DNA of 64,000 nt, taken from contig JAGIQG010000024.1 of NCBI GenBank assembly GCA_024679065.1, positions 22,692,001 through 22,756,000 on the forward strand. The letters run 5' to 3'. Positions 1-64,000 of the stretch are shown here, piece by piece (position 1 is the stretch's first letter; every line of letters starts with the position of its first letter). Position numbers and translations under genes: made by a program. The notes beneath the pieces are model-generated. The model searched no databases and was not told where the DNA came from. It saw only the letters and a program-made list of their open reading frames with translations. The stretch comes from Sphyrna mokarran. Lineage: Eukaryota.

Positions 1-129
1 AGCCGGTGTGAAAGGGAAAGACAATTCCTAACTCTTCAAAGGTTCATAACCAATGCCATGAAACTTCAGTTAAAGTAATTTGATTTTGCTTTACATTCAC
101 AGGACTGTCTGATAAATATTTGTCCCCTC

Positions 130-410
130 ACATGGTGGGTGATATTGAAGCTTTGGAACAGGCCAGAGGAGAGCCACAAATATGCTTCTCAGTTTAAAAT
201 ATATTAGTTAGCCAAAGTGCATAAGTAACCGGCATGTAGATTCTAAACAGTTAAATTATGTGCAGGTTGACAAATTATTTCAATTAGATTGGTCTGAACC
301 TAAGGCTCAGGGGTATCAGTTATACAAAGAAAGAAATACGTTGTATGTTAAATGCTTCTTATTTTCCTAACAAACTGTAGTTTTATGGAACAAGGTATCA
401 ACTTGTGTAT
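130..410 (+). mobile_element. Old CR1-type LINE 3' fragment
   Basis: Degenerate reading DIEALEQARGRATN... and 'gttttatggaac' resemble the CR1 ORF2 C-terminus (LERVQRRAT...RVVxxWN); no intact frame. Confidence 0.55.
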
Positions 411-766
411 AGAAACCCCACACTGCAGAAGAGGTCATTCAACCCATCGAGTTTGCACTCACCCTCTGAAAGAGCATTTTACCCAGGCTCACTCCCTTGC
501 CCTTTCCCTGTAATCCCATGCATTTTGCCGTAGCTAATACATAGACAAATCTTTGGACATGAAGGAGCAATTTATCACAGCTAATCCACTTAACCTGGGC
601 ATTCATTTTTGGACTGTGGGAAGAAACCAGAGCACAGGGGTGAAACCCACGCAGACAAGGGGAGAACATACAGACTCTACACAGATAGTCACACAAGGCC
701 GAACGGAACCTGGGTCCCCTGCGCTGTGAGGCAGCTGTGCTAAGCACCGTGCCACTGTGCTGCCCA
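410..766 (-). mobile_element. V-SINE (HE1-like), CR1-type tail
   Basis: Reverse complement gives a tRNA-like head (ggcacagtggcacggtgcttagcac...caggttccgttcgg), the V-domain core (gtgggtttc...tcccacagtccaaa) and the tail gatgggttgaatgacctcttctgcagtg. Confidence 0.85.
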
Positions 767-1309
767 TGTGTCTCTGTATACCTCCAACAGCAAATCATCC
801 TTCCTTAGAGTGGAGATTACATCACTACAAGAAGTTGATATTAAATAACTCATGCCATAGTCAGTGGAGCACCCTAGACTTGTTTCAATGTTTAGTTCTT
901 TCTCTCTTGTATTTTTGATCTGGTTAGATGTACCAGCTGAACTTTTTCTGACCACCATTTTTGGATGTTGGTTTACAACGAGGATTTTTTTGTCTCATTT
1001 CTCCAATGATCACCTGTAACTTTAGGAATTCTCAGACTAAAGCCAAAAGAAGTCTATTATTATGTGAAGGAATGTCAAGCAGTGATTTGTTTTTAACATG
1101 AGAATAACAATTGTTGGACAATACCAACATTCCAACAAATAACAAGAAAACACTTCATTCACCAACTTTATTTTAAAAATCCTGATTGTGTCACCAGCAG
1201 AATATTCCATCTCTGACCTTACTTGATATTTGTGCATGCAAAGTCCAAATCCAGAGGTCTCACTTTATGATACATTTACACAATTAAACAATTCCACAAT
1301 GACAAGAAA

Positions 1310-1672
1310 CAGCATGCAAGATATTGCTGAAGCTTTGTAAGCCAGCACAATCAAAGATCTCACACACCCCGGACATACTTTCTTCCACCTTCTTCTGTTG
1401 GGAAACTGATACAAAAGTCTGAGGTCACCTACCAACCTACTCAAGATCAGCTTCTTCCCTGCTGCCATCAGAATGGATTTTGAATAGATCTACCTCATAT
1501 CAAGTTGCTCTTGCTCTGTACTCTAGCTATGAATATAATGCTATATTCTGCACTGTCTCCTTTCCTTCTCTGTGAATGGTATGCTTTGTCTGTACAGCAT
1601 GCAAGAAACAATACTTTTCACTGTATACTAATACATGTGAGGATAATAAATCAAATCAAATCAAAAGTCAAA
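1310..1672 (+). mobile_element. Rex1/Babar-like LINE 3' end with (AAATC)n tail
   Basis: Degenerate translation HPGHTFFHLLLLGN*YKSLRSPTNLLKISFFPAAIR matches the typical Rex1 C-terminus HP.H.LF.LLPSGRR....R.KNSFFP.AIR; ends aataaatcaaatcaaatcaaa. Confidence 0.75.
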
Positions 1673-1832
1673 CCATTTCCAAGAGGTTATTAAACCAATC
1701 AAAAATTCTAGTCATTTTTTAACCAAATTAGAGATACTGTATTTTATTCAAATTTAAATCAGCTCCCATCAAAATGCTTTTCATCAAGATGCTCTGTAAA
1801 GAAAGAAAAGCTCTTTGTAAAAGAACAAAAAA

Positions 1833-2234
1833 AGGCTGGAATTCTCCAACCTCGCCCACGAATGGGATTCTCCAGTCCTATTGCAGTGAATAGAGTTTTG
1901 GCTGTGCTGACAGAGGAAAGCAAAAGGCCGTTACAGCCTCTAGGAAGTCTTCGGAGGTGGAAGTCCCTTCACCAAAATGCCTTTATTTACAAGATTCTCT
2001 ATGTAGAGTATTCTCAGTTTGCAGGCTACATCCGGAGCATCAGAGGAACTGACACACCTGTTTAAGTTCAGAGCATGGGGCTCCCCATCAATTTGGCCCT
2101 TAAATCAGGGACTTCATATTGAAACAGGCTCACCTCAATTGCCCAATTAAAATTGTTACAACAGGCTGAATGCCAAATTCTCCATTCTCACTGGCAGCAG
2201 TGGCAGGGTGTACAAGATCACGGAATCCTGGCCA
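1833..2234. mobile_element. Short palindromic MITE-like element, family 1 (interrupted by the LTR)
   Basis: Halves 1833-1904 and 2169-2234 join to match uninterrupted copies at about 3490-3625, 7390-7508, 20115-20240 and 61745-61852 (ttgcagtgaa.agagatttggctg.gcgccaaattctccattctcactggcagc). Confidence 0.7.
1905..2163 (-). mobile_element. Solo LTR (259 bp) with a perfect 5-bp TSD GGCTG
   Basis: Begins TG (1905), ends CA (2163); GGCTG at 1900-1904 and 2164-2168; AATAAA on the minus strand (tttatt near 1982); splits a MITE-like element; related to 22221-22440. Confidence 0.85.
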
Positions 2235-2577
2235 AAATCTCTTTTGTTTTTGCCAGATGAATTTTGAAGATATGTTTCCAAAATATACAAGAATTCAAAG
2301 GGGGCCAAAGGGTCAAAAATTGAGTCTTTGTAAAAGTGTACAACCATGACCTATTGGCCTACCAGATTGTCATTTCCCTGGATAAGGTTATTCTGAATGA
2401 GAATGTGCCCATGCATCTTGCTTTGAAACACAAAGTCAGCTGGGGAGCCAACGTAAAGAGTACGGAATGGTACAAGGCAGGAAAGAACAAATTGTTCTTC
2501 CAGAAGCACCGATTCTAATTTGTGTATTGGTTTAAATAAATATAAAAAACGGTTAGTTAAAATTTGCAAATTTTTTT

Positions 2578-2934
2578 TTAATTATTCATTTGTGAGACAT
2601 GGGTGTCACTGGCTGGCCAGCATTTATTGCCCATCCCTAGTTGCCCTTGTTCAGAGTCAATCATATTGCTGTGGCTCTGGAGTGACATGTAGGCCAGAAA
2701 AGGTAAGGATGGCAGATTTCCTTCCCTGAAGGATATTAGTGAACCAGATGCATTTTCCCAACAATGGTTTCATAATTATTAATTGGAATTGGACATTGGC
2801 TTAATTCCAGTTTTTTTTTTGTTGAATTCAAACTTCACCATCCGTCATGGCAGGATTCGAACCAAGGTCCTCAGAATATTAGCTGAGTCCTGGATTAATA
2901 GTCTAGCAATATACTAATAAGCCATCGCCTCCCC
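2578..2934 (-). mobile_element. tRNA-derived SINE with 'gggcaataaatgctggcc' tail
   Basis: Minus strand: tRNA-like head with B box ggttcgaatcc, core ccttcagggaaggaaatctgccatccttacc, tail gggatgggcaataaatgctggccagccagtgacacccatg; sister copies at about 21710-22115 and 22935-23228 (+). Confidence 0.75.
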
Positions 2935-3777
2935 AAATAAAAACAATTCTTTTTCCTTGGTGTAGAGGAAAGACAACAGGCAAATATTACTTAAAAGTAA
3001 TTGTTAGTCTTGAAATGAGGACCAAGAGTAAGAGTTCATCAGTGTTGGGGTAATCAGAATGTAATCAGACTAAATTTGTTTTTTCTCAGCATTTGTAATT
3101 AATATATACAAGTTTACCACTGTGAAACGTGATGGAATTTATCTGTAATTATTGCAACCATAAAGAGGAAGTTATGCAGTTGGAAATTTCAAAGGTTTAT
3201 CTCAGGGCTTGCCAATTAAAAAACTTAACAGTTTGCTAAGTCAAGTGTTCACATTACAGCTGCTTGAGCAGAAGAAATAATTAATATTCTAATTATGCAT
3301 AATTTTCAAAGACAAATTCCTAATGGGAAAGGGCTCCTTTAATACACAATATCAAAAGCCTCCTTTATATTACATCTCAAGTTCCCAATATCCTGCTGTC
3401 TGTATTCAACCTGCAACAGTGGAAGGGGGGCTCTGTGGGGAAAAGGCCACCTCACATTCAAACACTCAATGAAAAAAGACATCACAACAAGGCCTAAATT
3501 ATCTGGTGTCGTACACCCAATACTGCTGCCAGTGAGTGTGGAGAATTTGGCACTCAGCCAAATCTCCATTCACTGCAGCAGAACTGGAGAATCCCAGCCC
3601 CAGACAAGGTCAGGGATTTCCAACCCAAATGTTTTCATTTTTGGAAACAATTAAAAACTGCAAGGTCTGCTGCTTCCAACTGGTCACTATATATGTTTTT
3701 GTTGCCTTGTTTAATTATAATTTTCTTAAATAAATCTATCATTTTAATCTGAATGTTATGCTCTGATATCAGAATGG

Positions 3778-3930
3778 AATCATAGAATTCTAAATACAGA
3801 AGGAGGCCATTTGGCCCATCAAGCCTCCGCTACAGCAAGCTGACCCTATCCCCGTAACCCCACATATTTAGCCTGCTAATCCCCAATATTGAGGGGCAAT
3901 TTACCATGGTCAATCAACCTAACCCACACA
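3778..3930 (-). mobile_element. V-SINE (HE1-like) 3' half
   Basis: catagaattc...aggaggccatttggcccatc...gggcaatttaccatggtcaatcaacctaacc, same as other copies. Confidence 0.75.
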
Positions 3931-4448
3931 AATTGGCTGTTTGTTTCCATGTTCCAGTGTGGTCAGAGAGGAAGCTGACATTTCCTCTGGCAAAAAGAAT
4001 CTTTGCTAATTTAGTGTTGCAATACATTCATTCACAGCACCAACAAGAGGTGAGATTTTATGGGCAGGATTTTCTGAACACATCGAAACCAACGGATATT
4101 TGAATGATTCATTGTATTTTTAGACACACCCCTGTCGTGATGCAGGCTGTGAAATTCCACCCAAAATTACGTGCACAATATCATGGGGAATATATGCTTG
4201 TGTATACAGGTATGATTAAGGAAACTATCTTCTTGTGAACAGAGATGGGAGACAGTCACATTATAATTAATTTTCACGAATGTAGCCCACAATGGCACAT
4301 TGGTCATGAAAACTTCAAAGGATTATCCAGAGCAGAATTCTGAAATGAAATGCAAAGTGCTCTGCTGTACTTTGGTTCAACTGCCCTTATTGCTGGATGC
4401 TCTTAGAACAGAACATTTTTCTTGCCTTCCATTGCCACGTTTTTAATA

Positions 4449-4502
4449 TTGATATATATATATAGTGTATATATACACACATATCAATAAGTATATATTA
4501 TG
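4449..4502. repeat. Degenerate (TA)n microsatellite
   Basis: gatatatatatatagtgtatatatacacacatatc...gtatatatta. Confidence 0.7.
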
Positions 4503-5373
4503 TAATATTATTTCTTTATACCAGATGTATATTTACACATTCAAATGCTACAGAAAACACAGCTGGATATGAAAATATTTTATTAACAACTGCCAGTAAT
4601 AAACTGCTGTTTCTGCAAAACAGTTTCAATATAGAGTGATTGATGTAAGCATGCTGTACAAGTGGGACTGAAATTAATAATTGGCCTAAGGGGCAAAATG
4701 TCCCAACCTTTACACAGGTGCCTACTTTTTATTTTTTCTTAATTGTCACACTAACCTTCTAATTATTTTTGTTCAGTACTGGCAGGCGATTTGTCCTAGG
4801 TGATAAAGTACAAGTCTGCAGTATTAACAAATGTGTTTTTTTATTTTGACTGGTTGGTATTAACAACAGTAGCTAGAATTCTTTTGCCACTCAAACTTTA
4901 TAAATATAACATAAGGTATTTCTTGTAGGCCCAACTTTCAAAGGACTATAGAAAGATACAGCTTTCAATAAGTCATGTTTCTTTCTATGGTACATGTTCC
5001 TTAATGAATGAGTAGCTTGTTAATCTCAACTTTCTTACAACCTAAGAAATACTGAATTAACTGAGTTCTTTTAGGTGTCAATTCCCATCAAATCTCATCA
5101 GCCAAGGCAAAACATCAAAGCAAGCATTGACTCGACAGGTTCTATAGTGCAGAACCAGGATTGACTGCAGCAAATCTCAACTGTGAATAAAGTGAGCCAA
5201 TAGTTATCCATTTTCATTGGTGGATTGAGATTATCCAGTGATCCTTTTAAAATCTGAAAATTAAAGTGTCAAACAGAAGGTCTATTTTGAAATCTAATAA
5301 AATGAATATAATGTCCAACTCTTTTGTAGGTATTGAAGTGTGTGTGCGTTCCTTTACAGGAAAGTGTGTTTTT

Positions 5374-5650
5374 ATAAGTTTATTTATTAGTGTCACAAGT
5401 AGGCTTATATTAACACTACGATGAAATCACTGTGAAAATCCCCGAATTGTCATATGCAGGCACCTGTTCAGGTACACTGAGGGAGAATTTAACATTGCTA
5501 GTGCATCTAACCAGCACATCTTTCAGACTGTAAGAAAAAACCAGAGCACCCGGAGGAAACCCACACAGACACGAGGAGAACATGCAGACTCCACACAGAC
5601 AGTGACCCAAGCCAGGAATCAAACCCAGGTCACTGGTGCTGCTGTGCACA
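5374..5650 (-). mobile_element. V-SINE with alternative tail (tail B)
   Basis: Same head and core as HE1 but the tail on the minus strand reads ...ttcacagtgatttcatcgtagtgttaatataagcctacttgtgacactaataaataaactt. Confidence 0.85.
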
Positions 5651-6734
5651 GAACTAGGACACTGATTCCATATTAGGACTGTTCAGGCTTTGTTTAGGTT
5701 TGATCAATGTTACTTTAATGATTTTGCACATAGCTTCTCAATTTCTGCTGATCAAGTATTGCCCTCTCCCTGTAAAATAAGCACTTACTTTAAATATGCA
5801 TAACTATTTAAAAAAAGCAATAAATACAAAGAAATTGGATATGGAGAAATTATTTTCAAGTGACTGGAACAAATGTGTAGAATGCACAAGCTGAAAATGT
5901 ACAAGAATGTTTATTTCATGACTGAAGTTTTTGACTGAGGTAGCTGCTTCAGAAATTACATGTTAATTGATATTTTCGTACAGCTACAGTAGTTACTGTG
6001 CCAGCATTAACATATCTGCATGCATTTGGCAATCAGCACTCAGATTTGAACTTTACAACAGTCTTAATAATCTGTTTCAAACACAGTTTCATTGATTCAG
6101 TTCCTTTCTATTTTCAAAGCATCTTCTTTGACAGTAATATACGGTTTGATTTTCGCAAGGCGCAGTTTAGGAATAATTGCAGTCTTTCAGCTTTCATTAA
6201 GAGAGTGTAATCACGATCTCTGTTTTGATTTGTTCATTAGTGAAAAAGCAGTGTTTCCCACTTTATTATTGATTCTAAAAACAAATAGAAGACAATACAC
6301 TGCAGTATGAGGACCTTCCGAACATAGCTTCCTCTGAAAGGTCGTTATGTTAAATGTCAGTTAACACTGCAACAAGTGTTTTAACTATTTCCTTCATTAT
6401 TTCACAATTTTTGAAAAAAACATGCATTTAAAATTGCATCTTAAAATTAGAAATCACAGTAGTGCTACATCCGGCCTTAGGTTTATTGATGAGCATTGAT
6501 CCCTTCATAGATGAAGCTTGACATACCTCCTGTTTAGAACATCATACCAAAATTCTCTATGTTCTCTTCCAATATTTAATTATTATGTTGCTGTTGGTGC
6601 TGTTATTGGAAGAGATTACTATAATTTGCCAGATGTGTTTGCTTAATCTGTGTTAAATGTTCTGCAAAGTTGTCCCTACTTCAAAGTCTTAACAGTTTGT
6701 GGTAATATTGACCCAATAATGGAGGTTGCCATTG

Positions 6735-6931
6735 CCTCAAATGACCATAGGCTGCTCTCGACTTTGAGAGGGAGAGTTGACTGGTGGTGGTTTAATCTGA
6801 GGGTCACCACATCTCAGGTGAGGCATAAGGTTGAGAAGGAGGCCTTCTTGACTAACCTCAGCCCACATGGGAATTGAACCCACGCTCTGCGTCACCAATC
6901 AGCCATCAAGCCAACTGAGCTAACCGACCCC
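6735..6931 (-). mobile_element. tRNA-derived SINE (separate family)
   Basis: Minus strand starts gggtcggttagctcagttgg (A box)...gggttcaattccc (B box), body ...gtggtgaccctcagattaaaccaccaccagtc; a weaker relative lies at about 26815-26960. Confidence 0.7.
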
Positions 6932-7079
6932 AGTGATAGCACTTTAGTGTATGGCCATTTTGTATGATACAGCAAACAATAAGAGTTAAGGGACTGACAC
7001 TACTGATCAATAGTCCAAGTATCACAAAAACAGTGTATTAGATGCTGGTACAGCTTTACTCTCCTTGTATCAGAACACC

Positions 7080-7208
7080 ATGGATGGGTTTTCTGGCCAC
7101 GCTCGCCCCAATACCAAAAAATTCTGCCTGAGGACAATGAATCTTTGCATGGTCCTGTCCCATCAGCTACAATTCCCGTGGCAGGCTGGAAAGGAAAATT
7201 CTGCCCCT
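7080..7208. mobile_element. Short palindromic MITE-like element, family 2
   Basis: Core 'aaaat.c.gcc(c/t)gaggtcaatggacctttccatggtc....c.attcc(c/t)gtggcagg' with inverted ends; copies at about 14568-14692, 21408-21533, 23409-23537, 41992-42125 and 62642-62757. Confidence 0.7.
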
Positions 7209-9234
7209 CATGTTATAAGACTCACCGTTATTGTAATAACAAGAAACTAACTGTTGGAAGTGAAGATCCTCGTGGACATGAATGTGAAATTCAAGGTCAT
7301 GTGAACTTTGGACAAATTGAAACAGATTTTTACTTTCATTTGCAAACCTAGGAACAGGACATTACAAAATGTAAATATAAGATCATCATTCTCTGGTCTT
7401 GTTCGCCCTGCCATCAGGAACAGAGAATGTGGCGTCCAGTTAAAACTCCATTCACTGCAGCGAGATTGGAGAATTCCAGCCATGGGCAAGGTTGGAGAAT
7501 TCTGGCCTTTGTGTAACTGTGAACTTTTAACTGGGGAAATGATGTTTAAGCAAGTTCAGCAAAAACGTGCCAGCTAATTTGAAAGTGCGAATGATACTCT
7601 CACCCTTGTGATGAGCCAAATTCCCAAATACACTATTCAGGCTCCTGGATCATTGGATTGATTCTTCCATTGTTTATTAATCATCATTAATATATTAGTA
7701 GGCATGAATAAAACAGGAATCAGAAAGCCCAAGCTGAACTGGTATTCCTCCTAATTTGTAAAGCTGGACTTCACAAAACTTATTGGATGTCACCAAAACC
7801 ATAAAGACTACATAAACAGTTAGGGCCTAGATTACGGGCTGAGTTTTAAAAGGTGTATTGTTTAAAAAAAAAATGCTGTTTTACAGCCATAATATACGGG
7901 GAGTAGTCTTAACAAGGCAACTATGGGACTTCCACTCCTCAGGCAAAGGAAGTCCCACCCCTCCCGAGTGGCAGGGATGCCTGCGACTGTCACTACATGC
8001 AGCACCAAGGAGAAGATCCACAGCGAGCAGATACGCGTGTAGTTTTAGATCGTGGAGGGCCTTAGGCACAGGGAGGAGTTGGAGAGGGGTGGTGGGGGGT
8101 GGGGGGCGGTAGAGGAAAGAGATGCCAGGCATGGGGTTCCAAAGGCCTGATGGAGTTAGAAAAGAAGGGAGGTGGCTAACATCTTGAGGGGGTGTCCCCA
8201 ATGGGCACAGGGTCATTCCCACAACCCTCCCAATCCCCTAGAAGGAAGTACCTGAAGTGCTGATGCAGTGAGCAGGCACTCTTCATTCCACTTTTCCCAG
8301 CTGCAGGTTATTGTGCTGGTTCAGAACGAGATCCTTAATCACCCACTAACTGGCCAGGTGAGGACCTCAAAAGGCCTCGGGGTGGAAAGGCTGTCTGAAG
8401 CCTTACCCACCCACCATGTTATCAGGGACAACTCGGTGGGTGAGCAGGAAAGCAGTGAGTTAGCCACCAATCCTAATTTACATGCTCTAACCTACTCCAC
8501 CAATCCTCCCACTACTACTAGGTTGCAAATAACTTGGCTAGGAGAAGGCGGCTGGAAAACTTTTGTAAAATATTAGTTCAGCCCAATTCAAGGCTTACTG
8601 AAGCTTGTGATCTTGATAGTTCCCTAACATTTTACCTTGACTTTGCTCCCTTCCAATTTCTGTAAGCCCCAGTTCCCATCTTCTGATATGCTTGAAGAAT
8701 ATATATTTTCCTTTTGCTAAGCATTATTTTCAAAAATGTTTTTCTGACATATTGATAGATTTATTTGAAGTGAGGGAAATTTTGAATGTGAATGTCCTAT
8801 TATACTAAATTCTATATAAGCAAAACTCTAAGATAAAGTTCACTCTGATATGGATATTGGAGACATTGTTATAGTTTCAGGACAGATTTAGCCAGCAAAT
8901 ATTGTCAGCTTTTTAAACTTAAAAGTAAATACAAATGAATGCTTCTAAGCATGGAATGCATATTTTACAAAGTTTACATGACCATGTTGAAAGGCCAGCA
9001 ATAATTCCATCAATTCACTCCCTGCTGGTCACACAGAAGAGGCATAATGTTCCTTTTGAATTGGCAGGTTAGCTTCTGTCCCACTTTTTCAACTGTGGAT
9101 CAAATTCTTTGCACAATTTTTTCTTCTGACCTACTTACTCTCCCACCACACAAGAACTAATGATTACAATGCTGAATTCATGTTAGCACAGCAATAATGT
9201 CAAAACCACCTAAAAAACAGGTTTACCCTGTCGT

Positions 9235-9855
9235 TCATTTTGAGAGGACTGGAATACAAAAGGGGACTTGCATTACTGAGGCTTTATAAAGCTCTGGTCA
9301 GTCCACACTGGGGGAGCATCATGAGCAATTTTGGGACCAGTATCTAAGAAAGAATGTGCTGGTCTTGGAGAGGGTCAAAAGCAGGTTTGAGTATGATCCC
9401 AGGAACAAAAAGCTTGGTGTATGAGGAGCATTTGAGGACTCTGGGTCTGTACTTGATGCAGTTTAATAGCATGAGAGGGTATCTCATTGAAACTTACAGA
9501 ATACTGAAAGGCCTGGATAGAATGGACTTGGGGGAGATGTTTCCATTTCTAGGCGAGACTAAGATCCGTTGACACAGCCTCAGAATAAAGGGATGATCCT
9601 TTAGAATTGTGCTGAGGAGGAATTTATTCAGCCCAGAGAGTGGTGAATCTATTGAATTCATTGCCATAGAAAGTTGTGAAGGCCATTGTTGGATACATTT
9701 AAGACAGAGAGAGATAGGCTCAATTAGTAAGGGGATCAATAGTTATATGAAAAAAGCAGAGAATGGGGTTGAGATTTTGTCTCAACCCCATGGAACAGTG
9801 GAGCAGACTCAATGAGCCAAAGGCCTAATTCTGCCCCCATATTTTAAGGTCTTGC
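9235..9855 (+). mobile_element. CR1 (HER1-like) LINE 3' fragment
   Basis: ORF 9354-9572 contains YEEHLRTLGLY...MRGYLIETYRILKGLDRMD, the canonical CR1 ORF2 C-terminus; 3' UTR gactcaatgagccaaaggcctaattctgc. Confidence 0.9.
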
Positions 9856-10689
9856 TCTGCATCCAATGGCAGCACCTGCATCTTATAAAAGTTCAAATCA
9901 AATCCAATTCTAATTCAACTTGGATCAGTGTGAGCACCTTATTGGGGTGAACAATCTAACATGTACTGAACTAAATTATTGATGTTTTCAAAGAGGGAAA
10001 TATTACAGTTTAAGGAATATTTATTGGAACATGATAAAGTCAAGCTGGGATGAATCAAGGAATTATAAAACCGCATGCATAGGAGTTGTACCTTGTCCAA
10101 TTCCCAAATATACTTGGAGATGAAAACACATTCACTTCAGATTTCATGTTGTAAACCCTACATGAATATTTGATCACAAATATTCCTGAAACTGTGCATT
10201 TGTTACAAGACATTATTTCAGTTTAGCACAGATCATTTCTTCTACGTTGGAGGGGAGGGAGGGAGGAGGAATTTCCAGGACTTCCTCACAAGTACAATAA
10301 TAATTATCCATTACCTGGTCAACATTCCATTTAATCTTTTCATGCAACAGGACATCAACATAAAAATGAAAAGGCGGTGGCATCTGCCAGAAGAAAATGG
10401 ACAACCATTTCTTAAAGGACACACTGACCTTCAGGCTATAGCGTACTAAGAATTATCCTACTCTACAAAATCAAGCAATTTAGCCATTTTATATTTTAAG
10501 TAAAGTGTTACTCTTGTTAAGAATAGAGAAGTATCACAGATGGAAAAGGATTAGAAGGACATGGGCCAAATGAAGGCAGTTGGTTTAGCTGGGATGGCAT
10601 GGACTGGTTGGACCAAATAGCCTGTTTTCATGCTGCATTGCTCAATGATTGTGACTCTAACACAAATTCAGGTTGAACTTTTATACTTA

Positions 10690-11005
10690 AAAGTTTATTA
10701 GTCACAAATACTTACATTAACATTGCAATTAAGTTACTGTGAAAATCCCCTAGTCGCTACATTCTGGTGCCTGTTCGAATACGTTGAGGAAGAATTTAGC
10801 ATGGCCAATTCACACAACCAGCACGCCTTTTGGACTGTGGGAGGGTGGGGGTTGGTGTGGGGTGGGGGTGACCAGAGTACCTGGAAGGAATCCATACAGA
10901 CATAGGGAGAATATACAGACTCTGCACAGATGGTGACCCAAGCTGAGATTTGAACCCAGGTGTCTGGAGCTGTGAGGCAGCAGTGCTAACCACTGTGCCA
11001 CACTG
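10690..11005 (-). mobile_element. V-SINE, tail B, with an internal G-rich insert
   Basis: Full head/core/tail B; gggagggtggggttggtgtggggtgggggtg inserted at about 10840-10870. Confidence 0.85.
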
Positions 11006-12339
11006 TCACATGACATGGTATTCATTTGCTTTGCTTATGAATGTTGTGTGTAAATAATGCTAGGCTAGACTAATTAATGACTTAATGGTGTTTGTGATTC
11101 AGTACCTGGGGTAACAATCCTGCTCGAGATGGCTTTCCCTGGGAAAGCTGTTTACAATGAAGTCAGCCTGGTGTTGAGTGAAAGCAGAACGCAAAAAATG
11201 TGACCACTATTAAATGAGACAATACAATTTTACAATTCAGGTTTGTTTACAAGCGGGCAGAACATTCTGCCAGCTATCTTGTTACTAACAATAAAAGCAC
11301 TTGGGATTGTTCTAAATGGCTTTCTTTTTTGGGCAGGATGTACATTCTCTGGCAGTCTCTGCAGAGCTGTTTTTGCTTACATTACAGCCTCTGTCTGCAG
11401 AGGTGGTTATCAGGCATGTAGAGTCTCCAGCACAGCTCAGAGCTGCTGCTTTACTGTCAGCTGGCTGGGTATGTGCATGCACAAAGTGAATTGAGCTGGT
11501 CACAAGAGTTTTGTAGTTCTAGGTCTTGCCTTTACACCTAGGCAACAGTTCAGCTGACATTAAATGATTTGCATTTCTGCAATCAGGTATATTAAAGTGT
11601 TTATAAATTCAATGTGGGGTAATTCCATTGCCATTGCTTTTCAAAGAGAATAATTTCACATTGTTGCAACAATCACTTCTTTCTGTTTCATCTGAACTGA
11701 AGTAATCTTGTTATTTTTAGAGAATTATGTCACCACTGGGGGAATAATAATTTGGTTCAAAGTTCAACTGAGTTATGAGACAGAAAAATGGCAGTTTGAT
11801 TTTTCATATAAACTCCTTCACAAATAAATGGCCTTAAATAAATCAATCTGGGGTATCTTTGGGTGATATGTACTCTTAACTGCATTACCAAATGACTATT
11901 AGATAAATAGTCTGTAGTTTGTCAAGTGGTGAGGTCTTGCGATGCAGTGGGTAACGTCATTGTCTCTACATTTGAATCTCACTCCAGGCTTAGATGGCCA
12001 AGGAATCTGCATTCATAATTCAGGCAAACAATCCATGCATCAACCTGAAAATCCAATACATGCCAATGGCAGGCAGCAAGACTGGGAGATTTTCCTGTTC
12101 AGACATGTGATGTTGGACCCTCTACCATCACTATCCATAGCTCCAGACATGCATATATAAATGCATGTGGCTGCAGCAACCCAGACTCCTGGAATGAACA
12201 GTACCACCATTGCCAGGTTATCAAGTATGTTACAACCTATGACAAGGAACTAATTGAGCAATAACATAAATCAATGATGGAAGAGTTCCCTGTCATTCTG
12301 TAGTGAATATCAGCTATGAACTCTGTACGTGTCAATTAT

Positions 12340-12650
12340 AAGTTTATTTATTAGTGTCTCAAATAGACTTATATTAACACTGCAATGAAGTTAGTGTAAA
12401 AATTCCCTGGTCACTATACTCCGGTGCCTGCTCCAGGTACACTGAGCGAAAATTCAGCATGGTCAATGTACCAACACCTTTCGGACTGTGAAAGGAAACT
12501 GGAACACCCAGAGGAAACTGGAACACCCAGAGGAAACCCATACAGACATAGCGAGAACGTACAGACTCTGCACAGACAGTGGCCGAAGCTGGGAATCAAA
12601 CCCATCTCTGGCGTTATGAGACAACTAATCATTGCCACCCACATTGTGCC
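12340..12650 (-). mobile_element. V-SINE, tail B, with a 19-bp internal tandem duplication
   Basis: aagtttatttattagtgtc... tail; ggaaactggaacacccaga repeated twice at about 12494-12532. Confidence 0.85.
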
Positions 12651-13439
12651 TGGATTTGGTATTCTGATGCAGATAAAGAGAAAGAAATGCAAGACCAATT
12701 TGAACATTCCTTGTCAGGAATCTCTGAAAGTCCATGTTCTCTGGAGTAACTGGCCCCACAATGCAGAGAATTGCAACTTAAGAACATCCAACTTACAATT
12801 GGCTTCATCTTGTTTGGTGCACTGACATGTCGTACATGGAGCATAGCAAAGCTGATCTACTCTTAAAGCATTCAACCTCTTTTGAAATTACACTAGAACA
12901 TAGGGAGGGCTATTAATCCAGACTTTATTGTCTTCAGTGTGTGCATCTCCGAAAGAACAAAAAGGTCCACTTAACAAAAACTTATAAAAAATTGCTAAAA
13001 ACTGGATATTGCATCACCCGCTACAGCCACTAATCACCATGTTTTACTTCAGTGTTGATTTTGTTTAATCTCTCGCTCAGCCACCCTTTATATCAACTAT
13101 AGGAATCCAGGGCAAACTGATTCTTCTGTTATCAAAATATCTATAAAACCAAAGAAAACAATAAAATGTGTCATAATAGTTTGGAATGAAGTTTAACAAT
13201 AGGACAAATGGCAATATTTTACTCATGATTAAGCAGTCAAAGACTTGAGGATTATTGCAGCATTATAAATACAAAGATAAAACTGATCAGATGAATACTG
13301 TAACTTATAATATTTAGCATTTGTATGTGTATTTCTTTTTAATACCTACAATTGGGCTTTCAAGGTCACTTGCTTATTTAATGACGGTGGTTATTTTTAG
13401 GTTCTTCTAATGTCACACTAAACAAGAAGACAATTTTAA

Positions 13440-14163
13440 CGCTGTTAAAAAAAAAGTTTATTTATTGGTACAAGTCAGCAAATTACTGTGAAAATTCCCT
13501 AGTCGCCACACTCTGGCGTCTGTTTGAATACACTGAGGGAGGGTTTAGCATGGCCAATACACCTAACTAGCACATCTTTAGGTCTGTCGGACTAGACCAG
13601 AGCATCCAAAGGAAACCCATGCAGATAGGAGGGAAAATGCGCAGACTTCACACAAGCAGTGATCAGGGATGGGAATTCAATATGGGTCCCTGGAGCTGTG
13701 AGGCAGCAGCGTTAACCACTGTGCCACCATGCCGTCTACGTTAACTTGAAGCTAAGATTGAGTCTGTGATGTCTACGTATAAATGTGATCAAAAATTGAC
13801 CGATGAGCAATATTCTTTTGCTATCTTTTTTCACGTATTATTCAGTGATCTCTCACAGCACAAGGTCTTAAAGGCACAGGTTCCTCTAACATTTTCCCAT
13901 AGATATCCAGACCTTGTTGGATATCGTTGCCAATTGGTTCTGCTCACCTAGGCAAGTGCATGTTTGGCTTACCGAACCTTGAAAGCCCTTCCTAAAAAAT
14001 ATATATATATAAAAAAAGTAACGTCTGAGATACCTGAAGTTATAATCCAATGGAAAATATAAAATATCTGACAACTTTGCAAAAACCATGCAATAAAAGT
14101 AAAGCGTAGTCTGTTAACAAAAGCTTTTCTGTTAGTGAATGCTTGCGCTGGCCTTGTCCACCA
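13440..14163 (-). other. CLIC4: CLIC4 proximal 3' UTR (true end not determinable; may extend further left)
   Basis: Immediately follows the stop codon; U-rich on the sense strand. The first sense AATAAA I see is at 13466-13457, inside a SINE tail. Confidence 0.6.
13447..13735 (-). mobile_element. V-SINE, tail B, inside the CLIC4 3' UTR (sense orientation)
   Basis: Head cggcatggtggcacagtggttaacgctgctgcctcacagctccagggac; tail ends ...aataaataaacttttttttt. Confidence 0.85.
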
Positions 14164-14328
14164 TCACTTGGTGAGGCGTTTTGCTACATCTGCATACGCG
14201 ATTTCAATTTCTTTGTCTCCGGGGCACGTGTTTGTGAATTCATCCCTGGTGTAAGCATTCTGCAGGTATCGCCAGATTCCCGTCATGGATTTGGGAATGT
14301 CAAAGTTCCGATATTTCTTTGCGACAAC
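14164..14328 (-). CDS. CLIC4: CLIC4 terminal coding exon (equivalent to human exon 6), 165 bp to the TGA stop
   Basis: Translates [54 protein letters not shown]; the C-terminus ...VAKRLTK matches CLIC4 rather than CLIC5/6; acceptor ttcttttggtAG. Confidence 0.97.
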
Positions 14329-14699
14329 CTACCAAAAGAAAAGAACTTGCATTTATATATTGCTTTATCATATCAGGACAGCCACAGAGTTTTTTTAAAA
14401 AAAGGCATAAAATGATTAAATCTCATTTGTATTTTTTTATCATTTACTTATTTGTGATATGTTCTGTGTCTTGTGAACTTGAAATGATGATTATTTCAGA
14501 GTCAATGTCATCAGGTGTCAAATATATAAGCCTCGTGGTCTACTTAAGTTCCATGATAACATTGAGTGGGATTTTCCATCCACGCTTGCCCCAAGACTGG
14601 AAAATCTCGCGCGAGGTCAACACACCTTTGCGTGGTTCATGTCCTATCCATTTTGGTTCCCATGGCAGACAGGATAATTCTTTTTTATACTAAAATTGG

Positions 14700-15235
14700 A
14701 AGTCAAAGAACTGTACAGCACAGGATCAGGTCCTTCAGCCCACCAAGCCAGCGCTGATCACGTTGTCCTATCCAGACTAATCGCCTGCATCCCTCTATTC
14801 CCCTTTCTGTTCATATGTCTATCCAGATGAGTCTTAAATGTCGCTGATGTATCTGCCTCATTTGGCAGTGCATTCCAGGCCACTACCACGCACTGCGTAA
14901 AAAAACTTTCCCCACACATTTTTACTAAACCTTTCCCCCCCCTTATCTTGAACTTGTGCCCCCTTGTATTTGTCATTTCTGCCCCGGGAAAAAGCTTCCA
15001 ACTCTTCAATCTATCTAACCTTTAAACTTATAAACTTCTATCAAGTCGCCCCTCAGCCATCGTCTTCCCAGGGAGAACAATCCCAGGCTATTCAATCTCT
15101 CCTCATAGCTAATATCCTCCATACTAGGCAACATCCTAGTAAATCTTTTCTGTATTCTCCCAAAACCTCCATGTCTTTCTGATAGTCTAGTGACCAGAAC
15201 TGGACACAGCATTCCAAATGTGGTCTAACCAACAA
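14700..15235 (-). mobile_element. CR1 LINE 3' fragment
   Basis: ORF-track pieces LLVRPHLECCVQFWS, RIQKRFTRMLPSMEDISYEERLNSLGLFSLGRRWLRGDLIEVYK and TRGHKFKIRG...FFTQCVVVAWNALP are frameshifted CR1 ORF2. Confidence 0.92.
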
Positions 15236-15429
15236 TGATGAATTTGCTTCACACGCTCCATTGTAAATTAAAGAAAATAGTGAATACAAGAGAGTGATTA
15301 CAAGGCCATTGTTTTATCTCTAGGTTCTGGACGGCCATCATCTGGACTGCTTAAGGAGATGGTTATGATTTACGATTGTCCCCTGTTATTTTAATAAATT
15401 CTGAAAGGATCAGGATTTTTACAAAAGAT

Positions 15430-16720
15430 AGGGGTTCATGGTCGGGGTAATACATCAGCATGAACAGAGGATTGGTAAATATCAGAAGGCAAGTGCTGCA
15501 AGGACTAGTGCTTAAGCCTTAGCTAGTTACAATCTATGACGATGACTTAGATGATGGGACAGAGTGTAAAATATACAGGTTCATTATTAAACTATGTTAG
15601 TTCAGGGTGTAAACTGTGAGGAGGATGCAAATGGATAAAGACTAGCTTGATTGGCTAGATTGGACAAAATGATGGCAGATGGAGTATCATGTAGGGAAAT
15701 GTAAGGTTATTGACTTTGGGCATAAGTAAAAAAGCAGAATCTTTTAAATGGTGAGAAATGTTTAAATATTGATCTTCAGAGTGATGGAAGTATTCTTGGG
15801 TAAGAAACACAAAAAGGTAGTTTGCAGATATGGGTACAGCATCTGGAAAGACAAGTAGTATGTTTTTATTGCAAGGGGATTGCAATATAAAGGATGAAAG
15901 TTTTGCTACAATATTTTGTGTGTTTTGTTGCAATTACATCTGAGGTGCCACATACATTTTGGTCTTCTCACCAAAGGAAGAATATATCTGCCTTGATCAG
16001 AATGCAAAGTTTCAAGTTTATTTATTCGTGTCAGAAGTAGGCTTACATTAACATTGAAGTGAAGTTTGTATGGCCACACTCCAGCCCCTGTTCAGGTACA
16101 CCAAGGGAGAATTTTAGCATGGCTAAAAATGAATGCACGTAACCAGCACATCTTTTCGACTGTGGGAGGAAACAGAAGGAAACCCATGCAGACACAGAGA
16201 GCACGTGCAGACTCTACAATAGGCCGTGAACCAAGCCAGGAATCGAATCGATGTCCCTGGCACTGTGAGGCTCATTGATTGATCCCTGGGATCAGAAGTG
16301 TAAACTATGGGCACAGAATAGAAATTGGCCTATACTTTCTGGCATTTAGAAGAATGAAAGATAATCAAAATGAAATATAAAATTATTTGAGGACAGATGG
16401 TGAGATGATCTTTTCTCTGGCTGGAAGCTTCAGAACTAAAGACCGTATACTCGCAACATACAGATCAGGTAAGGTCTTAGACGGGGAGAAATTTCCTCAA
16501 CTTAGAGGATTGTTAGTCTTTAGAATTATCTCCTCTGATGACATGGAGATGAGTATTTTTAAATGTTTGACAGCGTTTTGGGCACAAAGGGAATCAAAGA
16601 AAAGAAGCAAATGTGGGAAAGTGGAATTGATATGGATAATTGACCATGATCTGACTGAATGGCACAGCAAGACTCAAAGTGCTGAGTGAATTGGCTCCTG
16701 CACCCATTTCTTGTGTCCTG
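15430..16720 (+). mobile_element. Old CR1 LINE fragment interrupted by a tail-B V-SINE (about 16008-16276, minus)
   Basis: Degenerate RT region (…DDLDDG…, WQMEYHVGKCKV) followed by the CR1 C-terminus; the SINE splits it between 'aatgcaaag' and 'tcattgattgatccctggg'. Confidence 0.7.
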
Positions 16721-19149
16721 AATGGTACCACCTCTGTGTTTCTGTTCAACTAAAAATGTTAATAGTTGCAACATCTGCCCTTCACAGATGGGATCTGGTT
16801 ATCAGCATAAAATTTTACATATGTAAAACATTTACTGATTACTACAGCCTCAAGTGGAGTAAAGCAGCATGTTGTATAAAGGCAGCTACAATAACAAAGT
16901 TGTCAGCTTGACAATTTCTGATATAGGAGGATCTCACTAAACTGTTTTGATATTTCCTCTCTTTGCTTATTTTTAATTTGATAACAGAGTGGCTCAGGAT
17001 GTGAAAGTGTTAGTATTTAGGGTTGGATTATCATCCGTGAGGCAGATACCAGGAGCTGAGAGAATTCCTGTCTTGCCTTGCCCGCTTGAGGGATAAGTGC
17101 TCATAAGTACAGGATTTTCGTTATCGGCAGGCAGGTGTAGGCTGTGGTTGGGTCGGCCAGCCTGGGGAAAAGGTCACAAACAGCTGCAGAAGCTAGTGGG
17201 TGTGAAGGCATACTATTTAAAAGTCCACCTCTGTGCTGTGAAACTTGTTAATTATTAAAACACAAATTGAAAAGCCTAGCATCCTTCGCAACCTCCCACA
17301 CAATTCATATGTCTCATCAATGCCACCCACATTCCATCCCCACTCTCTATGGCTCCTCATGCCCTGTGTTAGCTCAATGATCCTTCATGATCTGCATGCC
17401 AAGCTGTGACTCCTATCTATCCCTGATGGCTCCTCAAACCCAATGCCAAGCTATAGCAGATTTGTGTCCATTCTATGCACTGCACAGAAGCAATGAATCC
17501 TACAGTGATTGTAGGATGTGCAAAAAACATTTTAAAAATTCATTGATAATTTTCCAATTAGAAATACATTTATTTTACTACAACTCAATAAGTGTCCATT
17601 ATCCAGATACTTTAAAGCATCAATAGCAGAAACTGCAAGCATGTTTTGCTAGAAAAAAAAAGTGATTGACTCTTAATTATCTTCTGAAATGGCCAGATAG
17701 GTCAACCAATTCAAGGGTACATTAGGAATGGACAACACATACTAGCCTTGTCAGCCTCGTCACATCCCACAAACAAAATAAAATGAATCAAATTCTTTCT
17801 TACTTTGATAAATATTGTGAAATTGACAGCATAGATCAGGCAGCCAAAGCTGTCAGCTAGCTCTGGCGTTTCGGAAGACTGATGATTTCTAGGACCTCAG
17901 CCAAGCCTCTATTTATTTTTGGCTCAGAGCTCAGACACTCATTAGAGTCCTCAAACACCAGGGAAAACATTACTTGACTGACACCTCTGGATTTTAGATT
18001 CACTTTGGTCAATTTCATAGACCATGATTCTATTGGCCTGCACTACACCAATTGGAGAGCCCCAATGTTCATAAGGGGAAGGGGATGCCAGTGAGATATC
18101 TCCCATCACTGGGAGATCAAGTCACCTGCACAACAGCGCCCCTAGAACGCAGCAGCAGGCTTCACCATCGAAGGCGCCATACTCACCCCCTACTGGCGAG
18201 AATCGCATCCTGGCGCTTTTTCTTTACTAACTACCACATGATAAGACTGGGAGCTCACCCAAAACATCAATGCAATTCTCTTTTGTTTTCTCATTCAGCA
18301 CTTGGATATGGGGAACCGCGTTTCTTTAAAAAGCTGACCAGAGTACATGAAAATTATGGAATATTAGCACATGATCCATCCCCACTGGATTGAGATGACC
18401 AGGCTGGGAGAATACAATGCAGACTCATGACTCAAACAAAACTGTATCCTTAAAAGGCACTCCTGAAAATGGGATCAGGAATATTAGAATCGGATCTGGG
18501 TTGCCATTTTTAAGAAGTTTTCAAATCATCTGGACCCGGTGAAAATCCAGCCCCAACTGACAGAGGGAATAAGAAGTCTTATGGGGTTAACTTTCCTCCC
18601 TCATTCTGGCAGTCAACAGTCCGGCTTCCCACACCAAGCTGGCAGGGTCCTTTTTAAACTTGCAGACTGGAATCTAATGCAAGCACTGAGCCTGCTCTGC
18701 CCTTCTAATGGGAGGCTTGAGCATGGGAACAATGGGAGTTTCCCAGCCTGAGCAAACTTGCCAGGAGCTGGAGCATGGATCAGAACAGGAGAGGTGTAGG
18801 TAGCTAAAATTTGTTTAAAAGAAACGGATTTTGCTTTTCTGTTGGACTCAGGAGCAGAATTGCTAAGCTTGGGAAACCATTTCACCTCAACACAAACACA
18901 CAAGATGTATTTGAAGATGGTCCAAGTGCAGGTCAGTGGGACTTGGCAAAAAAAATGGTTTGGCACAGACAAGAAGGGCCAAAAGTTTCTGAGCTGTAAT
19001 TTTCTATGGTTCTATGTATAAGATGGCAAAACAATGTGCCATATTGTTCTGGATCACCTGGTCTTGCACTGAATGCTTTCTCATTTACTTTCTTTGCCGA
19101 CACCTAGATGGCAAATTGGGTTCTAACATAATGTAAAGTAATGAGGTAC

Positions 19150-19331
19150 CTTGACAATGTGAAGCTTCGGCAGCAGGTTACAGTCTGCTAGTGTCATCTC
19201 ATTTCCATCCAGAAACTTGCGGTTGGAAGCCTTGATGTCCTCCATGCTGTCCGCATCGATCTCTTCAGGGAGGGGCGTGTTCAAATACTCATCCAGCTTC
19301 TGCAGTGTTTTCAGCAGGCCTTTCTCAAGAG
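19150..19331 (-). CDS. CLIC4: CLIC4 internal coding exon (equivalent to human exon 5), 182 bp
   Basis: Translates (A)[60 protein letters not shown]; ...cccatAG acceptor, GTacct donor; carries the CLIC/GST-C signature [18 protein letters not shown]. Confidence 0.98.
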
Positions 19332-19621
19332 CTATGGGGATAAAACACAAACAGTGCATTCCAATGAAACAGTGGTGACTGATCCATCAAAATCCAAGTT
19401 TACAATAGAGAAAGCCTAATCTTGGCCTCAAGAGCTCAAATATCCTCATTAAACATTGCAGTGCCTCTGTTCCAACACACACTCTTTAAAACCGACGTCT
19501 AGATTTTTGACCAGCTGTTCTTCACGTTGCTCTGGTCAAGTTTTGTGTGGTAATAGTCCAGTGAAGTTTATTGGGATTTTTATTTTTCAAGAGTGCTTTC
19601 TTCTTGAATAACGTAACCAGT

Positions 19622-19852
19622 TTCACAGAATCCCTCCAGTGCACAAGCAGGCCATTGGGTCCATTGAGCCTACACTGACAACAGTTCCACCCAGGCCCTA
19701 TCCCTGTAAGCCCAGGTATTTATCCTGCTAATCACCCTGACACTAAGGGCAATTTAGCATTGTCAATCAATCCCAACTTTTTCAGAATGTGAAAGGAAAC
19801 CGGAGCACCCAGAGGAAACCAATGCAGCCATGGGGAGAACACAAATCCCACA
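19622..19852 (-). mobile_element. V-SINE (HE1-like), head-truncated
   Basis: cacagaatccctccagtgcac...acactaagggcaatttagcat...ggaaaccggagcacccagaggaaacc. Confidence 0.8.
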
Positions 19853-20734
19853 CAGCTGGCTGAGGGGAATGATTCTATTGTGGCCACGTACAGCTCCTCT
19901 ACACCTATCTTTTGTTTCATTTATTGTCACAATACCATCCCCATTTGCCTTATACCATCATTCCTGTTGCCCTATCACTGCTGCCTTCATCCTATCACAG
20001 ACCTTCCCTTTTACCATTTCATACTCTCTCCCTTGCCCTGTCTCTGTATTTGGTCAGAACCAGTTGAATTCTCAATTTTCCAGTTCCAAAAGAGCACCAC
20101 AGACTGAACCATTGAGGTTGGAATTTTACTGTGGGATTTCCCCATCCTGCAGCAGCGAATGGAGATTTGGCTGGGTGCCAAATTCCCTGACCTCACCGCA
20201 GCACGAATGTGGCTTGAACGGCTAGCAAGATCGCAACCTTACTCTTCATCTCTCTCCACAGACGATGCCAGAGTTGCCTCTACATTTATAATGGATGAAA
20301 TAGTTTTTAAAAAGAGTAGCCCATCCTATTGGAAGTAGACTGCACTCTCTTCTGTACCTCTGAGTGAACATTGACTCGTACTCCATCTGCATCGGATGTT
20401 TGCAGTCAAAATTACCAGCACCAGGCCATTTAAACTACTCCTACATGAAACAGAAATCAAAGCATATACTATCTGAAGTGGTACATAATGTTTTCATAAT
20501 TTCAGTCAATGTTTTACTGGCAAAGTTTTATTATGGATATATTGTATTCATCTTACAGTCAACAGGATATATGAGCTCAAAAAGCAATTAAGTGTACTTT
20601 GACAGAGAAAGAGAGAGAGAGGGCGGGGGTGGGGAAGATGGCACAGCAGGGTATTTGTGAAGAAAATAGAAGGTTTGGTTGCAACATTATATTTTATCTT
20701 ATGGTCATTTCCTGCTTCCAATATAACGTAAGGA

Positions 20735-21320
20735 TAGTCACAGAATCATACAATGCAGAAGATGCCTTTTGGCCGATTTAATTCACATTAACACATTAGA
20801 AATACGTGAATTCTCATCTAATCCCACTTGCCAGCACTAGGCACACCATAACATTCAGGACCTTGGGCCAAGTGCTCATTCAGGTACTTTTTTTTAAAAA
20901 AAGTATGTGAGGCAACTTGTCTCCATCGCCCTCCCAGGCAACATTTTCCAGACCTCTGGATAAAAAGGTTTTTCTGCACATTCCCTCCTAAACCTTCTGC
21001 CCCTCACCTTCAGCTCATGTCTTCATGACTGACCTTTAGCTAAGGGAACATCTGCTCCATATCCCTCAATCTTGTACACCTCGATCAGGTTACCCCTCAG
21101 TCTTCTCTACTCCAACAAAAACAACCCAAGCCTACCCAACCCCTCTTCATAACTTAACTTATGGGACACCACCTTACTAACATACCCTTCAACCATCAAG
21201 ATCTGTGGACAAACACGCCAAGGCCCCTTTGTTCTCAGAACTTCCTAGTGCCCTATCATTCATTGAATACTTCCTTGTCAAATTACTCCTTCCAAAGTGA
21301 ATGACCTTACATTTTTTAAA
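20735..21320 (-). mobile_element. CR1 LINE 3' fragment
   Basis: Minus strand: tatgaagaggggttgggtaggcttgggttgttt...agactgaggggtaacctgatcgaggtgtacaag (RLRGNLIEVYK); tail gtatgattctgtgacta. Confidence 0.8.
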
Positions 21321-21709
21321 CAATGACCTGTTCACAGATTGAGTTTCTAAAGGTGACAAATATAGCTATTCATTTATCACTGATGTACACGTGGACTATA
21401 CATAGTATGGGCAAGATTTTCCAGCCTTGCTTGTCCTGAAACAGGAAAATCCCACCTGAGGTCAACAGACCTTTCCATGGAACCCTTGCTCCCTCCGATT
21501 CCTGTGATGGATGGAATAGTAAAATTCCAGGCTATACCGTTGCCCCAAACTGTCCTTCCGATCTGCCAACTTCATGTTTCAATCTCTGGAATCAGAAGCC
21601 CATTCCAGCCATGGCACTGAAACTGCTTTAATTAAAAGTAATGAATGACATGCCGTATGATCACAATACACTACCTCTCCTCATCTATCTGTTCTACTAG
21701 CTTTTATAT

Positions 21710-22115
21710 AATGAATGGTAGCATAGATAATGTGATCCGTATTAGTAATACAGAGATCCAGACTATTTTCCAAAGTCCTGAATTCAATTACAATCATGGC
21801 AGCTGGTAAACTTTAATTTAATAAATAAATCTGGAATAAAATGCTGGGATCATTGGTAATGGTCATGGAGCTATCAGATTGATGTAAATAACTGTTTGGC
21901 ACAGTAATATCCTTCAGCCAAGGACATCTGATATCCTGTCTCAGATTAGCCTATAAGGGACTTCAGATCCACAGCAATGTGGTTAATTTTTAACTGGCCT
22001 TTGAAATGGCCTAGCAAGCCCCTCAGTTGTAGGCTCACCACCATCTACTGGGGGGCAATTAGGAATGGGCAATAAATGTTGCCAATTCCAGTGACACCCA
22101 CATCTTAAAAACAAA
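21710..22115 (+). mobile_element. tRNA-derived SINE with 'gggcaataaatg' tail
   Basis: Same core (ccttcag..aaggacatctg, ccacagcaatgtggttaat) and tail as 2578-2934. Confidence 0.65.
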
Positions 22116-22220
22116 CTGAAATGCCTCACTATTCTCTTCCAATGCCTTTCCCCTGTACTGCAGCTCAGTCAGACTGTCTTCATTTGGTTAAACTTTACAC
22201 AATGATAGCAAGCACACCTC

Positions 22221-22440
22221 TGTAATGACTTTAATCAGGTAATTGGGGTGACCTGTTAGAATATGAATTCCCTGATTAACGGCCAAATTGATGGACCAAT
22301 TAAGGAGCCTCTTGCTTTGTATTTTCCCAGACGTGTCATTTCCTCTGGGATTCCTAGTGCAGACAGCGAACCGAAAGCACTCCGTAGCCAGTTGTCAGAG
22401 ATTTTAGTGAAGGGACTTCTGTCTCTGAGGATTTAGTGCA
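22221..22440 (+). mobile_element. Solo LTR related to 1905-2163
   Basis: TG...CA ends; flanks ACCTC/ACCTT (4/5 TSD); shares aatatgaa.tccctgatt.a.ggccaaattgatgg and gtgaagggacttc with the reverse complement of 1905-2163. Confidence 0.7.
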
Positions 22441-22569
22441 ACCTTCACCAAATTTTGATCAAATTTTCAGTGATCTTTCCTCATTGCTTTTTTTTTGCTC
22501 AGTGCTGATTCTTTTGTCAATTATGCTTGTAATATGCTTCGTTATTCTATGAATAAAGTGCTGACAGTG

Positions 22570-22872
22570 ATAGCTTTTTTCCTAGGATGGAGAAAGCTAG
22601 CACAAGGGGACATAGCTTCAAATTAAGGGGTGGTGGTTATAGGACAGATGTCAGAGGTAGGTTCTTTACCCAGAGGGTGGTAAGAGTATGGAATGCCCTG
22701 CCTGCTGCAGTTGTAGATGCGCCAAGTTTGGTGGCGTTTAAGAGGTTAGTAGAGAAGTTTATGGATGAAAAGGGAATGATTAGGTTAGAGGGTCATTGCT
22801 TTTTCTTAATTGGTCGGCGCAACATTGAAGGCCGAAGGGCCTGTTCTGCGCTGTAATGCTCTATGTTCTATG
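22570..22872 (+). mobile_element. CR1 LINE extreme 3' end (relatively young)
   Basis: ORF 22587-22856: TRGHSFKLRGGGYRTDVRGRFFTQRVVRVWNALP; tail gaaggccgaagggcctgttctgcgctgtaatgctctatgttctatg. Confidence 0.92.
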
Positions 22873-23559
22873 AATAGGTACAAATTGTTCATGGAAATTC
22901 TAAAGTACAGGCTTTCACTGAAAATATAGAAATTTGTCATTCATTAATGTTCTTTAGAGAAGGAAGTCTGCCATCCTTACTTGGTCTGGCCTGCAATGTG
23001 GCTCCAGAGCCACAGCGATGTGATTGACTCTCAACTGCCCTCCAAAATGACCTAGCACGCCCCTCAGTTTTATCAATCGTTCTCGCAGCATTGTGGGTCA
23101 ACCCACAGTACGTGGACTGCAGCATTTCAAGGCAGCAGCTCACTACCACCTTCTCAAGGCTAACACAGGCTGGGCAATAAATGCTGACCAGCCAATGATG
23201 CCCATGTCCCATGAATGAACAAAATAAAACTAAATCTCAAGGCAAATGTAGCGTTAGGTGTTAGTTTTAATTAGCAGACATATTCCTTAATATTTCAGAC
23301 AGATATCACCCATGCTTTACTATCCTATTGCCATGTTGCCATTTCTCTTATTAGTTTACTTATTGTATGTTCATGTGAGTTGTGTGTTTAAAGCAGCTAC
23401 AATCTCTTTGGCCAGAATTTTACTGTCCTGCCTGCCACAGGAATCAAAATGGGCGAGGGGTGGAGAATAGGAAGATCTGTTGACCCCGGGCAGAATTTTA
23501 TGGTTTCAGGATAAGTAAGGCTGTAAAATCTGGCCCTTTGTGTTGCTAGGATTTGATTT

Positions 23560-24018
23560 CTAGAGTCATAGAGGTTTACGGCATGGAAACAGGCCCTTTG
23601 GCCCAACTTGTTCATGCTACCCTTTTTTTTAAAGAAAACCCTGAGCTAATCACAATTGCTCGCATTTGGCCCATATCCCTCTATACTCATCATATCCATG
23701 TAACTATCTAAATGCTTTTTAAAAAATAAAATTGTACCTGCCTCTATTACTACCTCTGGCAGCTTGTTCCAGGTACTCCTCACCCTGTGTATGAAAAAAA
23801 ATACCTCTGGACACTTTTGTATCTCTCCCTCCTCACCTTAAAGCTATGCCCTCTAGTTTTAGACTCACATACCTTTAGGGAAAGGTATTGGCTATCTAGC
23901 TGATCTGTGCCCCTCTATTTTATAGACCTCTGAGGTCACCCCTCAAACTCCTACGCTCCAGAGAAAATAGTCCAAGTCTATTCAGCCTCTCCTTACAACT
24001 CAATCCATCAAATCCCTC
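23560..24018 (-). mobile_element. CR1 LINE 3' fragment
   Basis: Minus strand: gtaaggagaggctgaatagacttggactattttctctggagcgtagg ([14 protein letters not shown]); tail aagggcctgtttccatgccgtaaacctctatgactcta. Confidence 0.85.
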
Positions 24019-24939
24019 ATTCACAATCCACTCACTATTTCTCAGCTGCCCACAGTGATTGGTGTTATGAACGTGGGTTTTTTACTTAGAGACAAGTCAT
24101 TGTTCCTCTTGTACATCTGATGACAACCCAAAGTGACATACCTAAAGTAGTACACGTGTCCAGAACCAAACAATGAATAAAATATGCAGCATTGCAGCTG
24201 TCTGCCTCTGTTTATTCAGAACTCCACCAATTCTACCCACTGTGATTCAAGTACTGGGGGAAGTTGTAGCAAGAGGAGGGAAACTGGCTGCTGGAATCAG
24301 CAACAAGAAGTGTAATCTGACCTCAAGCCATTATTGAAAGTAGGACTGATTTTGGGCACCGTACATTAATTATAATCAAACAAATACTTCATTTGGCATC
24401 GCTTACATTTGTGAACTCATTCTGCCAATCAATACTGGGCTCAGCACTACTCCTTGAAGATAGGCAGTGTCTACAGAGATTACATTTGAGCCATTCATCT
24501 GGTTAGTGCTGATATACACGTCATGAAAACATTCATTTGCTGTGTTTTTATGATACAGTTCATGTTGTTTCAATGTCATATTACATCAAAATGATGAAGA
24601 GTGTGATTTGACCTTGAAAGCCTTAAGTGCAGGAGAAAAAGTACATTCTCCAGCAAACAATCTGCAGAGAAATTTATTCTTTAAATAATGAAAAGCAATG
24701 TATTTTCTTCTCCCCCCATCCAGCTGTACTGCACTGCAGAAGAATGGTGTAATTGTGCTTTATCAGCAGGACTCAGTGCCTGTGTAGATTGCCCATGAAA
24801 GACGAGAATTGGCGTTTAAAAGTGACAATTTTACATAAACAGAATCCTACTCAGATAGCCCCAGACTACCATATCTTTCAGACAGATCTTCCAAAAGAGG
24901 AAGCATCTGACATCAACTTTCTGATATTCGTGGAATTGT

Positions 24940-25145
24940 CATTGTTTATTAATCACAGCAGGTTTACATTAACACTGCAATGAAGTTAGTGTGACAATCC
25001 CCAAGTCACCACACTCTAGCACTTACTCATATACACTGAGAACATGCAGACTCCGCACAGACAATGACCCAAACCAGGGATTGAACCCATGGCCCTGGTG
25101 CTGTGAGACAGCAGCACTAACTGCTGTGCCACTGTGCTGCACCAT
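24940..25145 (-). mobile_element. V-SINE, tail B, internally deleted
   Basis: Head joined to tail B with the V-domain (gggtttcc...cacagtcc) missing. Confidence 0.75.
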
Positions 25146-28100
25146 TGTGTAAAAAGTCAAAATCTAGCACTCATTGGTCCAAGGTGCATTGGATCTGCTG
25201 ATGAGAGTCACTCTAATCACTTATCCCACTTCAGTGCCTGTTGCTTACTAATGACCCTGGGGAGGAATCCCAGCGTGACACCACTAAGCTTGAGGGCTTT
25301 TACCACTAGAGGTCTCCACAAGATCTTAAATGTAGGGGGTCCACATCCCATTTTCTGCAGGCAGGAATAGTTGTAAGGATGGAAGATGGAAGGGGGAGTC
25401 CCAAAAAGGCTTTCTTACTTACTGTATTTCCCGGCTCAATTGACACGCTCAGCAGCATTGTATCACACTGCCAGGATTGTTTAAACAAGGAACTGGCAAA
25501 CACAAACTGCTAGGGGCACACACATGGGTAAATACAGCCCACAGGAGGGAGCAGGCCATGCCCAAGCAGTACTCTGACACTATCTCTAGGCACTTCAGAT
25601 TTGTTATGGCTAGGGGTTTCCACTGGGGAGGCTCAGGGTGGGTGGGGTTGGTTTCTTGAGGAATGTCCCGTGTCCATTGAGTGATGAAGAGTTGCCGGGT
25701 GGAGGAGGCGGGGAAATAGGGAAGGGGAGGGGCCCCAGGTAGAGTGGGACCCTTGTCCACTAGGTGGAGGATTCCATGTCTGTAAAGGGGCGTGTTCTTT
25801 TCACTTATTTAATTTTTTTTAGCCTTGTCTAAGTGTCAAAAATGTGATATCAAAAACCAGCAGTGGAGCCAAAGGGCTAGCCCCAGCTTTTCACATCTGA
25901 GTTGGCAATTCGTCAAACAAACAATGAGAAGATTTCGCTCACAGTGTTAATAATCGTATGTTTTGTCATGTTACTGCTTACTTCCTAAGAAGCTGTTGTA
26001 AGTTTGTTTTAACCTTGATGACTCAACTATTCCAATCCAAAATCATCTCACTATCTCCATCTTTCAATGTCCCATTTCAAATATAACGAGGGTTAAATTT
26101 ATTGCAACAGAATAGAATTCTTAGGTACTGGGATGATTTAAACAGTGCAGTAATAAAGGTTTTGAGTAGTGTCATTACTGTACTTCAAACAGTCTTTGAT
26201 TGAAATAATTAAAGAGACAGACCAGGCAGTCCAATAAGACAACAGAAACCGGAAGACTGATTGAAGTCCCTCAGTATTAGGCTATATATTTTGAAGGTTA
26301 TATGGTCGCTCTCCCAGCATGATGAAACATCAGCTAATTTATAGAGTTCTACAGTTCTCTCAGCTTTCAGACTACAGCTGAAAGATACTACACTATCTTA
26401 GTCTGCTCAATAGCAGGAGGAGGATACATGCTAATAGATTTTAGTTCTCTGTTAGGGCCCATCTTTGCACTGCCAATCACCTATGGAAGTTCTTGGGGCA
26501 ATCTTACCAAAGGTAATTCAAGGTGCTGAAGGAACGCAAAAACAGGAGAAAATCGTATTGATTCTTTGGGCAATCTCCCAGTCACAATCACTTGACACTT
26601 AAAAAAAATCACAAAGTGATTCTCACCAGGAAGCTGGCTACTGAGCTCTAGAGGTACCATTGTGCAGGTACCCCGATCTCTCAGTGCAAATCTATTCAAA
26701 ATAAGGCTGGTAACATCACAAGCTGTGAAAAACTGGGCTTGAACCTGATTTTTTTTGCCTCTCTTGATCTTACCAGCTCGCCACACAGATTGACTGGCAG
26801 GACCAGCCAATAAGATTGTCCCCACTCCACTTCTTGCTGAGGTGTCTTTGTCAGTGGTGGTTCACCATCACCTTCTACTTTCAGAGCAAGGAGAGGAGGA
26901 ACATTCAAAGTCTATCTCAGCTGCAATGGGAATTGAACCCACACTGTTGGCATTATTCTAAACCACAGGTTAACCTATCATGCTCAACAGCATCCTCACA
27001 CTTGTATGTGGATCTATCCAAATGTACTTGCCCATGTAGACTAAAATTCTCCAACAACTATTCACACTTTCACACCCAGTCAGTCACATAATTAGGACAC
27101 ATAAAAAAACAGCTTTACAAGGAAGACACAAAAATTTTCTTTAACTCCCTTGGTTCTCAACTAAATCAAAACTACACAGAAACAATGAGCTGCTAAGAGA
27201 TACATTGCTTTGAACAACAATAATCCAATATAAATCTTCCCTTAAATCAACTGTTGTACATTGATGTTTATCCTATTACATGTTGCTTTGGCAATGGGGT
27301 TCATGTTATGAGGACATCTTCTCATTATTGTAATAATTCAATATTATCAATTTTAATGAGCCTTATGCATAGGTTACAAGGATAGATTTTAGTTCAGAAG
27401 GTGGTGGTTCAAATTGGGAATTTTCCAATTTGTTAGTCATGTCTCAGTATAAAGAGTCCACTTAGGTGCTATTTTTACTCTGGGGAGTTGGGGTGAATAG
27501 AGTTGGCTCTACCACTCCTAGTAGCAGATTGATGAGATGGCTGAGTGCCGTGGTGGTCTGTTAAAAGGTTTCCCTTGATTTCTAGGACAAACTTCTGGGC
27601 CCAAATTCTTACAAAAAGATTACGAGTGAGTTTGTTTACACAGGTGGAAAGAAGCATTTACTTTTCTTGATTGACATCTCTATGAGGTTATAGTAAGTTT
27701 TTTTTCTGTGATCTCTTTTGTCAATGTACCAATGTTTATTTGCACAAGGTTAAGAGTGTCAAATGTTTAAAGCATCCATTATCAATAATTTAATGAAAGG
27801 GTGTTGCAATGAGTTGACATGGAGGCAGCATAGGTAAAATATTGCAAAGTTACCTCTTAAGATCAAACTATGGTTCACAACTCCTCTGAGAAAGAAGACC
27901 ATGGAGAAACTGGACAGATTCCATGGAAATAGCGAGGGACTAGGAGATGTTTGTCTCTGCAATGGAGCTGGCTAGGTTGGGGCTGCAGGGTGTAAGCTCA
28001 GTCCTCGCATTCTTATTATGTGCCATTGAAAATGAAAGTGCTGGGTAACGTGGTTTGGAATTTGGGAATTGGGTCCAACCATCATTTATATCCAGCCTCA

Positions 28101-29544
28101 TAGCACGTATAGCACTTCTGGATCCCACAAATGCATTGTCAGGCATACAACAAGCCTCAAGCCTCGGTGCCTGATCATAGATTTGAACGCAAAACATGGA
28201 AGCAACAACAACTTGGATTTCTACATCTCTTTTAACATAGTAAAATGTCCCAAGAAACAAAATTGATTCTTAAAAGAAATAGCTGAACAAAGGTTTGTTT
28301 GAAGAGGTAGGTTTTAAGGGGCAACTTCAATGAAAAGGGAGACAGAGAGGTTTAGTGTCAGAATTGTAAATGTCCTGGGCAATTCTGACAATGTTTTTGG
28401 CCCTATTGCCTCTCCCTCTCCCATCCTCACACTCCATGACTATTTAACAACTAGGGTAAAGTGTCATTGTGCAAACAGAAAACTCCATTTCCAAGTGGTT
28501 TGGAAAAGAGAGGAGGGCTCACTATCTTATGTGCGTGTTGGTGCAGTATTATCTCATCCTTTGTTATAAAAAACTGTGATGATTTTTACTTCACTGTAAT
28601 GACCTTAACACCCAATTTTTTTTTGCTCAATTTTGAAATGGTTTTGGTTAAAGCAAACAAAACAAAGAATACATGTGATAACAAATCTTCCCACAAATTG
28701 AATTGGATGTTTTAAAAGAATACTGCAATGTCTTGAAATATCCAAGTGTTTTTCTAATGAGGTGGCGGTGAATTGCTCATGCTCGCATTCCCTGGGTTTA
28801 AGCAAAATGCATTTATTCAGCAAAAAGTGATATTGATGCTGAGGGAACTGCAGTAAATTGTCAGCCCCAGCTGTGCAATGACTAATCTCCACGGGATGAT
28901 GTGTTTTCGTTTTCACCAGCCCTGTTAGCCTAGTCGCCAGTCAGAGCGGGGATTGAAGTGGCTTCAATAACTCCATTGTCTCCATTTCCAAGAAGTCACC
29001 CAGTGACTGCAAGGAAGTGAACTCAGTCTTTCATTGCTTCAGAGACCGGAGTTCCTGAACCCATTGCACTCTTTATTAAAGCACACTGCTTATCAGACCA
29101 CAGGGCTGCTGCGAAGCTGGGTACTCAGATTAGGTTCAACTCACTGAAAATATTCTACTGCTTTTCTTCAGTTTAAAAGGTTATTCACCCCAGAAAATAA
29201 AAAAGATAATTTACTTATGCAGGAATAAGAAACAAAAACATCTGGAACTCACCTCCCTTCAGAATCACGTTACACTGTTCCCCACAGGAACTGTCAGCCT
29301 TATACCTTATACAAGCCAGCATTCTTCATGTTTTAGATTAAACTTATGTACCTCAGTCGGACAGCGGCAGGGTTCAAAAACCCAGAGGGAAAATCCAACA
29401 ACCCCCCTCCCCCGCTGCTTGTTTCTAAGTCAACAGGACCTCTTGCAACCTTGCACAAGCCTGACTCCAAAAAATAAAATCCGAGTTAAGCCTTGCCTAT
29501 TTCACAAATTAAACAATTGCATTTATGGCTGCAAAGTGCAGATT

Positions 29545-29845
29545 TTTTATTTAGTTTATTTATTCGTGTCGCAAGTAAGGCTTGCATTAACATTGCAATG
29601 AAGTTACCGTGATACACACCTCCCCCCTTCCCCAGTCACCACACCCTGGTGCTGAGGGAGAATTTAGCATGGCCAATTCACTTAAATAGCACATCTTTTA
29701 GACTGTGGGAGGAAACCAGAGCACTTGGAGGAAATCCACACAGACATGGGGAGAGCGTGCAGACTCCGCACAGGTAGTGACCAGATGCCAGAACTGAACT
29801 CAGGTCCTTGAGGCTGAGGCAACAGTGCTAACCACTGTGCCACCT
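29545..29845 (-). mobile_element. V-SINE, tail B
   Basis: gtttatttattcgtgtcgcaagtaaggcttgcattaacattgcaatgaagttac...gtgctaaccactgtgccacc. Confidence 0.85.
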
Positions 29846-30855
29846 ATTAAATTGGAGAGAGGCAAGATGGCCCTGGGCATTTCTGTTTTGTCCCATGGGC
29901 AGTGCTGGGGGCCCAGCAGGCACTGTCAAGCTGGCAAAGCCAAGGGCACAAAGCAGCAATGGCCCTCCTTCACTCCAGTAGAATTGGGCCGCTAACACTG
30001 TCAGTGGGGAGGTACTATAAACCCCGCTGGACTGAAGCACTCCTGATGGGATTTGGGGCGGGGGCAGGAGGAGTGGAGTTTATATGTGAATAATATTTAA
30101 ATTAAAATTAGCATAAATGATTCAGCTCCATGCCCATTTCAAAAGTGGACTTAATCCTGCACCGGGAAGCTTGCTGAGGCCATGGCACTCAGCAGGAAGT
30201 CCACAAAACAGCCTGTGTCTGAATCTTCAAGCCTGCTGTGCTGCAAAAACAGCAGGGCAGTGGGCTGGGAGAATCAACCCTATAGTGTTGTTCTTCGAGG
30301 TTGCCTGGAACTTCATTGGAACACTGCAGCAGGTCATGGGCAGAAAGGACAGAATGAGAGCAATGTCACAAATTAAAATGACAAGTGACAGGAGGGTCAT
30401 GGTTATGCTTGCAGTGTAACTTGGCTTTTGATAGATGACCTCTTCCCCCACATAGCTACGTTCCACAGCTAGTTCTCAGTTGAACTTTTCTTAATTATAT
30501 CAACAATTCTACAATTAGTGTGCCTTGGAGTAAACAGTTGAGAGTTCAACATTTAGATTGGACCATCTTCCATTCCCCTATGTTCCTGCTGTGCTAAATT
30601 TCACTGGACAATCTCTTCCTCCAACTCATTCTTTCTTAGACTTTCAATATCAGATTTCCCTTTACTTTTCTTCTCAGATAACGCTATGCAAACCCTTTCC
30701 CAAGGGTGATCTCAGTTTATTGCCTCATATTGTGGGAGCCTAGAGTGAGATTTTGGGTGGTACAAGAGTTGTTCAGTGGGCAGAGAGGGAAGGAGGAGTT
30801 GAGAGTGGGTGGGGACAGAGGGACAGTTGATGGAGAGACAGAGTTTCTTCAAAAC

Positions 30856-31245
30856 CACAAGATCTCTACAGTGCAGAAAAGACCATTTGGCTGATTGAGT
30901 CTGCAATGACCCTGACAGAGTATCTTACTCAGCCCACGCCCACCTACTCCCCCCAACCACCCCCCCCACCCCGCCCCGCTCCCCCGACCTTCCATCCTCC
31001 TTACTCTGTTATATTCCCTACGGCTAATCCATCTAATTACACATTTTTTTTGGGTCAATTTAGCATGGTCAATGCACCCAACCAGCGTGTTTTTTGGACT
31101 GTGGGCGGAAAGCAGAACACCCAGAGGAGACCCATGCATACTTAGGGGAAAATGTGCAAATTCCATCCAGACAGTCACCCAAGGCCTGAATTGAACCTGA
31201 TCCTTGTTGCTGTGAGGCAGCAGTGCTAACCCACTGTGCCACCCA
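30856..31245 (-). mobile_element. V-SINE (HE1-like), CR1 tail, with a C-rich expansion
   Basis: Full head/core; C-rich tract at 30933-30990. Confidence 0.85.
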
Positions 31246-31449
31246 CAAAATAAAAGAATACTTACCTATTCACAAATTATCATTGCAGCAATAATCAGGC
31301 CTCAGATAGCAGTCCATTAGGCCGCACACACCGACAAAAACAAACATTTGAAAAGACTTTGAGCTGGCAAAAATCAGTCTGAGTTCCACAGTAGCCATTA
31401 CTGCCTGAGAGCTTGGGACCCCAAAATCTTATCTCATTGACACCACAAT

Positions 31450-31992
31450 GAGACCCTTGTCAGACCCCACTTGGAATACTGTGCGCAGTTCTGGTCGCCT
31501 CACTACAGGAAGGATGTAAAAGCTATTGAGAGGGTGCAGAGGAGATTTACAAGGATGTTGCCTGGATTGGGAGGCATGCCTTATGAATATAGGTTGAGGG
31601 AGTTAGGTCTCTTCTCCCTGGAGAGACAAAGGTTGAGAGATGACCTGATAGAAATTTATAAAATGTTGAGAGAAACAGATAGGGTGATTCGCGGAGGCTA
31701 TTTCCCCGGGCTGAAATGATTGCTACGAGAGGACACAGGTTTAAGGTTCTAGGGAGCAAGTACAGAGGAGATGTTAGGGGTAAGTTTTTCACTCAGAGGG
31801 TGGTGAATGAGTGGAATCGGCTGCCATCGGTGGTGGTAAAGGTAAACTTCTTTTAAAAGACTTCTGGATGAATACATGGGATTTAATGGGATCGGGAGTC
31901 ACAGAAAGCTCTATGTCCTGGTAGGTTTGGACATAATCGGCACAACTTATGGGCCGAAGGGCCTGGTTGTGCTGTAGTGTTCTATGTTCTAG
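31450..31992 (+). mobile_element. CR1 LINE 3' fragment
   Basis: ORF 31471-31719: [63 protein letters not shown]; tail gggccgaagggcctggttgtgctgtagtgttctatgttcta. Confidence 0.93.
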
Positions 31993-32381
31993 GAGTTACA
32001 GCCCACAGATTGGGAAGCCTTGATGGAGAATCTTTCAAAGCACAATTTATAAGCATCACTTATCACAGTTTCCCAATTTCTCCAACTTCTCTTTTATTCT
32101 TTTTAAACTTAGTGCTGTCCTCCACTATGGGCTTTGATTTAATGCCCAGGCTTCTCAAAATGATTCATTAAAGTTTGCCCAACTCCTCACTGGAAACGAA
32201 AGAAATCCCATATCCATTCTCTCCAAATGGAAGAATTTAATCCAATCGCCAAACTACATGATTTCTTCAAGAAGAAAATTTATCTCAGTATGATTAACTA
32301 TCAGAGAGTGTGTGTTCCTGAGCAAAAATTCCAAATTGGATACGCAACAAGTTAATGCCACCATCCTACCATTCTGCTTAC

Positions 32382-32488
32382 CTTCATTAGCTTCAGGCTT
32401 AGAGTTTTTGATGTAAGCTGAGAATTTTGCAAAGATGTCATTCCCAGCTGTGTTGGACTCTGGGTGCTTTGTGCCAAGCTTCATGTAC
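32382..32488 (-). CDS. CLIC4: CLIC4 internal coding exon (equivalent to human exon 4), 107 bp
   Basis: Translates (R)[35 protein letters not shown](A); ...cccatAG acceptor, GTaagc donor; phases join correctly to neighbouring exons (AG|G = Arg, G|CT = Ala). Confidence 0.97.
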
Positions 32489-33009
32489 CTATGGGAACAA
32501 AAAATATAACGAGTGAGAAATTTAAACAAAATACATCAGTGCCAACCTCAACATCATTGTAACATTCCAAAATGATTCGGCCGACATTAGAAATATAGTG
32601 GGACTCCTCCACAATCAGAGAAAATTGCTGCATTAACCTTCATGATTCTACAAGTACAATTCCTAACTATGCACTGATAATAATGGGAGGCATCTTGAAG
32701 TGAACTTAACACTGGGCGGTGGTGTGAACTGTGCTTTGCATCATCTCATAACATGCTGTGCTTTGTGTAAATTGTGTTCCTAGTATCCTGGAATTTCATC
32801 GTGGAACCGGAACAGGTCTGAAATGAGGCAGTTGATCACACTGTCCAGTGATTCTGCAATTACACTGATAACCAATTTAAAATTGTCAGTCTGACTCCCA
32901 ATGTAGCACATTTGCATATACTGGATACACAGAGCTCTATTCTTTACTGACAGGAAGAACACATACATACATTATGCCTATTTCAGCTAAATGAAAAAAA
33001 GATGAGAGT

Positions 33010-33305
33010 GTCATTTGCTGGTTTGTTCCTCAGGGGGCGATGCCTTGACCAGAGTCAAGTTGCCTGGTTTAAATTTTCAAACAATGATTGGCAGTTAACA
33101 GTCAGTCACCATCAACTTGTGCATTCTCCTTGCCACCACATCTACCAACAAGTGTTCACTTGCCAACTGATGAACACTCTCTTCTCATATAGTGTTCATA
33201 TGTTCTTTCCCTGACATTGGCATCCTTGCGATTGTCCCGACAAGTGCGGGAGTTTTGACAGAATGTCTTTTTTCAACGAAAATGAAGTTCTATACTGCCA
33301 GACAG
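33010..33305 (+). mobile_element. Probable Penelope-like element 3'/pLTR fragment
   Basis: Pattern ...cttgcgattgtcccgacaagtgc...ttttgacagaatgtc resembles the 'ctgatga...gaaa' end region of PLE repeats; family call is from memory only. Confidence 0.4.
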
Positions 33306-34309
33306 CTGCCTTAGAAATATTTAACTTAGTCTCAACTGCAGAAAAATCACAATTCTGTAATATGCATTCATTAATAATTAATGTAATAATAAATGTCTTA
33401 AACTCAATTTAATTTTATGCCAGTGCAACTGACAAGCCAACCAGCAAATCAGCCACAGTGGCGGTGTTGAGGCCAGTTTTGGCGCATTATAAAGCAAAGA
33501 TCTATAAATTAACTTCCTAGAATAGGATGTGGGCAGTTGCAGGTTGGCAATGAAAGGAAAGCCATGTGGAGGCCTTATATAATCACAAGTGATTACAAAT
33601 GTAAATAGAGGTGGTGCAAAGAGCTTCAGTCATATCATGCTGCCTTCTAACTGTGCTATTCAAACTATGTTCTCTTGAATGATCTCATTGAGCAACACTG
33701 TACACATTTCAATGAGATCCTCTCTCATTCTTCTACACTCCAGTATTTCCAGCAGGAAATTTGATTTGTTTGATCACATTTCAGGCTGGGAAAGGCAGAT
33801 TTCTGATCTATTCGGGAATGAAGAAGGTGAGTGGGAAAATGGAATTCAAAACCAAGATCAAATGTGAGTTAAAGATTCCAGTCCAATTATTATTAAGTTT
33901 TATAGTACTGTCCATGATGTTGTCCAGCCCCAAGGAAGGAACAACCAAATTTCCTCCCCAAAGCTTGGTACTGAGAGCAGTATCATTCAATCAGTTCAAC
34001 ACAAATTTCATTAAGGTAATTGTGAACCTTTCCATTGTTAACATTGGACGCAATAGCACAAGTATATGCAAATATGCACAGATCTATTCATCACTCCAAA
34101 ACAGGTACTAGTTTCAATGCAGCATCTACTGTATAATTGTATTGCCAGCCAAATTGGAAATCAGCATCAGTCTTTCCTCAAGGCAGAGTCTGATTGATCA
34201 GGTTATATTCAATTAAGATTCAGTTTTTTAGAAAAGTGAATGCGACATTTATTAACGTAGGGAGGGATAAGTACTGTGGGTGGAAGGGGGGATGGGATGG
34301 AACGGAGTT

Positions 34310-34700
34310 GTTCACTCACTACAACATCCCAAAGCACTTTACAGGCAGTGAAAATTGAAATGTATTGCCACTATTGTAATGTTGTAAATGCAACAGCTAA
34401 TTTTGCGCAAAGCCAACATCCACATACAGCAATGTTATAATGTCCAGATAATCTGTCTCAGGTATAAAGAGATTAGCCAGTCACCGGAAGAATTCCCTGC
34501 ACCTCGTCTTTTATGACCGACCACCTGGGAGGGCAGGTGGGGCTTCATCTCATCCAAAGAACAGCAAGTCTGACAGTGCAGCACACCCTCAGTACTGCAC
34601 TGCAACGTCAGTCTAGATTTTGTGCTCAAGTATCAAGAGTGGGACTTGAATCTGCAACCTTTTGACTCAGAACGGAGATTGCTACCAACTGAGCCATCGC
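34310..34700 (-). mobile_element. Deu-domain SINE (SacSINE1/AmnSINE-like)
   Basis: Minus strand: head tggctcagttggtagc...gattcaagtcccactc, then cagtgcagtactgagggtgtgctgcactgtcag...ttggatgagatg, cagattatctggacattataacattgctgtatgtgg, and the L2-type tail gtaaagtgctttgggatgt; an older copy lies at about 56710-57085. Confidence 0.8.
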
Positions 34701-34724
34701 TCACATTTATCATGGTTAACCTAA

Positions 34725-35050
34725 AGGTTTTTTCCCCAGAGCAGAAGTATTAATTATAAGGGGGGGGCACAGATTCAAGGTGAGACGGGAAAGTTTAAGG
34801 AAAATGTGCAGGGGAGATTTTTCACACAGAGAATGATGGGTGCCCAGAATGTGCTGCCAGAACTGGTGGTGGAAGCAAGCACGTTAATAACATTTAAGAG
34901 GCATTGGATGAATACACGAATAGGAAGGGAATAGAGGGACACAGTCCGAGTAAGGGCAGAAGGTTTCTTTAAGTTTAGTTAGGGCACCATGATCGGTATG
35001 GGCCTGGAGGGCCAAAGGGCTTGTTCCTGTGCTGTAGTTTTCTTTGTTCT
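34725..35050 (+). mobile_element. CR1 LINE 3' end
   Basis: ggcacagattcaaggtgag...ttttcacacagagaatg...; tail ggagggccaaagggcttgttcctgtgctgtag; a sister copy lies at about 37600-37900. Confidence 0.85.
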
Positions 35051-35063
35051 TTTAAAGATTCGA

Positions 35064-35362
35064 CCACGGTGGCACAGTGATTTGCACTTCTGCCCGAATG
35101 CCAGGCACGCAGGTTCAATTCCAGCCTCAGGTCACGGTCTGCATGAAGTTTGCACATTCTCCCTGTTCCTGCATGGCTCTAGTTTCCTCCTAGTCCAAAG
35201 ATGTATGGGCTGGGTTGATTGGCCATGCTAAATTGACCTAGTATTGGGGAAATTCACAGGGTAAATATGTGGGGCTATGGGATTAGGGCCTGGCTGGGAT
35301 CGTGGTCGATGCAGGCACAATGGGCTGAATGGGCTCCTTCTGCAACTCAATGATTCTATGAT
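35064..35362 (+). mobile_element. V-SINE (HE1-like), CR1 tail
   Basis: cacggtggcacagtg...ggttcaattcc...ttggccatgctaaattg...atgggctgaatgggctccttctgc...gattctatga. Confidence 0.85.
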
Positions 35363-36044
35363 AAAGAACTTTCTAAATTAGATGTAGCTCCATTTTCTCT
35401 CTTCTGAAGCTGTTAGACCAACATGGCAATTCTCCACTTTCCACACCATCCATCCTTGTAGCCTCTCTGAGATTTCCAATTTAGTGCCAATGGAATCAAT
35501 GACATATTCAATAAAGGTCAAAGGCTAGTTTCCAAGGATTTTGGAGAGTGTATCGTGGGAGGAATTTCACTTTTAGAATACATCACAGTCCAGAGACTTT
35601 ACAGCCCTAAACACCTGTATAAACAACTGTTGAAGTTCAGTCAGATAATTCCATCACTCTCAATAAATTAGTTTGAGTTGCACTGCCAAACTGAACTGCT
35701 TCAGATCTAAATTGTATTTTAAAGGAAAGTGCATGTAACAGACTTCCTGGACTATTTCATAAGCTTCTGTTCTACTTCTTTGATTGTTTAAATCTTTTGA
35801 CATGTTCAGCTGTGTGCTTCTCTGAAAGCTTCATAAATCAACCCAGTCAGATGGCAGGTTCAATTCCCTGGTCTGGGTAATGTTATCTGACCGATCGCAG
35901 CAAGCACATTACAATTGACATCAATGTTATCGAGGCTGAGGGATGTAAAACTACCCATTCTTAATTGAAAGAAAACTGACAAAGGAAATCCGCAGTTCTG
36001 CTGTTTCAAATATCCAGTGGAGAACTCTATGCAGCCTGTGTTAC

Positions 36045-36350
36045 AATCCATAGAATCCCTAAAATGCAGAAGGGAGGCCATTCAGCCCATCAAATTTGCA
36101 TCAACAACAATCCCATCCAGGCTTCATTCCTGTAACCCCACGTTTACCCTACGAATCCCCCTGACATTAAAGGGGCAATTTAGCATGGCCAATCCACTTA
36201 ACTTGTACACCTTTGAAGTGTGGGAGGAAACTGGAGTACCCGGAGAAAACCCACACAGACACAGGAGAGACTGCAAACTCCTCACAACAGTGATCCAAGC
36301 TAGGAATTGAACCCAGGTTTCTGGCACTGTGACGTAGCAGTGCTAAGGGC
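36045..36350 (-). mobile_element. V-SINE (HE1-like), CR1 tail
   Basis: Typical head/core/tail; a partial copy also lies at about 36910-37068. Confidence 0.85.
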
Positions 36351-37299
36351 ACTATTTTATATGATAATTAAAACTGTTTCCCCTTATCTTTCCTGAATGG
36401 ACACTTCGAAACAACGCTTCAAGCCTTTTCTAAAGTGCTGACTGTGTTTTTAACAGGAGGATGATAGTAGCACATTACTCATTGTTGTTATATACAGCAT
36501 CTGCTCCTGACAGTTCTGCATACTTCAGCTTTCTTAATATTATTAATATTGCAGAGTTGCTGTTTGCACCAATGTAATCAACATAGAGAAATGTCCTTAA
36601 ACTTGGACTAGCCTTGAATCTGCAGGAGAAAGAAACAAAATAAGCACACAAAAGTTTAAAGGCTTAAAAAGACTAGCCTGATTGAAGCTGTCACTACTTC
36701 AAGCCATAAATTATCCACTTTTTAATTAACAGCATCTAAAAATAACAAGAGACAACTATTGTGCTTTTCACAAAGCATTTGCTAGTTATATAGCAGAAAA
36801 GCAAGATCAAGTTTGCTGTTCTAATTAACATGAGGCTACCTCTAGTACAAGACACCCAGAGGAAGGGTTCGGTTAGATTTCCTTCTCACAACTGTCCCCG
36901 ACCACTATCAAATCATAGAATCCCTCCAGTGCAGAAGGAGACCATTCGACTCATTAAGTCTGCACTGACCACAATCCCACCCAGGCCCCACATTTACCCC
37001 ACTGATCCTCTGACAGTAGGATCGATTTAGCATGGCCAGTCAACCTAATCCACACATCTTTGGACTATCCCCTCCAGTCCTTATAGGAAAATGAAGGACA
37101 GATTCAGTTGTTCCATTTAAACCCACCTTGCATGTTATTTACCCCAATATGCCAGTATTTCTAAGAATGATACATTTCCAATGTAACAGAAGTTAAGAAC
37201 CAGTATCCGTATTTTACCTGAACCTTTACTCTTTTATATCTCAATCATTTTAAAATCAGCTATTTATCCACATTTATTTTTAAAGTTATCTTTTAGTTT

Positions 37300-37600
37300 C
37301 ACAAATAAATAACGTTGCTTCAAAAGTAGGTCAGAGGCTAGGAATCCTGTGGCAAGTAACTCATCTCTTGACTCCCCAGAGCCTATCCAGCATCTATAAG
37401 GCACAAGTCAGGAATGTGATGGTGTACTCTTCTCTTGCCTGCCCCCAACAACACAAGAAGCTCAACACCACCCAAGACAAAGCTGCCAACTTGACTGGCA
37501 CCAATCCATAAACATTCATTCCCTCCACTGTTGATACATAGTGGAAGCAATGTGTACCATCTACAAGATGCACTGCAGGTATTCACCCAGTCTCAGGTTT
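37300..37600 (+). mobile_element. LINE fragment of the family ending in 'gggcaataaatgctggcc'
   Basis: Degenerate IYKAQVRNVMVYS...APTTQEAQHHPRQ...VCTIYKMHC; same family as 56020-56520. Confidence 0.6.
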
Positions 37601-38164
37601 GAGATGAAGGAGAAAGTTTGAAAGAGATGATTGGGGGGATGTTTTTCACAATGATGCCTGGTACACATGCCAGGGGACATGGCAAGTGCCTGGAGCGTAC
37701 TGCCAGAGGTGGTGGTGGAAGCAGGCACATTAGCAACATTTAATAGGCATCTGGATGGGTACATAAACAGGGAGAGAATAGAGAGTTGCAAACCGAGTAA
37801 GGACAGATGATTTTTTTTTTAGTTTAGTTAGGGCATCATAATCGGCACAGGCTTGGAGGGCTGAAGGGTCTGATCCTGTGCTGAACTTTCTTTGTTCTTA
37901 TTGTGATTCCCAGCACAGCATTTGGTCCACAGATGGGAAAATTCCACCCACTGTTGATTTATAGTTGTACCTTTTCTATTCATCTCCTTTCACAACTGAC
38001 TCCGAGCCAACTTACTCTGTGCAAATTTCTTTGGAGAGAAATAAGCAATGAACTATCCCATCACAGAAAGGTCATTTCCTGCAGATTCAGACAAAACCCA
38101 CCAGAAAAAGGCAAAGGCACGGTCAGGGCAGATCCCCAACAGTTCTAGGATTGTCTGGGAGCCT

Positions 38165-38540
38165 TGGAGGGGTGCAAACTCCATGTGCCTCTTACAAGAC
38201 CTATAACATACACATTCTTCCCATGTCTGTGTGGGTTTCCTCCGGGGTGCTGAACTTTCCTCCCACAGTCCAAAGATGTGCAGGTTAGGTGGATTGGCCA
38301 CACAAAGTTACCCTTAAGAGCAGAGAAATTGCTGGTCAGCCACTCCTGATGTGGGGTCATTTCCCTCACACCCTGGCAACAGACAGCGACCTGTTCCAGT
38401 ATATGTAGATTAGGTGGATTAGCCATAGTAAATACACAGGGTTACAGGGATCAGATGGGTCTAGGTAAGATGCCCTTTTAGACAGTCAGTATAGATTTGA
38501 TGGGCTGAATAGCCTCCTTTTGCACTGGAGGGATTTAACG
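38165..38540 (+). mobile_element. V-SINE variant with an internal insert and duplicated 'ttaggtggatt(g/a)gcca'
   Basis: Core at 38215-38315, unrelated segment of about 85 bp, then a repeat of the motif at 38410-38426 and the CR1 tail. Confidence 0.7.
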
Positions 38541-39213
38541 AACTGCACTGCTCAGATCCTTGCATGTTAACAAAGATCTGTATACTGAAGGAGATGAATT
38601 AATTTCCTCATGGGTGCATGTGTTTCCACAGAGTGAGGAGAGGGGTTTCCAGCTAAAGAGGGAACCTGATCCTTGAGGAAAAGGTGAGCTGCTTCAAAAG
38701 ACAGGACCCAGCTGGCAAAGTGGATTCTAGGGAAGGAACCCAGATCAACTCAACTGGTGACCAAGTTCCAGATAGTCGAGCTGCATGGAGTATGTGGGCA
38801 CTGGGTTGTGGCTAGGGTGGTATAGCAATCTGAAATTCTGGGAGTGTCAGTGCTGAAAAGCTAGACTGGACCCGATCCAGCAAACCCACCAGGATCACAG
38901 GCCACAGATTTAAAAATTCATGCCGCCGTGCATCTGAGTTTGATGCAAAGTATGGCCATCATGTTCAGTTTCACTCATCTGGTTTGTTGGCAAACCTTAT
39001 GGAACAACATGAAACTAAGATGCCTATAAGTTATACATCACAACCACAACCACTACACTCTGCTGCTATTGAATGGATTTAATATTCCTTTCATCAATCG
39101 CACCTCAGAAAAGATGTTAATGAGACTCTTTTTGCAGGCTTTTCAATCTCTGTGCAATCTCATTTAATACTTTCCTTCATGTTTGCTTGGTCTGTTCTTT
39201 TCTTTCGTTCATT

Positions 39214-39552
39214 TCATAGAATCATAGAAATCCTACAAATGTAGAATGAGGCCATCTGGCCCCTCAAGTCTGCACTGACTACAATCCCACCCAGGCCCTA
39301 CCCCCATATCCTTACACATTTACCCACTAATCCCTCTAAACTACGCATCTCAGGACACTAAGGGGCAATTTTAGCGTGGCCAATCAACCTAACCCGCTTA
39401 TCTTTGGACTGTGGGAGGAAACTGGAGCACCTGGAGGAAACCGACACAGGCACAAGGAGAATGTGCAAACTCCATACAGACAGTGACCCAAGCCAGAAAT
39501 CGAACCTAGGTCCCTGGAGCTGTGAACCAGCAGTGCTAACCATTGTGCTATT
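39214..39552 (-). mobile_element. V-SINE (HE1-like), CR1 tail
   Basis: catagaatcatagaaatcctac...gacagtgacccaagccagaaatcgaacc...cagtgctaaccattgtgc. Confidence 0.88.
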
Positions 39553-41505
39553 GTCCATCCATGATGAATTTACAGTACATGGGCAATAAATGCTGGCCGG
39601 CCAGCAATGCCCATCCCTAGTTACCCTTGAGAAGCTACTGGTAAATTGCCTTCTTGAATTGGTGCAGTTCCTCCCCCCTCTCGCTTTTATCCCTATTATG
39701 TTTTTAGCCTCCCATACATATCAGGCTAGTGGCTACAGTGTGGCTATTGACATTGTGTAATCAATTCCATAAGTTTGTTTACACATTATAATAACTCAAT
39801 TGGAAAGGGAACAATGCTGTGGGTTGTCCCACAATCCCATTAGGGAGGGAATTCCAGGATTTTGACCCAGTGACTGCGAAGGAACAGCGATAAATTTCCA
39901 AGTCAGGATGGTGACTTGGAAATTGTTGCCCTTCTCCTTCTACATGGACATGATTGTGGGTCTGGAAGGTGCACGCAATAGACAGAAAATCCAGTCAAGT
40001 TTGAAACTGCAGAGCAGCACAAAACCAAATACTAATTCACTTTTGAAAATGAAGGTTCAGAATTAGTACCCAGTCTGACCACAGCCTAACGAAGTTCGTG
40101 CACTGTTAAACCCCTATTGGGTAAATTACATTTATTTTTGCAACAAACATACAGATGTTCCAAAAACGTACTGGCGATGTGTTCTGGAGTTTGTTCTTAA
40201 TGAACGGCAGCACTATGGGCGTGTATGAGACATGGTGGGTAGTGTGGCAAAGTTGTGTCAACCAAGAGCGATGGGGGCTCCTACTGTGAAAATTTATGAG
40301 TAACAAGCCCATCATCAGTTAATTCTGGTGTTATAGTCTGTGTGCTTTTTGCAATGGTATGAAAGCTATCCCTTGGAGAGTCTAGTTCACAAAGGGCCAA
40401 TTGAGAACATACAATCCAAACAATTTACAGTGGCAAGTGCTGATCCGATTTTGGCAGTCTTCAGGCAATTTGACCTCTAAATGCCATGAATGAATAAAAA
40501 TGAAGGCCTCAAGAAGCAGGGGCCTTGAAGGTTGGGTTCCTTCTGTACCCTTTCCACCGAATAAGAAAATACTGAGTTCTGTGATTTAGAGAGAGTCAAA
40601 AGATGTTACGACTGAGCAGTCACAAAGGCACTGAAACAGACATTTTGTGTGGACTCTGCTCACCTCTTGAAACTCTTCAGGTTAGCCTGTGGATCAATAA
40701 TAGCCATTATTCTTTCACCTCTGACCTATGAGAGTAAGGCTTCTTTCTTCAGTTCCAACAAAAAGAAACTCTTGGAAGGATTAAGCTCAGAGATGTGAGT
40801 CAGTCCTTCAGAGCATCTTAAAATCTTTCAAAATGTTCCCTTGATGGTATTTTGAATCTGAGTACACACAGACACAGGCGCACATCCCCTTGCTCTTTTT
40901 CACTGGGAGTGACTGTTTTATACTACAGATGATCTAATTTCATAAGAAACTGTTCTTTGGGAAATACAGGAAAAGTTGGTTGATAACTAATACCGTATAA
41001 CTGTTAGACTAGCTTATTTATTGTCACTTAAGTCTGCTCAGGATTTCACATTTTTATTTACCCGAGATGTAGTTTCCAAAATTGTATTGTTCAGGGGTAG
41101 ATGATGTTACATGGGTTGCTACACAACACTGAACCACTTAGCCGCTTATCATTAATCTCTTTTCATTCCTTTTTCCTTCTGTATTTATATTTTTTGAACA
41201 CTTAATTACTTACTTTACCATTTCTTTGAAAGTACTTCACTAGTATTTCAATGTTTGCCATGACAAATAAAATCTGCTTACTTGATTATACAAATGCCAT
41301 TCAATAAACTATATTTTAACTGGCGAAAGATGCATAATTAATTATGCTAATTTATAAAGAATGCTAATCTGAAGAACACCTTTCATTTTGAGGTTTTAAT
41401 ATTTGTTTTACCTTTTTCCAGTACTTGGCAAACAATTAAGGATTTTCACTTCAGTAAAGGTGCTTTAATAAATGTTGAATAAATGAAATATAAATTGTGG
41501 ATGTG

Positions 41506-41770
41506 TGTGATAACCCTCAGGACTTTTATGGGGAACTCTTGATTGAGCTCCCTGTGGGACTCATGGGAATTCCCCTGTGGGAATCTCCCTGAGAGATTCC
41601 GTGATAATGAGCCTATCCAGGTGGACTTATCTCCCCAGCCCTTGTTAAAGTGAATCGCTGAGCAGTTCCAGTGATGTACTGTCCTGGTTGGGACTTGTGC
41701 AAATGCACTAGAGAGTTGTGGTTTAACTTTTAATTTGTTTCTTTTCCAGTTGGCTTATTGATGTATTACA
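41506..41770. mobile_element. Solo LTR (265 bp), different family
   Basis: Ends TGTGATA...TATTACA (6/7 inverted); flanks ATGTG/ATGGG (4/5 TSD); more GC-rich than the very AT-rich left flank; internal ccctgtggga repeats. Confidence 0.65.
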
Positions 41771-42899
41771 ATGGGAAAGCAAAATTATGGAATAGATCAC
41801 ACATTGTCCAGAACCACATCAAAGCTATGAGCCTGATGTGTGTACGAGGCTATAAACATAATAGGGATAAAGGCATGTGAGGATGTAAAGGCTTAACATC
41901 ACAAACATATACGATGCCGATGTAACAGTGATGCCAGACTATGTAACTGAGAAGATCCGAAGGAGAATCTCCAGCCTTGTGTCAAAGTCCAAGGGTGGGA
42001 TTTTCCCGCTACGCTTACCCAGAAACTGGAGAATCCTGCCCGAGGTCAATGGATCTTTGTATGGTCCACCCACCACCCCACCCTGCTACGATTCCTGTGG
42101 CAGGTGGGATGGGAGAATCCCCCCACCCCTCAAACGTGTGAATATTTGGTGGAAATAAAGAATAATCATTTTGAGAAATGACATGCTTGAGCTGTAGTGG
42201 ACAATCCCATCTACAACCAGACTACGCAAAGAAACAACTTGGTCTTGGCCATAATTTTACATGCACCCCTCACCAAGAAGCGTGAAACCACACGAAAAGA
42301 CCATAGGTGCATGCCCCGATATTACTGCGCACTCACATGATATCCCAGTTGACAGGCACACGCAGGAGCACTTAGAAGCTTGGCCACTGAGAATTAAGCC
42401 AACAATACAGCCCACTAAAGAGAAATTGACTGCAATTTTACACAGTCAGTGTAACCATCTGCCTTAATGGTTGGCAACCAGGCCAGATGGCCTACACGTT
42501 TGAACAACAGGGCAGGATAAACTATTAGGGCGGAAATAAAATTTATAAAGATGTTTGGGGACTGAGATTTACATATACGATTATGCTGCCTAGATGCTTT
42601 TCTGCCTGGATTTTCCATTCTTCTTTAATTTACATAGGCCTGCACTTCTGCTGTGGTTGTCCACTAAGTGAGCACGTTGGAGACACCAATTTGCACCTTT
42701 TCAGTATGTGTTTCAGGATAGGTGCTTGTCAATTAGACACCAGCATGAAGTATCATTCTGGGGCCAAGTGCAGCTGGAAGCAGATATTGCACCCAATTTC
42801 AGGCCTGTGAAATGCCACACTTAGGAAGCAAAATATCCAGGCCGTGATGTCAAAGTTAACCATTATATGACAAAAATACATTGCATAAACAATGCTATA

Positions 42900-43552
42900 A
42901 TCATAGAATCTGTAAGTGCAGAAGGAGGCTATTTGGCCCATCGAGTCTGCACTGACCACAATCCCACTCAACTTCTATCCCCATAATTCCACGCATTTAC
43001 TCTGCTAATCCTGCTAACCTACACATCCTGGGACACTAGCAGACAATTTAGCATGGCCAATGCACCTAACCTGCACAAGCACAGTGGTTAGCACTGATGC
43101 TTCACAGCTCCAAGGACCTGGGTCTGATTCCCGGCTTGGGTCACTGTCTGTGTGGAGTTTGCATATTCTCTTCCTGTCTGTGTGGGTTTCTTCCAAGTGC
43201 GCCGTTTCCTCCCACAATCCAAAGACATGTGGGTTGGGTTGATTGGCTACGCTAAAAAAATTGTCCCTTAGTGTCCTGGGATGCTTAGGTTAGAGGGATT
43301 AGCGGATAAAGTGCGTAGGGATATGGGGTAGAGCTTGGGTGGGATTGTGGTCGGCGCAGACTCAGTGGGCAGAAGGGCCTCTTTCTGCACCGTAGGGTTC
43401 TATGATTTATGATATTTGGACTGTGGGAGGAAACCTGAGTACCTAGAGGAAACCTACACTGACATAGGGAGAATGTGCAAACTCCACAAGAACAGTGACC
43501 CAAGCAAGATTCTTGGAGCTGAGAGGCAGCGGTGCTAACCATTTTGCTGTCC
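42900..43552 (-). mobile_element. V-SINE (minus) interrupted by a full-length V-SINE on the plus strand (about 43078-43412)
   Basis: The host reads ...cctaacctgcaca | (insert) | tttggactgtgggagg..., which is contiguous in other copies (cctaacctgcacatctttggactg). Confidence 0.9.
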
Positions 43553-44675
43553 AGAAGCACGTTGTTATTTCTTTCAATTGGTTCTGTTATCGTAAGTGTA
43601 CGACAGGAAACCTCAGATTAGGATTTTAATTTGCACAAATGTTAACTAAAGATTGTCAAATGGAGGACCATCCGGCACCATTCTACTCATCAACAAAGAA
43701 AACTATGAATTGCGTGTGAATTCTCTACAGTCCATACTCAGCTCAGGTTCCATTCCTCGTATGCAAACTGAATCACGGCCTCGCTTGAGCAAGACCAAAA
43801 ATTCCTTGACAAGGTCAATAGGCATTTCCGTTGTCCGCCCCTCATCCGCTCCAATTCCATAGCGGGGGCGGGTGCAGCAGAATTCCGGTGTACTCCCAAA
43901 ACTCAGAAAACGTAACACTTAACCAATGCCAAAATGATAACTGCCATAAGTTAAATCTCATTCAAGTCATCAAAACATTGTTGAGTTTGCTGAGGAGTGG
44001 GATTTTGTTTTCTGATTTTGCAAAAAACAGTGAACTAAATCTGCCATAACTAATGATGTGGGAATTTTAGATGTTTGATTTCTCTGTCCAATTGCTTACT
44101 TCAAAAAAAGTTAAGAGAATGTGTTGTGTTGCTCCGATCTCACTTAGCTTTAAGTCTTGTGATTACAGGGGCTTCAAGAATGAAAGGTCGTTAGTGTCAA
44201 ATGGCCAGTATGTATGAATTAGTCCTTCAGAGGCCCAGAACACAGGAAGAGCAACTTCTTCCAGCTGTTTATGGGTCTGAGAATGGAAGAGTACATATGT
44301 TGTGTACAACCATGGGGTAGTGTTGCCAGAGATTATTGTGGACAAAAAAAAGGACAGCTGTTAAGGAATACCAGGGCAACGCCCTGAGTTAGAACAGTCC
44401 AGGGACCATTACAGGATCACAAATAGTAGCAGAAACTCAAAGCTTGAAGAAACAAAAAAGAAGCAAATAAAGGAGCGAATGCAAAAATAAAAAGGAGAGC
44501 CATAAAGGGATGGATTAGAAAGAAAAAACACAGAAAGAAGAGTGGTCAATTATGAGGAATAGCAATGGGGAAAAGGTAAAAATGACTACGAGTGCTGATA
44601 AAATTTCCTCTTCACAATAGAAAAATCATTTATAAAACTGACAAAAAGAGGAATTTCAACTAATAGGGAGATTCG

Positions 44676-45035
44676 AATCATAGAATAGAATTCCGTACAA
44701 TGCAGGAAAAGCCATTTGGCCCATCAAGTCTGTACCAACTCTCTGAAAGAGTATCTAGCCAAGTCCTCCTCTTCCCACCCTATCCTGTAACCCCCACACA
44801 TTTCCCATGGCTAATCTGTGTAACCTACCCATCTTGGCACACGAAGAGGCAATTTAGCATGGCCAATCCACCTAACCTGCACATCTTTGGACTGAGAGAG
44901 GAAACCAGAGCAGCCAGAGGAAAACCATGCAGACATGGGGAGAATGTGCAAACTCCATTCAGTCACCAAAGGCTAGAATTGAACCTGGATCCCTGGCGCT
45001 GTGAGGCAGCCATGCTAATCACTGTGCCACCTCAC
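44676..45035 (-). mobile_element. V-SINE (HE1-like), CR1 tail
   Basis: Complete head/core/tail. Confidence 0.88.
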
Positions 45036-45169
45036 TAAGGGAGACAAAAAAAAAGGAATGTGACAAAGGGAGAATGCCATTCTTTAGCCTTTTTGATTAT
45101 TTTGCGCACCGATTTTAATGATGTGTCTGGATCTTTTTGGACATTCACTGTTTCTAGCTTTTCACTATA

Positions 45170-46685
45170 TAGAAAGTCATTTTGTACCTAAAACAGATTT
45201 TTAAAAAATATCTAAAATACCTTATGTTTTCCGACATTGAAATCCATCTGGCACAATTTTGTCCATTCACATAATCTCATGAATCTCTTTTGTAATCTTT
45301 TGCTCTCATCTACATTGGTTACAATGCTGTCTATTTCTGTATCATTGATGAATTTGGATATGTGGTTTTTCATCCCATCATCTAAGTCAATGATAAATAC
45401 AGTGGAGCAGAAGAACACAGGAGCAGACCATTCAGTCCTCGGGCTTGCTCTATCATTTGATAAAATCATGGCCGATATGGCTGTGGTCTCACCTCCACCT
45501 TCCTGTCTGCTCCCTTGACTCTTTTGTCGGTCATAAAATTGTCCGACTCAGTCTTGACTAAATCTTTTGACTCTGCCTCCACTGAGGAAGAGAATTCCAC
45601 AGGCTAATTGCCTTTTGAGAGATAGAAAAAAATTTCATCACCTTCTTACTCTGAAATGATGTCCTCTAGTTCAAGTCTCCCCCTCAAGATAGATCATCTT
45701 TCCAGTACCAATCTATCAAGGCCCCTCATTCTTCTAGACTCCAATAAGGCATAGGCGCATCTATTCAATCTTTCCTCATAAGTCAACACCTTCAGTCCAG
45801 AGAAGACAACATTCTCTGCTCTGCTTCATCACAATTATATCAAATAAAAGATCTCAACACTGGTCACTGCTCCAGACAAAGTCTCACTAAGGTTCACAGT
45901 AAAACTTCCCCATTTTTATATTCCATTCACCTTGAATAATCCTAACCTTCTATTTGCCTACCTAATCACTTGCTGTACCTGCTTACTAATGGTTTGTGAT
46001 TCATGTAGCTGGACAGCCAGATTCCTCAGTACCACCAAACTCTGCAATCTCTCACCATTTAAAAAAAATACTGCTTTTCTGATCTTCTTGTCAAAATGTT
46101 AAAGTTCACATTTTCCCACATTATACTCCATCTGTAGCTTTTTGTCCACTCACTTAATCTATCTATATCATTTTGCAGATTCTCTACCTCCTCTTGACAA
46201 ATAACTTTCTTAAATTATTTGGTGTAATTGGAAAATTTAGTTACCATGCATTTGCTCCTGGTTGAGGAAGATTACTAATAGTTGAAGCCCCGGCACTGAT
46301 CCCTGTGTACTCCACTAGTTATAGCTTGTCAACTAGGAAAAAAAGACCCATTTATCCCTGCTCTCTGTTTCTTGTTAGTCAACCAATTCTTTATCCATTC
46401 TCTCATCTTGTGTAATAATTTTTGATGTGTGCCTTATCCAATAAATATCTTTTGGAAATCCAAGTACATAACATCTAAAGGTTCTCCTTTATCCACCTTG
46501 TCTGTTGCTTCCTCAAAATACTATAATGAATTAATTAAACATGATTTCCCTTTCACAAATCCATGTTGACTGTGCCTTATCCTATTGAGATTTTCTATAC
46601 CTATATCTTCCTTAATAATAGATTTCAGCAATTCCCCCAAGACATATATTAGGCTAACTGACCTATAGTTTCCCTCCTTTTTTCA
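45170..46685 (-). mobile_element. Nested, decayed CR1 LINE fragments (RT region and 3' end)
   Basis: ORF 45212-45469 FIIDLDDGMKNHISKFINDTEI...WTKLCQMDFNVGKHKV is the degenerate FADD region; gtacttggatttccaaaag (YLDFQK) near 46450; ctataggtcagttagcctaa (YRSVSL) near 46650. Confidence 0.8.
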
Positions 46686-46779
46686 ATAAATGTGTTACAT
46701 TTGCTAGTTGAAGCCCCAAAACAAAACCTAGCAGGTTGCCACAAATGACGTCCTGCCAATTAAAGTACCTGCCTATTTC

Positions 46780-47092
46780 AGAATCATAAAATCCCTAACG
46801 TGCAAAAATAGGCCATTCAGCCTGAACTGGCAACAAACCACCAAGGCCCTATCCCTGTAATCTGATGTATTTACCCTGCTAATTAACCTGACACTAAAGG
46901 GGCAATTTAGTATAGCCAATCCACTTAACCGGCACATCTTTGGACTGTGGGAGAAAACTGGAGCACCCAGAGAAAACCTAGGCAGGCACGGGGAGAATGT
47001 GTAAACTCCACACAGTCATCCAAGGTTGAAATTTCGCCTGGGTCCCTGGCACAGTGAGGAAGCAGTGCTAATCAGTGTATCACCATCCCATC
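46780..47092 (-). mobile_element. V-SINE (HE1-like), CR1 tail
   Basis: Typical head/core/tail. Confidence 0.85.
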
Positions 47093-48769
47093 CCTACTTT
47101 GGGGATATGAAAGGGTAGAATTCTCTGGCCCCCCTGCACCATGTTTCTCACAGCGGGAAGTGGCGTATCGGTGGGTCTAGTCCCACTGCTGTCAATGGGA
47201 AACCCACAGTAGGAGGTAAGCTATCAATGGGACCACACGATACTGCTGGAATGGACAGCCAGAGAATTCCATTCTATATCTCCTTCCATCTGGCCTATTT
47301 CCCAACCTGGTCAATAATTTGCCTTCAGTTCTGTGAACTTCAACACCAGCTAACAGTTACTAAATCAAATGTCTTCTGGAAATCCATAAGAAGTCATGTC
47401 CATAACCATTCTCCTGTCTATTACTTCAGTCACCTCTTCAGAACCTGCATGTAGGTTGGTCAGTATACCTTTACAAATTCCTGATGGTTTCCCTTAACAG
47501 CTGAACATTTTCAAAGCCATCCTTAGTTATAGGCTTTAATCATATCCTAGCAACCAATGTTTGCCCAAATACTCTATCATTCCTTACTTTTCCTCTGTTT
47601 ACCTTTTTCAAATAGAGAAGGCACAATTTTTCAATTTAAAGGATCAGTTCCCAACTCGAAAGAACTTTGGAAGAATTTAATTAACCTCAGCAAAGCTCTC
47701 AACTACTTTCTTGAAAAGTCTGGAATGGGAATTTATCAGCAGTGTCATTATTTGCCGTATTATTTTGCTACATTGCTATGTCCCTAATTCAATATTCAAT
47801 TTCATGGGAACAATTAGTCTGTCTTTCATTAACATTATCACGGTTAATAGTTTTGCCAATTTTTAAAAAACTGGTTTGATTTTGACATACCTTTCAAGTT
47901 ATTTTTCACATTCCTTTTACAATTCTTCCTATCTGTTTTGTCATCCTGTTCCTTTGTTCTTTGAATCTTTGTCATTTGTCAGGACCTTGGCTACTTTTGG
48001 CATTTTTGTATTGCCGCTTCTTTGAATTTCATGTTGGCACTTGCCTGTTTAGTTATACATGGCTGCTTTTTTGGGACAAGTGGAGTTCTTACCCCTTAAT
48101 TCGCATAAACAGGCTGTAAGCAAGTAATGTCTTCTTTGACCATCTCCTGGTTCTGTTCATTTGCCCATTAACAAATTGTCCAGTTTACTATAGACAGGCT
48201 CTGTCTCACTGCACTAGTAACTTTTCCTCCTGCTGTCCCAGACAGCATTAATTTAAAAAAGTCTAAACAGAACACAAGAATTGAACCTGGGACTTTCTTT
48301 TTTTGTATGATCTGCTTCCACAGTGAACATTTGCTGCTCTGTTAAAACCACTGCACAGAGCCAAGCCAGGGATTTACCCATCTCCCTTTGAAAGCTAATT
48401 GAAACATTGCCAGTCAAAATTAATTAAGCTGCACAAAAGTGCAACTTGCTCCTCAGAGAAGCTCATTAGAATTCAAACGGGAACTTTTAGAATAACTTAT
48501 GATTGAAACGTAAACAACTAAAAATAGAAACTGGGTTGCTGTAATGTCATGTAGTGCAAGATTTACTGACCAAACATGGAAACTATAATACAATGAGTTT
48601 TTCCTACTCAACACCAGTGAAGTGTGACTGGAGAAAGCCAACATTCAAGACAAACACCTATCTGTCAAGATAGCAACCACCAAAGTAATTTGCTATATAC
48701 CCAAGAACAATTCAATGCATGATAAACACTAAGCAATCACCTTATAAATGCTAAGTTGCTCTAAGTTTC

Positions 48770-49825
48770 AGGGGGACTAGTTTAGGGTAAATGCATGAAG
48801 TTATGGAGATAGGGCCTGAGTGGGATTGTGATTGGTGCAGACTTGATGGGCTGAATAGCCTCTTTCTGCACTGTAGGATTCTATAATAAGGCAACTAAAT
48901 ATTGATCGATTAGAACCACAAGATCCCTACAGCACAGAAGGCAGCCATTTGGCCCTTCAAGCCCGCACCGACTCTCTGAAAAAGAGCATCTTAATAGGTC
49001 CATCCGACGCAGATTCCAATTCTACAGGGGAAACTCCAAAGCCCATCCTACTCATCCATCCTTCGCAGACCCTCTGCTAACTACCCTGGCAGACTTCCCT
49101 CACCACCCCCCCTCCCGGATCAGACACCCCTGGGAGGCAGCCCTCCCCCAGTGGGTGGTGATGGAGGGTGGGAGCAGTTGGGGGGCAGGGGGATGGACTT
49201 GGAGAATCTCCACCACTGCCTCTCTCCAACCAGAGATCCATCTGAGCCTGAGCCTCTCTTCCCGCAGAAGATCAAAAAAGTGCTGCAGGCTCTTCAACAA
49301 CTGCAGGTCAGAAGGAGGATAGAGGGAGAGCAGTGATCGAGGTAGGTGGGGCTGTGCTCTGCTGGGGGAGTGCCTGATTGAGGCGGGGGGGGAGGAACCT
49401 ATCGCAGCTCATCCCCCCTCTGCTTTCCCTGCTGTTTTTGTCTTTCGCACCCAGGTGCACTTTCAGATTTTTTTCCTATCTGTGCTTGCGCAGTTCAGAG
49501 CTCCAATCGTTCCGGCAGTGCCAAGTCCCACTCTCAGCGCAGACTGGATCAGAGCCGGCAAAAAGCATATGGGCGCGCCGGAACAAGGATTCCGGACTCA
49601 GATCCATTTTACAGCCGGATCCAGCCCTTTGCCTCCGTCTGATAAAATCGGGCCCTTAGTGTGCCCAATCCACACTGTGGGAGGAAACCAGAGCGCCGGA
49701 GGAAACCCACACAGATACAGGGAAAACATGCAAACATCACACGGACAGCGACCCAAGGCCAGAATCAAATCAGAATCCCTGGGGCTATGAAGCAGCAGGG
49801 CTAATCATTGTGCCACAGTGCTGCT
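48770..49825. mobile_element. Tail-to-tail V-SINE pair; the minus copy is split by a GC-rich insertion (about 49000-49640)
   Basis: Plus tail at 48770-48886; minus tail at 48916-48995; minus core/head resumes at 49640-49825; the insert ends gataaaatcgggccc. Confidence 0.7.
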
Positions 49826-50017
49826 TTATCCCTTACTTGACTAAATATGTCCTGTCCCACACAAGCATAGGGAGCTTTTATAAATACTTTTTGTGAAAAT
49901 CCCTAATTGGCTCTTGTATATGTATGGAAGCCGACAATAAAGCAAATTTTGGCAAGTTAGTATGAAGCTTGTTTTGTTTTTGATTGAGCTTTAATATAGA
50001 GAACTCTAAATATGGGG

Positions 50018-50738
50018 CGGGGGGTAATTCTCCCAGCCTGCTGCATATTCTGATAACACAGCAGTCCGTGTGACACCTGCTGAGCGTCAAGGCCTGCAAG
50101 ATTCTGTGACTAAGATTTCCAGTATAATCAGCTCTGCGCTGGAAATCAATGCAGAATTCATTATAATATGGAAATAGCAATTTGCATTTCATTAGATGGC
50201 TCCAGACCGAATTCTCCAGGCTCACTAGCATCTCCTGTCACCATCAGTAATGGCTCACTTCAGCGGGATTTACTCCTGCTCCCCAGAAGCCGTCCCAGCT
50301 GGAGGGAAGAGAGGCCATTGGGGGCTCCCCTTGGAAGGTTGTGGGTAAGGGGTGATGCTCCTCGGGTAGTACCCGTCTGGCCCCCATCACTATCGAATTA
50401 GCATACTGTCAATGTCTACCAGGCATCTGGCAGTGCCAAGGCCAGAATGGGCACTCCTACTGGGAGGAATGGGGCCTGATAGGTCAATCGGTGGGGAATC
50501 TCACTGCCACTCTGCACTGTGATTGGGGCTGGCCATTGGGGTGATCATGACTGTCTGGGAGTGGGGTTGCAGTCAGATTGGGGCTGGGCCAGGGAGGTCC
50601 AGGAGGCCAGGGGATGGGGGTGTTCACAAAGCCAACAATAGGGGGTGGTGGCGAAGGCCAGTAAACAGGGGCAGGCAATGGTGGAATGGAGGACTGCACA
50701 TTGGGGGTTTAAAATTTGTTTTGGGAGAATCCCAGCCA
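50018..50738. mobile_element. GC-rich non-autonomous DNA-transposon-like element with inverted ends
   Basis: Left gggggtaattctccc and right gggagaatcccagcc are imperfect inverted repeats; similar GC-rich islands lie at about 7895-8540, 17985-18550, 25255-25925, 29850-30280 and 54060-54660. Confidence 0.5.
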
Positions 50739-52944
50739 CGGAATATCTGAAGGCTCTATTATGGTTTCCTTGTAAAAATATTTTCCCTTTAATCACACTT
50801 GAACCACACATAATTGCATTGGCTAGTATACTTAACTTTGATCAAGATCGATACCCCAACCCAAGCTGCAGCACCAAAATCCCATTCAGATTAACAATGT
50901 TACTTTGATTTAGTAACATGACAAGTCACTTCAGTTCCAAAACATTGAAGCCAGTTTAACTTGCATTGAGATGTTTACCACAATAAGATTCTTTATAAAT
51001 GTAACTGTGATTTATCACTGTAATTTCTCTTCTTCAAACTCCTGAGAATAAATCATTTGCTGCTGGGATTAAGTAACAGCAATTGGAAAACCCAAGCTCC
51101 AGTGTTCTGATCTTTGTTCAATGCTGCTGAGATGCTGGAGGGGCTATTGTCACAGTGAATAGATAGATGTGTATAGATCTATAAACATAGACAGGGATCA
51201 CGGGTAGAGGTGGGAACATCGGGGTGGCGGCGCGGGCTTGTTGGGCCAAAGGGCCTGTTTCCTGTGCTGTTTTGTTCTTTGAAGTTACAAACCAGGCGTA
51301 AAATCCAAGAACAGGGGTTGCCTGGCAAAGAAATTCAGATCCGTTCTGAAGGCTAGACTGTGCTATTTGATGCTGGATTGGCTGGCTGATGCTATCAAGA
51401 TGAACATAATTTGAGATTTCATGTGCTGCAGTGCACAAACAAAGTAATTAATGCACACAGCACACACAAAAATTACAGCAACCGTTTAGTGACCAAACCA
51501 GACTTACAGAAACCCTACACTACAGAAGGGAGCCATTCAGCCCATCGATTCTGCACCAAATACAATCCTCCTCAAGACCCTATTCCTGCAACCCCACATA
51601 TTTACCCTGCTAATCCCCCAGACAGTAGAATCAATTTAGTAATGATTCTAACCGTCACCGCACATCTTTGGAATGTGGGAGGAAACTCATGCAGACATGG
51701 GGAAAATGTGCAAACTCCACACAGTGATTCACAGCTGGAATTGAACCCTATACTCAACAGCTCTGCTGTTTTTTGTCATGAACTACAGATGCATTAAGGT
51801 AACAAAATGTTTGGAGATTTTTTAAATCTTACATTAGACTGTGTTTTGGAAATGGACATCCAGGGGGTCAAATTACATCAGGGACATCAACATGAATGGA
51901 AATATGGCACAGTTGGTGTTGCAATCTGTTTAACTGTGTTTTCTTTTTTTGTTCTCTGAACCAAAGCTCAAATCGAACCCTGGACAAAATGAGGTCATGG
52001 TTTCCTTCACTGTTAAGGGTGAAATTTAAAATGCGCTGGTGCAACCGTCATCCGGCATAAAATGGGCTGTAACGTGGCACTAACGTCTCACTCACAGGCC
52101 GTAGATTTTAGCATTCAGAAATCTCATCCTGTTGCAGTTAAGAGGGGTGGGGGAGGTGTTGTTGGAGTTGAGGCCAGTTGTAGGAAGAGTTCAGAACTGC
52201 TCTTAACCTGGGCTCGGTACTGTGACTGAGCTTTCAGAGAACAATGGCCAGTGTTCCAGCACAACCTTGTTTCACCCCAAGGAGCACAAAACCCTGAAGT
52301 AATTTGAAACCAGACGAAAATTGACTGTAGTAACTGCAACGGAGTATTTCACCATAGCGTCACACAGAGACACAGTTTTCTTGCAGCAAGACATAGCCGT
52401 CAGACAGACATTCAGAAGATGAATTGCTATGCAGCAAGGTGACAGGAAAATAAATAGGCAGTTTTTACAGTGACTGTTTCTACGATTGTCTGAAGATGTA
52501 ATTACTCTAATCAATCAGAGCGAGTTGGGAGCACTTGTGTCTCATTAGGAACTGTTGCAATAAGGAATAGAAGCTCTAAGAAAATCAGCACAGAAAAACT
52601 GCCAAAGACAATGTAAGAAGGGATATCATTGACTCAACCTTATTATTTCAGTTGTGTGATCTGGGTGCTCATTCTCAAGGATGTTTGCCCACAAGCTGTG
52701 CGAGGGGATTTTCACAGTAGTTTCACTGCAGTGTTAATACATCTTACTTGTGACAATAATAAATAATCTTTAAAGAATTCAACCTGGGTCCCTACATATT
52801 CAAAGCAGAGTTTGCAGATGAAAATTATTCTAAAATGACCTTTTCTCAACCCATAATTAAGTTAATTTTTAAATTGCAAAAATTACAAGAGGATTTCATT
52901 TTCAGAAGATTTGTGGGCACTAACCTTGAAGTCCAATGGGCAGA

Positions 52945-53262
52945 AAGTTCAAAGTTTCAAAGTTCTTTTTAAATTAGTGTCACAAGTAGGCTTACATTAA
53001 TACTGCAATGAAGTTACTGTGAAGATCCCCTAGTTGCCACTCTCCGACGCCTGTTCGGGTACACCGAGGGAGAATTTAGCATGGCCAATGCATCTAACCA
53101 GCACGTCTTTTAGACTGTGGGAGGAAGCTGGAGAACTTAGAGAAAACCCACGCAGAGACAGGAAGAATGTATAAACTCCACAGAGACAGTAACCAAGGCT
53201 GGGGATCGTACCCGACTCCCGGACACTGTGAGACAGTGATGCTAACCACTGTGCCACTATGG
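52945..53262 (-). mobile_element. V-SINE, tail B (well preserved, CpGs retained)
   Basis: ttagtgtcacaagtaggcttacattaatactgcaatgaagttactgtgaagatcccctagttgccactctccgacgcctgttcgggtacaccgagggagaatttagcatggcc...; an isolated plus-strand tail B lies at about 52698-52772. Confidence 0.9.
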
Positions 53263-56014
53263 ATTGTATTATATTTACAGTTACATGTATTGTAGAGTTG
53301 TGCACAATTGAATAAACAATGTTATAGAAATAATTCTTCTTGATCATAGTTGTCTGGACAGAGTAGAATATGGAGAAACTGTTACTTTTGGTGGAAGGAT
53401 TGGGAACCAGAGGAGGCAGTTTCAAATAAAAGAAGCAATGGCAACATAGTAGGAACAACTTTCTCACAGTGAGTGATTAGGATCTGGAATGTACTGCCTG
53501 AGAGTATAAGGGAGGTTTTTTTTAAAAGGGAACTGAATTGTTATCTGAAAAGGCAAATTTTTGCAGGGTTATGGCAACAAGCAGTTCTTTCAGAGGTTTA
53601 GCCCAGACACAACAGACTGATTGACCTCCTTCTGATTTCATTTGATTTATTGTCACGTGTGTTGGTATGCAGTGAAAAATATTGTTTCATGCATGCAATA
53701 CAGACAAAGCATAGAGATCAGAGGGGAGAAAGAAAGGACATGGTGTAGAATGTATAGTACAGTGGTTCTACGATTTGCACGATCCAACATTAGGCAGTTT
53801 TTAAAAGTTCCAAAGAGGTGTTCCTTCAAAAGCTGTGCAAAATACCCAATTTGCCAATCCTAAACCTCTTGTGAGAAGCTAGATAAGGGTAAAATTCAGA
53901 ATCTGCATGTGAAGTACTTGTAGCCCTTTTACTGACCCATTCACTTCAAGCACATCTGTCAAGTGGAAATACTGGATTGTGTAATCATTCTGTACTGTCC
54001 CCCTCCTCAGATGGAGGGCACTGCATGGACACATCCCTCTCCCCCTCCGGAAGGGCAGGAACTTTGTTACACACACTGCAGGGAAATTGGAAAATTAGTT
54101 CTTGCCAGGGGGGTTCTCATTTTGAATCTCATGATATCTTGTGCCCACATTGTTGCTTATGGTCATGGTGAATATAGGTGCAAAATTGTGGCACTCGCAT
54201 TAGCTATGGCTATCAGCTCGCACTGCCTTCTCACCACATGTCTGGAGAGCCTCCTGATTCCCGTAGACATAAGAGAGCTTTCCTATTTTTCATATCGTCT
54301 CTCATGGCCTTCGTCCAGAATCTGTACAACACGGAACTCGCTCTCCGCTGCGTTTTGCCATTCTTCAATGTTTGTGGACATCCAGCCAACATGCATCTCC
54401 CATTTACGAGCCTCGAGTGTGTTAACCGTGGGAGTGGGGCGCGGAGATACTAGCTGGCCAATCCCGGGCCCAATACTGAAAAGTGAAATCACGATTTCCA
54501 TATTGTAATCAGCTCCTGCGCTGATTTCCGGCATGGAGATAGTTACGCTGGAAATTTCAGTCTAGGTGACACCCAGTGGAAAAGCCACAGTACAACTCCC
54601 GCTGATGTCTCCCAACCTGGTGCAGTACTTGAGCAGTGCAGCAGGCTAGAGAATCGCCCCCAACATGTCTTTATCCACTGGAACTCAATCTAATCAGATT
54701 TCTACATCATTTATAGTTGTAAATAGCCTTCAAGCTTCGAAATAGTCAGGGAAACTCCCAGTCTCTGTGGTGTAATGCTGCTGAAAAGCTCAAAAGGATT
54801 GGGGAGAAATTACTCCCTTCTGATAAATTTCTCCCATCATCTTGATGACATCTGACCTTTCTATGCTCCTTGCTGCTGAAAGCAAAACATGCATCACACT
54901 AAGATTGTGTTTCCAGGAAACACAGTGTTTCTCACAGTTCATCGAGAACTGAGAAACCGGCTTAGAGTAAAGGTGGAGAATTCTAAACGGATCACAACAA
55001 GTACTGATATCATACTAATGCATATATCACATGATCTGCGTAACAGCAGTCACAACCTAAACAGTGGGAATCAGATTCACCCCATCAGATGTAAAATTAG
55101 CACTGCGCTACATAATACAAATATGATATTTTCAGTCCAGTGATTGGGTTCTAGCGAAGCAAGTTCTTCCATCAATCTCACCTGTACATCTTTTGGAAAT
55201 GAAGGGGCAATTTTAGTTTGGCCAATCCACCCAACTTACACATCTTTGTCCAGTGCGAGAAAACTGCAGCAGCCAAAGATAGAGAGAGAGAAGGTGCAGA
55301 CTCCACACAGTCACCCAAAGCCTGAATTGAGCCTGGGTCCCTGGTGCTGTGAAGCAGCAATGCCACAAAGAAAGCGTAGACCAAGAGTTTAGTAACAGGG
55401 AGGCCAGGTAATTGCAGGGATGGACACTGATGCAAAGGTTTAAAAATTAGTTTCAACATCAGAGCAGATGTGTGAGGAAGTGGAGTTTGGAAGTGAGCAG
55501 CATGCCAAGATTCCATAACTCCCAATTAAAACAAAGGTGGCAGATGTGAAAACTGGTGGAGTCACATTAATTATATATTTATTGTATGTTTAATTGTATG
55601 CAAGTGGTGGGTATTAACTCTGGATTCACTTGTGCTCCTGTCAATCAGAAAGGTTGGTTCAAAATCGGAAAGAGTATTGCTTGAGCGGCTCAATTAGCAG
55701 AGATCTCAGACAGGATTCCACCCCTCTCTCCCCCACCCCACTCCCCCAATTCCTCTGGTCTCTTCCCCATGGTCTATTAGCCAGCAGCAAGATCTTTCAG
55801 AAAATTTTGGCCCTTGTACCTGAGCTGAAGTTTCTGGGTTCAAGTCCCACTCCAGGGCATGTTGTCCATGGAATGAGTGTTCGTGTATTTCACTAGAGGC
55901 CATTTCAAGTGGGGCATTTGATTAGTAATGGATTTTCAAAAAGATATAAATTTGAACAGTCTGAAACTGCGGTGATTGGGTTAGAAGATGTATGTTTCTA
56001 ATATAGGTTTTCTT

Positions 56015-56525
56015 AAATTCATTCATGGGACAGTGGCATCGTTGACTGATCAACATTATTGCCCACCCCCAGTTGCTCTCGAGAAGGTGGTTGTGAGCTG
56101 CCTTCTTGAATCGCTGCAGTCTGTATGTTGTGTGTTGACCCACAATGTTGTTAAGGAATTCCAGAATTTTGACCCAGTAACTGTGAAGAAATGGTGATAT
56201 ATTTCCAAGTCAGGTTGGTGAGTAGCTTAGAGGGGAACTTACAGGTGGTAGTGTCCCATATATCTGCTGCCCTTGTCCTTCTAGATGGACGTGGTTGTGG
56301 GTTTGGAAGGTACTGTCTAAGGATCTTTGATGAATTGCTGAAGTTCATCTTGTAGATAGTACACACTGCTGCTACTGAGCATGGGTGTTGAAGGGATTGG
56401 ATATGGTACCAAACAGGCTGCTTTGTCCTGAATATTGTCAAGTGTTGGAGCTGCACCCATCCAGGCAAGTAGGGAATATTCCATCACACTCCTGACTTGT
56501 GCCTTGTAGATGGTGGACAGGGTTT
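56015..56525 (-). mobile_element. LINE 3' fragment (partner of the 'gggcaataaatg' SINE)
   Basis: ORF 56151-56468 VAAVCTIYKMNFSNSSKILRQYLPNPQPRPSRRTRAA...TTTCKFPSK..LTWKYI; its 3' end ccaccttctcgagagcaactggggg tgggcaataatg is shared with the SINE tails. Confidence 0.75.
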
Positions 56526-57429
56526 GTAAACTTGAACTCCAGTTTTATCTTTGACCACTGGGCTCTACAAAGTCAGGGAAAGAAGGTAGATGATGAATGC
56601 TTGAGAATCTGGGATGGACCTCTCAGGTATGGCCAAGGGGATTGCACAGGCAGAGAAGGAGCATCAGAAAGCTTATTTTTGAATGCAAGTTTTAATTAAA
56701 AATGTGGACTAAAATTGCATCATGTCATATCTCTTGAAAAATCTCAAAGCATTTCACATCCAATGAATGACTTAAAGTGCAATGGCTCCAGTTAAACAGG
56801 TAAATACAACAGTTACTTTGCACATCAAGATCCAACAAACAACAGTGTGATAAATGGCCACTCTGCTGTGATGGTATTATCTATGGGATAGATATTGAAC
56901 AGAACCAGGATAATTTGCTTTTTACTTTAATGTTGGATCTTTATTGTTCACCTTACCTAACAGAGCAGGCAACTGACTATCTAACCTCAGGGACAACATT
57001 TTAACAGAACTGCATCAACTCAAAAATGTATCAGAGTGATGGCTTACCACATATATTCAAATACTGGAGTGGGGCTTGCATCTCTTGGCATCATTTAGCT
57101 TTGGGAGATGAGTATAAAAATACTTTCCTTTGTAAGCAATCAATATTAACGTACCTTTTACAGATCCGATAACATTTCAGATCAATTTGGTAAAAGTGGT
57201 TCAGAAGAGCATTGCAAAAGCTTGTCCTGTCATTCACTTATAAAAACTGTGCTTGCATTACGAAAGTTTTGAACCTATGTTTTGTTTTCTTGTAGTGCAA
57301 TTAGTGATGGTGGGGCTTGAGCTAGAAGATCACTTCACATTTTCAGCTCTACGTCCATGAATCTGATATGATATTGCCATCATACTGTAGATATCCGGGA
57401 AACTTGTGTCCCTTCTCCGAGCCACTTAC

Positions 57430-57555
57430 CTGGGTGGAGCCAGGATATCCTCAAGGAATTCCTCAATCTTATTGACATCGGTTTTCACCTCTCCATTGAA
57501 GGTTATGAATGGGGGGTGTGTTCCCGGAGCCAGATTTTGCAGATCAGCGGGTTTC
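57430..57555 (-). CDS. CLIC4: CLIC4 internal coding exon (equivalent to human exon 3), 126 bp
   Basis: Minus strand translates (R)[41 protein letters not shown](R), near-identical to recalled human CLIC4 [42 protein letters not shown]. Flanked by ...ctcaacAG acceptor and GTaagt donor. Not in the ORF track; read manually. Confidence 0.97.
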
Positions 57556-57937
57556 CTGTTGAGTTAGAAAGACAGAGAATCAGTTACCATCAGCAAAATA
57601 ACTGGATAGCTGCAATACATCATGAAATCCATAGAGAGGGAACAGAGTATTCGCACAGTGGGCAATGCAGCAATCTGTGTTAGTGTCTCACAAACAGACC
57701 AGGCAAGGCCCTGGTTCCTTCGTGTTGCATTCCATTGATGCATTGAGCTCTGCCACGTGATCCATTACTTGACACCTGCTGGCAACACTGGCCAGCTTCC
57801 TCTGCCAGCCACCATCTGTCCCTGACACTGAGCAACATCCAACAAAAGAAAACATGGAGATATTCTATCTTGATACTGTAGTGTGACAGGACTGTCACTA
57901 TAGAATGATTCTACTTTTAATTTTTCAAGGATATTTG

Positions 57938-58240
57938 GGGTGGCACAGTGGTTGGCACTGCTGCCTCACATCACCAGGGACTTGAGTTCAATTACAGCCT
58001 CAGATGATTGTGCGGAGTTTTCATATTCATAGCATGACTGCATGGGTTTTCTCCTACACTCCAAAATGTGCAGGGTTAGATGCATTGGCTATGCTAAATT
58101 GCATTTAGTGTCAGGGGGATTAACAAAATAAATACATGCGGTTGTGGGGATGGGATCTGTGTGGATTGTTGATGGTGCAGGCTCAAAGGACCAAATGGCC
58201 TCCTTCTGCACTGTAGGGATTCTATGATTGTTCTATGATC
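57938..58240 (+). mobile_element. V-SINE (HE1-like), CR1 tail
   Basis: gtggcacagtggttggcactgctgcctcac...gagttcaatt...aatggcctccttctgcactgtagggattctatga. Confidence 0.88.
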
Positions 58241-59196
58241 TCTGGAGTTAGATGGGAGCACAGCGAGAAAAGGGGTAAGTAGCAAAGAGTCACAAGGACC
58301 CTGCATGTTTCTAGTTGCTGTTTCTTCAAGACTACTTTACACAATGCAAAAGCAGTATTAAAGAGGCCTATGTATATCCTATAAATGGTGGGTAATAATA
58401 AAAGCATTGTTCACGTGACATAATGCAAAATATAGGACCTTGTAATTTGGAAGGTCTCAGTGCTGCCAATGTTTGTGAAAAAGAATACTATTTAAGTAAT
58501 GTACTGAAAAAAGGAACTCAAAAGAAAAATCAATTCACCAGTTTAATTGTAATCAGCAGACTTCACATTATAGAAGAATAATTATTTTCAAGAAGTTGTA
58601 AATATTCCATTTGTTTTAATTGTTAATTCTTCCCCATGAATTTTAATTTGCATCGTTAAATTGATTTGCCTCTGTTCTCCGATAATATAACTGTACTAAG
58701 GATAGGGTACACATGGTTAAAGGCATTGGGACACCCCCACATTTAAAAAGGGAAGTATTGCATTCTTCAAAGAAAGCACGCCAGAGTTAGCTTGAAAACA
58801 TTTGATCAAGAGTTGCAGGTACATGAAAAGAATCTAGAGATGGTCGCAGAATGGTCAGTTTAAAAGGACCCAATGAAAGATGAGAGGAAGTCGAATCAGA
58901 ACTATGGTAAGACACGATAGCGGCAATCTTTCTTTCAATGTGCCTTATGGGACATCCAGAGATAAACTGCGAGTGGTGAATCACTGAATTTTTCTGGTCT
59001 GGACACCATCTCAGCCCAGATCCACATCACCAGAGCTTTCAATAGGGCTGCAGAATAGAAATATAAATGCAGCTCAACGCCTCTTCTTGAACGCCAGTAT
59101 GGAGCTGTGCTGACTGTTTCCATCAAGCATATCAAAACTGCAGCATCTGCTTCTTCCAATACTTCAATGGGCTGGATTTTATCGGATGTGCGTCCG

Positions 59197-59338
59197 CTCT
59201 TGCTTGCCCCAAAAAACAATTAGAATTGAATTCAATTCATGGTCCCCACAAGAGAGACATACAAGATCTAGACTGACAAGAAAAGGTATTGCACCTGACC
59301 TTGGGCTTATCTGACATTTGATCTTAGCCAAAAAGGCC
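59197..59338 (-). pseudogene. U2 snRNA-derived sequence with a 22-nt insertion in the branch-point recognition region
   Basis: Minus strand ggcctttttggctaagatcaaatgtcag[ataagcccaaggtcaggtgcaa]taccttttcttgtcagtctagatcttgtatgtctctcttgtggggaccatgaattg...gttttttggggcaagcaagag aligns to recalled U2 GGCCTTTTGGCTAAGATCAAGTGTAG|TATCTGTTCTTATCAGTTTAATATCTGATACGTCCTCTATCCGAGGACAAT...GGATTTTTGGAGCAGGGAG. Confidence 0.8.
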
Positions 59339-60159
59339 ATGGGGACCTGGCCTTAACCTAGTTGCCCTCCATATGTTAGTAGCTTGCAAGCATTTGCCAT
59401 TTCAGACTTACTCTTGAGCTCCAATAATGCCTTTATAAACGAACATCAGCAAAGTCAATATCAGGATGATATTCAGTGGAGGAGTTATTGGAAAGTTGCC
59501 TGTTCACAAACATATTTACAGTTCAGCAAAGCATAGCTTACCGAGAAGGGGTAGTGGAATTAAGTGAAAGGATCAGTCCTAATTTGCAATTGAAATTCAT
59601 TGATTTAGAAACCTGACAAGTTACAGACTTTAATCTGAGCCCTAGTCTCCAGTCCTCCAAATCTATTTTGACATGTGTGCCTGGAGTTGAAAATTAATAT
59701 TTTATCCATGCAGGTGTACTTAAAATCTGACAATGGATATTTTATTGCTTAGCACCAGGGTTCAGATAGTCATTTCATAATGACCAAATTCTTCTTGTTA
59801 GCTCTGTACAAGCGGTTTGTGTGTACCGCAATGTAATTGACAATTAGTCTGTGATGTCACTAATTAGGAAACTCCTACCCTGTTCAAAGTACATTTTAAA
59901 CATTGATCAGCTTTTATTTTCATCATGCAAATGACCGTGTTTTTAAAAAGACAGCAAAAATAATTCTAAAACGGCAACTGAGATCACAGAAGGATCACAG
60001 AGGGAAAGATCAACAGGGAAATTAAAGACTGAACACACAGCTAGAAAATATTCAGGAAGATTAAGCAGAGACAAAGAAACAAGTGGCATCACAATCAGTT
60101 GAAAGGTAAGTTCTAGCATGTATTGAAAATTTATTTTTAAACATTAAATAACTCTAAAA

Positions 60160-60742
60160 TAGTACAGCAGCCAGTAAAGGGGGTAAATGGTATGCTGGCC
60201 TTCATAGAGAGAAGATTCGAATATAGGAATAGTTTTACTGCAATTGTATAGGGCGTTGGTGAGGCCATACCTGGAGTGTTGGGTGCAGTTTTGGTGTCCT
60301 TATCTGAGGAAAGATGTCTTTGCTACAGAGACAGTGCAGCAAAGGTTTACCAGGCTGATTCCTGGGATGGCAGGTCTGTCATATGGAAACTAAATAGGTT
60401 AGGATTATATTCAGTGGAGCTCAGAAGAGTGAGTGGGGATCTCAAGAAGCTTATAAAATTCTAATAGCATTAAACATTCAGAAAGGTTGTTCCCAATGGT
60501 GGGGGAGTCCGGAACTAGGGGTCATACTTTGAGGATAAGGGGTGAACCTTTTTGGAAGGAATTGAGGAGAAATTTCTTCACCCAGAGGGTGGAGAATGTG
60601 TGGAATTAAGAAGAAATCAGGATATTGCTCTTGGGACTAAAGAAATCAGGATATTGAATTTGATGATCAGCCATGATCAAAATGAATGGCGTTGCAGAAT
60701 CAAAGGGCTGAATGACCTACTGCTGCTTCTCGTTTCTATCTG
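60160..60742 (+). mobile_element. CR1 LINE 3' fragment
   Basis: LLQLYRALVRPYLECWVQFWCPYLR..., LNRLGLYSVELRRVSGDL, actaggggtcatactttgaggataagg; CR1 3' UTR. Confidence 0.88.
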
Positions 60743-60849
60743 AAGTTAGCAGCTAGTTTTTGGCAGTTTGTGAGGGAAAATTAAAGGGAATATTCACGAA
60801 TGGGTGGAGACTATATGATTAGTCCTGTTCCCACAAATTCTTATCCTGC

Positions 60850-61495
60850 ACTAGTTTTTGGAGACAATTCTGAGCAACTTTGTGACACAGGACTCTGTGT
60901 TCTAAGGGCATTTCCAAGGGATATGCATCGAGATAAACATCAGCTGCGGCTGAAAGATCACCACCTCGGTGAAAGATGCCCTTTGGTCCGCCTGAAACTT
61001 GGTCTTCCAGTACAAAGAGATGTCCCTGACCGAGTGTTGCAGACTGGCACATTCCAAAGCCCAGGACCACATGCTGAGGGATGCACTAAAGATTGGGGCA
61101 GCTGCTGCAGAGGCACAATGGGGAAAGGTCATCCTATGTTAAAAGCAGAAATTGATAGATTCCTGATTAACAATAACGTAAAGGGTTGTGGCGGATAGTT
61201 GGGGTAAAAGGCATTAAAACCAGCCATGATCATACTGAATGGCGGAGCAGGCTGAATGGTCTGCTTCTGTTCCTATAATCTAGGCAGGCAACCTAAATAC
61301 CATTGCACGATTTGTAATGATGATTTTGAAATGCCTGTAAAGTTCGTTTGATCGTACTGAAGTCTCTGAGAGAGCAACATAATCTAAGTTGGAAACCTGA
61401 ATATTATTGCACTTTGTTTGATGGTCAGTTTGAAATGTTTGTAAATCTCTTTCAACTATTTTACAAATAAAGTACACTTTTGTAACAAAGAAAAA
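60850..61495 (+). mobile_element. Tx1/L1-group LINE 3' end, split by a CR1 tail (about 61135-61280)
   Basis: Manual frame: VTQDSVF*G...INISCG*KITTSVKDALWSA*NLVFQYKEMSLTECCRLAHSKAQDHMLRDALKIGAAAAEAQWGK, typical of the Tx1 ORF2 C-terminus (K.AIW..RN); AT-rich 3' UTR with AATAAA near 61467 and an A-rich end. Confidence 0.7.
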
Positions 61496-61879
61496 CTGCC
61501 TCTGGGGAATCTGGTACAAATGTTTTAAGCATTTATACAAAATAGCACTGGTCATAATATCCAGACATAAATATCCTATTCTTACAAACAGTTAGCCTAG
61601 ATTAATCTTGTTCACATTGTGAGACAGTTCAATACAGAAGATGACTCACAGCATGAACTGAAATATCCTTTTTGCTTTCAATATGAAAGTTTCATAATGA
61701 GCCTGGATTGTTGAGAAGCAGTTGGAACTCTTTGACATTGTCCATGGCTGGGAATTTCCAGTCCCCTGCAGTGAACAGAGATTTGGCTAAGCGCCAAATT
61801 TTCCATTCTCACTGGCAGCAGTAGCAGAGCATGAGGGTCGGAAAATTCCCATTCAACAACTTACGTTTCTGCAATTCTC

Positions 61880-62072
61880 CTTGTAGCCTCAGAGTTTCCT
61901 CCGATTTCCTTCCACAGTCCGAAAGATGTGCGGGTTAGATGGATTGCCCCTTAGTGTCAGTGGGATTTAGCTGGGGTAAGTGCATGGCGATAGGGTCTGG
62001 GTGAGATTGTGGTCTGTGCAGACTCAAATGGGACAAATGGCCTCCTTCTGCACCGTAGGATTCTGTGATCTC
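61880..62072 (+). mobile_element. V-SINE partial (core and CR1 tail)
   Basis: gtttcctccgatttccttccacagtccgaaagatgtgcgggttag...aatggcctccttctgcaccgtaggattctgtga. Confidence 0.8.
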
Positions 62073-62139
62073 AGGACACATTTGTTGTAATGAAACTTTC
62101 TTGAACACAATCTAGATAATTCATTTAGTCAGGATTTTT

Positions 62140-62190
62140 GGGTGGAGTGGAGAAGTGAGGGAGGGGGGTGGAGAAGTGAGGGGGGGGGGG
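62140..62190. repeat. G-rich direct repeat
   Basis: gtggagaagtgagggg occurs twice, followed by a poly-G run. Confidence 0.7.
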
Positions 62191-62757
62191 CGAATGTTAT
62201 GCATAATTACTGTTTCCTAAGCAGTCCTTTCGTCAAACATCTTCAAAACATGCTTCTTCTAGCTTTCAGTTTCCAATGCTGATCCATGCAATCATTAGAT
62301 CTGTACAGATGTTATCAATGGAAACATTCATATGTCAATTATCCTTTTTCTCCCTTGTGATTTTAATGATTCTTTTTCGTTGCTTTCCCCATTGACTTTC
62401 TCAGCCAGTTAACTTGTGTGGCTTTGCTGAGTCAATGCTTTAATTGGATCAATATAAGAAACATGAAACAGACTATGCCAACCTTAAATACATTCAGCAA
62501 CAGAGCACAAGTCTCTGAGTCAGAGAGCTCTGAAGATTCACAACCCTTTGAGTGAAGTAGTATCTCTCCATCTCAGTCTGAAATGATTACCTCTTCTCCT
62601 CAAACTTCACCCCAGCATGATATCCTCTGCAGTGGACTCATAGGGCAGGATGTTTTTGTCTTGCTCGGTTGAGACTAGAAATTCCCTTCCAAGATTTCTA
62701 TTGTCGGGCCTTTGCCTGCTCCGATTCCATGGAGAGTGAGATGGTAGAGTTCTTGCT

Positions 62758-63036
62758 ATGGAATCCCATCAGTGCAAAATAAGGTATTTTGACCCACTGG
62801 GCCTACACTGATAACAACCCTATTCAGAGCATATCCCCTTAGCCCCACAGGGCAATTTAGCATGGTAAATTCACCTGACTGCACAATTTAGCACGGTCAA
62901 TCCAATTCACATCTTTGGATTGTGGGAAGAAACCAGAGCACCCGGAGGAAATTCGCACAGACAGTGGCCCAAGACCGAAATTGAATCCTGGTCTCTGGCG
63001 CTGTGAGGCAGCAGTGCTAACCATTGTGCTGCCCTG
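62758..63036 (-). mobile_element. V-SINE (HE1-like), rearranged
   Basis: caatttagca(t/c)ggt.aa duplicated at about 62853 and 62884; the head ends gcagcagtgctaaccattgtgc. Confidence 0.8.
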
Positions 63037-63576
63037 AATCTCGGCAATGCTTATGCCATTCTATTTATTTTAACTATGGAATGGCAGTCTGGCCTCTTTT
63101 TGGCCACCTTTCACATTTGCATGGAATTTTAAAGAGTTCATACTAACTTTCTACATTAAAGTTGGAAAAATGCTATCTCAGCTCATAGTTCCTTTCCTTC
63201 ACTCATTCATTGTGATTTTGTTTGTCATCTCCTGAATTAAGGCTGTACAGCAGCCAGAACAATGTCCAGATTTCCTGGGGGCAAATTGGAAATTATCGCA
63301 CGTAGACATCTGCATAATTTATATACCGGCAGAATGCATATTTTTAATTACACACTTGCTTCAGTTAAGCATTATTTCTTCCTGCCTTTTTACATCCTTT
63401 ATACTTATTCCCTTTTTAGCTCCAATTACTTCAAGGTTTTTTTTTTACACAAGATTATTGTTAAACAAAACAATTCACTGAGAGCTTCCTTAATTTTGTT
63501 TTAATTATCTTCATTCAGGCAAACACCACACTCCTAGTCAGATAGTTAAAAATTTAAGTTCATAGAGTCAGTACTT

Positions 63577-63880
63577 TAGAATCATAGAATCCATACTATG
63601 TAGAAAGAGACCATTCAAGCCCATTGGGTCTGCACTGACAACAATCCCACCCAGGCCCTATCCCTGTAACCACACGTATTTACCTTGCTAATCCCTCTAA
63701 CCTAAACATCCTGGGAGGTAAGGGGCAATTTAGCATGGCCAATGCACCTAACCCACACATCTTTGGACTGTGGGAGGAAACCCACGCACATGGGGAGAAC
63801 ATGCAAACTCTACACGAGGCCAGAATTGAACCCAGGTCCCTGACACTGTGAGGCATCAGTGCTAACCACTGTTTCCACCC
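63577..63880 (-). mobile_element. V-SINE (HE1-like), CR1 tail
   Basis: Complete head/core/tail. Confidence 0.88.
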
Positions 63881-64000
63881 CTCCAGATTTTGACAGTGCA
63901 AGTTGCCACTATCCTCATGGGCAAACCAAGTTTACAGAATGGCCTTCAGATGAAGAAATTACCAAGAAGATTTCATTTTTATATCTTTTACTTGAACATA

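Follow-up and report, generated by a model that had tools for sequence, protein, structure and literature searches.

We identified a U2-derived relic of about 145 bases on the minus strand in an intron of a shark CLIC4-like gene, with one clear copy in the window (the whole 64-kb stretch of DNA that was analyzed). This relic is probably an old, 3'-truncated copy of an abundant, dispersed and double-headed repeat derived from U2, spread from one or a few master RNAs by means of a LINE reverse transcriptase. Many genomic copies, in four organisms, share its doubled head and its changed branch-point-pairing sequence.

Structure and U2 ancestry of the intronic element

The element as a whole occupies 59193..59338 (minus strand, as are all of its parts), a span delimited by a profile match (nhmmer, E=1.2e-5) and by contig depth that is elevated solely in bins 59197-59358; its 3' border is imprecise and falls between 59199 and 59193. 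Read along the minus strand, U2 nt 11-34 is followed by a 7-nt spacer and then by U2 from nt 19 onward. The head, comprising stem I and the U6-pairing region (59314..59338), is nearly unaltered, being identical in 23/25 columns to three vertebrate-like U2 genes, which are not shark U2; its T run holds five T in the sequence, not the four given in the initial annotation. The spacer, recognized from the sequence (59307..59313), separates this head from a second, diverged copy of U2 nt 19-36 (59289..59306), which leads into a U2 body of nt 37-104 (59222..59288) where the stem IIa region has decayed and the stem IIb hairpin is retained. The last part (59193..59221), delimited by sequence and folding, consists of a T run resembling an Sm site (59216-59211) and the onset of the stem III 5' arm, within which the window copy stops without poly(A).

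As a U2 reference set we used 48 loci from a scan of prokaryote assemblies, 45 of which cover the full span and yield 25 distinct sequences; all 20 of the 48 that were tested are U2 by Rfam, at 119-192 bits. A profile of the 25 genuine U2 genes, run with nhmmer against the whole window, gave the match quoted above at 59338-59222. The part 3' of the extra bases, taken alone, matches in 45-50 of 68-72 columns when aligned to the three vertebrate-like U2 genes, and none of 2000 shuffles reached the same score in each of three tests. Because the profile match and this downstream match agree, the U2 ancestry of the element past its first 25 nt is real. From 59306, the body aligns without a break to U2 nt 19 to about nt 104 (58/88 columns). 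The initial annotation had read the minus strand as collinear with U2 from stem I to the Sm site, and this holds from nt 11 to about nt 104 but fails at the Sm-like run, which lacks the preceding A. It had also proposed a search with the Rfam U2 model, RF00004, which scores below threshold: 281 nt around the element scored 13.4 bits (E 1.5), where the cut-off is 46 bits, the 3.5 kb from 57500 to 61000 gave nothing at E<=1, and no Rfam family reached its gathering score in the 64-kb window. The U2 likeness is carried instead by the 25-gene profile.

Two further likenesses to the U2 branch-point region, at 26401-26324 (minus strand; nhmmer E 0.044, the next best in the window) and at 62557-62585 (plus strand; E 2.1), are either chance matches or very old fragments. 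The 48 exact U2-head matches in prokaryote assemblies (L037-L084) include several tandem arrays, and some of them lie beside 5S rRNA, U5 or tRNA genes; these loci appear to be eukaryotic contamination.

The initial annotation described a 22-nt insertion in the branch-point recognition motif. There are indeed 22-23 extra bases on the minus strand near the branch-point-pairing region, but they are not an unrelated insert: they repeat U2 nt 19-36 in diverged form, and contain no foreign DNA. In the register set by the downstream alignment, the 22 bases agree with U2 nt 15-36 at 13/22 positions, a result equaled by 88 of 200,000 shuffles at that fixed register; when the bases may align anywhere along U2, the likeness is weak (13/22 is reached in 226 of 5000 shuffles). 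Over the 18-nt core, 12 positions are identical to U2 nt 19-36, and five of the six differences are transitions. The Rfam alignment likewise places U2 nt 17-38 onto the extra bases, not onto the head, and the second copy crosses nt 38/39 without interruption. GUAGUA is retained in neither head copy.

The stem I of the head folds (-6.5 kcal/mol) and the stem IIb region forms a hairpin (-5.4 kcal/mol), while the stem IIa region has no fold (0.0 kcal/mol) and the Sm-like T run at 59216-59211 has no A in front of it. The window copy lacks the features expected of a functional U2 gene (an RF00004 score of at least 46 bits and an intact GUAGUA, stem IIa, Sm site and 3' stems). A scan of 660 nt upstream for octamer motifs found a single octamer-like match at 592 nt upstream, away from the approximately 220 bp upstream at which the distal octamer element of U2 genes is expected (PMC4494074, in its accessible text). 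Since GUAGUA is lost from both copies, the master RNA is predicted to be incapable of splicing work, and the window copy is likely an inert fossil.

The host gene was recognized from a CLIC4 exon with approximate borders 57430..57556 (minus strand), which has the CLIC motifs in order and matches Pfam CLIC-like_N at E=3.3e-16. The intron upstream of this exon holds the element, which has the same sense as the gene, as the initial annotation had stated. Another CLIC4 exon is 97% identical to whale-shark CLIC4-like and 85-89% identical to named tetrapod CLIC4, which points to a shark as the host. The recognized part of the gene spans 25970-57556 (minus strand), including an intron of roughly 25 kb between the exons at ~57430 and ~32490; a motif search found no first exons of CLIC4 within the window. 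About 1.5 kb from the element, on the opposite strand, a LINE fossil at ~60860-61140 interrupts the broken 3' end of another LINE at 60100-61250 (plus strand); we take the interrupted LINE end to be CR1-like, and the interrupting one Tx1-like. An Atlas search with this neighboring fossil gave no match, and nothing ties the fossil to the U2 element. The window also holds an abundant repeat of ~330 nt in about 25 places (for example 39211-39549 and 43078-43415), its copies 65-83% alike, which is presumably a shark tRNA-headed SINE.

Copies of the element in four organisms

Part of the surrounding 1.7 kb is contained in 22 public sequencing runs, of which four, from four organisms and four studies, form the basis of the contig analysis. 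No RNA run is listed among the 22, which speaks neither for nor against expression. Contigs were aligned to 58900-59700 at 80% likeness; the window may itself derive from run X1, and the other three are independent. The four runs yielded 1339, 1690, 1414 and 1724 aligned contigs, with a summed depth of 33,377-70,058 at 59224-59250 versus 4-16 in the flanks. The resulting middle-to-flank ratio of about 2,500-14,000 is not a copy number, as one copy may yield several contigs; as an order of magnitude, we infer that the copies number in the thousands. Depth is raised solely over the element bins, and on either side the sequence is single-copy as far as the U2 borders. Over the head (59305-59331) depth is 373-794, far below that of the middle, which 5' truncation and alignment breaks fit equally well.

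The structure of the window copy recurs in these paralogs. In all four runs, contigs run colinearly from ~59224 to 59335 with the duplication included, one example being X1 record 4, which covers 59224-59335 with 13 other letters and two gaps. No joint among those listed skips the extra bases at 59289-59310, and at seven element positions, among those listed, the majority letter departs from the window identically in 4/4 runs. The loose ends of contigs that break off at 59308, 59267/8 and 59224-9 have concordant consensuses across runs: those at 59308 (43-67 contigs per run) read as a near-perfect U2 head, and those at 59267/8 give the identical altered branch-point arm in every run. Between 13 and 21 contigs per run insert one base behind 59308, and this extra spacer base creates, in other family members, a third short GATCA unit. 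The initial annotation had suggested, as an alternative, that an inactivated U2 gave rise to a repeat or snRNA-variant family in sharks, to be sought as copies with the same insert and diagnostic substitutions; both expectations are borne out, with more than 1,300 contigs in every run, many of them colinear through the extra bases, and with shared majority letters.

Other contigs depart from the window at 59199 (20 in X2, 31 in X5) and continue as a stem III hairpin, fully paired (GGGGC-TT-GCCCC) within the first 30 letters of these loose ends. Longer family members therefore exist, and the window copy is 3'-truncated. The loose ends at 59199 and 59308 have a median length of 233-255 letters, of which the first 30 are visible. 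We considered that most copies might end at the Sm site, where loose-end agreement is 0.48-0.67, and set this aside, since T runs of differing length would lower the agreement just as much.

In contigs of 1.2-2.5 kb the match is confined to the element, and a self-BLAST of the 64-kb window found no second copy of it; these observations point to a dispersed repeat, not a satellite. The CLIC4 copy itself is also found outside the window's source. Contigs from organisms B, C and F contain flank plus element at 88-94% identity and enter the element from both sides, and X5 record 32 (59239-59683) joins the upstream flank to the duplication. The orthologous intronic copy is thus present in three other organisms, its whole stretch being covered by several contigs and by no single one, and because it occupies the same place in all of them the insertion is older than the split of the four organisms.

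Origin of the family and competing explanations

The copies are short, dispersed, sharply bounded and derived from an RNA gene, and for these reasons we favor LINE-mediated copying from a master RNA: one or a few masters were likely copied by a LINE reverse transcriptase, as with the crocodilian SINEU elements. Retrotransposition is suggested by the dispersal of the family, whereas the window copy, old and 3'-truncated, lacks its usual marks. The search for a tail found neither poly(A) nor a LINE-derived sequence there, and no target-site duplication flanks the borders, the sole candidate being a 9-nt pair with one mismatch, distant from them. The master probably arose when a new 5' fragment of U2, extending to about nt 34, was added to a U2 body that had already diverged and begins at nt 19. 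The likelier route would be template switching by the reverse transcriptase, as has been proposed for the recurrent U2 heads of SINEU-1 (PMC4494074, in the part available), and tandem duplication within a spare U2 gene would be an alternative route to the doubled head. Identity to U2 is 23/24 in the head versus 58/83 in the body (Fisher p=0.007), for a head that is the best-conserved part of U2 and references that are not shark U2. Compared like for like over nt 19-34, the head retains 15/16 and the second copy 11/16 (p=0.17). Because this contrast is not significant and the references are not from sharks, the doubled head may instead be a plain tandem duplication. As U2 has no internal promoter, and none has been reported for snRNA genes (PMC4494074, accessible text), Pol II transcription of the master would have depended on a promoter upstream of it, either of U2 type or supplied by the host.

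Another explanation is that the host maintains an expressed variant U2-like gene with its own snRNA promoter, and that the copies are its passive, tailless retropseudogenes. The folding of stems I and IIb in the window copy and the complete pairing of stem III in other copies are consistent with such a gene, and tailless, 3'-truncated snRNA retrocopies, which the window copy resembles in lacking a tail, are a known class (described in the available portions of PMC5322556 and PMC4476161). We nevertheless regard it as unlikely: both head copies lack GUAGUA, stem IIa is unfolded and the Sm-like run has no A, a near-intact, promoter-bearing master was not seen, and tailless forms were limited to therian mammals and the anole among the vertebrates screened by Noll et al. 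(PMC5322556, as far as its accessible text goes). There is at best a slim chance for a bolder version of the retroposon, one that evolved independently in sharks and whose master is to this day a capped, promoter-driven U2-like RNA. Such an RNA would retain three stems (I, IIb and III) and combine a doubled U6-pairing head with a rewritten branch-point arm, and might have a role as variant snRNA or decoy besides giving rise to thousands of genomic copies.

The U2 segment might also be one part of something larger, for instance by heading a Tx1 LINE at its 5' end or riding as a passenger in a non-autonomous DNA transposon, or it might be a U2-derived satellite, with the window copy as a remnant. 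A LINE of this kind, Tx1-11_Crp, does bear a U2 head (PMC4494074), U2-derived satellites are known in Ciona (PMC4640811), each according to the sections available, and the length of the loose ends at 59199 and 59308 would leave room for additional sequence. This seems improbable to us, given that the flanks are single-copy right to the U2 borders, that 59100-59450 contains no inverted repeats and that the 64 kb hold one copy. LINE copies, moreover, usually lose their heads and not their bodies.

The initial annotation had offered, as one of two readings, a Keno or Utopia insertion here that is extremely truncated or survives as a footprint; this is very improbable. The junction does lie ~4 nt or less from the Keno/Utopia site, and the target duplications of reptile Utopia are 20 bp long (PMC4640811, in part). 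In published insertions of both elements U2 nt 39 comes next (same source), so that a target duplication would be expected to start at nt 39. Here U2 resumes at nt 19, nt 38/39 is unbroken, and the extra bases are U2-derived, in U2 register and family-wide; a Utopia-type 20-bp target duplication was rejected for the same misfit of position. Finally, an ordinary single-copy U2 pseudogene with a private insertion, which one clear copy in the window might suggest, is ruled out for practical purposes by the 1,339-1,724 contigs per run and by diagnostic letters common to four organisms.

Comparison with known systems

Pattern scans for the family outside sharks covered several collections. Prokaryote genomes gave 0 loci; metagenomes gave one locus, upstream of an 18S rRNA gene, that is not U2 by Rfam. 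Viral contigs gave 27 loci in one scan, of which four are U2-like by eye, all four without the duplication; other scans gave 0 loci and eight loci, the eight matching at a 20-21-nt seed only. At 600-690 of the metagenome contig L028, a short sequence similar to U2 nt 19-35 occurs three times, ~540-630 nt before a eukaryotic 18S rRNA begins, and Rfam recognizes the 18S there and no U2. The small IMG/VR viral contigs L013 (at 286-330), L009 and L024 (1767, 1770 and 1862 nt), and also L003, have a near-perfect U2 head (~nt 1-42) followed by unrelated sequence. The U2 heads of the small viral contigs score 25.8-49.7 bits with the Rfam U2 model, and 3/3 are exact matches. In L013 the head sits between two converging frames, which by likeness we take to be the end of a circovirus-type Rep and a capsid; Pfam gave no support for the Rep-like piece.

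A literature search, with most subscription journals outside its reach, found no description of a U2-derived shark family. The main text of the chondrichthyan SINE paper does not contain the term snRNA (PMC5499810), and the main texts of shark and ray genome papers, as far as accessible, report no such family (PMC12498223, PMC9826928 and PMC12946260), whose supplements may list repeat classes. In their available portions, a review assigns SINEU to crocodilians (PMC5381603) and a later SINE paper names SINEU without mention of sharks (PMC5786205). There is a real, if minority, chance that the family is already cataloged in Repbase or Dfam under another label. Since the copies score below the Rfam threshold and are marked by a diagnostic doubled head, shark genome annotations have probably mislabeled or overlooked them. 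Orthologous insertions like the CLIC4 copy could serve as presence/absence markers in shark phylogeny, and the abundance of the family, probably thousands of copies in each of several genomes, allows a search for the master locus, for its promoter and for the partner LINE.

Several known systems share part of this pattern. Old, dispersed short repeats are represented among cartilaginous fish by the CmiSINEs and SacSINE1, which differ in having tRNA heads and L2 tails (PMC5499810, accessible text). Keno (Tx1 clade) and Utopia likewise have a junction near the branch-point-pairing region, but they carry sequence of their own with U2 nt 39 after it, and the shark element has neither (PMC4640811, in part). 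Tailless, or Group III, U2 retropseudogenes are similarly 3'-truncated and without poly(A); they are independent copies of normal U2, whereas the shark copies share a rearranged and diverged master (PMC5322556 and PMC4476161, each in the sections available).

The closest likeness is to the crocodilian SINEU elements, known here from the accessible text of Kojima 2015 (PMC4494074), which reports that they are mobilized by Tx1-Mar, that old copies have occasional target-site duplications, and that SINEU was not found outside crocodilians. In SINEU-1 and SINEU-2, 5' pieces of U1 or U2 have been added repeatedly, with partial duplications within them, as in the doubled shark head; these families have U1 heads or non-U2 bodies, while the shark element is U2-derived throughout its visible part. 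SINEU-3, with about 1,600 copies, is a short, high-copy repeat that is mostly U2, lacks an internal Pol III promoter and has one rearrangement common to its copies, from which its family status was argued. It has lost ~50 bp internally, ends in a poly(A) tail and prefers Mariner-N4_AMi; the shark family has a 5' duplication, a tailless window copy and a shark host. Membership in SINEU-1, SINEU-2 or SINEU-3 was rejected accordingly, as those are crocodilian and structurally different, with a deletion where the shark element has a duplication and a CLIC4 exon 97% identical to that of the whale shark.

Three of the features by which SINEU is recognized, an snRNA-derived head, high-copy dispersal and a rearrangement common to the copies, are found in the shark family. 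By analogy, this family is likely the shark counterpart of the crocodilian snRNA-derived jumping elements and apparently a second, independent origin of a SINE-like element of this type. The SINEU study did not settle how these elements are transcribed when they lack an internal promoter (PMC4494074, accessible text), and an independent shark family would show that the route from snRNA to SINE is repeatable.
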